DNA from: Theionarchaea archaeon
GTDB lineage: Archaea > Methanobacteriota_B > Thermococci > Methanofastidiosales > SZ-28-30
DNA: 51,465 nucleotides
Direction of reading: 5' to 3'
NCBI GenBank assembly: GCA_018992565.1
Contig: JACVGW010000011.1
Location: 1-51,465, forward strand
Shown here: piece by piece, positions 1 through 51,465 of the stretch
Layout: each line of letters begins with the position of its first letter
How positions within the stretch are numbered: the first letter of the stretch is position 1
The notes under the pieces: model-generated
Database searches by the model: none
Seen by the model: the letters and a program-made list of their open reading frames with translations, nothing else
Told to the model about the DNA's origin: nothing
Program-made: the position numbers and the translations under genes

Positions 1-29
1 TCTACTTCGTAGTTGCTATCTTCCTCCAT
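1..29 (-). CDS. 5' fragment of a gene running off the window edge (MEEDSNYEV...), possibly the KwaB partner
   Basis: ATG overlaps the TAA of the upstream gene (TAATG) and is preceded by GAGGTG; only 9 codons are visible. Confidence 0.45.
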
Positions 30-673
30 TACCACACCTCCATATCTAGGTCATTTCCAGAGCTTTTATCCCCGTTTCCACTTTCCGAACGAGTATTGTC
101 GGAAATTTCTGCATTTTGCTTTTTTTTTCTTGTAAGTTTAGATTTCTTGCAATGTTTGCCCCCTTTTCCAATATCTAAGTATATATTATCCGACATTCTT
201 GTGGCTTGAATCCGCTGCTTTCTGGCTAGCTTAAATTCCCTCGTTATGAGAACAATATTCCCCCCCGTTACAGCCTCTACATCGTGAATCTTAAATCCAA
301 AAACATTCAACAGCGGATTTATGAATATGAGATTCGAGTGGATGTATACAAAGAAAATCACAATCAAAAGTATCGCAATAGAGGCGACGTCCTGCCATTG
401 ATTGAATTCGAAGCCCAGAAAAACAATAATGTATGCTATTATATAGTCCAATGCATCACTGGTTCTGTTCTTTGATTTCCTGACATTGAACACTACAGGA
501 TTCCACTTCCGTGCAATCACAAAGACCGGGATCCAGATTGAATTCACAAGTGACAATACAAGAATGGAAATCCAGAAATCCCTTGATCCCATTTCGAAGT
601 ACTTGATGATGAAGATCAGCAAGAGAGGTGAGTACGCACTGATAAACAAGAGACTTCGAACCCAGCCCCTCAT
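29..673 (-). CDS. Multi-pass membrane protein resembling Kiwa defence protein KwaA
   Basis: About 4 hydrophobic segments; LFISAYSPL, DYIIAYIIVF and YIHSNLIFINPLLNVFGFKIHDV motifs match my recollection of KwaA-like proteins. Confidence 0.55.
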   Translation of the reverse strand: MRGWVRSLLFISAYSPLLLIFIIKYFEMGSRDFWISILVLSLVNSIWIPVFVIARKWNPVVFNVRKSKNRTSDALDYIIAYIIVFLGFEFNQWQDVASIAILLIVIFFVYIHSNLIFINPLLNVFGFKIHDVEAVTGGNIVLITREFKLARKQRIQATRMSDNIYLDIGKGGKHCKKSKLTRKKKQNAEISDNTRSESGNGDKSSGNDLDMEVW

Positions 674-903
674 CTACTCACCCCTAGAGTTCTGTAACCC
701 TTTTCAAGTGATGGCCGCTCTTTTCCCTGGCAGTATACTTCACTACCCATCGAGTTGCGTGGAATCACCATAACCACCACAGGTTCTTACATGGTAGAAA
801 TATTTACTCTTTCGGTATGTACTATTCCGTGCAAACCCAGGATTTGCCTCTTAATCTCCAAGGTATCAAAAAGCTTAAGTAGTCTCTCTTTTCTTCTGCA
901 CCA

Positions 904-2607
904 ATGTTTGAAATCAGGGCAAAAGATGGACTGGGACGAATTGGCCGCCTTGAAATACACGGAAAAGTAGTAGAAACTCCAGCACTTATGCCCGTTATTA
1001 ACCCAAAAAAGGCCGAAATCGCTCCTCGTGAAATGCAGGAGAAGTTCAAGGCCCAGATGATTATTACCAATGCATACATTATCTATGAATCCTCCTTGCG
1101 GGAGGAAGCAGCATCCAGAGGGATTCATGAATTGCTGGATTTTGATGGAGTCATTGCCACAGATTCAGGAAGCTTCCAGCTCATGAACTATGGGAATATT
1201 ACAGTCACCAACCAGGAGATTGTAGAATTCCAACAGGCCATCAAGTCCGATATATCAACCTTTCTGGATATTCCTACAACCCCTAACTGCACCTACGAAA
1301 AGGCCCTCACTGATCTGGAGGTTACTCTGGAGCGAGCTCGAGAAGCGCAGACCCTCAAGAAAGGATTTATGAATGGTACAGTCCAGGGAGGGAGGTTCCT
1401 AGATTTGAGGGAGAGAGCCTGTAAAGAACTGGCAGCCATGGACTTTGAGATCCACCCCCTGGGAGCAGTGGTCCCATTCCTGCTGAAGTACTCATTTACT
1501 CCCCTACTTGACATTATTCTCACCTGTAAAAAACACCTACCAGTTGAGAGACCTGTCCACTTATTTGGGGCTGGTCATCCCCTGCTGCTGCCACTGGCTG
1601 TCTTATGTGGATGCGATCTCTTTGATTCAGCAGCATACATCCTCTATGCCAAGGGAAACCGATACCTGACACCATCAGGCACAAGGAATCTGGAAGACCT
1701 TCTGTATTTCCCCTGCGAATGTCCTGAATGTTCCAGGACTGATCCAGAGACAGTCTCAGGGCTTTCTTCCCAGGAGAAGATTGCCTTTCTCACCAGACAC
1801 AACCTGTATTCTACTTTTGGAGAACTCAGGAGGATAAAGCAGGCCATTCATGAAGGTTCATTGTGGGAACTGGTAGAATCCAGAATCAGGTCGCACCCCA
1901 ATTTGCTGGAATCATACCACGTTATCAAGAAATACTCTGACTTCATAGAAACGTCTGAACCTTTCACCAAGCGAAGTGGATTCTTCTACACGGGAGCTGA
2001 AACCAAGTTCAGACCAGTGGTAGCCCGGTCCGCATCCAGGATAGCTCCAATACCTGGCGAAACCTTTGAACATCCCGTATTTGGCAAGGTTCCCGTATCA
2101 CTGAGCCAAACATACCCTTTTCATACCGATGAGGTAGTCTGTATGGCAGAAAAAAACATGATCAGAGATATTACAGTGTACCAGTTTGGTGTAGAGGCTG
2201 CCTCCCTGTTTGAGAAGGCTAAAGTCTCATATGGGAGAACAGGAAAAGTGCGTCACCTGCACGAAGATGGGTGTCTCCTTGCCACGTTGCGTCCCATGGA
2301 TGGGTTATTTGTCCTGACCCTTGAGGGCGCGCGGAAGCTGCATTCTCTGGTTACGGCCCCCAGGAGACGGGTTGTGGCAGATGAAGAAGCTGTACCATTT
2401 GTGAAGGATGGTAAAGACCTGTTTTCCCGGTTTGTCCTCACAATGGATGAAGCTCTACGCGCGTATGAAGAAGTGCTCATAACTGATGGAGATGACATCC
2501 TCCTGGGAGTGGGACGGCTGGTATTATCTCCAAAAGAGGTGCAGGCTTTTAAGAGAGGTGTTGCAGTGTACTGCAGGAGAGGTGCTGATGCCATACGTGA
2601 TCCTTGA
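904..2607 (+). CDS. tgtA: Archaeosine tRNA-guanine(15) transglycosylase with C-terminal PUA domain
   Basis: ETPALMPV, TDSGSFQ, HLFGAGHP, DLFDSAAY, zinc site CECPEC...H, PUA-like C-terminus. Confidence 0.95.
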   Translation: MFEIRAKDGLGRIGRLEIHGKVVETPALMPVINPKKAEIAPREMQEKFKAQMIITNAYIIYESSLREEAASRGIHELLDFDGVIATDSGSFQLMNYGNITVTNQEIVEFQQAIKSDISTFLDIPTTPNCTYEKALTDLEVTLERAREAQTLKKGFMNGTVQGGRFLDLRERACKELAAMDFEIHPLGAVVPFLLKYSFTPLLDIILTCKKHLPVERPVHLFGAGHPLLLPLAVLCGCDLFDSAAYILYAKGNRYLTPSGTRNLEDLLYFPCECPECSRTDPETVSGLSSQEKIAFLTRHNLYSTFGELRRIKQAIHEGSLWELVESRIRSHPNLLESYHVIKKYSDFIETSEPFTKRSGFFYTGAETKFRPVVARSASRIAPIPGETFEHPVFGKVPVSLSQTYPFHTDEVVCMAEKNMIRDITVYQFGVEAASLFEKAKVSYGRTGKVRHLHEDGCLLATLRPMDGLFVLTLEGARKLHSLVTAPRRRVVADEEAVPFVKDGKDLFSRFVLTMDEALRAYEEVLITDGDDILLGVGRLVLSPKEVQAFKRGVAVYCRRGADAIRDP

Positions 2608-3238
2608 TTCCCAGACAAAGAAGAGAGAATTGAAGAAAGTGGCCCCTTCACTCTACTACTGCACTCCTGAAAGACTGAAACGGTACCACGATTCGCTGTG
2701 CTTCCAGAAGAGAAAAGTGAAGAAGTACCGCCTCCAGCAGAGACGGAAGCGCGTGGGTTACATTCTCATGTGGTACAAGATCGAGAATCACACAGACAAG
2801 AACCGCAAGATCGTGCACCGAATGATTGAAAAGTCACTGGGATTCCCTGTGGCCCGCTCACTGATAGCCTTCCCTTACATACATTATCAGCCGGAAATGC
2901 CCTTCCTCTCCCCACAGAGGATTTACGCCCGCGCCCAGAGTCTGGATATTACCATGTCCAGAATAGCTGTATTAACTCCACTGGGGAAAACGCAAGAACG
3001 CTTGAGAGAAAAGGCAGAACACTATATGAGAAGCAAGTACGAACATCTCATACGCCGCGTGCTGAAGGCCCCCTATGATAGAAAGACGCGGAGTGAGATT
3101 CGCCAAAGCTATAAGAAACTGAAGAACAAGGGTAGAACATTATCTGTGATTCTGGGCATTAACGTGGCAAAGCTGGAGAGAAAGACATATACTATCATCT
3201 GGAAGTGGGAAAAAACAGGACAGACACAAAAGAAATGA
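2588..3238 (+). CDS. Basic hypothetical protein, possible ChrB-N/Cas2-like fold
   Basis: ATG at 2588 after GGAGAGGTG, overlapping the end of tgtA; K/R-rich; ILMWYKIE...RKIVHRMIEKSLG...SLIAFP pattern. Confidence 0.6.
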   Translation: MPYVILDSQTKKRELKKVAPSLYYCTPERLKRYHDSLCFQKRKVKKYRLQQRRKRVGYILMWYKIENHTDKNRKIVHRMIEKSLGFPVARSLIAFPYIHYQPEMPFLSPQRIYARAQSLDITMSRIAVLTPLGKTQERLREKAEHYMRSKYEHLIRRVLKAPYDRKTRSEIRQSYKKLKNKGRTLSVILGINVAKLERKTYTIIWKWEKTGQTQKK

Positions 3239-3380
3239 TAAGGGAATTTTAGAGATTTCTATTTTTAAATGTGTTGTGAATTAAGAATTTAAAACTTATT
3301 TCTTACTGAAATTTGTGAAGCTGCATTTTTTATTTATTTATTTTGCTCTGATGTAATTTTCTGGGTTTTGAGATTGCAGC

Positions 3381-3396
3381 GAAAAGATTTTATAAA
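3381..3396 (+). promoter_or_regulatory. BRE/TATA promoter of LysW-like copy 1
   Basis: GAAAAGATTTTATA, identical to the element at 3978-3991 upstream of copy 2. Confidence 0.6.
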
Positions 3397-3427
3397 CGGT
3401 AAAGGATCAAGGCGGGAGGTGTTAAGC

Positions 3428-3601
3428 ATGATACTAGAATGCCCCATCTGTGATGCTACGATCACAGTAAACAATCCCAAAGAAGGAGCCGTTGTGGTCT
3501 GCGAGGAATGTGATACGGAATTCGAACTAGTTCAGTTCGATGATGAATGGGATCTCTTGGAAGTAGGAGAGGAAGACTGGGAAGAGGATGAGGATTTCTA
3601 A
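3428..3601 (+). CDS. LysW/ArgW-like zinc-ribbon acidic carrier protein, copy 1 (atypical C-terminus)
   Basis: CPIC...CEEC zinc ribbon, acidic EEDW tail ending EEDWEEDEDF; SD GGAGGTG. Confidence 0.75.
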   Translation: MILECPICDATITVNNPKEGAVVVCEECDTEFELVQFDDEWDLLEVGEEDWEEDEDF

Positions 3602-4183
3602 TCTGTCTTCCTTGACTTTTTTTATTTTCATTTCAGTAAAGGGAAGTTGGTTTGTCGTTTCTCTGTAATGAATGCGTAATGTGTAGCTTTCTTTGAGAAT
3701 AGTCGCTTTAAACATGCCTTATGGAAACCACACGGCGCCATCTTCATCTGCTGTCCTGTTAGGACAGTCACAGGCATACTAACACTGTATATTACAGTTC
3801 TTTATAGGATTATAGGACAGACACAGAGTGGCCCTGAATGACCTCGAAGAGGAAAAAATGAGCCTATAGAGCTTTGTTTGACAATTGGAGACTTATTTTT
3901 TTACATTCATTATCTATTGTACCAATGAGAGGGGCTGCACCTCTCTCATAGCCTATGATGTCGTGGAACGGTCAACAGAAAAGATTTTATAGATGGGCAA
4001 ATCAACGCCAGCGAGGTGTTCTACATGATGTTGGAGTGTCCGATTTGTGACGCCGCTATCAACGTGAAGAATCCACAAGAAGGAGATATCGTTACCTGTA
4101 AGGAATGCGATACAGAATTCGAACTGGTTCAGTTCGATGATGAATGGGATCTCTTGGAAGTAGGAGAGGAAGACTGGGAAGAG
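3530..4183 (+). repeat. 57-bp exact direct repeat shared by the two LysW-like genes (3530-3586 and 4127-4183)
   Basis: GTTCAGTTCGATGATGAATGGGATCTCTTGGAAGTAGGAGAGGAAGACTGGGAAGAG occurs twice. Confidence 0.9.
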
Positions 4184-4198
4184 AATGAAGATCTCTGA
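4025..4198 (+). CDS. LysW/ArgW-like zinc-ribbon acidic carrier protein, copy 2 (atypical C-terminus)
   Basis: CPIC...CKEC, ends EEDWEENEDL; SD GAGGTG. Confidence 0.75.
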   Translation: MMLECPICDAAINVKNPQEGDIVTCKECDTEFELVQFDDEWDLLEVGEEDWEENEDL

Positions 4199-4282
4199 TA
4201 TGTCTTCCTTTCTTTATTTTTGTTTTGAGAAAGAAATAACACTGAATGAAGTTCATCCCTCTCCTGGTCTGGCGATGAAATC

Positions 4283-5629
4283 TTATCCTACCTTTTTTCT
4301 GTACAGCACAGCAACTATGATGGCTAGTACAAGTCCCCCTATACCCGCAATCCAGTACAGATCACACGATTCCTGGATTTCCTCCAATGGTGAACCCTGT
4401 GTCGGGACGGGAGAGAGAGGGGAAGGAGTGACTTCTCCAGGGACAGAAGATTCAGGGGGTTCAGGTCCAGGCGTGGCAGGAGGCGTGTAACCAGACAATC
4501 CAAAGCAATAGACAATCCCATTCACAGATCCTATAAAGAGAGAACCTTCTGCAATGGCAGGAGATGATTCTGCAATCTCCCCCGTTTCCAGAACCCATAT
4601 CAAATCACCCGTGTTCGCTTCAAGACAATATACATGTCCGTCATGAGATCCTACATACACTTTCCCTTCAACTGCTGCAGGAGAAGAATCTATGTCATCG
4701 CCTGTTTCAAAATACCATAAGACCTCACCATTATCACTATCGAGGCAGTATACAAAATTATTCCCAGATCCAATGTACACTTTTCCATCCATTACTGCAG
4801 GGGACGAGTACACGACTTCTTCTCCAGTATCGAACAGCCAGGCCAGTTCTCCTGTATATGCATCAAAACAATAAAAGTATGAATCGCAACAGGGATACAC
4901 GTATGAGCCAAAATACACCCTGCCCTCGTATATGGCAGGAGAGGAGCGCACCCTGATGTAATGCTCGCCCATAGAATAGAACCAGAGAAGCTGACCTGTG
5001 TCTGCTGAGAGGCAGTAGAATATAGTATCCCGGGCACCCACGAAGACTCTTCCATCATAAACAGCAGGAGAGGACGCAATCCATACACCTGTCTCATAGA
5101 ACCAGAGTATTTCCCCTGTATCTGCTGAAAGGCAGTAAATACTGGTGTCCCCGGATCCAAAATACACTTTTCCGTCCACTACGACAGGCGATGTCCACAC
5201 TGCCTGACCTGTTTCATACTTCCAGGCTACTTCTCCAGTAGTACTATCGAGACAGTACATAGAATAATCATTCGACCCAATGTACACCTTTCCACCACTC
5301 ACAGCAGGGGAGGAGACTACTTCACCTCCAGTCTGATATGTCCAGAGCACATTTCCGTTACCTGCATCCAGGCAATACACATTATGGTCGTGCGACCCAA
5401 TATACACCCTCCCACCACTCACAGCTGGAGAGGAGACTACTTCACCATCAGTCTGATATGCCCACAGAAGTTCCAGTTTATGAGGGAGACTGCATTGGGA
5501 ATATCCTGTATGCTCAGGATTGGATCTGAACATGGGCCAGTCGCAGGATGTCTGAGACCAACACCATGAACCAGTATATCCGGCGCACAGCACCAATACC
5601 AGTACAATGACTCCACTTTTCCATTTCAT
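4283..5629 (-). CDS. Secreted, membrane-anchored PQQ-like (BamB-type) beta-propeller repeat protein
   Basis: Signal peptide, WPMFR motif, about 8 repeats of 40 aa (SSPAVxxGxVYxGSxDxxxYCLxAxxGxxxW), Pro/Ser linker, C-terminal TM plus RKK. Confidence 0.9.
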   Translation of the reverse strand: MKWKSGVIVLVLVLCAGYTGSWCWSQTSCDWPMFRSNPEHTGYSQCSLPHKLELLWAYQTDGEVVSSPAVSGGRVYIGSHDHNVYCLDAGNGNVLWTYQTGGEVVSSPAVSGGKVYIGSNDYSMYCLDSTTGEVAWKYETGQAVWTSPVVVDGKVYFGSGDTSIYCLSADTGEILWFYETGVWIASSPAVYDGRVFVGARDTIFYCLSADTGQLLWFYSMGEHYIRVRSSPAIYEGRVYFGSYVYPCCDSYFYCFDAYTGELAWLFDTGEEVVYSSPAVMDGKVYIGSGNNFVYCLDSDNGEVLWYFETGDDIDSSPAAVEGKVYVGSHDGHVYCLEANTGDLIWVLETGEIAESSPAIAEGSLFIGSVNGIVYCFGLSGYTPPATPGPEPPESSVPGEVTPSPLSPVPTQGSPLEEIQESCDLYWIAGIGGLVLAIIVAVLYRKKVG

Positions 5630-5994
5630 TGTATCGCCTTTTGCCTGTTGTTAGATGGCATACTTTGTCCTCTATTTAAACCTTTTGTGGGTTCAATCTA
5701 CCTGCTGGGTTATCTGCAGCGGAGTCTTCCAGTTCACTTCATAGGAGGCGCACGTCACCACGTGGTCACAGCAGGTCTTTGTCTATTTGGTTGGCGGTGG
5801 ATAATTCAGGATGACATTACAGGAAAAAGAATATCGGGGGTTGACATCTTCTTGAATGAGAACCCAACGTCGTCTGAAAAATGTCTGGACCGTATTTCTC
5901 ATTTGTCCACCGAGTTTCGAATGAGTTTTTGAATGCTGACTTCCAATGAGCTCCATAGAAGAGACTAAAAGAAAGAGAAAAAGAGGAAAAAAGA

Positions 5995-6972
5995 CTATAA
6001 TCCAAGAGTTCCTGTACCCGTGTAGTTCAGTTTTGCACCTACTGAGCTGTATCCTTTAGCCACAACTTGACAGACACTCAGTCCATTAATGCACAGATCA
6101 GTGAAGTTCTCCTGGGCAGCATTATCACCATCAACAACCAGTACTGACTTGGTCCAGCCCATATAGGCTCCAGCTCCTGCATCGATCCAGGCATCTGCCA
6201 TGGAAGAATTCTTCAATCCCTCGCATGATTCCATGTATATCAGAGAGTTGGGCAAATCTGAGTAGTAGTGGGAGATCAGTCCTGGTGTGTACGTGAAGAA
6301 GTCGTAATACTGACCAGAGTGGTAAATCCATGCCCGGATTACCCATCCCTGATTCTGTTCATAGGTGTATTTCGATTCACTCCATCGTTCTCCGGAGCAG
6401 AGAATGACCTGACCTGTACTGGAATCGTAGCCGCCGTGTCCCCTGTTGAATACGACGCCCGAGTCCAGCTTGGTTTCAATCAGTGATATTGTCACCTGGG
6501 TGTTCTTGTAATAGGTGGAGGAATACCCTGCGCTCTGCAGATCGCTCTTTATGGAGTTAAACAGGTCAGGATTGTGGAAGACACCTCCCTGCCATTCGAA
6601 GGGGTCCAGCAGTACAGCTGAACTGTTGGTAGGCCAGGTTGTAGGCGGGCCACAGGAAGGGGGCTTTCCCAAAAAGATAGATCCAGACTCTAAAGAACCT
6701 AGCGTTTCTGAAGAACCCAGTAAAAGAACAGACTTCCCACCGTATCCGATGGCCGTCAGATCAGAGTCTTCAAGGTACACCTGCATTCCTGCATTTCTGT
6801 AGAATTGCTTGAGCAATCCAAGAGCTTTTCCATGTTCAATTCCCTGCGATTTCCAGGTCTCAAAGTTCTGAAGTCCCTCTTTTATGACTTGCGTGTGATC
6901 AGGTGCTGCAGCAAGAGATACGAAAGAAAGAACCAGAATCATAGATAGTGCACTTGCGTATACTTTTCTCAT
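5995..6972 (-). CDS. Secreted protein with clan CD (gingipain/caspase-like) peptidase-type motifs
   Basis: Signal peptide; VFNRGHGG and IYMESC putative His/Cys dyad, GAGAYMGW; SD GGAGGTG. Confidence 0.55.
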   Translation of the reverse strand: MRKVYASALSMILVLSFVSLAAAPDHTQVIKEGLQNFETWKSQGIEHGKALGLLKQFYRNAGMQVYLEDSDLTAIGYGGKSVLLLGSSETLGSLESGSIFLGKPPSCGPPTTWPTNSSAVLLDPFEWQGGVFHNPDLFNSIKSDLQSAGYSSTYYKNTQVTISLIETKLDSGVVFNRGHGGYDSSTGQVILCSGERWSESKYTYEQNQGWVIRAWIYHSGQYYDFFTYTPGLISHYYSDLPNSLIYMESCEGLKNSSMADAWIDAGAGAYMGWTKSVLVVDGDNAAQENFTDLCINGLSVCQVVAKGYSSVGAKLNYTGTGTLGL

Positions 6973-7146
6973 TTCTCTCACCTCCTTCATCTTGTTACGT
7001 GGTTCTCTAAACAGAGAATTGGAATATCTTACTCTTTGTAGGTTCTTAAATCTTTCGGTAAGTGATCAAAGAATTGAGAATGTTGTCTGAATTCAAAGAA
7101 AAACAGAGCGGCGGGAGATAAAAAAGGACATAAAATCTGCAGGAGA

Positions 7147-8208
7147 TTATGACTTCCTGCTCAGGCTGCAGGTCATCCACCACACTCCACAGGAACTTCC
7201 TATTGATAGCACGATGGAAATGAGGAGTGCTTTCATAACGAAAGCATAGGGATTTTCAGTCGATGATATGTGGTATATCACCTTCTGTATCAGTGTACAT
7301 GTTTCCTGGACATAATCCTCAAGAACAGTTGTATCCTGTTCAGAATGAATATGGGGGTACATTCTGTTGGTAGATCTCGTTATGCCCACTGCAGGTATTC
7401 CTTTTCTGTTAAAAGGAGCATGATCACTGAACAAGGGACCAATGGAGGGTCTCCCCTCATTTGATATGCCATATATGAGGTGTGCAAGCCAGAACGAGGT
7501 GGCCCTGTGAGACGTCATACAGGATATGTGAAGATCTCTTCCCACCCCCACTGTATCCACACATATCACACCTTTCAGGTCTCTCTGGAGAGCGTCTGCC
7601 ATGTGGGTGGACTCCACCAGCCCCTTCTCTTCCCCTGTGAAGAATGCAAGAAGGATTGTGTACTGGGGAAAAACAGGATAATCCAGTTCCAGCAAGACAG
7701 CCACTCCCGAGGCATTATCATCTGCTCCCGGGGAGGTTTCCACTGTATCAAAGTGCGCACAAAAGAGGAAAGATTCCTCTCGTTCCCCCTGAATTGTGGC
7801 TGTGACATTCGTGAGGTATTCAGATGATAGGCCTTTCTGACGCAGTATGTCTTCAATATAGTGGGCAGCTGCCTCTTCTGAGCTACTCAGGTAGGGCCTG
7901 GGGCCAACAGTCACTGCCAGATAGTCTACGTGGCGGAGGGGATTTCCTGTGTACGAGATGTCATAATCGGGCGCCAACCATGAGGTGAGGGGAGATATGG
8001 TCATGGAAAAGAAGATGAATGAGAATGTTGTCACAAACAAGATAGATTCAATCCATTTCTTACGAATGATAACATTGAAAAACCATAATACTATCAGAAA
8101 AAGAATCAATTCGTGAACCAGGTATATGTAGTAAGGAAAGGGATACCCTATTACAATGGAGGAGATAATGGTGGCAAGCAATGCCGATAAGGCCAGCAGA
8201 GGCTTCAT
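7147..8208 (-). CDS. Membrane-bound M28 family metallopeptidase
   Basis: AHFDT, GADDNASGVAVLLEL, FTGEEKGL, SDHAPF, HSEQD; TM segments at both ends. Confidence 0.9.
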   Translation of the reverse strand: MKPLLALSALLATIISSIVIGYPFPYYIYLVHELILFLIVLWFFNVIIRKKWIESILFVTTFSFIFFSMTISPLTSWLAPDYDISYTGNPLRHVDYLAVTVGPRPYLSSSEEAAAHYIEDILRQKGLSSEYLTNVTATIQGEREESFLFCAHFDTVETSPGADDNASGVAVLLELDYPVFPQYTILLAFFTGEEKGLVESTHMADALQRDLKGVICVDTVGVGRDLHISCMTSHRATSFWLAHLIYGISNEGRPSIGPLFSDHAPFNRKGIPAVGITRSTNRMYPHIHSEQDTTVLEDYVQETCTLIQKVIYHISSTENPYAFVMKALLISIVLSIGSSCGVWWMTCSLSRKS

Positions 8209-8342
8209 ACTGGAAAATTGAGATGATACTTTTTATGGCTTGCGCTCGTGGCTTGTGTCACTGGATTTACGGTGGATAATTGAGGACTGCAGTCACAGGT
8301 TGCTTCAAGAAAGAGGCAAAACGAGAAGGTCTAGTAAAGGAT

Positions 8343-9245
8343 TTACGTTACATACAGGAGCAACGCAGCCAATGAGCCAATGCTGGCTATGGTAGACGTC
8401 AGAACAGCGCTGGACACGAACCCTGGCTCTGCATCAAATTCTATGGCAATCAAGACAGAGTTGATTGCAGTAGGCATGGAACATTCAATAAGTAAGATAC
8501 TTCGCAGTACGCCGTCAATCCCCATGAGACTGGTGAGAGCAATGCCAATGAGAGGAGATAGCCCTAATCGCATAATATTCGCCAGCACGAGCGATTTGAA
8601 ATCCCTGTTCATATGGGTATGAGAAAGCTGAATTCCCAGGAGAACCATACATACAGGAATGGCGGCCGATCCAAGCAATCCGACTGACTTCCCCAGGAAT
8701 GAGGGAACTTCAACGTGAAAATAGCTAATAAGAGATGCTAGTACCACTGCATATATGAGGGGGATCTTAAATACATTCAGCAAAGACCCTTTGAAATTTG
8801 AAGTCCCCCTGGACGCTATGTAGACGGCAAAGGTATACATGATGACAGACCCGTACATCATATAGGCCAGGGCACTGACTGTTCCTTCTTCTCCAAAGGC
8901 AAACGTACAGAGGGGCACCCCATAGTTGCCTGAATTGGTGAACAGGACTGACAGGAGGAATGCACTCCGTGCAGCTCTTTCCAGGTTGAGGAGTCTGCAT
9001 GTCACAAGCGACACAACATACAGGATACTGGTGAATCCCACCACAAAGGCTCCAATGACTGCCAGGCTGCTCAAGACATCCTTGTCTATGAAGGTGGCAA
9101 AGACTAATGAAGGGAGGAGAACGAAAATGCTGAGGTGAGCTATAGAACGTGGGTCTGGGCTCTTGGTTCTGCCCAGAATGACGCCAATCCCGAATATGAG
9201 AAATATGGGGAAGAGGACGTCCATGAGCACCTGGGTGAGATTCAT
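8343..9245 (-). CDS. AEC (auxin efflux carrier) family transporter
   Basis: About 10 TM segments; NSGNYGVP, SMPTAINS motifs. Confidence 0.9.
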   Translation of the reverse strand: MNLTQVLMDVLFPIFLIFGIGVILGRTKSPDPRSIAHLSIFVLLPSLVFATFIDKDVLSSLAVIGAFVVGFTSILYVVSLVTCRLLNLERAARSAFLLSVLFTNSGNYGVPLCTFAFGEEGTVSALAYMMYGSVIMYTFAVYIASRGTSNFKGSLLNVFKIPLIYAVVLASLISYFHVEVPSFLGKSVGLLGSAAIPVCMVLLGIQLSHTHMNRDFKSLVLANIMRLGLSPLIGIALTSLMGIDGVLRSILLIECSMPTAINSVLIAIEFDAEPGFVSSAVLTSTIASIGSLAALLLYVT

Positions 9246-9785
9246 GGGTAGGCCTTGTGGTGAGTCTTATAAAGATTATGGATACCATATCACGTTCATC
9301 CTGGTCCTGGGAGGGTTAAGGATTCCCCAGACGATAGGAAATGATGACCAATAGTAGCCAATGCAGCATCCTTTTCAGAAAGCAGCATGAAGGCAAGGAC
9401 TGTTACATCCTTTGTCCTATCATTTGTCGCTCTCTCATGTTCTTGAATCTCTTAAATCAATTCTCATTGTTACCAAAAGAAATTGTCATTAAAAATCTGG
9501 CAATTGTGTGCGTTATTCCCACAACGCATTCACAAACTTCTGAGAAAGATTGCGATATTCGCGGAGGACGCAAGGTTTATAAGTGCTTGAGCCCTCTATT
9601 ACTAATAACTGGAAGGTACTGGTTGGAAGGGTAAATCCCCCCGAGGCTCAACAAACCATTGCCCCCATAACCTTCTTCTCAAACACTGAGGCCTCTCAGC
9701 GGAGAGCCCATATTCCAACTCTCCTTCCGATTTCTATCTTTCTTGAGATACTATGGCCGGTAGTTGATAGAGGTAGCCGGGATTC

Positions 9786-10262
9786 TCATTCTCCCTCAAA
9801 CGTGAACAAGTCCACGATTCTCCTGGCAGGTTCAAAGGGCCTGCATAATCGCCTCAGGCCGGGGACTGCTTCTATTTGTCCGTTTTCATCACGGTAGGCA
9901 TGCAGCCCGTCGGGGAACACCAGGTCTCTGCGGTCCTTATTTGCAAAGGCCACAATGACACTCACAATATAGAATGTATTCTCCTGAGGACAGGGAAGGT
10001 TCACTGTTTTGTCATAGGATATTTCAGTAATATCCACGCCTTCAATGACTTCAGAACGTCGTTCTGTTTCTTTCACTCGTGCTACCTTTCCACTCCGTGG
10101 AATTATGATATCCTGGGAACCTTGTCGTATAACCACATCATGAGGAGTCAGATTTATCAGAACGGGCTTTTTCTTTTCAAAGAGACGTTTAATTCTCTGA
10201 AAAACCCTTGAGAAATAGTTGAAAGTCAGTTTTGTGCCGTCAGAGAACGAATCCCAGCTCAT
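9786..10262 (-). CDS. Hypothetical protein with NLTPH motif
   Basis: INLTPHDV...PRSGKVARV...LPCPQENTFYIVS...RRDLVFP...RDENGQI conserved-looking pattern. Confidence 0.7.
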   Translation of the reverse strand: MSWDSFSDGTKLTFNYFSRVFQRIKRLFEKKKPVLINLTPHDVVIRQGSQDIIIPRSGKVARVKETERRSEVIEGVDITEISYDKTVNLPCPQENTFYIVSVIVAFANKDRRDLVFPDGLHAYRDENGQIEAVPGLRRLCRPFEPARRIVDLFTFEGE

Positions 10263-10403
10263 GTCCCGGTGTTCTCTTGGCGCGTCTTAAAGGTTTCCCC
10301 CGCCATCCTTAATGGGGGAGGAAGCAGGAGAGCTGCCAGTTGAACCTGTATCCTTGGGTTCTTCATTCCCCAACCCTTTTATATGATAGCTCAAAGACGT
10401 ATC

Positions 10404-10949
10404 ATGCTCACACAAGAACAAGGCCAGTTCCTGGTAGATCTTGCCAGGAAAAATATTGTTCACTTTCTCAAGGTGGGACAGGTGCTTCCTGTGGACGATG
10501 TTCCACCCATTTGTAAAGAAAAAAGAGGGGTTTTTGTCACTCTCAAGAAGAATGGGCACCTCAGGGGTTGCATTGGCTATCCAGAACCTGTCTACCCTTT
10601 GCTTGATGCACTTCTGGATTCTTCTGTTTCAGCTGCCGTGAGGGATCCCCGGTTCCCACCTGTTACCTCATCTGAAATGGACAGTATTACAGTAGAGGTC
10701 ACTGTTCTAACAGAGCCTGCACCCATACAGCCAGATCCTTCAAACGTGACTATTGGAAAGGATGGTCTCATGGTAGAACAGGGCATTTTCAAAGGCATCC
10801 TTCTCCCACAGGTACCTGTTGAATGGGAATGGGATTCAGAAGAATTTCTCTGCCAGGCCTGCATAAAAGCAGGGCTCCCTCCCGACTGTTGGCTGGACAA
10901 GAGGACAACTGTGTACGCGTTCCAGGGGCAGATTTTCTCTGAGGAGTAA
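10404..10949 (+). CDS. AMMECR1 domain protein (AmmeMemoRadiSam protein A type)
   Basis: GVFVTL, LRGCIG, RDPRF, GILLPQV, CIKAGLPPDCW. Confidence 0.93.
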   Translation: MLTQEQGQFLVDLARKNIVHFLKVGQVLPVDDVPPICKEKRGVFVTLKKNGHLRGCIGYPEPVYPLLDALLDSSVSAAVRDPRFPPVTSSEMDSITVEVTVLTEPAPIQPDPSNVTIGKDGLMVEQGIFKGILLPQVPVEWEWDSEEFLCQACIKAGLPPDCWLDKRTTVYAFQGQIFSEE

Positions 10950-11008
10950 TTCATCTTTTCCGGAAAGCGTAGACTTTGCATACTTTTCTTAAATTACCCA
11001 AAGTGAAG

Positions 11009-11023
11009 AGAAACCTTTATATA
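11009..11023 (+). promoter_or_regulatory. BRE/TATA promoter of glnA (probably leaderless)
   Basis: AGAAACCTTTATATA about 20 nt before ATG 11044; no SD. Confidence 0.6.
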
Positions 11024-11043
11024 CCGGAGTACCCAACGTACAT

Positions 11044-12405
11044 ATGCACACGCCTGAAGACATTATTGCATTTTGTGAAGAAAGAAATATCCGGTTAATA
11101 AAACTGCAATTTGCAGATCTTGTAGGAGAACTGAAACAATTTGAGGTCCCTCTCAAGATTTTTCCCAAAGCTCTGGAAGAAGGGCTGAGTTTTGATGGAT
11201 CATCTGTTACAGGGATGAACCCTATTGAAGAGAGCGACCTGGTGGTAAAACCTGATGTGTCAACCTTTGTTGAACTGCCATTGGCAAGACAAAATGAAAA
11301 AGATAGAGAAAAGTCCCGTGTTGCCCGCGTTCTGTGCGATATCTACGAACCTCGAAATGGGAGCCTCACCCGACATCCAGGTGATCCTCGATTTGTCTTA
11401 CAGAAGAACCTGGAATACGCCTTGAAAAAAGGATTCATCTACAAGGTGGGCCCGGAACTGGAATTCTTCATGTTTGAACGAGAAGGTGTGGCCAGGGTGA
11501 CAGATTCAGGAGGATATTTCGCTTCTCCCTTCAGAGATCGCGGTGAACGCGTTCGGGAGCAAATTATTGGAATTCTTTCTGATCTGGGCAGCCAGACAGG
11601 CATTGAAGCCGAGTACTCTCACCATGAGGCAGCCTTTTCACAGCATGAGATTGATCTTAACTATGCAGAAGCCTTGAAGATGGCAGATTTCACCATGCTG
11701 TACAAGTGGATTGTGAAATTCATAGCAGAGCAAAATGAGATGGTAGCCACTTTCATGCCCAAACCCATTGAAGGGATTAATGGTTCTGGCATGCATATCC
11801 ACCAGAGTCTGGCAGATGAGAAGGGAGTTAATCTGTTTTATAATTCTAAGAACGAATATGGATTATCTGACATTGCAAGGCAGTTTATTGCAGGGCAGCT
11901 AAAATATGCACGCGAAATGTGCGGCATTCTGGCCCAGTGGGTGAACTCCTATAAAAGGCTGATCCCGAATTTTGAGGCCCCTACGTACGTGTCCTGGTCT
12001 GTGGTAAACCGGTCTGCTCTCATCAGAGTACCGCTATCATTGAAAAACCGGGAGAAAGCAGCGAGAGCAGAGATTCGATGTGCAGATCCCGCATGTAACC
12101 CGTATCTGGTGCTTGCTGTACTGCTCAGGGCAGGAATAGCAGGTATTGAAGAAGGGCTGGAACTTGAGAAGCCCCAGAAAGACAATTTATACAATCTGGG
12201 ATATCAAGAACGGAAAAAGCGTGGGATCATTGACTTACCCGGGAGTCTGGGAGAGGCTATTCGAGAAGTCGAGCAATCAGAGCTGGTCAGAGAAGCTCTG
12301 GGAGATTTCATCCTGGACAACTGGATAACGCTGAAGGCAGAAGAATGGGCCAACTACAGAAAAAAGGTCCACCACTGCGAACTGGAAGCATATTATCATC
12401 TCTGA
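11044..12405 (+). CDS. glnA: Glutamine synthetase type I
   Basis: FDGSS, GPELEFF, HHE...QHEI, FMPKP..GINGSGMHIHQSL, NSYKRL, NRSALIRVP, EIRCADPACNPYL. Confidence 0.95.
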   Translation: MHTPEDIIAFCEERNIRLIKLQFADLVGELKQFEVPLKIFPKALEEGLSFDGSSVTGMNPIEESDLVVKPDVSTFVELPLARQNEKDREKSRVARVLCDIYEPRNGSLTRHPGDPRFVLQKNLEYALKKGFIYKVGPELEFFMFEREGVARVTDSGGYFASPFRDRGERVREQIIGILSDLGSQTGIEAEYSHHEAAFSQHEIDLNYAEALKMADFTMLYKWIVKFIAEQNEMVATFMPKPIEGINGSGMHIHQSLADEKGVNLFYNSKNEYGLSDIARQFIAGQLKYAREMCGILAQWVNSYKRLIPNFEAPTYVSWSVVNRSALIRVPLSLKNREKAARAEIRCADPACNPYLVLAVLLRAGIAGIEEGLELEKPQKDNLYNLGYQERKKRGIIDLPGSLGEAIREVEQSELVREALGDFILDNWITLKAEEWANYRKKVHHCELEAYYHL

Positions 12406-12543
12406 TTTTTCTTATTTCTTTACTGGATGTATCCTTTCTTGATTTGTACAGAATAGAACAGACCCAAAGGTTAAGAAGAATCTACTGCTGTATTCAATGG
12501 GGATTAAATCAGGAATTTCCTTCAAAATAACGGAGGTGATAGT

Positions 12544-13044
12544 ATGGGCCATAATATCCGCTGCGAAATGGCAAAGAGCCCACCAGAGAAATGCAGGTGC
12601 GAGTGTAATGGAAAGTATCACGGTATTCATGCACGTCCTCTGCCCTCAAGAGCTCGATTTGTGGACAAGAAAATGGGTGGAACCCTGGGCAAGACCATCC
12701 AGGTACTCAACAGGAAACAACTGGTAATGGCGTGTGGCATCCAGATGAAAATGGTCATATTCATTGGCGTCCCAGATGAAAGTGGTGTCGCAGACAGAAC
12801 TGGCAAGAAGTGGGCAGTACGTACCAAATGCAGATATCTGGTGGACGGAAAGTGCACACATCCGGATGTGACGTCTGAGAGTACAGCAGAATGCGAACCT
12901 ACAATCGTTGTGCCTGATCCGTCGGGGATAATGAATATAGACCATTTGAGTATTGTGGAACTCAATATCATTTGCTTTCTGTTTGCCAGGAAGGTATGGG
13001 AGTCTACAGGTCGGGATGAGCCCATGGTGATACCTGCTGTGTAA
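12544..13044 (+). CDS. Cys-rich hypothetical protein, putative metal binding
   Basis: SD GGAGGTGA; N-terminal C-x9-CRCECNGKYHG motif. Confidence 0.65.
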   Translation: MGHNIRCEMAKSPPEKCRCECNGKYHGIHARPLPSRARFVDKKMGGTLGKTIQVLNRKQLVMACGIQMKMVIFIGVPDESGVADRTGKKWAVRTKCRYLVDGKCTHPDVTSESTAECEPTIVVPDPSGIMNIDHLSIVELNIICFLFARKVWESTGRDEPMVIPAV

Positions 13045-13082
13045 TGGAACACCTTTAAAAGTGCTCCCTGTAACAGGGAGTG

Positions 13083-14234
13083 ATGCATGTTCTCGGGTTC
13101 GTGGTCAATCCCATTGCTGGAATGGGTGGACGTGTTGGACTGAAAGGAACAGATAATGTGGTAGAAGAAGCAGTGGAAAGAGGTGCAGAACCTGTTTCGG
13201 GAGAGAGGGCAATCCGTACCCTGAAAATGTTGGTCAAAGCACGTGTTGAATACAAGAGAGAAATTCCCATAACCTGGGTTACTGTTTCAGGGAGCATGGG
13301 AGCAGACCTCCTGGAAAAAGCAGGGTTCTCTCCTGAGGAATATGTGGTGGCATATGAATGCGGAGGAACCACCACCAGAAAAGATACACAGGAAGGGTGC
13401 AGAGAGTTCCAGAATCGTAATGTGGAATTAATAGTGTTCTGTGGAGGAGATGGGACTGCTCGAGACATATTTGAGGTAGTAGATGCTGAGACTCCCATTG
13501 TGGGCATTCCTGCAGGAGTAAAGATGCATTCTGGTGTCTTTGGAGTGAATCCGGAAAGTGTGGCCGAAGTAATTATTGCTTTTACTGAAGGGAATTTGGG
13601 ATTGAGTGAAGTTGAAATAATGGATCTGGATGAGAGAGCATACCGTAAAGGAGAGTGGAAAATAGACCTGCACGGAATTGCTGTCACTCCTTTTGAGGAA
13701 ACCTACATACAGAGTGCCAAGATGATGGTTCGAGGACCATCGGAAGAGGAGTTGAAGAGAGAGATCGCAGACTATATTCTGGAATTGATGGAAGAGAACA
13801 CCTTATACATTCTGGGATCAGGGAGTACACTAAAGGCAGTTGGAGAGGAACTGGGCATTGATAAAACTCTGCTGGGAATTGATGCAGTAATCAACGGGAA
13901 CATGATTGAAAAAGACCTTAATGAAAAGGAACTGCTGCATCTTCTAGAAAAATACAACGATTCAACATTAATTGTCAGTCCCATTGGGGCGCAGGGATTT
14001 ATATTGGGGAGAGGAAATCAGCAGCTAAGTCCTGCTGTCATCAGGAAGGTTGGCATTGACAACATTATGGTGGTGGCCACCCCGGCTAAGCTGCAACGGA
14101 CCGAAAACCTACGAGTGGATACTGGCGACATGGAACTGGACAAGGCATTTTCGGAAAAGAGATACTTCAGAATCATTACAGGATATCATACTATGGCAGT
14201 ACGGAGCGTAGAAGTTCAGGTAGCAGGGAGGTAA
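13083..14234 (+). CDS. ATP-NAD kinase family protein (AcoX-like)
   Basis: VNPIAGMGGRVGLKGTD, GGDGTARD, GVKMHSGVF, GRGNQQ. Confidence 0.9.
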   Translation: MHVLGFVVNPIAGMGGRVGLKGTDNVVEEAVERGAEPVSGERAIRTLKMLVKARVEYKREIPITWVTVSGSMGADLLEKAGFSPEEYVVAYECGGTTTRKDTQEGCREFQNRNVELIVFCGGDGTARDIFEVVDAETPIVGIPAGVKMHSGVFGVNPESVAEVIIAFTEGNLGLSEVEIMDLDERAYRKGEWKIDLHGIAVTPFEETYIQSAKMMVRGPSEEELKREIADYILELMEENTLYILGSGSTLKAVGEELGIDKTLLGIDAVINGNMIEKDLNEKELLHLLEKYNDSTLIVSPIGAQGFILGRGNQQLSPAVIRKVGIDNIMVVATPAKLQRTENLRVDTGDMELDKAFSEKRYFRIITGYHTMAVRSVEVQVAGR

Positions 14235-14423
14235 GGGTAACATTGATACGAGATTCAAAGTCCAGATGCGACTGGTGGCACCTGGGTACTTCTTTTCCCT
14301 CCTTCATGGCTGTAGGACTGGTTTTCTCACCCTACGTGCAGTGACGATGTCGGGCAAGGGAATCACGTACAACCTTAAATACCTGTGTATCTTAAGGAGT
14401 ATAGCTTATGCAGGAGGAATGAA

Positions 14424-15467
14424 ATGAAAGACACAATGCTGGCTGTCTTCAAGACCAACCCTGAACCAGGAGGAACGGAATTCAGAGAAGTGCCAGTACC
14501 TGTACCTGGACCAGATGATGTTCTCATCAAGGTTAAAGCATGTTCAATATGTGGAACAGACGTACATATCTTTAACTGGGATGCGTGGGCTCAGAAACGG
14601 ATCAATCCTCCCCTGTTATATGGTCACGAGTTCGGAGGAGAAGTGGTCGAAATAGGAAGTAATGTCAAGACTGTCCAAGTAGGGGACTATGTTTCAGCAG
14701 AATCCCACATTTTCTGTGGCTCATGTTACAACTGTAGAATGCAGCAGCGCCACATCTGCTCTAACCTGAACATACTGGGTGTAGATACTTCAGGTATTTT
14801 CGCTGAGTATGCCCGGATACCTGTTCAGAATATCTGGAAAAATGATCCTGATCTGCCCATCGAGTATGCCAGTGTACAGGACCCGCTGGGAAATGCAGTG
14901 CATACGGTGTTTGCAGCAGATATTCCCGGAAGAAATGTGGTAATCTTGGGATGTGGGCCTATTGGAGTTTTTGCCGCCGCCATCTGCGAGAAAATTGGAG
15001 CAGCCCAGATTTTTGCCACTGAAGCCAAGTACAAATACAGAGCAGATATTGCAGAGAGAGTGGGTGCAGATAAGGTATTCTTCGGCGATGTAGATGTGCA
15101 TAGTGACGTGATGGAAGCTACTGATGGAGTAGGAGCAGATGTGGTCCTGGAATTCACAGGGAGTCCCGCCGCTGTCAACCAGGGGCTCAAACTCCTGAGA
15201 CCAGGTGGCACCATGGTACTTCTGGGTGTATTCTCAAAGGAGTTCACCACTGATCTTACTGACAATGTCGTTTTCAAATATGTTACCATCCAGGGGATTA
15301 CTGGCCGCCTGATCTGGGATACCTGGTACAGGATGCGAGGCCTGTTTAAGGCAGGGCTTAATATTAACCCTGTGATCACCCATACCTTTAAATTTGAGGA
15401 GTTTTTCGAAGCAATGGAGGTCATGAGATCGGGAAACTCTGGAAAAGTTGTTCTCTATATGGAATAA
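14424..15467 (+). CDS. tdh: L-threonine 3-dehydrogenase
   Basis: ICGTDVHI..WD.WA, GHEF, SAESH..CGSCYNC, GCGPIG, GITGR; adjacent to kbl. Confidence 0.93.
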   Translation: MKDTMLAVFKTNPEPGGTEFREVPVPVPGPDDVLIKVKACSICGTDVHIFNWDAWAQKRINPPLLYGHEFGGEVVEIGSNVKTVQVGDYVSAESHIFCGSCYNCRMQQRHICSNLNILGVDTSGIFAEYARIPVQNIWKNDPDLPIEYASVQDPLGNAVHTVFAADIPGRNVVILGCGPIGVFAAAICEKIGAAQIFATEAKYKYRADIAERVGADKVFFGDVDVHSDVMEATDGVGADVVLEFTGSPAAVNQGLKLLRPGGTMVLLGVFSKEFTTDLTDNVVFKYVTIQGITGRLIWDTWYRMRGLFKAGLNINPVITHTFKFEEFFEAMEVMRSGNSGKVVLYME

Positions 15468-15481
15468 GAGGAGGATATACT

Positions 15482-16669
15482 ATGAAAAGAAATCCAACAG
15501 CATTCTTGAAAGAGGAATACCAGAAATTGGTGGAACAGAATTTAGACTGGAAACTACGAGTTCTGGAGGGACCTTCTGCTCCTCGATCTGTAGTAGAAGG
15601 AAAAAAGGTACTTATGCTGTGTTCCAACAACTACCTGAATCTGTCCAATCACCCCCGGTTGAAGAAAGCTGCTAAAGACATTATTGATACACATGGGGTG
15701 GGATCGGGATCAGTGCGAGCCATTGCAGGGACTATGGATATTCACATGGAAGTGGAAAAAGCGTTAGCGAGATTCAAGAAGACTGAAGCTGCTCTGGTGT
15801 ACCAGACAGGGTTTGCAGCTAATTCAGGGTTGATTCCCCAGCTAGTGGACAAAGGAGACTTGATTATATCAGATGAATTAAATCATGGATCTATCATTGA
15901 TGGAGTCCGATTATCTGGGGCTGATAGAGCCATATTCAAGCACAGGGATTACGGCAATCTGGAGGACGTTTTGAATGAAGCTGAAAAGGAGAACTACCGG
16001 CGAATATTGATCATCACCGATGGTGTATTCTCCATGGATGGTGATGTGGCGCGGATGGATGCCATAGTGAACCTTGCGGAAGAACATGGAGCCATGACAT
16101 ATGTGGATGATGCACACGGAGAAGGAGTTCTTGGTGAGAACGGGAGAGGAATTGGTGCTCATTACAATCTGGAAGGAAAGATACATGTGGAAATGGGTAC
16201 ATTCTCAAAGGCGTACGGGGTGGTAGGTGGGTTAATTGCTGGAAGCAGGGATCTTGTGAATTTCGCCTTCAATAAGTCCAGGACCTGGTTACTGTCTGCT
16301 TCTCATCCACCTCAGGTGGCTGCAGCCCAGCTGGCAGCCATTCAAGTACTGGAATCTGAGCCTCAGCACTGGAAGAGGCTGTGGGACAATACCAGGTACT
16401 TCAAGAAGGAATTGAAGAGCATGGGCTTCGACACAGGTCAATCAGAGACTCCCATTACTCCTGTTATTGTGGGAGAATCCAGCGTGGCCAAGGCTTTATC
16501 TGACAAGCTCTTTGAGAACGGCGTATTTGCCCTCCCTATTGTATTCCCCATGGTGGCAAAGGACAAGGCCCGCATCAGGACAATGATGAATGCAGGGTTG
16601 ACCGATGAGGACTTAACCGATGCTCTGCAAGCCTTTGAAAAGTGTGGAAAAGAGTTGAAAATCATATAA
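15482..16669 (+). CDS. kbl: Glycine C-acetyltransferase (2-amino-3-ketobutyrate CoA ligase)
   Basis: SNNYL, SDELNHGSIIDG, DGVFSMDGD, DDAHG, GTFSKA (PLP Lys); operon with tdh. Confidence 0.9.
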   Translation: MKRNPTAFLKEEYQKLVEQNLDWKLRVLEGPSAPRSVVEGKKVLMLCSNNYLNLSNHPRLKKAAKDIIDTHGVGSGSVRAIAGTMDIHMEVEKALARFKKTEAALVYQTGFAANSGLIPQLVDKGDLIISDELNHGSIIDGVRLSGADRAIFKHRDYGNLEDVLNEAEKENYRRILIITDGVFSMDGDVARMDAIVNLAEEHGAMTYVDDAHGEGVLGENGRGIGAHYNLEGKIHVEMGTFSKAYGVVGGLIAGSRDLVNFAFNKSRTWLLSASHPPQVAAAQLAAIQVLESEPQHWKRLWDNTRYFKKELKSMGFDTGQSETPITPVIVGESSVAKALSDKLFENGVFALPIVFPMVAKDKARIRTMMNAGLTDEDLTDALQAFEKCGKELKII

Positions 16670-16905
16670 CTAATTCTTTTCTTCTTTCACAATTCGCTGT
16701 CCATTTCATGGGAATAATGAGATCTGTAATGGAGAAGATCTTCTTGGAAAAAGCATACTGATAAGGAACACTCATATTGCAACAGGTCTTCATAGACTGA
16801 AGTCCATCCCTGTGAATGTGATTCCGGCGTGTAGCAGCTTTTGAGGGCCGCAACCTTTTTAAAGAGGGAAGAGCCTTTCCTTTCTCACCCTAGCGAGGTG
16901 ATATA

Positions 16906-17277
16906 ATGGTTTTCCTAGCAAGAATGCTGAGGCTGGATCCAGGTTCAAAGGAGTTAGAGTCACTTATTCGGGATCTGGAACCCGCGAAGATTACCGGGGT
17001 GCTCAAGGTCACGTTTGATGCTTGTTCTGGATTTATCGCTCTGGAAGAAGGGAGTGTTGTGGAAGGATACGAAATATATAGAGATGAACTTCTGGTAAGG
17101 GACAGACAGGCCCGCAACATTGTAGAACGATACAGGGAAGAGCAAGGCAAGATCGACATATACCTGGTGAATTCTCATGTCCTCCAGACTTTTCTCTCCA
17201 CTCTGGAAGATGATCTTCCCCGAGATTTCAAGAACTGGTTTCAATCTCTGTGCAACTCATGCAATAACACCAGCTAG
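16906..17277 (+). CDS. Hypothetical protein (DUF2226/DUF4388-like)
   Basis: SD GAGGTGA; ITGVLKV...GFIALEEGSVV pattern. Confidence 0.55.
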   Translation: MVFLARMLRLDPGSKELESLIRDLEPAKITGVLKVTFDACSGFIALEEGSVVEGYEIYRDELLVRDRQARNIVERYREEQGKIDIYLVNSHVLQTFLSTLEDDLPRDFKNWFQSLCNSCNNTS

Positions 17278-17432
17278 GGATATGTCATTTTCTGTGGGTT
17301 CTCTGTGATGTTCTTTTTCTTCACCTCTTCTTTCTCTTTCTGTGTACAGAAGGAATTGTCAACCTTCGGTCCTGCAGATACCTGGCTAACCCTCAGAGGA
17401 ATACTTAAATATCCCGACATATTCTCTCATTC

Positions 17433-18275
17433 ATGAACGTGGTCTTTTCACCTCGATGCCTGGAATTTGAGTCTTCGGGTCACCCCGAATCACCAGAACG
17501 TGTACGAAAGACACATGAACTCCTCATGCAGAAGGACTACTCTTTTGTGGAACCCATACCTTGCACAGAACAGGACCTCCTTCTGGTTCATTCTCCAGAA
17601 CTTATCAGAGATGTAAAGAACAATGACTTCTACAATTGGGACTCACCTAACCTGCCCCGTATTTATGAGTACGCTGTCTTGTCTGCAGGTGGGTCAGTAA
17701 CTGCCATGGAACTGTCCCTTTCTGAAGGGAGGAGTTTCTCCCTGATGCGTCCACCCGGGCATCATGTCTCACGAGAGAGTCTGGGGGGGTTCTGCTATTT
17801 CAACAACGTTGCCATTGCTGTGGCCAAAGCATTGACCACCCTGGACAAGGTGGCCATACTGGACTTTGACTGTCACCATGGAAATGGAACTGAATCAATT
17901 TTCCTGGGGAATCCGTCTGTTCTCTACATGTCCTGGCATCAGATTCACATATATCCAGGAACTGGCCATCAAAGCCGACTGAATTGCATAAATTACCCGT
18001 TACAAGCAGGAGCTGACCACAGTGATTTCATGGCCGTGTTTGAAAAAGGATGTAAGAAGACACTTGAGTTTAATCCTGATCTCATCGCAGTATCTGCTGG
18101 GTTTGATGGGTACATCGGAGACCCACTATCAATGCTGAGATTCCAGCAGAAAACATATCAGGAGATCGGCGAAAAGATCAAATCCTTCGGATGCCCCAGC
18201 TTTGCTGCATTAGAAGGGGGGTATGGGGGAGAACTCCCTCTCTGTATACACAAATTCCTGCAGGGTTACTTCTAG
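17433..18275 (+). CDS. Histone deacetylase family protein
   Basis: HPESPER, RPPGHH, GFCYFNN, DFDCHHGNGT, SAGFD, LEGGY. Confidence 0.95.
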   Translation: MNVVFSPRCLEFESSGHPESPERVRKTHELLMQKDYSFVEPIPCTEQDLLLVHSPELIRDVKNNDFYNWDSPNLPRIYEYAVLSAGGSVTAMELSLSEGRSFSLMRPPGHHVSRESLGGFCYFNNVAIAVAKALTTLDKVAILDFDCHHGNGTESIFLGNPSVLYMSWHQIHIYPGTGHQSRLNCINYPLQAGADHSDFMAVFEKGCKKTLEFNPDLIAVSAGFDGYIGDPLSMLRFQQKTYQEIGEKIKSFGCPSFAALEGGYGGELPLCIHKFLQGYF

Positions 18276-18346
18276 TCACTCTCGCCCTGGCTCTTGCACC
18301 AGATACAACAGCCATAACCTTATATCCCCATATGGCAAACCGGTGC

Positions 18347-18727
18347 ATGATTGAAGGTGATGAGGAACTGTGCATAGGATGTAGAGCATGTGAGATTGTA
18401 TGCGCACTTTCTCTCTTCGGTGAAAGCAACCCGGAGAAATCTGCTATAAGAATTTCCACAGAGCCAGACAGTACTGTCGCCATCACTGTGTGCAACCAAT
18501 GTGGCGAATGTGAGAGAGTATGTCCAGAAGGTGCCATCTACCTGGAAGACGATATTATAAAGATCAATAACAGGTGCACAGGTTGCTATATCTGCGTGGA
18601 ATCCTGTCCTGCAGGGGCTCTTTTCACTCATGTTGATGTCCTGGAACCTATCAAGTGCACCCACTGTCTCAGATGTGTTGAATCGTGTCCGGTCAATGCG
18701 CTGTATGTGCTCACTCTTGAGCGGTAA
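18347..18727 (+). CDS. Polyferredoxin-like 4Fe-4S protein
   Basis: Four CxxCxxCxxxC motifs; start could be 18332. Confidence 0.88.
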   Translation: MIEGDEELCIGCRACEIVCALSLFGESNPEKSAIRISTEPDSTVAITVCNQCGECERVCPEGAIYLEDDIIKINNRCTGCYICVESCPAGALFTHVDVLEPIKCTHCLRCVESCPVNALYVLTLER

Positions 18728-18926
18728 TCAGTAGTATCTCTTGAATCCCGATTCATCTTCCCCTGGAGGGCGTCAGAGGGTAGTCGGATATGATTTTTGA
18801 GACGCCATGCTTTGTAGCAGCCCCTCTTGAAGACTCAGAAATTCTCTTATTCTGCCCTTCCTGGACAGAGGCCTGTCAAACATCCTTTTGACAACCTTTA
18901 TAAGAGACCTTTTCCACAACAATGTA

Positions 18927-20051
18927 ATGAAACGCAAGGAAATTAAGGACATTCTCCTCTATGATGAAACATTGATCAAGAATGATCGGGTTTTTGATCC
19001 AGAGTACACACCGGATCGATTTGGGTTCAGAGACTCCCAGCTGCAGCAGCTCACCTATAATCTGAGGCGGGGGATCATGGGAGGAAATCCGGTAAACTCC
19101 TTGATTCTGGGTCCTTGCGGCACGGGGAAAACCACGTCTGTAAAAGTGGTATTCGAGGAAGTGGAGCAGTCCTCAGATAAGATAGTCCCTGTGTATATTA
19201 ACTGCCAGTTCAACAGCACACCTTTCCAGGTTTTCGCCCAAATCTACAAGAAGGTGGTGGGCCATCTCCCTCCAGAGACGGGGGTCCCCTTGGCCAGAAT
19301 TCAGAATGAGGTTATGAGAAAACTCCAGAGAGAAAACAGATGCCTGGTGGTGGCTCTGGACGACATTGACCACCTCTTCTATGATAAATATGCTAATGAT
19401 ATTCTCTATGACATTTTGCGAGCTCATGAGAAGTACCCTGGAGTGAGGACAGGCGTCATTGGCATCCTGTCTGAGAACGAATTCCGGTTTATACTGGCCA
19501 CCAAAGTACATACTGTTTTCCACCCCAGCGAGATCTTCTTTGATCCTTATACTCGCAGCCAGACGTACGAGATTCTTAGAGACAGGGTGCTGCACGGACT
19601 GGTAGAGAATGTCTTGACAGATGAACTGCTCTCGTACATTACGGATTTGACAATAGATGCAGGAGACCTGCGCGTGGGAATTGAGCTCGTGTACCGCAGT
19701 GCTCTGGAAGCCGAGGCAGATGGATCCAGAAAGATCCTGCAGGAGTATGTGGACCGGGCCCATGCAGCTGAAGCCAGGACTATTCACCTCAAGCGTATTC
19801 TCCAGGGACTCTCCCCTCCTGAGAAGGCACTGCTCAAAATCCTGGCTGAAAACCAGGGGGAAATGCCATCCAAACAGGTATACACCCTCTTCGAAGACAG
19901 AACAGGGCACAAGCTCAAGAAGTATAATGCTGTCGTAGGCAAACTGGAAGCTCTGCGTCTCGTGGATGCACCTTATGTGAAAAAAGTAGGACGTTCTCGG
20001 AGAATAATCTTGCGATATGACGAAAATGATATCATACGATATTTGAAATAG
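18927..20051 (+). CDS. cdc6: Orc1/Cdc6 family AAA+ replication initiator
   Basis: Walker A GPCGTGKT, YINC, Walker B ALDDID, GDLR.GI, C-terminal winged helix; TATA at 18897-18904. Confidence 0.92.
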   Translation: MKRKEIKDILLYDETLIKNDRVFDPEYTPDRFGFRDSQLQQLTYNLRRGIMGGNPVNSLILGPCGTGKTTSVKVVFEEVEQSSDKIVPVYINCQFNSTPFQVFAQIYKKVVGHLPPETGVPLARIQNEVMRKLQRENRCLVVALDDIDHLFYDKYANDILYDILRAHEKYPGVRTGVIGILSENEFRFILATKVHTVFHPSEIFFDPYTRSQTYEILRDRVLHGLVENVLTDELLSYITDLTIDAGDLRVGIELVYRSALEAEADGSRKILQEYVDRAHAAEARTIHLKRILQGLSPPEKALLKILAENQGEMPSKQVYTLFEDRTGHKLKKYNAVVGKLEALRLVDAPYVKKVGRSRRIILRYDENDIIRYLK

Positions 20052-20165
20052 GTTGTTTCTGATATGGAGATGTCACACTCCACTGATGTCGGTTTCTTCC
20101 TTGCTTTCTATTTCTTGCGACTGTTGAAGGGATAATTTTATATACGTGTGGCGCGTAAAGAAAAT

Positions 20166-20387
20166 ATGGAAGACTGGGATCGGATGGTCTCCTCCATGAA
20201 GGAGAAGATCATGGAAGGAGATACCACGCCTATTGAATACCTGGACAAGACCATTACCTTCTTCAGAGAAAATTATCACAAAGACCCTCAGCCTGCACTG
20301 CTGTGGAACTTGATTGCCCTGAGGGATGAGCTTGTCCGACTGAAAGAAACATATAAGACTATTCGGGAGATTGAAGGTGGCGAGTGA
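20166..20387 (+). CDS. Small helical hypothetical protein
   Basis: 73-aa ORF with TTTATATA about 22 nt upstream. Confidence 0.55.
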   Translation: MEDWDRMVSSMKEKIMEGDTTPIEYLDKTITFFRENYHKDPQPALLWNLIALRDELVRLKETYKTIREIEGGE

Positions 20388-20460
20388 ATCTGCAGTCTTT
20401 ATGTGAGAAGTCACCCCTCTTATTCTGTGGAATGTTGAAATCTGTTGTTAAGTTGCTATT

Positions 20461-22197
20461 TCAGTTTTCTTTGTCGTACAGTTTTTTCAAAGCCTCACGA
20501 TACTGCTCTCTGTTGATTTCACCATAGACGAACTGAGCTTTCAGTTTTCGCTCTTTTTCCTTGATTTTTTCTGGCAATTCTTTCCTTTCGGGCTTTTCTT
20601 CTTTTGGTTTGGACTCTTCCTCTTTTTCTTCTACAGGGTGAACAGGTCTCTGGCTTCGCATCCTCATCAATAAGTAAACACCTATTCCAAGTCCTCCAAG
20701 CATCAAGAGCATCAACAGAAGGCCCAATGGCCTGCCTTGCTCTGTCGGTTGATCCTCTTCCTCTTCTCCGGATGCAAGCAGACTCTCTATCTCATCAATT
20801 CTGTCTGCGCAGGCCTCCTCTCCATCCTTCTCTCCCAATTCCTGGTACATGCTCATGGCATCCTGGTACAGGAGAAGCGCTTCTGAATACTGCTCTTGCG
20901 CGAAGTAGGCTTCAGCCTCAGCAAAGGCAGCATCAGCTGCCTCCAATTCCAGCACCTCCTCACACTCAGCTATGTATTCCTGACACGTGTCAGCCATCCC
21001 CTGGTTACCACTTTCCAGAAAGGCCGTCCTTGCCTGGTTAAACAAGTTGATCGCTTCTGCGCAATTCCCCTGATCAAACATGGCTACTGCCCTCTCATAG
21101 TATTCACTCCCCTTATCTGGAGAGGGTGTTATGTCAACCTGATTCTTGAGGAAGAACAGAAAGGAATCCAGATCCCCTGCCATGGCACTTACTGATTGAG
21201 AAAGCAAAATGTCTGGCCAGCCATCCCTGTTTAAGTCTGTTATCACCATGGATGTGAACCCGTCCCGCAATTCCCTCCGCTCGAACCGGTACTGCCACAG
21301 GAGCGTACCTTGCAGATCCAGGATTTCCAGCCTCAAGAGAGATGAGGCCACGATGATCTCAGGTACTCCGTCCTTTGTCAAATCAGCAACAGCCAGAATA
21401 TCTGCACGTGACGACTTGAGAACAAGTTCCTGCTTCAGTCCATCAGATCTGGCCTGCCATATGTAAATTCTTCTGTTATCAGTGGACACGAAAATCTCTT
21501 TCTCTCGATCTCCGTTACTATCAGCCACCGTCATATCCAGCAAGTTTTGAGCTCCGGGGCTGGTCCACAACTTGTTCCCATATGTATCAAATACGTGGAC
21601 ATTCTGCATGGTAAGGACGATTATTTCTGGAATGTCATCCCAGGTCAAGTCAGTTATGACAATTTTCTTGATCTGGCTACCAATGTTGTACCTCCAGGAT
21701 AGTGACTCTCCTCTGCAAATAACTTCCCGGGTCCCCACCAGGAGTTCTACACTTCCATCCTTGTCCAGATCGCCTGCTTCACAGGTGAAGACTACTGTAC
21801 CTACCGGAGAATAATTGAGGTTCTGTGCCTTATATGAGAGAATATACAAATCTGCTGTGGAAACAAGGATTTCTTTCAGCCCATCACCATCCAGGTCCGA
21901 GATTGACAACCCATTGACCGGGTAGGAGCATGTCCATTGATATTTCTTGTTTCCTTTAGGATCCATGACCACCACAGCATACTCAGGAAGCCCTGCTTTG
22001 GGCCGTATGCTCATGGCTGCCACAATGTCTTGAATTCCGTCTCCATCCACATCATCAACAGCCAGATGGTTGATCGTTTCTTTCCGTTCTTCTGTGCTGT
22101 AGCTGCGCTGCCATTCCTTTACGAAAAAATCCTGAGCGGCCAGAGAGGCAATCAGCACAGCACCTATGCAAGCCAGGAGAACACTTTTCCGGTTCAC
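20461..22197 (-). CDS. Secreted FG-GAP/VCBS repeat beta-propeller protein with TPR-like helices, TM and SHOCT-like tail
   Basis: Signal peptide; repeated D(V/L)DGDGxxEI motifs; TPR-like AxxYFxxxxYxEA; TM; GEINREQYREALKKL. Confidence 0.85.
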   Translation of the reverse strand: MNRKSVLLACIGAVLIASLAAQDFFVKEWQRSYSTEERKETINHLAVDDVDGDGIQDIVAAMSIRPKAGLPEYAVVVMDPKGNKKYQWTCSYPVNGLSISDLDGDGLKEILVSTADLYILSYKAQNLNYSPVGTVVFTCEAGDLDKDGSVELLVGTREVICRGESLSWRYNIGSQIKKIVITDLTWDDIPEIIVLTMQNVHVFDTYGNKLWTSPGAQNLLDMTVADSNGDREKEIFVSTDNRRIYIWQARSDGLKQELVLKSSRADILAVADLTKDGVPEIIVASSLLRLEILDLQGTLLWQYRFERRELRDGFTSMVITDLNRDGWPDILLSQSVSAMAGDLDSFLFFLKNQVDITPSPDKGSEYYERAVAMFDQGNCAEAINLFNQARTAFLESGNQGMADTCQEYIAECEEVLELEAADAAFAEAEAYFAQEQYSEALLLYQDAMSMYQELGEKDGEEACADRIDEIESLLASGEEEEDQPTEQGRPLGLLLMLLMLGGLGIGVYLLMRMRSQRPVHPVEEKEEESKPKEEKPERKELPEKIKEKERKLKAQFVYGEINREQYREALKKLYDKEN

Positions 22198-22489
22198 AGA
22201 ACCACCACTTCACGTTTGAGCAATTCATATATAAACATTGTTGTGCTGCAGGCTCTGAGTGGTCCTCGCCCCACTATAGTCTATCATTTGAGAACCACTC
22301 TGTCAATGGGTGAAGCATTTATTCGCGAGAAGGCAAAAGTTCGTGGCCTGGAAAGGGTCTCTCATGGGAGGCCACACCAGAACCGGGGCGGAGTATGTCC
22401 CTTACGATGAGATTTTCAGGTGAGGGCGCGGTTGGGCTAGGTTTGCACAAAACCTCACACACTCAATGGTTATAACCGAGAGATGTCCC

Positions 22490-23755
22490 ATGAGGATGGT
22501 GATAGGTTTGAAACGACTCGCACTGGCGGTATTGCTTCTGGGGAGCTTGGTTCCCATTGGATGTGAGAGTAGTCTTCCTCACATCCTCATCGATGTAGGC
22601 CATGGCGGGTATCCTCTTTCGGGGGACGCTCTTCATGACTTTAAGCAGCTGGCAGATGAGAAGGGGCTTGTGGTAGATTGTAGGGAGCTGGAAAGCATAG
22701 ATCCACATGTGTATTGCCTGATAATGCTCCTGAACCCAGAGACTGTATTTGGGTCACGAGATATTCAGGTACTGAAGACATACCTCCTTGAAGGAGGAAC
22801 TGTCTTTGTGGCAGGATCAGGAGATTATGAAAACAGGGATCACAGTGAGGTTACCAATTCCTTGCTTGAAGGAATAGGGTCCAGTATGAGGTTCAATGAT
22901 GATCAAGTGACAGATGAGAAAAACGCTGGGAAACCCTATATACCACTTGTTGATCAGTGGGTTCCTCATCCAGTGACAGCATCTCTGTCCCCTATCAGTG
23001 TCTACAGTCCTCAATCTGTTTCACCAGGTGGGGGACATCCTCTCCTTCGAGGGAGTGCTACCACCCGGACCAGCGATACAGATGGTGAAGGTTTTGCAGG
23101 TGGAAAAGGAGAGGATATTACATTCATGGCTGTAGAACGGCTGGGAAAGGGGGATCTTCTTGTAGCGGGGTCATGGGATCTTCTCAGTGGATTCAGATTC
23201 ACTGGACATCGTGAATTTGCCGAGAATCTGCTGTGGTTTTGCCAGTCGAAGGCCACCCTTTCCCTGTACGAGGATTTGTTCATGGGAGCACCTATTTTCA
23301 CAGGTGAGGAATGCCGACCTGAAGTGGACGAGAGGGGAGCTCAAATCCTCTCTTCATCGCTCTCTGGACCTGAGGGAAAGGATGTGTCAGTCATAATTGG
23401 AGGACCCCAGGCCAATTCAGACTGTGCCAAAATCAACCCATTCTTACCTGTACAGTTTGAGAAGGATGGGGCGCTGGGCCATTGGTATCTTACCAGAAAT
23501 GGTGAAAGATTCACTGGCCAGAATTGCGGCATCCTTGCAGTCGTAACGGTACATGAGGAAAAGGTGCTTGTTCTGGCAGGGCTGGGAGGAACAGGCACCA
23601 TGGGGGCTGTTAACCTCGTGATGTCTTTGGAGAGGTTTGAGTTCACCCCCTGGTACAACACCTATGGAGAAGCTGTCCTGTTCATTGTACAAGGCGACTC
23701 CAATGCCAATGGTGTTTGTGAACCTTCAGAACAGTGGGAAATATGCTTCCTATGA
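22490..23755 (+). CDS. Secreted protein with DUF4350/GATase-like domain and S-layer-like C-terminal domain
   Basis: Signal peptide; ILIDVGHG, YLLEGG, IIGGPQAN, LAGLGGTGT. Confidence 0.65.
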   Translation: MRMVIGLKRLALAVLLLGSLVPIGCESSLPHILIDVGHGGYPLSGDALHDFKQLADEKGLVVDCRELESIDPHVYCLIMLLNPETVFGSRDIQVLKTYLLEGGTVFVAGSGDYENRDHSEVTNSLLEGIGSSMRFNDDQVTDEKNAGKPYIPLVDQWVPHPVTASLSPISVYSPQSVSPGGGHPLLRGSATTRTSDTDGEGFAGGKGEDITFMAVERLGKGDLLVAGSWDLLSGFRFTGHREFAENLLWFCQSKATLSLYEDLFMGAPIFTGEECRPEVDERGAQILSSSLSGPEGKDVSVIIGGPQANSDCAKINPFLPVQFEKDGALGHWYLTRNGERFTGQNCGILAVVTVHEEKVLVLAGLGGTGTMGAVNLVMSLERFEFTPWYNTYGEAVLFIVQGDSNANGVCEPSEQWEICFL

Positions 23756-23982
23756 CTCTTTTTCTTTTCCTTTTCTTTTTTTTAATCAGAACTTTCAACA
23801 CTCATTCCTTATAATTTAATGAATAGCACATTCAAGGATTATCCATATTGTCCTAAAGAGATAAAAAAACATATCTATATTACAAGTGTACGGCAATCCA
23901 TACGGCTCTCTTGAAAAAGCATCCCAACCGAAAAGCTTTTAATAGTACTTATCAAAAAGCGCAGAGAGGAGGTTTGCTGAAA

Positions 23983-24252
23983 ATGGCTGACAATGTAGTC
24001 TATGTTGGAAATAAGCCCCCCATGAGCTACGTGCTGGCTGTGATCACCCTTTTCAATGAAGGGAATAAGACAGTCATTTTGAAGGCTCGAGGAAAAGCTA
24101 TTTCCACAGCAGTGGACGTATGCGAACTGACCAGAAACAGATTCCTTTCAGAACTTGAAGTGAAAGAAATCAAGACAGGTACAGAAGAACTTCCGCGCAG
24201 AGAAGGTGGAACAATCAACACCTCAACAATTGAGATAACCCTTTCTAAATAG
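23983..24252 (+). CDS. albA: DNA/RNA-binding protein Alba
   Basis: [34 protein letters not shown]. Confidence 0.96.
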
Positions 24253-24263
24253 AGGAAGAATAT

Positions 24264-24767
24264 ATGAAGGCACCCATTTGCGAGATATGCCTCAAGAGTG
24301 GCATACTGTGTTTAGGCTGTGAAGAAAAGCTGAAGAAAGGAGTAATTACTGATCTAGATGTCAAGATATCCAAACTCCTCTATCAACTGGAACAGGAACA
24401 TCATATTAGAGATATTTCCTTTGTGAAAGCAGTGGAGTCACGGTCCATAATTGTAATTATAGTAGGTAAGGGGGAAATTGGAAACCTTATTGGAAAAGGG
24501 GGGAAGACAGTCAAGTTTCTGCAGCGCTCATTGAGAAAGAAAATCCGCATTATTGAGGATACTGATGATGTGAAAAAGATAATCCAGGACCTGTTGCATC
24601 CAGCACGTGTTCTGGGCATGAATATCTTGTACTTTCCATCAGGTGAGAAGAAGTATAAGGTCAGAGTACCCAGAGAAGATGAAAGAAGAATTCCCACCAC
24701 ACTACAATCTGCAGAAGAGATTCTGTCAAAACTGACTGATTTGAATATTCAGATGACTCTTGAGTAG
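24264..24767 (+). CDS. NusA-like KH-domain RNA-binding protein with N-terminal Cys motif
   Basis: MKAPICEICLKSGILC; KH loop LIGKGGK. Confidence 0.8.
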   Translation: MKAPICEICLKSGILCLGCEEKLKKGVITDLDVKISKLLYQLEQEHHIRDISFVKAVESRSIIVIIVGKGEIGNLIGKGGKTVKFLQRSLRKKIRIIEDTDDVKKIIQDLLHPARVLGMNILYFPSGEKKYKVRVPREDERRIPTTLQSAEEILSKLTDLNIQMTLE

Positions 24768-24923
24768 GATTCTTTGTAGTATTGGACGGATATTTCAGGT
24801 TGTAGCCTTTGTTTCGTGTATGAGTCTTCTGTGTACCACTTGATCCATCTTGCTTGATATTCCTTCAAGAATCCTTCTGATATTGAAAAGGCACTTCGCT
24901 GTTCTATTTCTTTCAGAAAACGT

Positions 24924-26123
24924 CTATATTCCCAGCCAGAATTTCCCTATCTTGTGAGGCCTTTTTACCAAATTCCATAAGAACATATTATATGGAATAT
25001 CTCCCACAATCATGTCTCTTACCATGGTTCCAAACCACCTGTCTTTAGCTGATATTTTTACCACATGCTCCTGATCTCGTTCTGTATCCAGGGCAAGTCT
25101 TCTCAGCCATGGTCCCCACTTCATGTCTGCTCCTATTCTCTGATCTGTTCTCTCCTTATACTTCTTGAGCATTCCTTTGGAAAAATCTTCCTTACGAAGG
25201 GCTTCTACAGCTACTTCCCCTGCTATTTTACCAGATACCATTGAATAGTAGATTCCTTCTCCCGTTGGGAGAGAGACAAACCCTGCAGCATCTCCTGCAA
25301 TCATGAATCCATCTCGATATATGGGCGAAGAAATACCAGAAAATCCAATCATAGCCGACTGCGGGTAAAGAACATGAGCGTTCTTCACTTTTTCACGTGC
25401 CACTGGATGGTCTTTGATAAACCTGTCCAAACACTGTTTCATGGTTATGGTATAATGTTTGAAAGCACGAAACCATGTCCCGCACCCCACAGTGACTATA
25501 CCATCTTTGGGGAAAATCCAGGAATATCCATAGGGAACCCAGGAAGAGCCAAAGTAGATTTCGAGATTGTTTCCAATTTTCTCGTCAATCTCTGTGTTAT
25601 CCATGCTCATCTGGTACTGGTAGGTGGCAGCCTGGTTAGAATCATTGCCCCTATAGAGATTGAGAGCGCGGGCACATGAAGAAGGTGTACCATCACAGGC
25701 AATTACAATAGCTGCTCGTATTTCCTCATCATTGACCCTCACTCCGACTACTTTCCCGTTCTTAACCAGTGGTTCTGCAGGAGCATTCTCCACAAGACTT
25801 GCGCCAGCTGACTGAGCTTCTCTGGCCAGGTAATAGTCGAATTTTTCTCGCATGACAAAGTAGGCCATAGTCCTGTCACTGGGCAGTGTTGCTGTCTTAT
25901 TCCGGGGAGAACACAAAAAGATTCCCGTGCAGGGCCTATCCCAGAATTGATTGCTGGCTTTGAAGTCGAATTCTCGCAGGACTCTTCCAGATACAGCTCC
26001 TCCACAGGGTTTCTCTCGCTTGAGAGGTCCTTTCTCATACACTGTTACTGTGAACCCTTGCTCTGCTACAACTCTGGCAGCCATGGTTCCTGCGGGGCCT
26101 GCTCCAATGATAACAACATCCAT
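24924..26123 (-). CDS. Geranylgeranyl reductase family FAD oxidoreductase
   Basis: GAGPAG, KPCGG, ACDG, GYSWIFPK, GDAAGFV..TGEGI. Confidence 0.9.
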   Translation of the reverse strand: MDVVIIGAGPAGTMAARVVAEQGFTVTVYEKGPLKREKPCGGAVSGRVLREFDFKASNQFWDRPCTGIFLCSPRNKTATLPSDRTMAYFVMREKFDYYLAREAQSAGASLVENAPAEPLVKNGKVVGVRVNDEEIRAAIVIACDGTPSSCARALNLYRGNDSNQAATYQYQMSMDNTEIDEKIGNNLEIYFGSSWVPYGYSWIFPKDGIVTVGCGTWFRAFKHYTITMKQCLDRFIKDHPVAREKVKNAHVLYPQSAMIGFSGISSPIYRDGFMIAGDAAGFVSLPTGEGIYYSMVSGKIAGEVAVEALRKEDFSKGMLKKYKERTDQRIGADMKWGPWLRRLALDTERDQEHVVKISAKDRWFGTMVRDMIVGDIPYNMFLWNLVKRPHKIGKFWLGI

Positions 26124-26318
26124 TCATGCACCTCCAGATACTCTGCCGGATGCCCGTGCTGGTGGGATCCTGTTGATGGTTTTGTCACGCACACCATTTA
26201 AGGTTGTGGTTGAAACGGTGGTGACTCCCACGAATATGCTGAGGTAGGGAGCACCACATACTGCGAGACTGCATTGCCGCATCACATACGCTTTTTAACT
26301 GAGTGACTAACACACTGT

Positions 26319-27506
26319 ATGACAAAGAGTATTTTCACCCTGGCACTTCATGCAGGTAGCCCTCCTGCACCCGACTTCATTCCAGTGGTTCCACCTATCT
26401 ACACTGCTGTTACCTATACCTATCCTTTCATGAAGGACATGGAAGCAGTTTTCTCTGGAGAGAAGTCAGGGTACGTATATGCCAGACATGGAGCTCCCAC
26501 CACTGCGTCTCTAGAGAAAGCGGTGGCTGCCCTGGAGGGAGGCGACGCTGCCCTTGCTTTCAGCTCAGGGATGGCAGCTATCCATGCAGCCTTGCTGGCG
26601 ACAGGAATCAAGAAAGAAGACTGCATACTGGCTGCTAATGATCTTTATGGAGCAACTCGGACGTTACTCGCCCAACACTACCAGAATATGGGTATCAAGA
26701 CATATTTCGTAGATATTTTCAATCTTCAACAGGTAGAGGATACTCTTGAGACTGCAGCTCCCAAGGTCCTCTTCTTTGAGAGTATTTCCAATCCATTGCT
26801 GAGAGTGGCCAATATCCCTGAATTGACAGCCCTGGCTCACCAGTACAATACCCGGGTCATTGTGGACAGCACCTTTGCCACCCCTTACCTTATTACTCCC
26901 TTACAGCACGGGGCAGACCTGGTGGTGCACAGTTCCACCAAGTACATCTCAGGGCATGGAGACGCACTGGGTGGAGTTGTCACATATCACAGAGAATTCC
27001 AAGAACCTCTGTATGACATATCAAAGATGTTGGGGGCTACGCTGGGCCCCTTTGAGGCGTATCTCACTTTGCGCGGGCTAAAAACATTACCTTTGAGGAT
27101 GAAAAGACACTGTGAGAATGCTCTGGCAGTGGCTGAATGCTTGAAGAAGAACCCACGAATTCGAGCTGTGCACTATCCTGGACTATCCACACATCCTCAT
27201 CATGACCTTGCATCACGGTTGTACGAGGAGAAAGGCTATGGAGGAGTAGTGACCTTTGAAATCAAGAATGCTGGGCAGAAAGAGGTATTCGCCTTTTTTG
27301 AAGCACTGACCCTGATAACACCTGCTACTTCTCTCGGTGATATCTACAGTCTGATTCTCTATCCTGTCCACGCATCTCACAGAGGGTTAACCTCAGAAGA
27401 GAGGAAATCCGTGGGGATAACTGAAGGAATGGTTCGTCTTTCAGTAGGGATAGAAGATTCCAGAGACATTATAGCAGATATTGAACAGGGGCTCCAATCC
27501 TTATAG
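26319..27506 (+). CDS. PLP-dependent Cys/Met metabolism enzyme (cystathionine gamma-synthase/methionine gamma-lyase family)
   Basis: YAR.G.PT, FSSGMAAI, ESISNP, VDSTFATP, HSSTKYISGHGD, RLSVGIED. Confidence 0.92.
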   Translation: MTKSIFTLALHAGSPPAPDFIPVVPPIYTAVTYTYPFMKDMEAVFSGEKSGYVYARHGAPTTASLEKAVAALEGGDAALAFSSGMAAIHAALLATGIKKEDCILAANDLYGATRTLLAQHYQNMGIKTYFVDIFNLQQVEDTLETAAPKVLFFESISNPLLRVANIPELTALAHQYNTRVIVDSTFATPYLITPLQHGADLVVHSSTKYISGHGDALGGVVTYHREFQEPLYDISKMLGATLGPFEAYLTLRGLKTLPLRMKRHCENALAVAECLKKNPRIRAVHYPGLSTHPHHDLASRLYEEKGYGGVVTFEIKNAGQKEVFAFFEALTLITPATSLGDIYSLILYPVHASHRGLTSEERKSVGITEGMVRLSVGIEDSRDIIADIEQGLQSL

Positions 27507-27585
27507 AGAGCTCTCACCTGTTATTCTTGAGACGTGAGTCTGTATTCTACTGGGGCCGAGAGTCTCCCAGCAATCACCAGACACC

Positions 27586-28092
27586 TTATTTCCCATAGGC
27601 TTCGTAGGATACAATTTCTGAGAGAGGTCTTCGACTGGAGGTACGACTCTCGTCAGGGTAACCCATGGATACGCAGCAGAGAATTCTGAGAGGATCACGT
27701 ATCTTCAGAAGTGCTTTCATATCGTTCTCAAAGCTTGCATCGATTACTCCCATCCAGCAGGTTCCCAGTCCCTGAGCATGTGCAGCCAAGAGAAGGTTCT
27801 GAGTAGCTATACATGCATCCATCAAGTAGTATTTGGGATTCAAATCAGGATCACCCAGGACCACAAAGACAACAGGGCTATCCTTCATGAACTGTCCATA
27901 GGGATGCATTTCAGATAGCTTCTTTCTGGTTTCTTGATTTCTCACGACAACAAAGTGCCAGGGCTGCTTGTTACTGGCAGAAGGAGCCCACCTGGCAGCT
28001 TCCAGACACCTCTGGATTTTTTCATCCTCTACAGAATCTTCTGTGTATTTTCGAATACTTCTTCTTGCTTTTATAGCATCGAGGACATCCAT
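27586..28092 (-). CDS. Nitroreductase family protein
   Basis: RRSIRKY, APSASNKQPW, LAAHAQGLGTCW. Confidence 0.93.
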   Translation of the reverse strand: MDVLDAIKARRSIRKYTEDSVEDEKIQRCLEAARWAPSASNKQPWHFVVVRNQETRKKLSEMHPYGQFMKDSPVVFVVLGDPDLNPKYYLMDACIATQNLLLAAHAQGLGTCWMGVIDASFENDMKALLKIRDPLRILCCVSMGYPDESRTSSRRPLSEIVSYEAYGK

Positions 28093-28158
28093 TTTCTCAC
28101 CATAATTCTTGGTTCTCATGTGGCATAAAAGGTTTCGGGGTTATTGCGGACCCTCCTT

Positions 28159-28258
28159 NNNNNNNNNNNNNNNNNNNNNNNNNNNNNNNNNNNNNNNNNN
28201 NNNNNNNNNNNNNNNNNNNNNNNNNNNNNNNNNNNNNNNNNNNNNNNNNNNNNNNNNN
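28159..28258. other. Assembly gap (100 N)
   Basis: Run of N; true length unknown. Confidence 0.99.
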
Positions 28259-28835
28259 AGGGGGAGGAAGGAGGACAGATACACCAATGGATTTCGAGCA
28301 GGGTCTTTGTTACCACGTTGCCAAACCGTGCTTGTGATCTCCCTTCATGAGGCGGGTTATGGTTCTCCAAATCCGCTTCCGTGTCCAGGCACTGGTACCC
28401 CAGACTGGAGAGTTGGTCTCTACAGGCCGGCAGGTCTTTGTCCTGAATGAGCAGATCAATATCAGCAAGAGGTCTCAACCCCATGTTCCCATAGACTGCT
28501 TTGGCCAGAAATATGCCTTTGAGACAAATGACTGGAATTGCAGCATCTGAGAAAACTCCGAGAATCTTTGCGAGTTCATGATAGAAAATCATATTACGGC
28601 CGACAGTCTCCAGGTACCTTCTCTTGAGGTGAGCTATCACATCGTCAGGTGTCTTCTCAAATCCTTTCAGATTCCAGTAGAGGAGTGGTGAGATTTCATG
28701 CAGATCAGAGCTATCTACTATATGCTTCCAGTCCATGTCTTCATTCAACAGGGCAGCGAGCTTTGAGTGTGTTTCAGACGTCATCTGGGTCCGCGCGCAG
28801 CACAAAAGGACTTCCTCTTCCGGTGAAAGATTCAT
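28259..28835 (-). CDS. Uncharacterised nucleotidyltransferase family protein (NTP_transf_5-like), 3' end lost in the gap
   Basis: LLCCAR, DW..H.ISPLLY, CLKGIFLA..VYG..GLRPLADIDLLI, LEIHW. Confidence 0.85.
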
Positions 28836-28888
28836 GTGAAACACACATTCCTCCAGGGGTCTGATATAAAAAGATATGGGCTGACCAC

Positions 28889-29734
28889 TCAAAGGCCCAG
28901 TGATATCTCTCTCATCACGTCTACAATGGACTCTGCAGGGACAAATCCAAGACGGTAGCAGGGGATATCAATCATTAACTCTGAGAGAAACTCCATAGTG
29001 AACACCATGCCCGCTCCGTCCCATCTTGGACAGAATGTGTGGCGAAGCATTGTTGCTAGAGTACCTTTCTGAGGTTCGAGGAAATTTCGTGGGGCGTGCT
29101 CAATGAAAAAGATGGCCTTTAACGGGAACTCCTGCGGGGAGGACATTTCAGTGTCTTTAACCCAGGGAGTACCATATACCAAATAGGGGGGTCTGCCCTT
29201 CCTCACGATGAGCGTGTCATCACTCAGAACAGTACAGTTCCTATACTTCCACAAAGCAGCCATAGTGCTCTTGCCAGCTCCTGACAATCCTGCACACATG
29301 AGTACATTCTCATCATCGACGATGCCCGCTCCATGGATCATGACGCCCAAGCCGGAGGCCAATATAGTTGCAAGAATATACCGGAAGAAAAACCGTTTCA
29401 GAGGATGCAGATATGTAGTGTAGAAATCGACTACCTTCTCCTTAGAATTTGCCTTCATGACTGCATCCCGCAACTCACGCCTGTAATCACGGATGTGAAA
29501 CTGAGTGATGAGATTGTCGCCATCGTGATACGTACTCAGTCTTTCTGAGCTATATACCTTTTCGCTTGGAAGAGAGAAAGGAGGATCCGAATTATGAAGT
29601 CTGAGAATTATGTCCGGGTTCCTGTCAGTAATGAATTTTTCATATATTTCGGGCAGCTCCAGATTACAGGAACAATGAGACTCTACTGCAATATTGACAG
29701 CACCAATACCAATGATAACGTCCTTCCATGTCAT
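28889..29734 (-). CDS. HprK-related P-loop kinase (ScmC-like)
   Basis: HGAGI, Walker A GLSGAGKST, LSDD, YGTPW. Confidence 0.8.
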   Translation of the reverse strand: MTWKDVIIGIGAVNIAVESHCSCNLELPEIYEKFITDRNPDIILRLHNSDPPFSLPSEKVYSSERLSTYHDGDNLITQFHIRDYRRELRDAVMKANSKEKVVDFYTTYLHPLKRFFFRYILATILASGLGVMIHGAGIVDDENVLMCAGLSGAGKSTMAALWKYRNCTVLSDDTLIVRKGRPPYLVYGTPWVKDTEMSSPQEFPLKAIFFIEHAPRNFLEPQKGTLATMLRHTFCPRWDGAGMVFTMEFLSELMIDIPCYRLGFVPAESIVDVMREISLGL

Positions 29735-29864
29735 TTCAGTTCACCTGCAAAGATCAGGTAATCAACGACTAATCATCTTATAAATCTTTTTGCCGAAAAC
29801 TGTAAGATTGTCATACGTTGTGAGAATGACAGAACCTTTAAGAATTCTCATGATAGGTACACGT

Positions 29865-30917
29865 ATGCAGGACGAAAAGGACTCTAGCAGGAAATCCTCG
29901 CATACAGTGAGATTCTGCTGTTCTTGCGGGCGCTCATTACAAGGAGTACATGAACCAGAAAAGGAAGCAGCAGTGTGGTTATGCGAATCCTGCGCGAGAG
30001 AGGAGCAGAAGCTGGTTCCCCATCTTCGCATGGGAGAGTACAGGCTCCTCCAGAGACTTGCGAGAGGTGGAAAATCAGTGGTGTACAAGGCATGGCAGCC
30101 TACCACATGTCAGGTGGTTGTTCTCAAGCAACTTTTACCAGCTGATGAACATCACCTGAAGCGCTTTCGTCATGAAATTGCCATCATGCAGAACGTGATT
30201 CATCCCAATATTGTTTCTCTCCTGGACCACGAGACTACTACCGAACCCTTCTATTCTGTTCTTGAATACATGCCCAGAGGAACCCTGCACAGTGAAGCGA
30301 GAACACAGTCTATGCCAGTTCCTGAGATATGCTGGAATTTCTGCCAGATCTTGGAGGCCCTGGATTACCTGCATGGAAAAAGAATCGTACATCGTGATGT
30401 GAAACCCCATAATATACTCCTCACAGCAAATGGGACAGCCAAACTTGCAGATTTCGGCTGTGCTCGTGAGATGAATGGAAATGATCTGTGTATACCTGAT
30501 ACCGGTAGGACTATTCCTTTCCTTTCTCCTGAAGAAATACAGGACAGCACCTACTTGAGCCCGTCAACAGATATGTATGCTGTGGGAGTGAGTCTGTACT
30601 ACCTTATCAGTGGGACGTTTCCGTTTCCATTTCCGTCCCAGGAGTCTGTTGTCAGAGTAGTACTAGGAGGAGAATCTTCCCGTGACCCTATAGCCCTGAT
30701 TCTTGAGAACAGGGAAAGAATCGAAACTGAGTTCGGGCGTGCGGTAATGCAGTCAATTGTGGAGGAGGATCGAATACCTGTTGGAATGTTCAGAAAGGAC
30801 ATTCCCAAGGACCTGGCTCGAATCATTGACAAGTCTGTCACGAAAAGGGAAGAAGATAGGGTCATGTCCGCGCGGGAAATGAGAGATGCGCTGCTGGCTC
30901 ACAGCCACAGGCTTTGA
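29865..30917 (+). CDS. Hanks-type Ser/Thr protein kinase with N-terminal zinc ribbon
   Basis: CxxC...CxxC; LARGGKSVVY, VVLK, HRDVKPHN, DFG, SPEE, DMYAVG; start uncertain. Confidence 0.9.
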   Translation: MQDEKDSSRKSSHTVRFCCSCGRSLQGVHEPEKEAAVWLCESCAREEQKLVPHLRMGEYRLLQRLARGGKSVVYKAWQPTTCQVVVLKQLLPADEHHLKRFRHEIAIMQNVIHPNIVSLLDHETTTEPFYSVLEYMPRGTLHSEARTQSMPVPEICWNFCQILEALDYLHGKRIVHRDVKPHNILLTANGTAKLADFGCAREMNGNDLCIPDTGRTIPFLSPEEIQDSTYLSPSTDMYAVGVSLYYLISGTFPFPFPSQESVVRVVLGGESSRDPIALILENRERIETEFGRAVMQSIVEEDRIPVGMFRKDIPKDLARIIDKSVTKREEDRVMSAREMRDALLAHSHRL

Positions 30918-31040
30918 ATCGGATGCTGTAATGCTGCTGCTTTTTCTACAAGTCAGCTCGTTATAGGAACATTCCCTTAAAAACAGAATCTTTTTTTATG
31001 ATGAATTTTTGAACAGAGAGAGTTAAAAAGAAACTCATCG

Positions 31041-31054
31041 GAAAGATTTAAATA
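31041..31054 (+). promoter_or_regulatory. BRE/TATA promoter of the precursor operon
   Basis: GAAAGATTTAAATA; SD GGAGGTGA follows at 31107-31114. Confidence 0.6.
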
Positions 31055-31119
31055 ACATACATCAGAGTCAACGTAATCCGTAACAAAAGGAACACAAATA
31101 CAAAAAGGAGGTGAGACCG

Positions 31120-31245
31120 GTGTATAAGCCCCCAATGATGGTAGACCTCATTTCCCCAGATAAGATGGTTGCCAATACCTGCAGCAACGGTAGCGGAAGT
31201 GACAACAGTTGCTCAAATGGGGATGATGGAGGATTCGTCTATTAG
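31120..31245 (+). CDS. Putative RiPP precursor peptide, 41 aa (MYKPPMMVDLISPDKMVANTCSNGSGSDNSCSNGDDGGFVY), ScmA-like
   Basis: GTG start 5 nt after a perfect GGAGGTGA SD; YxxP leader; two CSNG repeats; directly upstream of PqqD and two rSAM genes; below the ORF-track length cutoff. Confidence 0.85.
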   Translation: MYKPPMMVDLISPDKMVANTCSNGSGSDNSCSNGDDGGFVY

Positions 31246-31265
31246 ATCCAAGTAAGATTCTATCT

Positions 31266-31281
31266 CTATTTTTATTTTTTG
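31266..31281 (+). terminator. Oligo-T tract after the precursor gene (possible partial terminator)
   Basis: CTATTTTTATTTTTTG between the precursor and PqqD genes. Confidence 0.4.
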
Positions 31282-31308
31282 TCAATTCTTCTTGAAATGG
31301 AGATTCCC

Positions 31309-31578
31309 ATGGAACAAGATTATAAACCAAAGAAAGCGGAAAGGCTAATTTCGAGACAGGAAGATGACTCTTTGCTGATATTTGACTCAGATAGTGGATC
31401 CATCAAAGTGCTGAACGAGACAGCAGCTCTTGTGTGGAACACAATTGATGGGAACACGTCTGCACAAGAAATTATCGATGTTGTGTCTGAGAAAAATCCA
31501 GAAGAAAGCAGGGACACTATTGAAAGAGATGTCAAGGCTTTTCTGGAAGATCTTCAGAGCCACCATTTCATCATGTGA
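31309..31578 (+). CDS. PqqD family RiPP recognition element (ScmD-like)
   Basis: REDD.LLIFD..SG....LNETAALVW..IDG....EI...........DV..FLEDL pattern. Confidence 0.92.
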   Translation: MEQDYKPKKAERLISRQEDDSLLIFDSDSGSIKVLNETAALVWNTIDGNTSAQEIIDVVSEKNPEESRDTIERDVKAFLEDLQSHHFIM

Positions 31579-31629
31579 AAAGAAGATTTCTGTTCGGACA
31601 AAACCCTCAGCCACAGGAGATGATTGATT

Positions 31630-32670
31630 ATGAGAGGAATTTTCTGGGAAGTGACTTCCAGATGCAACCTACGATGTATGCACTGCTACTTGCATGAAGA
31701 GCTGACTTCTCTCTCCACAGATCCTTATGAACTGGATACTTTGGAATGCAAGAGATTAATCGACCAATTTGAAGAAGCTGGCGTCTTCTACGTGACTGTT
31801 TTGGGAGGAGAACCCTTCTGCAGACCAGATTTTATTACTATTCTACAGTACTTGGGAGAGAAAAAATTCTGGACTTCGCTTGATACCAACGGCACATTGC
31901 TGGACAAGATGGCCGCAGAAACCCTTGGAGCCATTACTATCAAAAATCTGAATGTCAGCATGGAAGGTCCCCGCCCTGAAATACATGATGCGATTCGCGG
32001 TGCAGGAGCCTACGAAAAGACAATCCGGGGGATAGAGAACCTCACGGAATGTGAGGTGCGGTTTCGCATAGGGATGATTGTCAATAAGATGAACTACCCC
32101 CACGTGGAGGAAATGGCAGAATTCTGCCTGGACATCGGCGCCCAAGATGCTGGATTCTCCTTGTATGTGGATTCCCCTTCAAACAGGTTCTCGTCAATGC
32201 TGCGAATGAATAGACGAGAGATTTTTGCTGCTGCCAGGAAAATAACAGAAGTGAAAGAGAGATTTCCCAAAGGATTTATCAAGAGTGACATTGACGGGAA
32301 CCTCGCATTTCTATCTGCCAATCCAGAAGAATACACCCGAAGTAAGAATCTTATCCCCTGCGGACTGGGAAAAACTCAGGCAACGATTCTCAACAATGGA
32401 GATATTATCCCCTGCACCTACATGCGGACTATAGTCGTTGGAAATGTGAGAGAGATCCATGTTTCAGAGATTGCCCAAACACCACAAATGAGAAAGATGC
32501 GAGAGCTGGGAACCCTTGCTGCTGACACAGCAATTGAGCAGTGTCGCTCCTGTAGGTGGAAGTATTTCTGTGGTGGAGGGTGCAGAGCGCGTTCATACCT
32601 GGAGTATGGGGACCTCGTATCTCCCGATCCTCTCAAGTGTCTGCTGGCTGGAGTTGATGCCTGTGAGTGA
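31630..32670 (+). CDS. Radical SAM/SPASM peptide maturase 1 (ScmE-like)
   Basis: CNLRCMHC, GGEPF, TNGTL; SPASM Cys pattern CGLG...PC...CRSCRWKYFCGGGCRA...C. Confidence 0.92.
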   Translation: MRGIFWEVTSRCNLRCMHCYLHEELTSLSTDPYELDTLECKRLIDQFEEAGVFYVTVLGGEPFCRPDFITILQYLGEKKFWTSLDTNGTLLDKMAAETLGAITIKNLNVSMEGPRPEIHDAIRGAGAYEKTIRGIENLTECEVRFRIGMIVNKMNYPHVEEMAEFCLDIGAQDAGFSLYVDSPSNRFSSMLRMNRREIFAAARKITEVKERFPKGFIKSDIDGNLAFLSANPEEYTRSKNLIPCGLGKTQATILNNGDIIPCTYMRTIVVGNVREIHVSEIAQTPQMRKMRELGTLAADTAIEQCRSCRWKYFCGGGCRARSYLEYGDLVSPDPLKCLLAGVDACE

Positions 32671-33748
32671 GCCACGGCTCAAGACAGTGTATTGGACTGT
32701 CACGCGTGAATGCAACCAGCGCTGCAGTCATTGCTGGATTAGTGCGGGGACAAGAAGGGAAGGTGAGTTGAATACTGAAGAATCCCTGCAGATTTTCAAC
32801 GTTATGGTGGACATGGGATTAGAGCAGGTGAAGTTGACAGGAGGTGAACCCCTTCTCCAATGGAAGAAAATCAATACTGTGATGGAATTTCTCATAGATC
32901 ATGGGGTTCAGCCTCGGATTGAGACTAATGCAACACTGATACAGGATGCCTATGGCGAGGAAATCCTATCATTTCTTGAGAAGAATCACGTACATGTGGC
33001 AGTAAGCCTTGACAGTCACATACCCCAGCAGCACGATCAGTTCAGGGGGATGAAAGGAGGGTTTGAAAAGACTCTTTCTGCATTGACCTCCATGAGAAGC
33101 CATAATATCTCGTTCTCGATTGTCACTGTGCTTCACAGGGAGAACCGTGCGACCATTGACGAGATTGTTGACTTTGTGCGTGAGATCTATCCGCGCCACC
33201 ACCAGATTAACATCATTACTCCTGAAGGAAGAGCAGAGAACAATGACCGATATCAGCTCCCTATAGAGTCGTACGTGGAAGATCTGCCTCTTCTCATAAA
33301 GAAAATCAGGAAAAAAATGGGAGAGAAGGTATCCTTTGCCATTCCGTATGTTTTTGCTCCGTTGAACACACGATTCCTTAACTGCACTGTGGGAAAGGAA
33401 ATCTGCGGCCTGCTGCCAAATGGCGACATTGCCATGTGTGGGGCTGGAATTAATCGAGAAGATCTTGTATTGGGAAATGCACTTCGAGATGATATTGAAG
33501 ATATCTGGCTGCACTCCCCTGTTTTCATGACATTGAGAAGAGGAATCACAAGCCTGAAGGGAGTGTGCAGTAACTGCTGGTTCGCTCAGTACTGCATGGG
33601 TCACTGCAGAGCGTATGCATATTCAGTATATGGCCAGTTGGAAGCTCCGTATCCAATGTGCCAGACAGTGTATGAGCAAGGAGCGTTCCCCGAAAAGTAT
33701 CTGGTGCATCCCGAGCGAGACTGTTCCTATGTTCCCCCAGAAGGATAA
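32657..33748 (+). CDS. Radical SAM/SPASM peptide maturase 2 (ScmF-like)
   Basis: CNQRCSHCWI, LTGGEPLL, IETNA; SPASM MCGAG...GVCSNC....CMGHCRA...C...GAFP; overlaps the end of the upstream rSAM gene. Confidence 0.92.
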   Translation: MPVSEPRLKTVYWTVTRECNQRCSHCWISAGTRREGELNTEESLQIFNVMVDMGLEQVKLTGGEPLLQWKKINTVMEFLIDHGVQPRIETNATLIQDAYGEEILSFLEKNHVHVAVSLDSHIPQQHDQFRGMKGGFEKTLSALTSMRSHNISFSIVTVLHRENRATIDEIVDFVREIYPRHHQINIITPEGRAENNDRYQLPIESYVEDLPLLIKKIRKKMGEKVSFAIPYVFAPLNTRFLNCTVGKEICGLLPNGDIAMCGAGINREDLVLGNALRDDIEDIWLHSPVFMTLRRGITSLKGVCSNCWFAQYCMGHCRAYAYSVYGQLEAPYPMCQTVYEQGAFPEKYLVHPERDCSYVPPEG

Positions 33749-33884
33749 GTGACGATTCAAGACATCTCTCGTCTGGACATGAGATCTGAATAAATCATTC
33801 GATGCATGTGACAATTCCATGGTACCTCTGACAGTGAGGGCCTCAATCACAAACCCTTATAAAAGGTATTCTAGAAGGTGAATC

Positions 33885-34001
33885 ATGGCATTTATTTTTG
33901 GAATGAGTCCAGGTATATTCGCAGCCTGGATTGTGGGACTGATAACTGTGGTATTGGCATTGTTATACCCATTCATGACGAGAGACGAGGAGGGAGACTG
34001 A
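33885..34001 (+). CDS. Small single-TM accessory protein of the sodium:solute symporter (38 aa, MAFIFGMSPGIFAAWIVGLITVVLALLYPFMTRDEEGD)
   Basis: SD AAGGTGA, TATA near 33856, one TM helix, TGATG overlap with the symporter start. Confidence 0.75.
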   Translation: MAFIFGMSPGIFAAWIVGLITVVLALLYPFMTRDEEGD

Positions 34002-35476
34002 TGCAACCTGACCTGGTCCCTGTTGAAAGTTATATAACCATTGCTGTGGGTGTTTTCGTCCTGTATCTTGTCCTGAATATCTTCATTGGATATTATGGGA
34101 GTACGAAAACCAAGACTGCAAAAGACTACTATTTTGCTTCCCACTCTGTTGGCCCCTGGGCTATTGCCCTGGCATACGGTGCTACCTGTTATAGTGCCAC
34201 CTTGATAATAGGGTACGGGGGCCTTTCGTACAAGATAGGAACCTCCATGTTGTGGATCGCAGCCACAAATATTTTGATCATGACCTATCTGGCCTGGGTT
34301 GTCCTGGGGAAAAGAGTTAGAAAGATGCAAGAGAACCTTGAAGCGTATACCGTCATGGAATTGTTGACTAAGAGATATCAGAACAAGAATGTGCGTCCCA
34401 TCCTGGCTTTTATTGTTATGTTTGCTATGATGGCGTACTCTGTGGCTGTCTTGAGTGGAACTGCCCGGTTATTTCAGGTGATTTTCGACATTCAATTCCT
34501 GTATGCGTTGATCATTATCGTGGCTGTTATTGGATTTTACATCACTGTAGGCGGTATCATATCCACTATCTATGCGAATTTTCTCCAGGGAGCTGTCATG
34601 CTTCTGGGAATGGTGATCCTGCTGGCCGGTATTGCATACAAGGTTGGATTTGCATCTGGATTTGAGCAGCTGGCTGCATTGGGAACAGAGTACGTCACAA
34701 TGCCCGGAACAAGTACCTGGTGGTTCTTGATCTCGTTATGTCTGGTGACAAGTCTGATGCCCTGGGGCATGCCCCAGGTAATTTCAATGCTGTACTCAGC
34801 CAAGAATGTGAGGGCAATCAGACTGGCTGTCCCTATTGTGACTGTCTGGTCTTTCATCATCCTATATACTGTTTATACAGCAGGCCCTCTGGCCAGAGTT
34901 GTGTTGGGTCCTGACATGAGTCAGGACGTTGTAATGCCCACCTTGTTTAGGGCAATCCTCCCCGCCATGGGGATTGGGGTTGTTCTGTCCGCAGTGGTGG
35001 CAGCTTCCATGTCAACAGCCTCTGCAACGACCTTGCAGGCTTCTTTTGCCTTATCCAGAGATCTGTTACAGCCTGCTTTTCCGGACAGGATCTCTGATGA
35101 TACGATCCTGAAAGTGTCAAAGAGCACCACCATTCTCATGGTAGCCATTGCATTCGGGCTGTCCTATCTGCGCTTGGGAACAATTGCTGACATTTTCAAC
35201 TTAGGTGCCGCAGCTTCCTGCGCCGCTTTTGTGCCACCCCTGGTATGCGGGCTCTTCTGGAAACGGGGAACCTCAAGAGCGATAATGGCCAGTACTATTA
35301 GTGGGTTCCTCACTGTCATCGTGTGGACAGTCCTTTTTGGACCAGCGGGAGAAGGATTCTACGGTGTCCAGGCTATTATCCCAAGTCAGATTGTGGGTTG
35401 GCTGGTGTTTGTTGTGAGTTCTCTCATAACAGAGCCATTACAGAAGGAACACGTTGAACGTGCCATGAAATTCTGA
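34001..35476 (+). CDS. Sodium:solute symporter family protein (PutP/PanF-like)
   Basis: About 13 TM segments; DYYFA...G, SA..IIG..G, GMPQV, AASMST, WKRGT. Confidence 0.92.
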   Translation: MQPDLVPVESYITIAVGVFVLYLVLNIFIGYYGSTKTKTAKDYYFASHSVGPWAIALAYGATCYSATLIIGYGGLSYKIGTSMLWIAATNILIMTYLAWVVLGKRVRKMQENLEAYTVMELLTKRYQNKNVRPILAFIVMFAMMAYSVAVLSGTARLFQVIFDIQFLYALIIIVAVIGFYITVGGIISTIYANFLQGAVMLLGMVILLAGIAYKVGFASGFEQLAALGTEYVTMPGTSTWWFLISLCLVTSLMPWGMPQVISMLYSAKNVRAIRLAVPIVTVWSFIILYTVYTAGPLARVVLGPDMSQDVVMPTLFRAILPAMGIGVVLSAVVAASMSTASATTLQASFALSRDLLQPAFPDRISDDTILKVSKSTTILMVAIAFGLSYLRLGTIADIFNLGAAASCAAFVPPLVCGLFWKRGTSRAIMASTISGFLTVIVWTVLFGPAGEGFYGVQAIIPSQIVGWLVFVVSSLITEPLQKEHVERAMKF

Positions 35477-35651
35477 ACTCACTTTTCTTTTTATTTTGCA
35501 CATATCATCTTTTTAGCGGGTGTATGACTGAAACGAACAGAGAGGATGGACTCAGAACGTCGGGCCAGCGGGAGACAGTGGGAGCAGCCAGTGTCATCCC
35601 TGGTATGCTACAAGAAATAACCTTATTAAGCCCTCAATAGAGAATGTGGAC

Positions 35652-36530
35652 ATGAAGGTTGTCTTCTTGGGGACTGCTGCTGGTCGCCCGACCAGAGAGC
35701 GCAGCTTACCCTGTATAGCCCTCCAGTTTGAAGGGGAGACTATCCTTTTTGATTGCGGGGAAAATGCACAGAGACAGATGATTTCCGTAGTTTCTCCCTC
35801 CAAAATTGGAAGAATCTTCATATCTCACTTTCATGGTGATCACTACCTGGGGTTAGGGGGATTGCTCCAGACCATGAGTCTCAATAAGCGGGAGACTCCT
35901 CTTTCAATATATGGGCCTCAAGGAACAATTGAGTACCTGAAACACTACTTTGCCTCTGGCCACTTTGGTGTTAGATTTGATATCTCTCTCTTTGAAATGG
36001 GTGAAGCTACCATTGAAGAGGAATTATACTCCATCAGGTCATTCCCTGTGGATCATGGTGTTCCCACCATTGGATTTGTCTTTGAGGAAAAGGAGAAGAG
36101 AGGAAGGTTTCTGGAGAAGAAAGCAAAATCCCTGGGAATCAGGGGTAGACTATTCAGTGATATTGAAGAGAAAGGACAGATAGAAATTGACGGAAGGGTC
36201 ATCACGTTAGAAGAGGTCACAGGACCGCCCAGAAAAGGGAGGAAAGTTGTTTATTCTGCAGACACGCTCCCCTGCCAGAGGGTGGTTGAGATGGCTCATC
36301 ACTGTGACATGCTGATCCATGAGGGGACCTACCTTAATGACGAGGATAGACATGGTACTTACCATACGACTGTAAGTGAAGCCTGCGAGATTGCGAAGAA
36401 AGCCGGGGTGAAAACGCTGGTTCTTACACATGTATCTCAACGCTATGAAGAGGAGGAGATCAAAGAAGAGGCCGAAAAGTGGCTTCCTGGTACTGTGATC
36501 GCCAGAGATCTCATGGAGATTGAAATGTAA
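35652..36530 (+). CDS. rnz: Ribonuclease Z
   Basis: FLGT...PT, FDCGE, SHFHGDH, exosite GPPRKGRK, HEGTY, LTHVSQRY. Confidence 0.95.
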   Translation: MKVVFLGTAAGRPTRERSLPCIALQFEGETILFDCGENAQRQMISVVSPSKIGRIFISHFHGDHYLGLGGLLQTMSLNKRETPLSIYGPQGTIEYLKHYFASGHFGVRFDISLFEMGEATIEEELYSIRSFPVDHGVPTIGFVFEEKEKRGRFLEKKAKSLGIRGRLFSDIEEKGQIEIDGRVITLEEVTGPPRKGRKVVYSADTLPCQRVVEMAHHCDMLIHEGTYLNDEDRHGTYHTTVSEACEIAKKAGVKTLVLTHVSQRYEEEEIKEEAEKWLPGTVIARDLMEIEM

Positions 36531-36724
36531 CGTGTTCTACTAGTACGACATGAGGCACCACTCAGTCTGCCCCATACAGCCGACCAAAAGCTTCCATCGA
36601 TTCAACATATATCTTCCACTTTTTCTATTCGCATGCTCCAGTGTACACTTGTACCCCCAAAAATTCTTATAATAGTACTATTGATTGTAGCACTAAAATA
36701 TGTAGTAGACTACGTGGTGCAGAA

Positions 36725-37069
36725 ATGAAAAAACTGTTGGTCACATCGCCAGTGATTACGGATCTTGCAGCAGCGAAAGACGTGTCTTTCTCTTCAGAAT
36801 CAACCCATGTTGATGAACTGGGTGATGGACGCCGTGTCGACTGCGTTGCAGATCAATTGACAGAGAATCAAAGAGAAGCGTTGACCCAGATGATACAGGA
36901 GCTCTTGGGTAGAGGTGGTACTTGCCAAGAGGTACAAGAAGCAATTCAGTTGTTACCATATATGAGAACAGTGGATTGGCGCAGAGAAATGTCAGGGCAC
37001 ATTAGTATCCAGGAGATGTCAACATTGAGACTGAAGTTTTTTCCAATTTCAACTAATAGATTATGGTGA
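36725..37069 (+). CDS. Hypothetical protein, possibly degenerate
   Basis: Open frame with a helical QLTENQREALTQMIQELL segment; no clear family. Confidence 0.35.
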   Translation: MKKLLVTSPVITDLAAAKDVSFSSESTHVDELGDGRRVDCVADQLTENQREALTQMIQELLGRGGTCQEVQEAIQLLPYMRTVDWRREMSGHISIQEMSTLRLKFFPISTNRLW

Positions 37070-37073
37070 GACT

Positions 37074-37565
37074 ATGAGAAAAGCGCTGATTATTGGATTA
37101 GCAGTCATGGTAGTACTGAGCATGTTGAGTGGATGCATCGGAGACGAATCAGAAACAACGCCTAGTGTTGAAAGCGTGAATTCAGGAGAGTCCAACGAAG
37201 AGATAGGGACAACAACTCCACAGAATCCTCCAGAAGGCTCCCCACAGAATCCTCCAGAAGGCTCCCCACAGAATCCTCCACTTCCAATGAATCTGGAAGA
37301 ACCGACCTCTGAAGAGGAAGAAGAGGCAAAGAGAATTGCATTGGAAGATGAAAGAGTCCAGGATCTAATACAGGGAGGCACCTATGACCTCGAGGCAATT
37401 GGCTGCATGCTTCTTCCCAGTGGTGATAGGACTTGCCTTCTCCGGTTGGAGCTCGAGAATGGAGATACGTACACTATCACGATCAATCTGAGTAGTGGTG
37501 TCGTGATGGATGTGAGAGAAGGTGAAATCCCTCCAGGTAGAGAAGGAGAGAGCGGAAATGGGTAA
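37074..37565 (+). CDS. Putative lipoprotein with a Pro-rich repeat linker
   Basis: Signal peptide with LSGC lipobox; PQNPPEGS repeats; SD GGTGA. Confidence 0.8.
   Translation: MRKALIIGLAVMVVLSMLSGCIGDESETTPSVESVNSGESNEEIGTTTPQNPPEGSPQNPPEGSPQNPPLPMNLEEPTSEEEEEAKRIALEDERVQDLIQGGTYDLEAIGCMLLPSGDRTCLLRLELENGDTYTITINLSSGVVMDVREGEIPPGREGESGNG
37218..37280 (+). repeat. 24-bp tandem repeat, 2.6 copies, in frame
   Basis: CCACAGAATCCTCCAGAAGGCTCC x2 plus CCACAGAATCCTCCA. Confidence 0.95.
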
Positions 37566-37624
37566 ACCATGAGTGGGCGTTTCAATGTTCAAGAGGTGTC
37601 ACAAATGTCTTGAATAAAGACGCG

Positions 37625-37651
37625 GTGGGTGGGCTGAAGAAGCCCACCCAC
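37625..37651. repeat. Perfect 11-bp inverted repeat (hairpin)
   Basis: GTGGGTGGGCT-GAAGA-AGCCCACCCAC. Confidence 0.85.
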
Positions 37652-38119
37652 AGATTGACTAATCCAATGACTAGAATGAATGAAGCGAGATTAGCTTTCT
37701 CAATACTCATTCTTTTTTCCGAGATCATAGTAGTATAGAGGTTTCTGCAGTTTCTAAATAATCTAAGAGACATCTTTAATGAGAGATTCGCTCCTGATCA
37801 GGATTTCAATTTTCAAAAGAAAGATGAAGCCAGTCCCAAGTCGCTGTTTCCCGGACTATAACGGCTAGTAGCCTCGTTCAATTTCCAGCGAACCCGTGAC
37901 ATTGCCCACTCCGTACGACCACAGAGTCCACTATCGATGCAGATTCTGAATTATCCACCGTAAATCGAATGAATTGATATTAGACTAGTGAATTTTCTTA
38001 TGGAACCACAAGTTACACCAGAGTCACATTGTGATCTCGTTGAATGTGCAATGCTTTCTTGCATCAATCTGCTGAAGGAAGCACAAACCATTTAAGCCAC
38101 CTGCTAGATAAATGTGTTC

Positions 38120-38833
38120 ATGAAGCGCACAGCTCTTGCCACACTAATCATTGTTGTAGGATTACTTGTAGCGGTAGCAGGGATTATCCCACTGAGCCGT
38201 CGCGTGATTGTGACAGAAGAGAAGATAATGCAGGTTACAGAATACAGAGAAGAGAACAGAACGAAAGAAGAGATTTACTACGAAGAAACTGTCATTGGAA
38301 CTGAATCCAGAGAAGAAATTCTCCTGCATGAAAGTATTCCTGTGACAAGGGGTTCCACGCTGGGCAGTACCTTCACCCTTACCGCAGGGGATATTGTCAC
38401 AGTAAAGGCCCACTCAGAAGGTGGAAACATGATGCTCTCCTTCACGGGACAGGGAGAAATCTACATGGGATTGGAGGTGGGTGAAGACATTGACCAAGAA
38501 TTCACCATCAAGAAGGATGGCGAGCACTCATTGCTGTATTCTTCTGCAGATGTGACAAAGGATATTGTGATTGACTTCGATGTTATCAGAAAGTATGAAG
38601 AGTCTATCACGGAAGAAGAAGAAAGAACCAGAACAGTAGAATATACGGAGAAAGTGCCGTATCTTGTTGATGTCCCCTATACTGAGCAGACTGCCGGGAA
38701 AGAGACGTATACCCTTGACTACTTGAGATATACAGGGATTGTGATAGTAGTCCTGGGGACAGCCCTGTATATGGCATCCAGAAAGTCCAAAAGGGACACC
38801 GAGCCCGGAAAAGGAGCGAGAAAGAAGAAATGA
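38120..38833 (+). CDS. Membrane protein with N- and C-terminal TM helices
   Basis: Two TM helices flanking a T/E/V-rich beta region; basic tail. Confidence 0.75.
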   Translation: MKRTALATLIIVVGLLVAVAGIIPLSRRVIVTEEKIMQVTEYREENRTKEEIYYEETVIGTESREEILLHESIPVTRGSTLGSTFTLTAGDIVTVKAHSEGGNMMLSFTGQGEIYMGLEVGEDIDQEFTIKKDGEHSLLYSSADVTKDIVIDFDVIRKYEESITEEEERTRTVEYTEKVPYLVDVPYTEQTAGKETYTLDYLRYTGIVIVVLGTALYMASRKSKRDTEPGKGARKKK

Positions 38834-39612
38834 TAAACCTGTCGGGGCTGAGGGACTATCTGGAATCATTTCAAGACCCAGAGGGAAAGATTCGTTCCGA
38901 GAACAGTGTTAAGGCTACTGCTGAGTATGCTCTCGTTTACCGGTTGTACCCTCTTATTGCGGTGGGCAACCCAGAACGAGCAAGAGCCTACCTCAGGAAT
39001 CAACTGCCTCCTCTTGCAGAATATCTCATAAAAAAGGGGTTCTCATCCATGGAGGAAATCTGGCAGGTTGCAGTGGGAATACCAGAGGACACCTTGTTTT
39101 TGATGACACCTGTTCGTGAATTACTCCACAGCCCACTCTCGCCTTCTGTAAAATCAGGGCTGCTCCTGCTCTTGTGTATGCAAGAATGTGGAAGAGATCT
39201 CTCAAAGACTGTACAGGAAATCATCTCATATCAGGAACAGCTCATGAAGATTTCCAGCCTGGATTCCCTTTATGAAACCACACATAATTTGATTACCTTC
39301 TATTTTGCCCAGCAGTATTATCCTGTGAGAAAAATTATTCAGGAGAGCTGTTCATGGCTTGCGGAAAATGCGCTCTCCTCCAGGGAGTGTATCGATGTAG
39401 TGGCAGAAGCTGCAGCTGTTATTTCGCTTTTTGAATATGAGAAAGACAGCAAAGTCAGTGCAATGCTTGATTGGGTATCGAAAAGCCAGAATCCAGATGG
39501 TGGATTCCCTGTATTCGCGAGCGGAAAGTCTGAATTTCACGCTTCGCTGGTATCGCTATGGGCCTTTGCAGGTTGGGATACATCTGGGTGTGCCCAGTCT
39601 CTTGAACCGTGA
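38830..39612 (+). CDS. Prenyltransferase/squalene-cyclase-repeat-like alpha-barrel protein
   Basis: WVSKSQNPDGGF QW-like motif; ATGA overlap with the upstream gene. Confidence 0.6.
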   Translation: MINLSGLRDYLESFQDPEGKIRSENSVKATAEYALVYRLYPLIAVGNPERARAYLRNQLPPLAEYLIKKGFSSMEEIWQVAVGIPEDTLFLMTPVRELLHSPLSPSVKSGLLLLLCMQECGRDLSKTVQEIISYQEQLMKISSLDSLYETTHNLITFYFAQQYYPVRKIIQESCSWLAENALSSRECIDVVAEAAAVISLFEYEKDSKVSAMLDWVSKSQNPDGGFPVFASGKSEFHASLVSLWAFAGWDTSGCAQSLEP

Positions 39613-39663
39613 GTTGTTCTTCAGGTTGCCAATGCTTTTAAAGAACAGGACGTACGATCTCTC

Positions 39664-40482
39664 ATGGACGTGACAGCTGAATCCTTACTCAACCAGTTGC
39701 TGGCAGAAGACATTGGATTTGGGGACATCACATCTCACCTGCTGGGAGATGAGAGGGGAAAAGCTTACATCATAGCCAAGGAGAGCTGCATTCTCTCAGG
39801 TGTTGCATTTGCGGAGTACTTGTTTGAAATGAGAGGAGCTGAGTGCAACCTTCTCTGTACTGAGGGACAGAAAATACCTGATAGAACCAGGATCTTAACT
39901 GTTGAAGGACTGTATAGAACTATATTTGAGGTGGAACGGACAGCACTAAACCTCATAACCAGGATGTCCGGCATTGCTACCCAGACTCGAATGCTGGTTG
40001 ATATGGTCCATGAGGTCAATCCTCACTGCAGGGTGGCTGCCACCAGGAAGACTGTTCTACGATACTTCGACAAGAAAGCGGTGATAACAGGAGGCGGAGA
40101 TCCTCACAGATTCAGGCTGGACGACATGATTCTCATAAAGGACAACCATGTAAGACTACTGGGGATTGAAGAGGCTCTTACCCGGGCCAGACGACTTTCT
40201 TTCTCGAAGAAGGTAGAAATCGAAGTCTCTACAATAGAAGATGCTGTTACTGCCTGTAAATGTGGGGCTGACATTATCATGCTGGACAACATGGATTTTG
40301 ACACCACCAAGAACGCAGTTGATGCCGTGAAGGAGATCTCGTCGAGTATACTGGTGGAGGCTTCGGGGAACATAACTCGGGAGAATATTACCAGATATGC
40401 TGAAACAGGTGTTGATATTATCTCATTGGGTGCTTTGACCCATTCTGTCAGGGCAATCAATATGAGCCTGGAGGTTATGTAG
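39664..40482 (+). CDS. nadC: Nicotinate-nucleotide pyrophosphorylase (quinolinate PRTase)
   Basis: ED...GDITS, ERTALN, ATRKT, HR..L.D.ILIKDNH, EIEV, IMLDN, EASG, ISLGALTH. Confidence 0.95.
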   Translation: MDVTAESLLNQLLAEDIGFGDITSHLLGDERGKAYIIAKESCILSGVAFAEYLFEMRGAECNLLCTEGQKIPDRTRILTVEGLYRTIFEVERTALNLITRMSGIATQTRMLVDMVHEVNPHCRVAATRKTVLRYFDKKAVITGGGDPHRFRLDDMILIKDNHVRLLGIEEALTRARRLSFSKKVEIEVSTIEDAVTACKCGADIIMLDNMDFDTTKNAVDAVKEISSSILVEASGNITRENITRYAETGVDIISLGALTHSVRAINMSLEVM

Positions 40483-40569
40483 TGAAGTCAAAGAAAAAGA
40501 TGTACAACAGTTATTTTAATGAATGTTCTTCTGATTACCTCATATGTAAGAACAGGTGTACGCATTGGG

Positions 40570-41337
40570 ATGATTCAGGTAACTGATCTTGTCACGCTCA
40601 GGCTGTGTCCATACCGGTTCTACCTCGAGAAGATACAGAAGAAAAAGGTTCCCACCACTCAAGAAATGTACCTCGGTACAGTCTACCACAAGATAGCTGA
40701 AGAGACAGTACGGCGGGAGAGCCAGATCATAGCAGAACTGAAGCCAGGATGCAGATCCCGTCAGGTCTTTGATCTCCTGTATATGGAATACTGCAGAGTA
40801 ATACGAAATGTCATCTTGAGAAGAAAACTCAAGTTGACGTCATTGAATATTGATTGTGAATCCTTGCTGCAAGAGCTAAGGGAGTTCTACAAGGAAGCTG
40901 CACTTCAAAAGGCTCTCTCTGTGAAGAAAGCACTTGAAAAAAAGGAAGAAGGTATCATTGTGGGGGACGTGGAGTATTATATTGAGGATACAGATTTGGG
41001 GTTACTGGGAAGGGTTGATCGTATCGAAATCCATGGCGATGTTTTGCTCCCTGTGGAGATTAAGACAGTTGAGAAGAAGAGACCAGCCTTCAGTGAAGTG
41101 CTGCAGCTTGCAGGATATGCCTTGCTGTTGGAGAGGGAGAGATGCACTGCAGTGAAAAGAGGGATAATTGAATATCCTTCTACCAGGATTCTGGTGGATA
41201 TCCCGGACAACCTCAAGGAGTATATTATGAAATTGAGAGATCATGCTTTGCAGATCTTGGGTGGGGAAGTCCCTGAAAAGGTGAGAACAGACAAGTGTGA
41301 TAGATGTCATTTCTTTGAGACGTGCTGGCAGAGATGA
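40570..41337 (+). CDS. Solo Cas4-like PD-(D/E)XK nuclease with 4Fe-4S Cys motif
   Basis: CPYRFYL, GTVYH, GRVDRI, PVEIKT, QLAGYALL, CDRCHFFETC. Confidence 0.88.
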   Translation: MIQVTDLVTLRLCPYRFYLEKIQKKKVPTTQEMYLGTVYHKIAEETVRRESQIIAELKPGCRSRQVFDLLYMEYCRVIRNVILRRKLKLTSLNIDCESLLQELREFYKEAALQKALSVKKALEKKEEGIIVGDVEYYIEDTDLGLLGRVDRIEIHGDVLLPVEIKTVEKKRPAFSEVLQLAGYALLLERERCTAVKRGIIEYPSTRILVDIPDNLKEYIMKLRDHALQILGGEVPEKVRTDKCDRCHFFETCWQR

Positions 41338-41519
41338 TTCTAATCTCATGCCCATGTTGCTTATGCACGGAACTGCTTCATGAGAATTGCAATGGATCTT
41401 CTGTCTCTAAGTAAGACTTTCTCTGGAGAGACGACCAGAGATGTCAATGTGCGATTGATGAACTCATAGAACTGCCGAGGAGAAGATCTGACCTTGAAAG
41501 AATCTTCTCTTGACACTTC

Positions 41520-42002
41520 TCATGTATTGCGCCTGAACTTCATTACATACACGAACAATGCAACCAATAGCGATCCGCCACAAAAGAGATACATGTAAAA
41601 GGGAGATACAAGATACAATGGATTTCCCTTAAGAGGGTAAAATGGATTCATTTTCCTGTATATAAGTGAATCAATAACAATATGAAAGTAAAATCCAAAA
41701 AAGGAACTCCACAGGATCATCTTGAAAGATGAGTCCTGCTGCAGGGTGAAATCAGCCATTATTCCTCTAATTCTATCCCGCAGTAGATACATGACAATTG
41801 CTGTGACTACTGCCAGTGACGAGCTGCCCGTAAAGCTATGAAAGAGCCCGTGAGTGGGATAGTCTAATGACAGCCCACGGACCAGGAGTGGTTCGAAGTC
41901 AATGACTGTAGTGGCTGTCAATAACGTGGGGAAATCAAATCGTCTGAACCAGGTCAATCCAATCAAAGACGTAGGTCCCCAGTGGAATGGTGTAAATGGC
42001 AT
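41520..42002 (-). CDS. Membrane-bound metal-dependent hydrolase-like protein (DUF4184/YdjM-like)
   Basis: MPFTPFH.GP, IDFEP, HGLFHS, HIVIDS...MNPFYP. Confidence 0.8.
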   Translation of the reverse strand: MPFTPFHWGPTSLIGLTWFRRFDFPTLLTATTVIDFEPLLVRGLSLDYPTHGLFHSFTGSSSLAVVTAIVMYLLRDRIRGIMADFTLQQDSSFKMILWSSFFGFYFHIVIDSLIYRKMNPFYPLKGNPLYLVSPFYMYLFCGGSLLVALFVYVMKFRRNT

Positions 42003-42194
42003 AGCGCCGTCTACTTGGTACCACATAAGTAGTTATGTGTTGTTCGGTCCACTCAACATTGTCAGACCAATTCTGAGAGAGTGTAAGAACTCACTGGACA
42101 TAGACACTGTGCCAATATCGTTACTGACAACGTGTGCCGCATGCAACACGATGGTGTATCAGAACGCTGTCTAGAGGTACCAGAAAGGAAGCAT

Positions 42195-43628
42195 CTACTT
42201 CTTCAGCGTGAGGACTGCACCAAGAGCTACCAGAATTGAGATGAGCAGTGTTCCTGTACATATCTGAGGACCCTGTGGACATCCATTATTGCTGAAAGGA
42301 CCTGATCTGTCCGGGCAACCGTCCAGGCAGTCGTTGACACCATCTCCATCTGAGTCTTTAGGACATCCCATTGAGTCCACAATTCGACAGTCTGGATTAT
42401 AGCACTGATCCTGGTCATCAGGGACTCCGTCGTAATCAGAATCGAGCGAGGGACAGCCATCATCTTGCTGGCCATATTGGTCCGGACATTGATCGCTGCA
42501 GTCATCAAGCCCATCATCATCCGAATCCTTGGGACAACCCTGCGCATCTACCAGTGCACATTCCGGATTGAAGCATTGATCCTGATTGTCAGGTATGCCA
42601 TCTCCATCTGCATCAGCCTCTGTGTCAGGAGTACTTTCTGGACATCCATAGTTCGTGGAGGGGCCCGCTTCTCTGAGGCATCGATCATCGCAATCATCTA
42701 CTCCGTCACCATCAGTGTCTTTTGGACATCCTTGAGAGTCAACGACACTGCATCCCGGGTTGTAGCACCCGTCACTGGTGTCAGGAACACCATCTGAATC
42801 TCTATCTGCTTCTTCAGAAGCCTGTGTTGCAGCCCATTCGAAGATGCTCAATCCAAGTCTTTCGTTGTCTCCGTAGACAAGGAATCCATCGTGTGCACCA
42901 AATCGTCTGCTTCCTCCTACAAGAAAGTCTTTATCTCCAACTGCCAGGACTTTACCCGCTCCGTGCTCTGCAACAGCAAGGACAATAACATCCTCACCCT
43001 CCAGACTGCCCGCTTCTGTCGTTGGATTGCCCATGGCCAGCCCAAGTGCAGGAGAGGAGACATCGAGAGAACATCCTTCTATGTATCCAAAGTCAAATAT
43101 ATTATATGTTACAGGATGACGTCTGAAGGTTCTGATTATCACAAACCTCTCTGCGTACCTGGAGGCTGTTTCCGTGTCAGGAATCTGGTTTTCTGGTTCA
43201 GGATCAGATACGATGTCAGCATTAAACTCTATTCCGAACATGGTAGAAATGCTGTTGATAGGATCGAGAATACCCTGGGACGTCATTGTTCCTCCCACTT
43301 CCCCAAAGATGAGGAGACTTCCTCCTTCTTCCACAAAATCACGTATTGCTTCTTTTTCGTAATCTTCGAAGTCTCGACTGGGAGCAAGTAAGACCAAGAT
43401 GCTGTAGCCTGCCAGGAGATAAGAATCAATCTTCTCGTCAGAATAATCCGAAATGTAACCTTCTCTATCCAGTGCCATTATGAATCTGGAGAATTGCAGA
43501 CTTGGTTTCCATTCGGCATGATATTCATCAAAAAGTATTCGTGTTCCCTGTTGACCAGATTGAACTCCCGTAGTGAAGAGTGACAGGAGAACGAACCCAA
43601 TCATGATGTAGCAGATATTCCGTGTCAT
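42195..43628 (-). CDS. Cell-surface protein: DUF4350/GATase-like domain, thrombospondin type-3-like Ca-binding repeats and C-terminal anchor
   Basis: Signal peptide; ILFDEYH; repeated DxDxDGVxDxxDxC...GCP; ends ICTGT-hydrophobic-KK. Confidence 0.85.
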   Translation of the reverse strand: MTRNICYIMIGFVLLSLFTTGVQSGQQGTRILFDEYHAEWKPSLQFSRFIMALDREGYISDYSDEKIDSYLLAGYSILVLLAPSRDFEDYEKEAIRDFVEEGGSLLIFGEVGGTMTSQGILDPINSISTMFGIEFNADIVSDPEPENQIPDTETASRYAERFVIIRTFRRHPVTYNIFDFGYIEGCSLDVSSPALGLAMGNPTTEAGSLEGEDVIVLAVAEHGAGKVLAVGDKDFLVGGSRRFGAHDGFLVYGDNERLGLSIFEWAATQASEEADRDSDGVPDTSDGCYNPGCSVVDSQGCPKDTDGDGVDDCDDRCLREAGPSTNYGCPESTPDTEADADGDGIPDNQDQCFNPECALVDAQGCPKDSDDDGLDDCSDQCPDQYGQQDDGCPSLDSDYDGVPDDQDQCYNPDCRIVDSMGCPKDSDGDGVNDCLDGCPDRSGPFSNNGCPQGPQICTGTLLISILVALGAVLTLKK

Positions 43629-43971
43629 GATAAACCCTCCATGTTCTACAGAAGGTGTACTATAAAAGCTTTTTGATAGTGATGATGATATTTGTTGCGC
43701 GTTTTATCGTTCCATATCTTTTTGGATTGAATTCAAAGGAATAAGTAAATTTAAGGGCAACCCGAACAACTGAATAATCAGGAGCCAGAGGAGAAAGACA
43801 ATAACCGACAAAGTGAAGAGCCACACCCACCAATATGCCCCTGAATAACAGTATCAAAACCTGCACTAGTAATCAGACTGATGAAAGTGCTCTCATTGCA
43901 TTCCACTCTCTCCTGAAGAGATTCCCCGCCAATAAAAGGCACGCTTTTAAGCAGCAGTATATATCTGAATC

Positions 43972-44532
43972 ATGAACTGCGCAGAATGTACAGCCAAGGA
44001 ATGCTACAGAGGAAAATCCTGCGTTGCCTTTACAGACAAGATCACATGCAAAATAGCAGGTGAAGACCTTGACCTCATGAGAGCCGCTTCCTTCATTGAA
44101 AGCCACTACTACAAGAAGAAGACCCGCATGGAAGAAGTCATCTTGTTTGCCAAAGAAATGGGTTACGAAAAATTGGGCCTTGCTTTTTGCATTGGATTAT
44201 CTGGAGAAGCAGAAAAAATCCAGCATATTCTAAAAAAAGAGTTTACAGTAATTTCAGTGTGCTGTAAGGTATGTGGCATTTCCAAAGACGATTTTGGCAT
44301 GGACAAAGTTGAGTCAGAGGAATTTGAAGCTACCTGCAACCCCATAGGCCAGGCCACCGTCTTGAACGAAGAAGAGACAGATCTCAATATCGTGGTGGGG
44401 TTATGTGTGGGACATGATACACTGTTCTACAAGCATTCAAAAGCTCCTGTTACCACATTGGCCGTTAAGGACCGGGTTTTAGCCCACAATCCATTGGGAT
44501 ATATCTACTCTGATTACTATCGTTCCCCCTGA
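43972..44532 (+). CDS. DUF1847 family metal-binding protein
   Basis: TRMEE, GLAFCIGL, CCKV, CNPIGQA, GLCVGHD, KDRVLAHNP. Confidence 0.9.
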   Translation: MNCAECTAKECYRGKSCVAFTDKITCKIAGEDLDLMRAASFIESHYYKKKTRMEEVILFAKEMGYEKLGLAFCIGLSGEAEKIQHILKKEFTVISVCCKVCGISKDDFGMDKVESEEFEATCNPIGQATVLNEEETDLNIVVGLCVGHDTLFYKHSKAPVTTLAVKDRVLAHNPLGYIYSDYYRSP

Positions 44533-44683
44533 GTTGTTAGGTTCATCTCTTTTCCTCTTGTTGATTGACCTATTTTCAGTACAAAATGGGATATCGTCGT
44601 AGAGATTTTCTTCACTTTGTTCCATATGAGGCCAACCTCGCAAATATTTATAAAGGATCACCGCAAAGACATTGTGGATTCCC

Positions 44684-45367
44684 ATGAAAAAAATTGCTAT
44701 CATTGGTGGAACCGGAGACCTTGGATACGGACTGGCCCTGCGCTGGGCAAAGGCAGGGAAGCAGATAGTCATAGGGTCCAGGCAGGAAGAAAAAGCAGTT
44801 AAAGCAGCTGAAGAAATAAGGAAAGTCCTTGGTGAAGGTGTGACTGTATCAGGAATGGGCAATTTCGAAGCCACCAAGAGTGCTCAGATCATTGTTCTTT
44901 CTGTCCCTTTCCAGTTTCTTGTTCCCACTATGAGACAGATTCGGGATGCAATAGAAGAAGGCGACACTCTCATTAGCGTTATTGTGCCCCTTGCGGTTGA
45001 GATCGGAGGATTCTCTCCCACACAGGTGGTTACTCCCTGGCAAGGTTCTGCAGCTGAGCTGGTGCAGTCTCTGGCCCCTCCTGGGGCACAGGTGGTCAGT
45101 GCCTTCCAGAATATGAGTGCATACAGACTTCAAGATGTAGAGAACGAAGTGGACTGTGATGCAATTGTCTCGGGTCCAAAGAATGCTCGAAAAGAAGTCA
45201 TGGAGCTTGCCAGACTAATTCCAGGTGTACGGGGGATCGATGGAGGGCGACTTGACTACGCTCGATTGGTAGAACCCATCACCGCACTTTTAATTGGTTT
45301 GAATATCCGTTATAAGAACAGAGAAGGAATTGGAATCCGCTTTACATATGTAAATGAGGAGATATAG
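44684..45367 (+). CDS. npdG: NADPH-dependent F420 reductase
   Basis: IIGGTGDLGYGLA.RW, IGSR..KA, SAAE, SAFQN, GIDGG.L, LI.LN.RYK. Confidence 0.9.
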   Translation: MKKIAIIGGTGDLGYGLALRWAKAGKQIVIGSRQEEKAVKAAEEIRKVLGEGVTVSGMGNFEATKSAQIIVLSVPFQFLVPTMRQIRDAIEEGDTLISVIVPLAVEIGGFSPTQVVTPWQGSAAELVQSLAPPGAQVVSAFQNMSAYRLQDVENEVDCDAIVSGPKNARKEVMELARLIPGVRGIDGGRLDYARLVEPITALLIGLNIRYKNREGIGIRFTYVNEEI

Positions 45368-45412
45368 CCCGAAAGCTTTTTAAAGCTAAAAAAAAGAGAG
45401 GGATGTGATAAT

Positions 45413-45667
45413 ATGACACGTGCATATGTCCTTATAAGGTCCATGAGTCCTGACACTGACCTGCTGGCAGAAAAGATCAAAACGATTGGAGGCATCATTG
45501 ATGCCTGTGCTGTATATGGTAGTTATGATATTATTCTGGAGCTGGAAGCTAAGAATCTGAAAAGGCTAAGAGACAAAATCATTGAGATCAGAGAGCTTGA
45601 AGATATTGGTGAGACAAAGACGCTGATTCAAATGGAAGAAGGAGAAGAGAATTCTGAGGGTGATTAG
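45413..45667 (+). CDS. Lrp/AsnC ligand-binding (RAM) domain protein
   Basis: AYVLI...VYGSYDII...I.ETKTLI; no HTH. Confidence 0.85.
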   Translation: MTRAYVLIRSMSPDTDLLAEKIKTIGGIIDACAVYGSYDIILELEAKNLKRLRDKIIEIRELEDIGETKTLIQMEEGEENSEGD

Positions 45668-45916
45668 ATGATTAAGGCATTTGTGATCTTAAAGACTGAC
45701 TGCCCAGATATATTTGAATGTGCAGAGAAAGCAACGAAAGTCCCAGGAGTGCTCCGCGCTGTGCCACTGTATGGCGAGGGAGACATCATGATTGAGATGC
45801 TGGTCAAAGACTTGAGGCAATTGAAAGTGAGAAGCAGATTGTTGCGAGTTAATCCCCTGGTTAAGAATACACAGACCTTTCTTTCCATGGATGAGGTAAA
45901 AGGTGAAAGTGAATAG
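45668..45916 (+). CDS. Second Lrp/AsnC ligand-binding domain protein
   Basis: AFVIL...LYGEGDIM...V.NTQTFL; no HTH. Confidence 0.75.
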   Translation: MIKAFVILKTDCPDIFECAEKATKVPGVLRAVPLYGEGDIMIEMLVKDLRQLKVRSRLLRVNPLVKNTQTFLSMDEVKGESE

Positions 45917-46859
45917 AGCACGAGAAGGAGACTTTTTGGAGACGGTGGAAGGTCTTATTTTTGATGTGAAGGGTGTCTGTCACCCTCCAGATCGCGTTAT
46001 CAGTTTTCTAAGGTATATTCCAGACATAAATGGGGAACGGAAGAGGGATGAAAAAAGTTACAGGAAAGTATATGACCTGGGAGAGCGATTTAGAGTTTTG
46101 AGAGAGCAATTTCCGCAATATGTGTATGTTGATCCTGTTTTTAATAGAGAATTACAGGGAGTCTGTCATAGTGATATCTCCAGGATGTACAACCCTGAGA
46201 GAAGACTGAAGCAGATTCTGGAAACCCCACAAAATAAGACAGAGGAGAAGGTCGCGTCTCTGGCGGAGGTTCTGGGGATTCCTGTGGAGAGAATGGGTGT
46301 TTCAGGAAGTGTCCTGGTGGGACTTGATGCGGTAGATTCAGACCTGGATATTATGGTATATGGCGAGGAGTGGTGCCGGCAAGCATATGCGGTACTGAAG
46401 AGGCTGAGGGAGGATGGTGTACTTCAGCCCCTGGATGCTAAAGGGGCACAAGAAAAGGCACTTTTCAGGTGGGGTTCAGATGATGAGGTGCTTGTTGAAC
46501 TGGAGAGAGAAAAGGTGATGCATGGGCTGTTTGAGGGGAGAGAGTACTTTTTCAGGTTCCTAAAAGCAGAAGAAGTACCTTATGGCGATGTGGTGTATCG
46601 GCCGTTACACAAGACATCTATAACGGCTCAGGTTGCAGATGATTCTCAAACCATCTTCACTCCCTGCGTCTACGAGGTTACTGGCTGTTCTGTCACTGGT
46701 GTTGCGCGACTGATCAGTGTGCGGGGGAGGTTTTGTGAGCAGGCATCACGAGGAGATAGTGTTGCAGCCAGGGGCACGTTGGAGAAGGTTGAAGGAAGAG
46801 GAAATGTATTCCTGCAAATCGTCATGCAGGACAGTGATGATTTTCTCATTCCAGAGTAA
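45903..46859 (+). CDS. Predicted archaeal nucleotidyltransferase (COG1665-like)
   Basis: EGDF.ET.EGLIFDVKG..HPP, GVSGS.LVG....SDLDI.VYG. Confidence 0.8.
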   Translation: MKVNRAREGDFLETVEGLIFDVKGVCHPPDRVISFLRYIPDINGERKRDEKSYRKVYDLGERFRVLREQFPQYVYVDPVFNRELQGVCHSDISRMYNPERRLKQILETPQNKTEEKVASLAEVLGIPVERMGVSGSVLVGLDAVDSDLDIMVYGEEWCRQAYAVLKRLREDGVLQPLDAKGAQEKALFRWGSDDEVLVELEREKVMHGLFEGREYFFRFLKAEEVPYGDVVYRPLHKTSITAQVADDSQTIFTPCVYEVTGCSVTGVARLISVRGRFCEQASRGDSVAARGTLEKVEGRGNVFLQIVMQDSDDFLIPE

Positions 46860-46893
46860 GAGGATCTCAAATCGGCATACACATCACACGTCA

Positions 46894-47289
46894 TCACGCC
46901 TCTACTTCATACCCGGCGTCAACCCATGCACGGTAATTCCCCTCAAGACGATATACCTTCGAGAACCCAGCGTCAACCAGACTCTGGGCCGCTTGTATCG
47001 AAACACTGTCACTGTGGCAGTATACAAGGTACATCGCATTCTTGTCCCACGTTGGAATTGCCTTGTCCAGTGACCCATCTCCCACAGGATAATTCACTGC
47101 TCCTGGCAAATGTCCCTGTTCATAGAAGAGGGAAACGTCCACGATAATCAGTCCCGGATTGTCCTCTATAAGGAGTTGTGCTTCGTGAGGTGTAACATCT
47201 GTATAGCCCAATCTTATGCTGCTCTCCTGCTGGAGGCATCCAACACACAAAAGCACTAAGGCTGCCAATAGGCTTGAAAAGCGTTTCAT
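46894..47289 (-). CDS. Rhodanese-like domain lipoprotein
   Basis: Lipobox-like VGC; GHLPGA, VYC, LEGNYRAW. Confidence 0.88.
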   Translation of the reverse strand: MKRFSSLLAALVLLCVGCLQQESSIRLGYTDVTPHEAQLLIEDNPGLIIVDVSLFYEQGHLPGAVNYPVGDGSLDKAIPTWDKNAMYLVYCHSDSVSIQAAQSLVDAGFSKVYRLEGNYRAWVDAGYEVEA

Positions 47290-47410
47290 ATGTCTCACGT
47301 ATCATACACGAATTGAATGATATAAATGCTTCCATTCTAACGTATAAATCCAAATCTCATGGTAGCCGCTAAATGGGGAAAGCAGTATTTTGTGCATCCA
47401 ACATTGTAGA

Positions 47411-48163
47411 CTACAGCTTCTTCAGCTTGAAAATGAGGAAGTGACACATTCTCCAATCATCTTTAAAGGCAGGATATTTCTCGATCATCTCTTGAGAAGG
47501 ACTTGGCTCAGTCAATTCTTCTATGAGAAATCCCGTACTCTTGATTGCTCTGAAATAGCTTGTCAACGTCCTGTGGAAAAGCAGCACTCCATCTTTCGCT
47601 CCTAAAGGGAAGCGCTGTTCATATGGAACTTCGTCAAAGTATCTGTCTACCTTCCAGTACAGCTTCTCACCTTCATCGTTTTTTATCCACTTGCTCTCAG
47701 GGGTGCCAAAGCAGGGGTGAATAATAGAAAGAATCAATACGCCATTTTCCACCAGTAATCGGTTCATCTCATTTAATGCTTTTTCATAGTCTGGCAGGTC
47801 CTGTAAAACCATGTTTGATACAATGATGTCAAAAGCCTCGCTTTCCAGAAAATCAAGATTCTCACAATTGCCGTGGTAATACTCTATTGGATAACTCTCA
47901 GGCGTCCTTTTCTGGGCAATTTCCAGCATTTTTCGTGAGTAATCCACAGCCACGACATGTGCTCCCCTTTCGGTGAGAATACGGCTCAGGTATCCTTCAC
48001 CACATCCTGCATCAAGTATCCTTTTGTGATTCACTGATCCCAAGAATCTGAATAAGACTGGGTTAATCAACACTTCCCGAGAAGGATCACCCAGTGGAGT
48101 AAACCGAGCTGTCAATTCCTCTGCGTGGGTATCCCATCTCCTAATGACTTCTTCCCTATTCAT
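47411..48163 (-). CDS. Class I SAM-dependent methyltransferase
   Basis: ILDAGCGEG, VDYS..ML, FDIIVSNM, HPCF, FHRTL. Confidence 0.92.
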   Translation of the reverse strand: MNREEVIRRWDTHAEELTARFTPLGDPSREVLINPVLFRFLGSVNHKRILDAGCGEGYLSRILTERGAHVVAVDYSRKMLEIAQKRTPESYPIEYYHGNCENLDFLESEAFDIIVSNMVLQDLPDYEKALNEMNRLLVENGVLILSIIHPCFGTPESKWIKNDEGEKLYWKVDRYFDEVPYEQRFPLGAKDGVLLFHRTLTSYFRAIKSTGFLIEELTEPSPSQEMIEKYPAFKDDWRMCHFLIFKLKKL

Positions 48164-48492
48164 TTCATCACCATGTTTTTCCAACAGTCACTTGCCTGAG
48201 AACGTAACCTCCTGGTACCATGCAGCTGTTGCAGCAGTCCCGCAGAACAGGAAGCACCTCAGGTGCCTACTCTATAAGCCGATTTTCTTTTAAAGAGAAT
48301 GATAGGTTTTTGACGGAAAAAAAAGAAGAGCTTACTATTTATATCTTTCTCATTCAGGGACCGTCCTGAGGTCTCTGGAGCAACACTTCACCAATGTAAC
48401 ACGATCCACTCGATGCAGTCCCGTTTTTTGTATCGCCAGAAGGACTACCTATCCAACCATATCTTTTTATATATACATACCAAGAAACTCTA

Positions 48493-50370
48493 ATGAGTCA
48501 ATGCAGTCTGTGTGGTGGAGAAATTCTGGATCGAAGTGATTCCCGCTACTGTGTTCATTGCCATGCTACGTTCCACAGAAGCTGTATTATTGATCATTTC
48601 TATCGAAACAAGTACTGTCCAGTCTGCAACAAGAAAATGTCCCTACTCTTTATGCGGTTCGGTGAACCTCCTCAGTCCACAACAAAGAAGAGATCTCTCC
48701 CTCATGAGATCAGAAAGCCAAAATGGCCCCAGCTTGAGAGAAGGACAGAGGTTCCTGTTTTTGATATTGACATTCCCACAGGTCCTCTGAAACGCACAGA
48801 CAAATACATACCAAAGGCCAGAGGCAAGCGTCAATTCAAGCTCCCAAAGAAATTACCCACCAAGTTCATAGGAATTATTTTCATTTTGGCTATTATCGGA
48901 GCGGGTGCTTACTACGGGAGAGGTTATCTCCCTACAGGGAGTGGAACCCAGGAAGAACAGCCCTCTGCATCCCCCTGGACTGTCGAATGGACCTATCCTC
49001 TGGAAGGTATTACCGACCTGGCTGCCTCCTCTGAGGGCATCGTTGTGGGCAGCAGACAGGGGCTCGTGATATTCGCTGTGGATGGCTCTGTCTTGTGGCA
49101 GAAAGAAGGCGAAATCACTGATGTGGACATGAAGGGCAGTATTATTGCAGCCACCAATAGGGGGTACATTGAGTTGTACACTGTGGAAGGGAAGGAACTG
49201 ATGCGATATGGCGAGGGAGTCTCAGACTCAGTTTCTCTCTCCAATCTCCAGATTGCAGCAGCAGGTTCTTCGCAAGGTGGGATTACTTTTGTTGACACAG
49301 ATGGAAATGTGCTCCAGATAATCGAAACTGGTCCAGTATCCAGTGTATCCTTCTCCCAGAATAGTGAAATGACAGCATACCGACAGGAAGGAACAGTATA
49401 CGTTCTCGATATTCTGGGAGATGTCATGTACGCCTTTGATGACCAGGGTTCTGCAGAGAATCGTATCACCCTCCTTTCCCGCGGTAGGGTATTCACGCAA
49501 GCAGGTCAGAATGCCTTCCTTTATGATGGAGAGACTGATTCTGTGCTGTGGAGTGCCGAAGTGGGGACATGTGTTGCAGGTCTGGCTGTTTCAGACGACG
49601 AAGAGACCTTTGGTGTATGTGGCCAGAAGGCAGCGTTATACAATAGCTCAGGGCAGGAAATATATACATTACCAAAGGGGAGCTGTGGACGCATTGCTTT
49701 TGTTAATCAGGACGTCGTCGTATCAGATTCCAATACAGTCTATTTCCTGCACTACACACAACCTACATCTACATCTCCTGAGGAAGAGAGCGAGAAGCAG
49801 CCAGAGGAATCAGGAGAACCAGGAGAACCAGGAGAAGAGCCCACTGCAGAACCGGGTGCATACCAAGACTGGTTTACCTGGTATCAGTCTTTCTTGTCCA
49901 CTGAGGGCAGTTCTGCAACCTATCTCATTGAGGTCAAAGAGGGAGAAACCGTCTCTACTATGGAAATCAACTTCAAGATTGAAGGAAAAGAAGAGAGGAC
50001 TATTATTGAATCCTTTACCATCATTATCAAGACCCAGGAATCAGAGCTCAGCAGCACATTCAAGAGGTGGATTGGACCAGATGGAACCTGCCTGAAAGCT
50101 GAAATGACTATCGACAGTACCAGCACCGCAATAGACTGCAGTAAGACTACCATTCAAGGAGTCGACCTCAGAGAAATTCTTACCTTTGCAGACAAGGTTT
50201 CCTACGTGGGTCAGGAAGAAGTGACAGTGGCCAGGGGCACATTCATGTGCCAGAAGCTCGAATATGACACCGGGGATGGGGTCATAACGCTGTGGATTTC
50301 AGATGGAATGCCCCCCATCAAAGTCACATTGCAGCAGGGAGAACGGCTGATTACCATGAGCCTTGAATAA
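48493..50370 (+). CDS. Bitopic membrane protein: N-terminal RING/PHD-type (C4HC3) zinc finger, TM, beta-propeller, acidic linker, beta-rich C-terminal domain
   Basis: CSLC-x12-CVHC-x4-HRSC-x10-CPVC; TM near aa 125-143; W-ended propeller repeats; EEVTVARGTF.C. Confidence 0.75.
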   Translation: MSQCSLCGGEILDRSDSRYCVHCHATFHRSCIIDHFYRNKYCPVCNKKMSLLFMRFGEPPQSTTKKRSLPHEIRKPKWPQLERRTEVPVFDIDIPTGPLKRTDKYIPKARGKRQFKLPKKLPTKFIGIIFILAIIGAGAYYGRGYLPTGSGTQEEQPSASPWTVEWTYPLEGITDLAASSEGIVVGSRQGLVIFAVDGSVLWQKEGEITDVDMKGSIIAATNRGYIELYTVEGKELMRYGEGVSDSVSLSNLQIAAAGSSQGGITFVDTDGNVLQIIETGPVSSVSFSQNSEMTAYRQEGTVYVLDILGDVMYAFDDQGSAENRITLLSRGRVFTQAGQNAFLYDGETDSVLWSAEVGTCVAGLAVSDDEETFGVCGQKAALYNSSGQEIYTLPKGSCGRIAFVNQDVVVSDSNTVYFLHYTQPTSTSPEEESEKQPEESGEPGEPGEEPTAEPGAYQDWFTWYQSFLSTEGSSATYLIEVKEGETVSTMEINFKIEGKEERTIIESFTIIIKTQESELSSTFKRWIGPDGTCLKAEMTIDSTSTAIDCSKTTIQGVDLREILTFADKVSYVGQEEVTVARGTFMCQKLEYDTGDGVITLWISDGMPPIKVTLQQGERLITMSLE

Positions 50371-50465
50371 CCACATAATAACCACACAACCTATAATCAC
50401 CAGGCAATACATGAGATTACAGTCAAGTCACAGTCCACGCCGGCTATTTCCCTTTCACGACAAAA

Positions 50466-50693
50466 CTACAGGCTTCTGGGTGCCAGATACACGACATTTG
50501 CGCCTCTAATAACAATGTACCCGATCTTCCGAAACACTTCGTCATCGGCAAGTTCTTCTGTATCCGCCATTACCAGGTTGAGATGCTGGTCATATCCTTT
50601 AAGAATGCCACGGAACACTCTGTTGCCCCGGAGCTCTACCAGGACGTTTTTTTCAAGGGAACCATGAATGAGGTCAAGCGGTTTTTCTGCCAT
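50466..50693 (-). CDS. Sm-like (LSm) archaeal RNA-binding protein
   Basis: PLD.I..SL.K.VLV.L, G.L.GYDQHLNLV, IRGANV. Confidence 0.95.
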   Translation of the reverse strand: MAEKPLDLIHGSLEKNVLVELRGNRVFRGILKGYDQHLNLVMADTEELADDEVFRKIGYIVIRGANVVYLAPRSL

Positions 50694-50918
50694 AGTTATT
50701 CACCAGTTTGTAGTTTTTGCAGTCCTTTATATATGTTTGCATTGGGGGTTCTTTAAGCCATTTCTCGCTTTTACCTGTTCTCGTGGATTCCAAATTGCTG
50801 TAATCCATCAAAAAGTGTACACAAAAGCGCACAGAAGGACTTCACAGATTCAAACTCTCCTTGCGGTCTTGAGCGGTCCTGTAACAAACCTTTTAAAGCG
50901 ATAGTAGTATGACACCTC

Positions 50919-51465
50919 ATGTCTGAAGAGTTTATCTTGTGGTTTGATGAAATTGGTATGGAAGATGTACCGCGTGTGGGAGGTAAGTCAGCTTCACTGG
51001 GAGAAATGACAAAAACCAAAGTTCCTGTTCCCTTTGGATTTACCACCACAGCCGCAGCATACCAGTACTTCATTACCCAAACACATTTGGAATCCGTGCT
51101 TGAGGAGACATTGTCTGAATTAAAAGACCCTGAAGATACCAAGACCCTCCAGAAAGTGGGGAAGAAAATCAGGGAGGCTATCCAGAAAGCGGATATGCCA
51201 GAAGCGTTGAAAAAGGTCGTTAAAGAGACTTACAAAGAATTGACTGCAAAATACCAGAAAGAAGGAGGCTCTGGAGAGCCCTATGTGGCCATTCGTTCTT
51301 CTGCGACAGCGGAGGATCTGCCTGATGCTTCTTTTGCAGGCCAGCAGGAAACATACCTGAACGTGGTAGGTGCCCAGGAAGTGGTGGAGAAGATACAGGA
51401 ATGTTTCGCATCTCTCTTTACTGACCGTGCCATCTACTACAGGATACAGAAAGGGTTTGAACACA
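50919..51465 (+). CDS. ppsA: Phosphoenolpyruvate synthase, 5' part truncated by the window end
   Basis: MSEEFILWFDEIG.EDV..VGGKSASLGEM, VPVP.GF, AIRSSATAEDLPDASFAGQQETYLNV, ASLFTDRAI.YR; TATA at 50891; not in the ORF track. Confidence 0.93.
   Translation, partial: MSEEFILWFDEIGMEDVPRVGGKSASLGEMTKTKVPVPFGFTTTAAAYQYFITQTHLESVLEETLSELKDPEDTKTLQKVGKKIREAIQKADMPEALKKVVKETYKELTAKYQKEGGSGEPYVAIRSSATAEDLPDASFAGQQETYLNVVGAQEVVEKIQECFASLFTDRAIYYRIQKGFEH

What the first reader, a model, noticed from the sequence alone, without database searches (positions are those of the whole stretch)
28259..33748. Archaeal radical-SAM RiPP biosynthetic cluster (SynChlorMet-like) with an extra Ser/Thr kinase
Seen: one arm carries the precursor, a PqqD/RRE protein and two overlapping rSAM/SPASM genes. 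A divergent arm carries an HprK-related kinase and a nucleotidyltransferase, with a Hanks kinase between the arms. Established: PqqD/RRE plus SPASM rSAM enzymes modify ribosomal peptides, and the SynChlorMet cassette combines a Cys-containing peptide, ScmC, PqqD-like ScmD and the rSAMs ScmE/ScmF; to my knowledge its product is uncharacterised. Inference: this archaeon makes a multiply modified peptide, possibly with thioether crosslinks plus phosphorylation or nucleotidylation.
Basis: partly seen in the sequence, partly recalled or inferred. Interest (0 to 1): 0.9.

Follow-up and report, generated by a model that had tools for sequence, protein, structure and literature searches.

The report
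Archaeal peptide-modifying cassette with two kinases
An uncultured sediment archaeon carries a conserved seven-gene set that most likely makes a small, heavily modified cysteine-containing peptide of a type whose chemistry nobody has yet worked out.

Summary
Window 28116-33748 holds seven genes: a PF14907 nucleotidyltransferase and an HprK/ScmC-like P-loop kinase on the minus strand, and on the plus strand a zinc-ribbon Hanks Ser/Thr kinase, a 41-aa peptide, a PqqD/RRE protein and two overlapping radical-SAM/SPASM enzymes.

All seven genes, including the Hanks kinase and the small peptide, recur in two 17-kb metagenome loci. The three peptides share a Y-x-P-P-x-M leader and a C-S-x-G...C core.

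Every SynChlorMet (Scm) model gives a hit, but all five score far below their curated cut-offs. This is therefore a distant Scm-like variant, not a member.

The second rSAM belongs to a tight family of about 20 sequence clusters at 53-71% identity, named only from Theionarchaea/Methanofastidiosia MAGs. It was found in 1 of 133 genomes of the phylum. The Hanks kinase is the only one detected in this genome and has just five close relatives.

The product and its chemistry remain inferred. I found no paper on the Scm cassette.

Verdict: a real cluster and a new variant of a known kind, of moderate to high interest.

The parts
28116..28892 (-). PF14907 (NTP_transf_5) nucleotidyltransferase. The gene is interrupted by the N-run 28159-28258. 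The start is probably the ATG near 28835.
   Evidence: Pfam gives 105.2 bits, E 5.6e-30, covering profile positions 2-128 of 249. The G-x4-D-x-D motif is seen directly in the translation. Homologues in L013 (411 aa) and L015 (354 aa) score 195 and 200.7 bits. Contigs in runs X15 and X20 bridge the gap with 385 letters.
28889..29734 (-). HprK/ScmC-like P-loop kinase, 281 aa, with the Walker A motif GLSGAGKST.
   Evidence: NCBIfam: HprK_rel_B 30.3 bits, ScmC 22.3, HprK_rel_A 19.7, all below cut-off. AF2 model: pLDDT 94.3, pTM 0.91. Foldseek: PEPCK E 2.7e-6, and HPr kinase/phosphatase 1knx_A E 2.3e-5. Nearest ESM Atlas clusters carry Pfam PF27840 'ScmC' in 27-49% of their members. Orthologues in L013 and L015 are 42-44% identical.
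29826..30917 (+). Hanks-type Ser/Thr kinase, 363 aa, with an N-terminal CxxC...CxxC zinc ribbon. The maximal ORF starts at 29790.
   Evidence: Pkinase 159.4 bits. In 7 of 7 family members the four Cys, H-x-D-x-K-x-x-N, D-F and P-E are invariant. It is the only match in the own genome at E<=1e-4. It is conserved in L013 and L015 at 40-42% identity.
31047..31054 (+). TTTAAATA, an archaeal TATA-box-like element about 65 nt upstream of the peptide start.
   Evidence: Read directly. Aligned A/T boxes are present in L013 and L015. The promoter function is inferred.
31107..31114 (+). GGAGGTGA ribosome-binding site, 5 nt before the GTG at 31120.
   Evidence: The same element lies upstream of the L013 and L015 peptide ORFs.
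31120..31245 (+). Precursor peptide, 41 aa, with leader Y-K-P-P-M-M...I-S-P and a core carrying two C-S-N-G motifs.
   Evidence: Invariant positions are Y2 P4 P5 M7 P13 N19 C21 S22 G24 C31. tblastn gives E 8e-6 to L013 and 3e-4 to L015. ScmA gives 18.3 bits, E 0.002, below the cut-off of 35.
31268..31281 (+). T-rich tract after the peptide stop codon, possibly an archaeal oligo-T attenuator.
   Evidence: T-rich tails occur in all three loci. The function is inferred.
31279..31578 (+). PqqD-family RRE-type peptide chaperone. The start is probably ATG 31297 or 31309.
   Evidence: PF05402 57.7 bits. NCBIfam: PqqD 34.4 bits and ScmD 33.8, both below cut-off. It is 55-64% identical to the L013 and L015 proteins.
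31630..32670 (+). Radical SAM/SPASM enzyme 1, with CxxxCxxC near the N-terminus and no fused RRE domain.
   Evidence: Radical_SAM 93.5 bits, SPASM 46.1. The top NCBIfam models lie within 4 bits of each other: MftC 148.5, AhbD 147.8, NirJ2 146.8, ScmE 144.7, all below cut-off. The best solved relative is PqqE, E 3.1e-16.
32657..33748 (+). Radical SAM/SPASM enzyme 2. Homologues start at the GTG at 32663. It overlaps rSAM1 by 8-14 nt.
   Evidence: ScmF 192 bits (cut-off 400), next model NirJ2 at 151.8. Across 20 family members the invariant Cys are C17/C21/C24 plus nine further Cys (C241, C248, C259, C302, C305, C311, C315, C333, C354), several in a SPASM-type pattern. The best solved relative is SkfB, E 3.7e-15.

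Best explanation
This is a self-contained maturation cassette for a ribosomally made peptide.

Shown:
- A strongly translated 41-aa peptide sits in front of a PqqD/RRE protein and two rSAM/SPASM enzymes that lack their own RRE domain.
- A divergent arm encodes an HprK/ScmC-like P-loop kinase and a PF14907 nucleotidyltransferase.
- A zinc-ribbon Hanks kinase travels with the set.

Inferred mechanism:
1. PqqD binds the conserved Y-x-P-P-x-M leader and presents the core to the two rSAM/SPASM enzymes.
2. Each rSAM enzyme acts at or near one of the two invariant Cys. Thioether-type or other radical cross-links are the most likely outcome.
3. The HprK-like kinase phosphorylates a core Ser. The only invariant Ser is the one in C-S-x-G.
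4. The nucleotidyltransferase decorates that phosphate or hydroxyl, by analogy with the kinase/nucleotidyltransferase pair of phosphorylated and phosphoglycosylated lasso peptides.
5. The Hanks kinase adds a second phosphorylation or controls the pathway.

No protease or exporter is conserved, so the product may stay in the cell.
For: - Domains: PqqD, Radical_SAM plus SPASM (twice), Pkinase and NTP_transf_5 all score above the Pfam cut-offs.
- All seven genes recur in L013 and L015, although the gene order is rearranged.
- The three peptides share ten invariant positions. All three have a GGAGGTGA-type RBS and an upstream A/T box.
- The closest solved relatives of both rSAMs are peptide-modifying SPASM enzymes: SkfB, PqqE, CteB (5wgg), SuiB (5v1q) and anSME.
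- The rSAM2 family is one clade (SH-aLRT 100). Neither rSAM family lies inside the NirJ2-named/PCP_red clade.
- The HprK-like protein folds confidently (pLDDT 94.3) into the PEPCK/HPr-kinase fold.
- Kinase catalytic residues are conserved in 7 of 7 Hanks-kinase relatives.
- The STK, the HprK-like protein, the NTase and the peptide each have a single copy in the 2.8-Mb genome.
- Precedent: an HPr-kinase homologue phosphorylates a lasso precursor Ser, and a nucleotidyltransferase adds hexose to that phosphate (PMC8498205, passages read).
- PqqD with the peptide modelled as a complex gave weak support: score 0.48, best of 3 controls 0.01. That mark was reached by 116 of 157 solved complexes and 2 of 215 mismatched pairs. 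At 0.60 or under it was reached by only 18 of those 157 solved complexes and by both mismatches that passed. The runs agree in at least 97% of contacts, and the partner's pLDDT is at least 53. RRE-leader complexes have been solved, so the pass may only reflect likeness.
Against: - No chemistry has been observed.
- All Scm, MftC, PqqE and sactipeptide models score below their cut-offs, so no characterised enzyme predicts the reaction.
- For rSAM1 the top hits are tied between peptide enzymes (MftC, ScmE) and tetrapyrrole enzymes (AhbD, NirJ2).
- The core is not well conserved. L015's core is only ...C-S-P-G-C-Y, and the ScmA hit occurs for 1 of 3 peptides.
- None of the 3 peptides ends in Ser, the site used by the lasso HprK homologues.
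- The three loci with context come from only two organisms. L013 and L015 carry proteins that NCBI names from one Theionarchaea MAG.
- No protease or exporter is conserved.
- The complex prediction is only a weak pass.
Confidence: 0.62

Rival explanations
1. The cassette and the peptide substrate are as described, but the product is an intracellular peptide-derived cofactor or redox molecule in the manner of PQQ or mycofactocin, and not a secreted natural product.
For: - No protease or exporter is conserved in 3 of 3 loci.
- The top NCBIfam model for rSAM1 is the mycofactocin maturase, at 148.5 bits.
- The window peptide ends in ...F-V-Y and L015's ends in ...C-Y. That MftA ends in Val-Tyr is recalled and comes from no call.
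- The organism is an anaerobe-type sediment archaeon whose genome gave 69 matches to the ScmF radical-SAM/SPASM model at E<=0.001.
Against: - MftC scores 148.5 bits against a cut-off of 265.
- No mycofactocin-precursor model hit the peptide.
- L013's peptide ends in ...E-E-P-E with no Tyr.
- Two kinases and a nucleotidyltransferase have no counterpart in the PQQ or mycofactocin pathways (recalled).
Confidence: 0.15
2. The Hanks kinase is not a tailoring enzyme. It is a regulator or a stand-alone defence-type kinase that merely travels with the cluster.
For: - One close relative (P0126) carries a fused FHA domain, and the next-nearest relatives are bacterial FHA or PASTA signalling kinases.
- PADLOC kinase models mad6 (199.8 bits) and PD-T4-6 (178.1 bits) match the kinase domain.
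- Its position relative to the other genes differs in each of the three loci.
Against: - It is present in 3 of 3 loci.
- It is the only Hanks kinase detected in the genome.
- Its orthologue family is as small as that of the cluster's own enzymes: 5 clusters at 41-50% identity.
- The PADLOC and NCBIfam kinase hits cover only the generic kinase domain. MADS6 in NCBIfam scores 126 bits against a cut-off of 460.
Confidence: 0.35
3. The two rSAM/SPASM proteins are tetrapyrrole enzymes of the Ahb/NirJ type or other small-molecule enzymes, and the small ORF is spurious.
For: AhbD and NirJ2 models score 143-152 bits on both rSAMs, level with the best peptide-enzyme models for rSAM1. In the quick tree rSAM1 sits on the same side as the NirJ2-named group, with SH-aLRT 88 and 93, neither starred.
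Against: - These scores are far below the cut-offs of 500.
- Both rSAM families are excluded from the starred NirJ2/PCP_red clade (99).
- A PqqD gene and a conserved peptide ORF with an RBS lie directly upstream in 3 of 3 loci.
- None of the seven cassette genes is a heme-synthesis gene, and no flanking gene scanned with Pfam matched one.
Confidence: 0.05

Closest known systems
SynChlorMet (SCM) cassette, NCBIfam/TIGRFAM TIGR04248-TIGR04252 (ScmA, ScmC, ScmD, ScmE, ScmF)
   Same: It has the same five roles: a small peptide, an HprK-like protein, PqqD and two rSAM/SPASM enzymes. ScmF is the best model for rSAM2, and ScmA is the only model for the peptide. The nearest ESM Atlas clusters of the HprK-like protein carry Pfam 'ScmC'.
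   Different: All five scores are far below their cut-offs. The same holds for homologues P0002 and P0004 (201.8 and 187.2 bits against 400). This cassette adds a PF14907 nucleotidyltransferase and a zinc-ribbon Hanks kinase. From recall of the family descriptions, the canonical cassette has neither, but I could not fetch a canonical cassette to check.
Phosphorylated and phosphoglycosylated lasso peptides (paeninodin, pseudomycoidin)
   Same: They use an HPr-kinase homologue plus a putative nucleotidyltransferase as a tailoring pair beside a PqqD-type RRE (PMC8498205, passages read).
   Different: None of the seven cassette proteins matched a lasso cyclase or a B2 protease; only PqqD-chaperone models of lasso systems hit, below cut-off. 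None of the 3 peptides ends in the C-terminal Ser that those kinases use. Here the core enzymes are rSAM/SPASM.
GeoRSP system and HprK-related kinase A/B systems (TIGR04302/04303/04355, TIGR04352/04353)
   Same: They combine an HprK-related kinase, PqqD and rSAM/SPASM. HprK_rel_B is the best model for the kinase (30.3 bits), and GeoRSP_rSAM scores 136.8 bits on rSAM2.
   Different: All scores are below the cut-offs of 200-400. From recall, these systems are defined only bioinformatically.
Sactipeptide/ranthipeptide and PQQ maturases (SkfB, CteB, PqqE with PqqD)
   Same: They are the closest solved structures by sequence. They share the rSAM plus SPASM architecture with a Cys-containing peptide substrate and an RRE.
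   Different: E-values are only 1e-11 to 1e-16. Here the RRE is a separate protein, and the cassette has two kinases and an NTase.

Membership tests
SynChlorMet cassette (NCBIfam equivalogs) | ScmF model TIGR04251 at or above 400 bits | tested here: not met
   rSAM2 scores 192 bits. Homologues P0002 and P0004 score 201.8 and 187.2. None of the 69 matches in the own genome is over the cut-off.
SynChlorMet cassette (NCBIfam equivalogs) | ScmE model TIGR04250 at or above 400 bits | tested here: not met
   rSAM1 scores 144.7 bits and ranks fourth. The L013 homologue scores 150.9.
SynChlorMet cassette (NCBIfam equivalogs) | ScmA at or above 35 bits, ScmC at or above 125, ScmD at or above 100 | tested here: not met
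   The scores are 18.3, 22.3 and 33.8 bits. The L013 and L015 peptides give no ScmA hit at all.
SynChlorMet cassette (NCBIfam equivalogs) | Gene content of peptide, HprK-like protein, PqqD and two rSAM/SPASM in one cassette (definition recalled) | tested here: met
   with the same content in L013 and L015.
RRE-dependent rSAM/SPASM RiPP-type pathway | CxxxCxxC radical SAM core plus a SPASM domain | tested here: met
   PF04055 scores 93.5 and 82.8 bits, PF13186 scores 46.1 and 33.6 bits. The Cys are invariant in the 20-member alignment.
RRE-dependent rSAM/SPASM RiPP-type pathway | A PqqD/RRE protein and an adjacent, conserved short precursor ORF | tested here: met
   PF05402 scores 57.7 bits. 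The peptide is conserved directly upstream of PqqD in 3 of 3 loci with context.
RRE-dependent rSAM/SPASM RiPP-type pathway | The RRE binds the leader, and the enzymes modify the core | tested here: inconclusive
   The complex model gave weak support only: 0.48 against a best control of 0.01. Modification cannot be tested with these tools.
Lasso-peptide HprK/NTase tailoring | A C-terminal Ser on the precursor, with a lasso cyclase and a B2 protease | tested here: not met
   The peptides end in Y, E and Y. No cyclase or protease domain is present among the seven proteins.
Mycofactocin system | MftC model TIGR03962 at or above 265 bits, and an MftA-type precursor | tested here: not met
   The scores are 148.5 and 129.4 bits, and no MftA model hit the peptide.
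Heme d1 / alternative heme rSAMs (NirJ, NirJ1/2, AhbC/D) | Model scores at or above 500-650 bits, and placement inside that clade | tested here: not met
   Scores are at most 151.8 bits. Both families lie outside the NirJ2-named/PCP_red clade (99*). This is a quick tree with few references.
Class III/IV lanthipeptide synthetases | A kinase domain fused to lyase and cyclase domains (LanL at or above 650 bits, LanKC at or above 575) | tested here: not met
   The scores are 73.2 and 31 bits and cover the kinase domain only.

The most novel reading that the evidence does not exclude
This is a new class of archaeal modified peptide. Two unrelated kinases (a PEPCK/HprK-fold kinase and a zinc-ribbon Hanks kinase) and a nucleotidyltransferase build a phospho- or nucleotidyl/glycosyl-phospho-Ser next to a Cys in a C-S-x-G motif. 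Two SPASM radical enzymes cross-link the two Cys. With no exporter or leader protease in the cassette, the product acts inside the cell, for example as a redox or metal-binding cofactor or a signal, and not as an antibiotic.
Probability: 0.15. Interest if true: 0.8.

Novelty: new variant of a known kind. Interest (0 to 1): 0.58.

Why it matters
I know of no characterised radical-SAM RiPP from archaea (recalled; my broad genome-mining search, listed none), and I found no paper on the SynChlorMet type at all: 0 papers for 'SynChlorMet', and 0 for its five TIGR accessions.

This variant offers a compact, testable seven-gene set:
- a clear 41-aa substrate;
- a separate RRE protein;
- three phosphoryl- or nucleotidyl-transfer enzymes, including a Hanks kinase that is dedicated to the cluster and is the only one detected in the genome.

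Near-identical DNA is held by 20 sediment-type metagenome runs from 7 studies, so the organism and the cluster are environmentally common. Working out the product would assign chemistry to a whole group of orphan HprK-like/PqqD/SPASM cassettes. The HprK-like protein alone has 1770 representative relatives at E<=1e-10.

Tried and rejected
- Context in named genomes. Two genome-contig scans returned no true relative. Only weak hits came back, to a Thermotalea record and a Crocinitomicaceae record. I therefore could not fetch a canonical SCM cassette or further named archaeal loci.
- The rSAM2 family among kin. It was found in 1 of 133 genomes of the phylum at E<=1e-80, but only 15 of 41 and 15 of 56 candidates were scored in G001 and G002. 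A direct search of G001-G003 gave at best 35% identity.
- Peptide homologue search: no candidate shared words with the query. The ESM Atlas gave only unnamed 38-45-aa clusters scoring 0.86-0.89, below the 0.9 lead level.
- Expression: no RNA holder was listed. Run X19 laid nothing.
- Rfam: no family matched in 27000-35000.
- HprK-like protein: no PDB match by sequence at E<=10.
- PADLOC: only generic kinase-domain and viperin-core matches. I rejected the defence-system reading for the whole cassette.
- Mycofactocin-like, class III/IV lanthipeptide and Ahb/NirJ readings: considered and rejected as memberships (see Membership tests).
- Literature:
  - 'SynChlorMet': 0 papers.
  - The five TIGR accessions plus PF14907: 2 papers, 1 listed, and that one holds PF14907 only in a phosphonate paper.
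  - 'HPr kinase' + 'radical SAM' + 'PqqD' + 'nucleotidyltransferase': 0 papers.
  - 'Theionarchaea' + 'biosynthetic gene cluster': 0 papers.
  - Acronym searches returned only unrelated uses.
  - PMC10878394 was checked by term search only and held nothing on Scm or kinases.
  - Papers in subscription journals are outside the searched library.

Full report
**What is there**

Minus strand:
- A PF14907 nucleotidyltransferase at 28116-28892 (105.2 bits).
- Abutting it, a 281-aa protein at 28889-29734 with a GLSGAGKST P-loop. It gives only weak hits to HprK-related kinase B (30.3 bits), ScmC (22.3) and HprK-related kinase A (19.7).

Plus strand:
- A Hanks-type Ser/Thr kinase, ORF 29790-30917 with a likely start at 29826 (Pkinase 159.4 bits).
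- A small ORF at 31111-31245.
- A PqqD protein at 31279-31578 (57.7 bits).
- Two radical SAM/SPASM proteins, at 31624/31630-32670 and 32657/32663-33748, which overlap by 8-14 nt.

Flanking genes are ordinary housekeeping genes. They include Alba, a geranylgeranyl-reductase-like flavoprotein, a Cys/Met PLP enzyme, a nitroreductase, a sodium:solute symporter and a metallo-beta-lactamase-fold protein. The Alba gene and the source names of the closest homologues fit an archaeal host. The genome is a 2.8-Mb, 154-contig assembly, 88% complete.

**The gap**

The finding's left edge is an artefact. Bases 28159-28258 are 100 N and cut the nucleotidyltransferase. Contigs from two public runs of different studies (X15 and X20) bridge the run with 385 letters in place of the 100. 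That keeps the reading frame and gives about 353 aa, close to the 354-aa L015 homologue. The gene is therefore probably intact, and the join to the nitroreductase is real.

**The small ORF is a real, conserved peptide**

- A GGAGGTGA site lies 5 nt before a GTG at 31120. A TTTAAATA box lies about 65 nt upstream, and a T-rich tract follows the stop.
- The ORF as printed is MRPVYKPPMMVDLISPDKMVANTCSNGSGSDNSCSNGDDGGFVY.
- In the two metagenome loci that hold homologous enzymes, an ORF sits in the same place, directly upstream of PqqD:
  - MIYEPPIMSGIISPNPFNGCSNGKGWFEGCSSGGGGAEEPE in L013;
  - MRYMYKPPLMTNLVDPAAAGTNICSPGCY in L015.
- tblastn gave E 8e-6 and 3e-4.
- The three peptides share Y2 P4 P5 M7 P13 N19 C21 S22 G24 C31, that is a Y-x-P-P-x-M leader and a C-S-x-G...C core.
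- The RBS and the A/T box align in all three loci, and the Pro codons differ synonymously.
- The window peptide gives a sub-threshold hit to ScmA (18.3 bits, cut-off 35, E 0.002). The other two give none.

**The whole set is conserved, including the 'extra' kinase**

tblastn of the seven window proteins against L013 and L015 found all seven in both loci:

| Protein | Identity to L013 / L015 |
|---|---|
| NTase | 45-51% |
| HprK-like | 42-44% |
| Hanks kinase | 40-42% |
| PqqD | 55-64% |
| rSAM1 | 51-55% |
| rSAM2 | 57-59% |

Gene order differs between the loci.
- In L013 the kinase lies beyond the NTase arm.
- In L015 the kinase lies beside a second rSAM1 copy. L015 also has extra genes: a squalene-cyclase-repeat protein, a hydantoinase/MfnF-like protein between PqqD and rSAM1, and a B12-binding rSAM. 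Fragments of an rSAM1/rSAM2 junction lie next to the NTase-HprK arm.

A caveat on independence. P0008 and P0009, which match L015 and L013, are named by NCBI from one Theionarchaea MAG. The three loci therefore represent two organisms.

**Rarity and distribution**

- rSAM2 has about 20 relatives at 53-71% identity, after which identity drops to 33% or less. The named sources are Theionarchaea and Methanofastidiosia MAGs.
- Among species-representative genomes the family was found in 1 of 133 of the phylum. It was not found in the three closest genomes when they were searched directly; the best identity there was 35%.
- The Hanks kinase has only five relatives at 41-50% identity. Beyond them come bacterial FHA- and PASTA-type kinases at 33% or less.
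- In the own genome, the kinase, the HprK-like protein, the NTase and the peptide each match only themselves at E<=1e-4.
- All 7 aligned kinases keep a CxxC...CxxC zinc ribbon and the H-x-D-x-K-x-x-N, D-F and P-E motifs.
- Near-identical DNA is held by 20 DNA runs of 7 studies, labelled marine sediment, estuary, mangrove or soil. 11 of these runs may be the source of the assembly.

**The HprK-like protein**

- It has 6952 representative relatives at E<=0.001, of which 1770 reach E<=1e-10 and 60 reach E<=1e-30. Only two exceed 45% identity.
- Of the 60 members I aligned (the window protein plus 59 picked from the 150 listed):
  - 58 hit HprK_rel_B;
  - 45 hit ScmC;
  - 34 hit HprK_rel_A;
  - 23 hit HPr(Ser) kinase.

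  All of these hits are weak, the best E being 3e-12.
- AF2 on that alignment gave pLDDT 94.3 and pTM 0.91.
- Foldseek matched ATP-dependent PEPCK (E 2.7e-6, TMq 0.50) and HPr kinase/phosphatase 1knx_A (E 2.3e-5, TMq 0.35).
- The ESM Atlas placed it (score 0.96) among clusters in which 27-49% of members carry Pfam PF27840 'ScmC'. That family gave no hit in the Pfam copy used.

**The rSAMs**

- Both have the CxxxCxxC motif within the first 25 residues, so neither has room for a fused RRE. Both have a SPASM domain. Twelve Cys are invariant in the rSAM2 family.
- The best solved relatives are peptide-modifying SPASM enzymes:
  - rSAM2: SkfB 3.7e-15, PqqE 2.4e-12, CteB 3.1e-11;
  - rSAM1: PqqE 3.1e-16, anSME 1.7e-13, SuiB 1.3e-10.
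- NCBIfam ranks ScmF first for rSAM2, by 40 bits.
- For rSAM1, however, MftC, AhbD, NirJ2 and ScmE lie within 4 bits of each other. All are below their cut-offs.
- A quick tree of 50 rows shows each family as one clade (SH-aLRT 100). Both families are excluded from the starred NirJ2-named/PCP_red clade. The rows were chosen. No canonical ScmE/F, AhbD or MftC sequences were available.

**How it most likely works**

Shown: the parts and their conservation.

Inferred:
1. PqqD binds the leader. The complex model gave weak support: score 0.48, best of 3 controls 0.01. That mark was reached by 116 of 157 solved complexes and 2 of 215 mismatched pairs. At 0.60 or under it was reached by only 18 of the solved complexes and by both mismatches that passed. 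At least 97% of contacts agree between runs, and the partner's pLDDT is at least 53. Solved RRE-leader complexes exist, so this may only reflect likeness.
2. The two SPASM enzymes act on the two-Cys core.
3. The HprK-like kinase and the NTase act as in phosphorylated and phosphoglycosylated lasso peptides. There an HPr-kinase homologue phosphorylates a precursor Ser and a nucleotidyltransferase adds hexose to the phosphate (PMC8498205, passages read).
4. None of the three peptides ends in Ser, so the invariant Ser of C-S-x-G is the best candidate site.
5. Whether the Hanks kinase tailors the peptide or regulates the pathway is open. I put regulation at about 35%.

No protease or exporter is conserved, so an intracellular role is possible.

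**Comparison and novelty**

The cassette works like the SynChlorMet cassette and its HprK/PqqD/SPASM cousins, but it fails every curated membership threshold. It also adds an NTase and a dedicated zinc-ribbon Hanks kinase. I found nothing in print on the SCM cassette in the searched library. It is a new variant of a known, and itself uncharacterised, kind.

Noticed in passing
window 28159-28258: This is an exact 100-N run inside the nucleotidyltransferase gene. Contigs of runs X15 and X20 carry 385 letters there, which keeps the ORF in frame.
   Followed up: yes
window 31000-31275: Run X20 shows a contig joint at depth 39.3 that skips 274 bases, exactly the promoter and precursor gene, with 26 other letters between. 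There are also loose ends at 30979 and 31297. The shorter side of the joint is only 22 letters, so it may come from another organism or a repeat. If real, it could mark a strain that lacks or has swapped the precursor.
   Followed up: no
G000 contig C119 11015-16508; contig C73 3674-7817: The genome holds two further PqqD-linked clusters. On C119 there are four tandem rSAM/SPASM genes, a PqqD-like ORF and an MFS-type membrane protein. On C73 there are a PqqD, one rSAM/SPASM and two 450-470-aa ORFs with CxxxCxxC radical-SAM motifs (B12-type by look, not scanned). The genome has 69 matches to the ScmF rSAM/SPASM model at E<=0.001.
   Followed up: partly
L015 2528-3577, 3617-5038, 5844-6956, 9307-11109, 13767-14420: The paralogous cluster in L015 has several extras:
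- a second rSAM1 copy;
- a squalene-cyclase-repeat protein;
- a hydantoinase/MfnF-like gene inserted between PqqD and rSAM1;
- a B12-binding rSAM (ApyD/PhpK-like at about 100 bits);
- broken remnants of an rSAM1/rSAM2 junction next to the NTase-HprK arm.
   Followed up: partly
protein P0126 (485 aa): One close relative of the cluster's Hanks kinase (42% identity) carries an N-terminal FHA domain ahead of the same zinc ribbon. This hints at phospho-dependent signalling.
   Followed up: no
window 37074-37565 (+): A 163-aa ORF with a hydrophobic N-terminus followed by a Cys, and a tandem PQNPPEGS repeat. It looks like a secreted or lipid-anchored protein. It was not scanned.
   Followed up: no
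L013 1154-2188 (-): A 344-aa ORF lies between a methyltransferase-like gene and the Hanks kinase. By eye it resembles a transposase (not scanned). It may explain the rearranged gene order in this locus.
   Followed up: no

What the first reader, a model, noticed from the sequence alone, without database searches (positions are those of the whole stretch)
31120..31245. Unannotated 41-aa precursor with a duplicated N-[T/S]-C-S-N-G core
The peptide is MYKPPMMVDLISPDKMVA-NTCSNG-SGSD-NSCSNG-DDGGFVY. It has a perfect SD, its own promoter and a YxxP motif typical of RRE-bound leaders. The two CSNG units lie 10 residues apart and use different codons (TGC AGC AAC GGT vs TGC TCA AAT GGG), implying selection at the protein level. 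Two Cys motifs and two rSAMs suggest paired or sequential modifications, such as Cys-to-Asn/Ser/Gly/Asp thioethers (inference).
Basis: partly seen in the sequence, partly recalled or inferred. Interest (0 to 1): 0.85.

Follow-up and report, generated by a model that had tools for sequence, protein, structure and literature searches.

The report
Archaeal radical-SAM peptide precursor gene
This is a real, conserved 41-codon gene that encodes the substrate peptide of an uncharacterised peptide-modifying gene cluster in a sediment archaeon; what the enzymes do to the peptide is still unknown.

Summary
GTG 31120 to TAG 31245 encodes MYKPPMMVDLISPDKMVANTCSNGSGSDNSCSNGDDGGFVY, with GGAGG 8 nt upstream and two N-x-C-S-N-G units 10 residues apart written in different codons.

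It is a gene. Five homologous peptides exist. Two of them sit in the same position, ahead of PqqD and two radical-SAM/SPASM genes, in metagenome loci L024 and L023. Invariant residues are P5, P13, N19, C21, S22, G24 and C31.

All six peptides carry a [Y/F]xxPx[M/I] leader. This resembles the lasso/PQQ-type RRE-binding motif. The PqqD's nearest solved relatives by sequence are the lasso RREs TbiB1 and TfuB1.

L024 conserves seven genes in a different order: precursor, PqqD, rSAM1, rSAM2, an HprK-like P-loop protein, an NTP_transf_5 protein and a Ser/Thr kinase.

The nearest named system is Haft's SynChlorMet cassette (ScmA/C/D/E/F). Every score is far below its cut-off, so this cluster is a relative and not a member.

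The chemistry is inferred only. My best guess is two small Cys thioether rings plus Ser phosphorylation.

Verdict: a new variant of a known kind, of moderate interest.

The parts
31039..31054 (+). BRE/TATA-like promoter element (CGGAAAGA + TTTAAATA), 65 nt before the start codon
   Evidence: Read. It aligns with CCGAAAACTTTAAATAC in L024 and CCGGAAAGCTTATATAC in L023. The genome is archaeal. Function is inferred.
31107..31111 (+). Shine-Dalgarno GGAGG, 8 nt before GTG 31120
   Evidence: GGAGGTGA is shared by all three loci.
31120..31245 (+). Precursor peptide gene, 41 aa plus stop
   Evidence: Homologues.
31123..31140 (+). Leader motif Y2-K-P-P-M-M7 ([Y/F]xxPx[M/I]), the presumed RRE-binding site
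   Evidence: Present in 6 of 6 family peptides and in the L026 small ORF. Motif class described in PMC13381572 (sections read). Binding is inferred; the complex prediction gave weak support.
31174..31191 (+). Core unit 1, N19-T-C21-S22-N-G24
   Evidence: N19, C21, S22 and G24 are invariant in 6 of 6.
31204..31221 (+). Core unit 2, N29-S-C31-S-N-G34
   Evidence: [N/E]-x-C-[S/T/D]-x-G in 5 of 6; C31 is invariant. Codons differ from unit 1.
31269..31280 (+). Oligo-T tract (TTTTTATTTTTT) after the stop codon; a possible archaeal attenuating terminator
   Evidence: T-rich tracts lie at the same place in L024 and L023. Function is inferred.
31309..31578 (+). Discrete PqqD-family RRE (89 aa from ATG 31309; the longest ORF starts at TTG 31279)
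   Evidence: Pfam PqqD 57.7 bits against cut-off 23.4. The start is aligned with L023 and L024. Nearest solved relatives by sequence are TbiB1 at E 1.6e-5 and TfuB1 at 4.7e-4.
31624..32670 (+). Radical SAM/SPASM enzyme 1
   Evidence: Radical_SAM 93.5 bits and SPASM 46.1 bits. CX3CX2C at residue 14 and a full 7-Cys SPASM motif. 51-55% identical in L023 and L024.
32657..33748 (+). Radical SAM/SPASM enzyme 2 (ScmF-like); overlaps enzyme 1 by 14 nt
   Evidence: Best NCBIfam hit is ScmF, 192 bits against cut-off 400. Motifs. 20 full-length orthologues and one fragment at 53-71% identity.
28889..29734 (-). HprK-like P-loop protein (ScmC-like)
   Evidence: NCBIfam HprK_rel_B E 2.3e-7, ScmC E 7.1e-5, HprK_rel_A E 3.7e-4, all below cut-off. 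Walker A GLSGAGKS at residue 149. 42% identical in L024.
28116..28892 (-). NTP_transf_5 nucleotidyltransferase-family gene, interrupted by a run of 100 N (28159-28258)
   Evidence: Pfam PF14907 116.9 bits, covering profile positions 2-151 of 249. N run. The L024 orthologue is complete: 411 aa, positions 3-249 of 249.
29790..30917 (+). Ser/Thr protein kinase with an N-terminal Cys-rich segment (longest ORF; similarity to L024 begins at residue 42)
   Evidence: Pkinase 159.4 bits. HRDVKPHN and DFG motifs present. 40% identical in L024, and a C-terminal fragment lies at the edge of L023.

Best explanation
The ORF is the precursor (A) gene of a ribosomally synthesised, post-translationally modified peptide. 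It is the first gene of an archaeal operon: precursor, discrete PqqD RRE, and two radical SAM/SPASM enzymes.

Shown: the gene and its motifs are conserved, and so are its position and its six neighbours.

Inferred, step by step:
1. Residues 2-7 ([Y/F]xxPx[M/I]), and probably the stretch up to P13, bind the PqqD protein in the way lasso and PQQ leaders bind their RREs.
2. The RRE presents the core (from about N19) to the two RRE-less rSAM/SPASM enzymes.
3. The two invariant cysteines, each inside an [N/E]-x-C-[S/T/D]-x-G unit, are the reactive residues. Most likely each gives one small thioether ring to a residue of its own unit, either Asn at -2 or Gly at +3. That would produce two unnested rings, as in type-2 sactipeptides.
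4. The conserved HprK-like protein and NTP_transf_5 protein add a phosphate, probably on the invariant Ser next to Cys, and possibly a further group. This is what such pairs do in paeninodin-like lasso and LPP clusters.

My odds: about 0.85 that it is a true RiPP precursor of this operon; about 0.6 that the RRE binds through the Y..P.M motif; about 0.35-0.4 that the rSAM products are Cys thioethers; about 0.3 for Ser phosphorylation.
For: Gene and family. ORF, SD and codons. Homologous peptides lie directly upstream of PqqD in L024 (41 aa) and L023 (26 aa). Three further peptides came from a search of 1.84 billion proteins at E 3.0e-11 to 7.7e-11. Invariant residues are P5, P13, N19, C21, S22, G24 and C31. 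Three of the four library peptides share their longest-contig length and at least one source with an rSAM2 orthologue: 10097 bases for P0116/P0003, 4127 for P0117/P0013, 68870 for P0114/P0010. This is an indirect sign that they lie on the same contigs.

Synteny. L024 holds all seven genes at 40-59% identity in a different order.

Signals. TATA/BRE-like box, GGAGGTGA and a post-stop oligo-T tract occur in all 3 loci.

RRE. Pfam PqqD 57.7 bits against cut-off 23.4. The nearest solved sequences are the lasso RREs TbiB1 and TfuB1. Discrete lasso RREs recognise [Y/W]xxPx[L/V/I/A/F/Y], a motif also found in PQQ precursors (PMC13381572, Introduction read).

Complex prediction, PqqD with precursor. 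Weak support: score 0.50, best of 3 controls 0.01. The mark was reached by 116 of 157 solved complexes and 2 of 215 mismatched pairs. At 0.60 or under it was reached by only 18 of those 157 and by both mismatches that passed. Runs agree in at least 97% of contacts, and the partner's pLDDT is at least 52. My own alignments were used, so the counts hold only roughly. Similar RRE-leader complexes are solved, so the pass may come from memory.

Enzymes. Both have CX3CX2C and the full 7-Cys SPASM motif and no N-terminal RRE.

Precedents. NxxcB links Cys to the beta-carbon of Asn. GggB and QmpB each install two unnested sactionine rings (PMC9389541, passages). Two-rSAM thioether systems: RumMC1/MC2 and thuricin CD (abstracts in the listing only). 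HprK-like kinase plus NTP transferase plus RRE phosphorylate a Ser of the precursor (PMC13381572, sections 6 and 7 read).
Against: There is no expression or peptide-level evidence of any kind.

The family is small. It has six peptides, and only three loci have DNA context. Two of those (L023, L024) come from one metagenome.

Neither rSAM reaches the cut-off of any thioether-forming family: StsB 142.6 and 126.4 against 625; AlbA 85.4 and 71.6 against 850; PapB 84.4 against 340; SkfB 74.4 against 300. Their best solved relatives include non-thioether enzymes: PqqE for both, and anSME for rSAM1. A published view is that chemistry cannot be predicted for an uncharacterised rSAM without very high identity to a known one (PMC10288494, Introduction passage).

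L023 lacks unit 2.

Met at the last motif position is not in the published residue set.

No leader peptidase and no exporter were found among the 15 ORFs scanned between 24924 and 39612. The SSF symporter downstream is not found in L023 or L024.

The HprK-like assignment rests on sub-threshold hits, and a PDB sequence search gave nothing.

The complex score is only in the weak band.
Confidence: 0.6

Rival explanations
1. It is a true precursor, but the rSAM/SPASM enzymes do something other than make Cys thioethers. Options include C-C or C-O cross-links, epimerisation, or oxidation of Cys or Ser to formylglycine as anSME does. The conserved Cys would then serve as a metal ligand or as a later nucleophile.
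For: Top NCBIfam and PDB relatives are functionally mixed. They include MftC, AhbD, NirJ2, PqqE and anSME. rSAM chemistry is not predictable at this identity (PMC10288494 passage).
Against: The only invariant side chains in the core are Asn, Cys, Ser, Gly and Cys. There is no conserved aromatic, Lys or Arg residue of the kind used in known C-C cross-links: W-F is present in 3 of 6 peptides only. The anSME substrate motif C/S-x-P/A-x-R (recalled) is absent.
Confidence: 0.2
2. It is a true precursor, but of an intracellular small cofactor or redox molecule in the manner of PQQ or mycofactocin. It would not be a secreted bioactive peptide. The peptide would be a scaffold that is trimmed after cross-linking.
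For: Discrete PqqD plus RRE-less SPASM enzymes is the PqqD/PqqE and MftB/MftC layout. rSAM1's top NCBIfam hit is the mycofactocin maturase, 148.5 bits. PqqE is its top PDB hit. No exporter, immunity gene or peptidase is in the conserved set. The window peptide ends in V-Y, like the Gly-Val-Tyr end of MftA (recalled).
Against: 148.5 bits is far below the 265 cut-off and is nearly tied with AhbD, NirJ2 and ScmE. The V-Y end is in 1 of 6 peptides, and the C-termini are the most variable part. Cofactor precursors are usually strongly conserved at the reacting residues. No MftD/E/F-like or PqqB/C-like genes are present.
Confidence: 0.12
3. It is simply a member of the already defined SynChlorMet cassette, that is an ScmA, and nothing new.
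For: The peptide's only NCBIfam hit is ScmA (E 0.0017). The neighbours hit ScmC, ScmD, ScmE and ScmF, with ScmF clearly the best hit for rSAM2. JGI names the 71% orthologue P0003 'ScmF'.
Against: All five scores are below cut-off: 18.6 against 35, 22.3 against 125, 33.8 against 100, 144.7 against 400, and 192 against 400. A true ScmF, P0055, scores 555.6, while the orthologues P0003 and P0010 score 201.8 and 183.8. The ScmA model hits 2 of 6 family peptides. At E<=10 it rings in 10 of 14 control genomes. The added NTP_transf_5 and Ser/Thr kinase genes are not part of the five SCM models.
Confidence: 0.06
4. It is a chance ORF in an intergenic leader region, and the real substrate lies elsewhere.
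For: No RNA or protein evidence exists. The peptide alone found nothing in the word-indexed search.
Against: Homologues with the same motifs lie at the same position. SD and start are conserved. It is the only one of 36,526 small ORFs with the tandem motif.
Confidence: 0.02

Closest known systems
SynChlorMet (SCM) cassette of NCBIfam/TIGRFAMs: ScmA TIGR04252, ScmC TIGR04249, ScmD TIGR04248, ScmE TIGR04250, ScmF TIGR04251. It is defined bioinformatically. I found no paper on it: 0 papers for 'SynChlorMet' and 0 for the five accessions.
   Same: The cast is the same: a small precursor, a PqqD-family protein, two SPASM radical-SAM enzymes and a P-loop ScmC/HprK-like protein. ScmF is the clear best model for rSAM2, and ScmA is the only model hit by the peptide.
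   Different: Every score is at half the cut-off or less. Identity to named ScmF proteins is about 30-35%. The archaeal clade adds an NTP_transf_5 protein and a eukaryote-type Ser/Thr kinase. I could not see true ScmA sequences, so the cores cannot be compared.
Type-2 sactipeptides and ranthipeptide-like RaS-RiPPs: streptosactin/GggB, QmpB, NxxcB (PMC9389541, passages)
   Same: A short core with two Cys in repeated units. The precedents show two small unnested thioether rings and an Asn acceptor close to the Cys. The maturases are SPASM-type.
   Different: Those enzymes are bacterial (streptococcal), with one rSAM per cluster. None of their family models is approached here. The bond type here is untested. 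The motif here is N-x-C, not N-x-x-C.
Lasso-peptide and LPP leader/RRE systems with HprK-like kinase and NTP-transferase tailoring (PMC13381572, sections read)
   Same: A [Y/F]xxPx[hydrophobic] leader motif and a discrete PqqD-type RRE whose nearest solved relatives are the lasso RREs TbiB1 and TfuB1. An HprK-like and NTP_transf_5 gene pair sits next to the precursor.
   Different: There is no lasso cyclase, no B2 peptidase, no SpI peptidase and no MsbA-like exporter among the ORFs scanned. Two rSAM/SPASM enzymes take their place. The host is an archaeon. Met occupies the last motif position in 5 of 6 peptides.
PQQ (PqqA/D/E) and mycofactocin (MftA/B/C) pathways
   Same: A small peptide, a discrete PqqD-family chaperone and an RRE-less SPASM enzyme. 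PqqE and MftC are among the best hits for rSAM1.
   Different: Scores are below cut-off: MftC 148.5 against 265, PqqE 105.3 against 381. There is no conserved Glu/Tyr or Val-Tyr reacting pair. There are two rSAMs. None of the downstream pathway genes is present.

Membership tests
SynChlorMet cassette | Precursor passes ScmA model TIGR04252 (cut-off 35 bits) | tested here: not met
   18.6 bits, E 0.0017. 2 of 6 family peptides hit at all. The model rings in 10 of 14 control genomes at E<=10.
SynChlorMet cassette | rSAM enzymes pass ScmE (400 bits) and ScmF (400 bits) | tested here: not met
   rSAM1 scores 144.7 on ScmE and rSAM2 scores 192 on ScmF. A true ScmF, P0055, scores 555.6.
SynChlorMet cassette | PqqD relative passes ScmD (100 bits) and the P-loop protein passes ScmC (125 bits) | tested here: not met
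   33.8 and 22.3 bits.
SynChlorMet cassette | Cassette architecture: small peptide, ScmC-like protein, PqqD and two SPASM rSAMs together | tested here: met
   All are present within 28889-33748 and conserved in L024.
RRE-dependent rSAM/SPASM RiPP cluster (generic) | CX3CX2C radical SAM site and 7-Cys SPASM motif in the maturase | tested here: met
   Both enzymes have them.
RRE-dependent rSAM/SPASM RiPP cluster (generic) | PqqD/RRE domain above Pfam threshold next to a conserved small peptide gene | tested here: met
   57.7 bits against 23.4. The peptide is conserved in position in 3 of 3 loci that reach far enough upstream.
RRE-dependent rSAM/SPASM RiPP cluster (generic) | The leader physically binds the RRE | tested here: inconclusive
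   Prediction only: score 0.50 against best control 0.01, in the weak band. No experiment.
Sactipeptides / ranthipeptides | Cys-to-carbon thioether bonds in the mature peptide | not testable with these tools
   Needs mass spectrometry or NMR.
Sactipeptides / ranthipeptides | Maturase belongs to a known thioether-forming family (StsB, AlbA, PapB, SkfB models) | tested here: not met
   All are far below cut-off.
Lasso peptides | Lasso cyclase (C) and B2 leader peptidase in the cluster | tested here: not met
   Neither was found among 15 ORFs scanned with Pfam between 24924 and 39612, nor in the 9 kb of L024 that was listed.
Lasso peptides | [Y/W]xxPx[L/V/I/A/F/Y] leader motif | tested here: inconclusive
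   [Y/F]xxPx[M/I] in 6 of 6. Phe at position 1 and Met at position 6 are outside the published sets.
LPP / paeninodin-type tailoring module | HprK-like kinase and NTP transferase beside a discrete RRE | tested here: inconclusive
   NTP_transf_5 is clear: 116.9 bits here and 195 bits in L024. The HprK-like protein has only sub-threshold hits plus a Walker A motif.
LPP / paeninodin-type tailoring module | SpI-like leader peptidase and MsbA-like exporter | tested here: not met
   Not among the ORFs scanned.
Mycofactocin | MftC model (265 bits) and a conserved C-terminal Val-Tyr on the precursor | tested here: not met
   148.5 bits. V-Y is at the end of 1 of 6 peptides.

The most novel reading that the evidence does not exclude
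This is the founding example of an archaeal RiPP class in which one lasso/PQQ-type Y..P.M leader and one discrete RRE serve two different chemistries. The first is a pair of SPASM radical-SAM enzymes acting on a tandem [N/E]-x-C-[S/T/D]-x-G core. The second is a kinase/nucleotidyltransferase module, with a eukaryote-type Ser/Thr kinase as an added partner. The product would be a phosphorylated, or further decorated, bicyclic peptide of a kind not yet described. It would also give the first handle on what the unstudied SynChlorMet-type cassettes make.
Probability: 0.25. Interest if true: 0.75.

Novelty: new variant of a known kind. Interest (0 to 1): 0.55.

Why it matters
As far as I recall, radical-SAM RiPPs from archaea have hardly been studied by experiment. 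A search for 'archaeal RiPP' with 'radical SAM' listed no paper using the first phrase among its 12 best of 226. The SynChlorMet-type cassettes are named in annotation pipelines, but no paper could be found for them.

This finding supplies the missing substrate for one such branch. It gives a short peptide, clear invariant residues for mutagenesis (Y2, P5, M7, P13, N19, C21, S22, G24, C31) and a defined seven-gene set that can be expressed in E. coli. It also extends the lasso/PQQ-type leader motif to an archaeal rSAM system. That bears on how RREs are shared and re-used between RiPP classes.

Tried and rejected
1. A search with the peptide alone in the word-indexed protein collection found no candidate. 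The profile searches later succeeded.

2. Two scans of genome contigs with rSAM2, one with the single protein and one with alignment A1, found no relative. A search of 133 genomes of the class with A1 matched the own genome only. The same search with the peptide profile A3 gave the own genome at E 2.8e-23; the 4 other rows, at E 0.0098-0.079, are short or hold stop codons, and I take them as noise.

3. Expression: no RNA holder is listed among 23 runs.

4. Laying contigs of 4 runs showed 6 single-base differences in 2,901 bases and none in the 126-base ORF. About 0.26 would be expected by length, so this says nothing on selection. A contig in run X20 that 'skips' 31000-31275 matches only 22-23 bases on each side, and I take it for another organism.

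5. Same-genus clusters with ScmF-like genes at about 30-35% identity (G001 C7 and C17; L035, L036) hold no peptide of this family. The same is true of L027 and L028, which have lone ScmF-like genes.

6. The second weak ScmA hit in the genome (C52, E 0.114) is taken as noise.

7. The mycofactocin-like reading of the C-terminal V-Y is rejected as a family feature.

8. A PDB sequence search with the HprK-like profile gave nothing meaningful.

9. Three tools did not complete: earlier findings, cluster members, and a search of the records behind L023-L026. I therefore could not see the contigs of the other rSAM2 orthologues, nor whether L023 holds the HprK-like and NTP_transf_5 genes further upstream.

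10. Literature: 'SynChlorMet' 0 papers. The five TIGR accessions 0 papers. 'Theionarchaea' with 'radical SAM' gave 2 papers, neither on RiPPs judging by title and abstract. Supplements were not opened.
Full report
**1. The observation**

The + strand from 31120 (GTG) to 31245 (TAG) encodes 41 residues: MYKPPMMVDLISPDKMVANTCSNGSGSDNSCSNGDDGGFVY, with the first codon read as Met. GGAGG lies at 31107-31111, 8 nt before the start.

The ORF listing reports a 44-aa form from an upstream GTG at 31111. That codon sits inside the Shine-Dalgarno sequence. The alignment with the homologous locus L023 (GGAGGTGAGAnnnnTGTATAAGCC) puts the start at 31120.

The two N-x-C-S-N-G units are AAT ACC TGC AGC AAC GGT and AAC AGT TGC TCA AAT GGG. 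The cysteines are 10 residues apart, and the shared Ser, Asn and Gly use different codons.

**2. The organism**

The window is contig C24 of a 2.8-Mb assembly in 154 contigs, 88% complete. The genome encodes TiaS. In the tool's control set of 14 genomes, TiaS is found only in the 4 archaea.

The nearest orthologues of the cluster's enzymes are labelled by NCBI as Theionarchaea or Candidatus Methanofastidiosia archaeon.

A bacterial promoter reading therefore does not apply. What is present is TTTAAATA at 31047-31054, preceded by CGGAAAG. This aligns with CCGAAAACTTTAAATAC in L024 and CCGGAAAGCTTATATAC in L023. After the stop codon all three loci have oligo-T tracts, followed by a GGAG-type ribosome-binding site and the ATG of PqqD. 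I read these as an archaeal TATA/BRE promoter and a possible attenuating terminator. Both readings are inferred.

**3. Surroundings in the window**

Downstream on the same strand lie four genes.
- A PqqD-family protein, 31309-31578 (Pfam 57.7 bits against cut-off 23.4).
- Radical SAM/SPASM enzyme 1, 31624-32670.
- Radical SAM/SPASM enzyme 2, 32657-33748, overlapping enzyme 1 by 14 nt.
- A sodium:solute symporter.

Both enzymes begin directly with CX3CX2C. Both carry the full SPASM pattern CX9-15GX4C ... CX2CX5CX3C ... C, and neither has an N-terminal RRE domain.

Upstream lie a Ser/Thr protein kinase with intact HRD and DFG motifs (29790-30917, +) and two genes on the other strand.
- A P-loop protein with weak matches to HprK-related kinases and to ScmC (28889-29734).
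- An NTP_transf_5 protein (28116-28892).

The NTP_transf_5 gene is cut by a run of exactly 100 N at 28159-28258 and covers only profile positions 2-151 of 249. A run of 100 N is the usual mark of an assembly gap of unknown length; this is recalled. The gene is therefore probably incomplete in the assembly and not in the organism.

**4. Is the peptide conserved?**

Enzyme 2 has 20 full-length orthologues and one fragment at 53-71% identity in a collection of 5.8 billion proteins. Below that, identity falls to 35% or less.

None was found in 132 other genomes of the class. None was found in two scans of the species-genome collection.

One metagenome scan gave three orthologous loci.
- L025 is too short to show the upstream region.
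- In L024 a 41-aa ORF, MIYEPPIMSGIISPNPFNGCSNGKGWFEGCSSGGGGAEEPE, lies directly before PqqD.
- In L023 a 26-aa ORF, MYKPPLMTNLVDPAAAGTNICSPGCY, does the same.

A profile of the three peptides was scored against 1.84 billion proteins. It returned 6 hits at E<=0.001.
- The L024 peptide itself.
- Three new small peptides: P0115 MIYEPPKIVDVVSPEAQAFNGCSNGDGWFNGCSSGS, P0116 MFKSPKMADLITPDAAARNTCSKGSGTDNSCTGGDDGGYLE and P0117 MYNPPSMNDLVAPDADAFNTCSSGKGWFNSCDGGGDDAIE, at E 3.0e-11 to 7.7e-11.
- Two long Cys-rich repeat proteins that match only the core.

In the six-peptide alignment P5, P13, N19, C21, S22, G24 and C31 are invariant. [Y/F]xxPx[M/I] is present in 6 of 6. Unit 1 (N-x-C-S-x-G) is present in 6 of 6. 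Unit 2 ([N/E]-x-C-[S/T/D]-x-G, 10 residues on) is present in 5 of 6.

Three of the four library peptides share their longest-contig length and at least one source with an enzyme-2 orthologue. This suggests, but does not prove, that they lie on the same contigs.

In this genome, 1 of 36,526 small six-frame ORFs carries the tandem motif. The motif was defined after the fact.

The ORF is a gene under protein-level constraint.

**5. Which genes belong together?**

tblastn of nine window proteins against L024 finds seven of them.

| Gene | Identity to L024 |
|---|---|
| NTP_transf_5 | 46% |
| HprK-like | 42% |
| Ser/Thr kinase | 40% |
| precursor | 45% |
| PqqD | 55% |
| enzyme 1 | 55% |
| enzyme 2 | 59% |

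The order differs. In L024 the kinase lies outside the divergent pair, while in the window it lies between that pair and the precursor. Conservation of content through a rearrangement argues for a functional unit.

The nitroreductase and the symporter that flank the window cluster are not found in L024 or L023.

L023 has the kinase's C-terminus at its edge. It also holds a second copy of enzyme 1, a squalene-cyclase-repeat protein and a hydantoinase-like protein between PqqD and enzyme 1. A broken partial copy of the enzyme 1/enzyme 2 junction lies further on. L023 and L024 come from one metagenome, so they are not fully independent.

**6. Leader and RRE**

The published consensus for discrete lasso RREs is [Y/W]xxPx[L/V/I/A/F/Y], and it also occurs in PQQ precursors (PMC13381572, Introduction read). 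The family motif [Y/F]xxPx[M/I] is a close variant.

By sequence, the nearest solved relatives of the PqqD profile are the lasso RREs TbiB1 (E 1.6e-5) and TfuB1 (E 4.7e-4). These rank ahead of PqqD proper (E 0.016).

A complex prediction of PqqD with the precursor gave weak support.
- Score 0.50, best of 3 controls 0.01.
- The mark was reached by 116 of 157 solved complexes and 2 of 215 mismatched pairs.
- At 0.60 or under, it was reached by only 18 of those 157 and by both mismatches that passed.
- Runs agree in at least 97% of contacts, and the partner's pLDDT is at least 52.
- My own shallow alignments were used, and similar complexes are solved, so the pass may reflect likeness only.

A more distant cluster, L026, has PqqD and an ScmF-like enzyme at 34% identity. 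It carries a 39-aa ORF, MKNLKRKKRKYVKPIMRDLEELTGIDCKCGGCVLSGNAL, with the same Y..P.M..L pattern and a Cys-rich end. The leader type therefore reaches beyond the archaeal clade.

**7. Nearest named system**

The peptide's only NCBIfam hit is ScmA of the SynChlorMet cassette (18.6 bits, E 0.0017, cut-off 35). The neighbours hit the other four SCM models.

| Window gene | SCM model | Bits | Cut-off |
|---|---|---|---|
| HprK-like | ScmC | 22.3 | 125 |
| PqqD | ScmD | 33.8 | 100 |
| enzyme 1 | ScmE | 144.7 | 400 |
| enzyme 2 | ScmF | 192 | 400 |

ScmF is clearly the best model for enzyme 2.

A protein that NCBI names ScmF (P0055) scores 555.6 on the ScmF model, while the orthologues P0003 and P0010 score 201.8 and 183.8. 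The ScmA model hits only 2 of 6 family peptides. At E<=10 it rings in 10 of 14 control genomes, so that hit alone carries little weight. What counts is the five-for-five pattern of weak hits.

I therefore file the cluster as a relative of the SCM cassette with the same cast, not as a member.

No paper was found for 'SynChlorMet' or for the five accession numbers. That the SCM cassette has never been studied by experiment is my recollection, supported by these two blanks.

**8. Mechanism**

Shown:
- a conserved peptide with an RRE-type leader;
- a discrete RRE;
- two RRE-less SPASM enzymes with all cluster-binding cysteines;
- a conserved P-loop and nucleotidyltransferase pair and a kinase.

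Inferred: the RRE binds residues 2-7 (to about 13) and delivers the core to the enzymes.

The only invariant core side chains are Asn, Cys, Ser, Gly and Cys. There is no conserved aromatic or basic residue of the kind used in known C-C cross-links. Cys chemistry is therefore the most economical reading.

Precedents come from passages of PMC9389541.
- NxxcB joins Cys to the beta-carbon of a nearby Asn.
- GggB and QmpB each make two small unnested sactionine rings, with donors and acceptors alternating along the core.
- Streptosactin has a pair of 4-residue rings.

The invariant C-x-x-G and the near-invariant [N/E]-x-C fit either a Cys-to-Gly(+3) alpha-thioether or a Cys-to-Asn(-2) beta-thioether in each unit.

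Two-enzyme thioether systems exist: RumMC1/MC2 and thuricin CD (abstracts in the listing only).

HprK-like kinases in RiPP clusters phosphorylate a precursor Ser in an RRE-linked way, and they travel with NTP transferases (PMC13381572, sections 6 and 7). The invariant Ser22 beside Cys21 is the obvious candidate.

Against this reading:
- the enzymes reach no family cut-off;
- their best relatives are functionally mixed;
- a published view holds that rSAM chemistry cannot be predicted at such distances (PMC10288494 passage);
- no leader peptidase or exporter is in the conserved set, which keeps a cofactor-like, intracellular role open.

**9. Other evidence**

Near-identical DNA of 29700-33800 is held by 20 runs from 7 studies. 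These are labelled marine sediment, estuary, mangrove, sediment, soil and unspecified metagenomes; 12 of the 20 are marked as possible sources of this DNA. No run is on record as RNA.

Contigs from two runs cover 30900-33800 whole or nearly so. They carry 5 and 6 single-base differences, none of them in the precursor ORF, which is too short for this to mean anything.

**10. Verdict**

It is a new, small family of precursor peptides for an archaeal branch of SCM-like PqqD plus double-rSAM clusters, enlarged by a kinase/nucleotidyltransferase module.

It is a new variant of a known kind. The chemistry is unknown and can be tested with a simple co-expression experiment. Interest 0.55.

Noticed in passing
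window 28159-28258: A run of exactly 100 N lies inside the NTP_transf_5 gene. The gene covers only profile positions 2-151 of 249 here, but 3-249 in L024. The nitroreductase gene follows 40 nt beyond the gap, so its adjacency to the cluster spans an assembly gap.
   Followed up: partly
G000 genome-wide (e.g. C110:19971-24430, C119:11015-16508, C133:17981-20222): The genome holds 16 places that match rSAM2 at E<=1e-20, many of them in tandem, and 11 ORFs that match the PqqD profile. C119 has an MFS transporter, a PqqD and four SPASM rSAM genes in a row, with no obvious precursor on that strand. The organism appears unusually rich in rSAM peptide-maturation clusters.
   Followed up: partly
L023:1617-3038, 3844-4956 and 11767-12420: The L023 version of the cluster has a short 26-aa precursor ending in C-S-P-G-C-Y. 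It also has an extra enzyme-1 paralogue, a squalene-hopene-cyclase-repeat protein and a hydantoinase/MfnF-like protein inserted after PqqD. A degraded partial copy of the enzyme 1/enzyme 2 junction lies 5 kb downstream.
   Followed up: partly
L026:715-834: A 39-aa ORF with the same Y..P.M..L leader pattern and a C-K-C-G-G-C end lies upstream of PqqD and an ScmF-like rSAM (34% identity to enzyme 2; 200 bits on ScmF, below cut-off). The ScmA model does not recognise it.
   Followed up: partly
window 29790-30917 and L024:260-1468: A eukaryote-type Ser/Thr kinase with an N-terminal Cys-x-x-Cys pair region travels with the cluster (40% identity) but changes position. It could act on the peptide or be a regulator.
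   Followed up: no
window 31231-31242: The window peptide ends in F-V-Y, recalling the Val-Tyr end of the mycofactocin precursor (recalled), and enzyme 1's top NCBIfam hit is MftC. The ending is not shared by the 5 homologues.
   Followed up: yes
P0118 (317 aa) and P0119 (1436 aa): Two long proteins match the peptide profile only through repeated F-Q-S-C-S-N-G-F-R-G-C-C-like units. They are probably unrelated Cys-rich repeat proteins that happen to share C-S-N-G.
   Followed up: no
window 29700-33800: Near-identical DNA (0.89-0.99 of sampled words) is held by 20 sequencing runs from 7 studies of sediment-type habitats. This strain, or close kin carrying the cluster, is widespread.
   Followed up: partly
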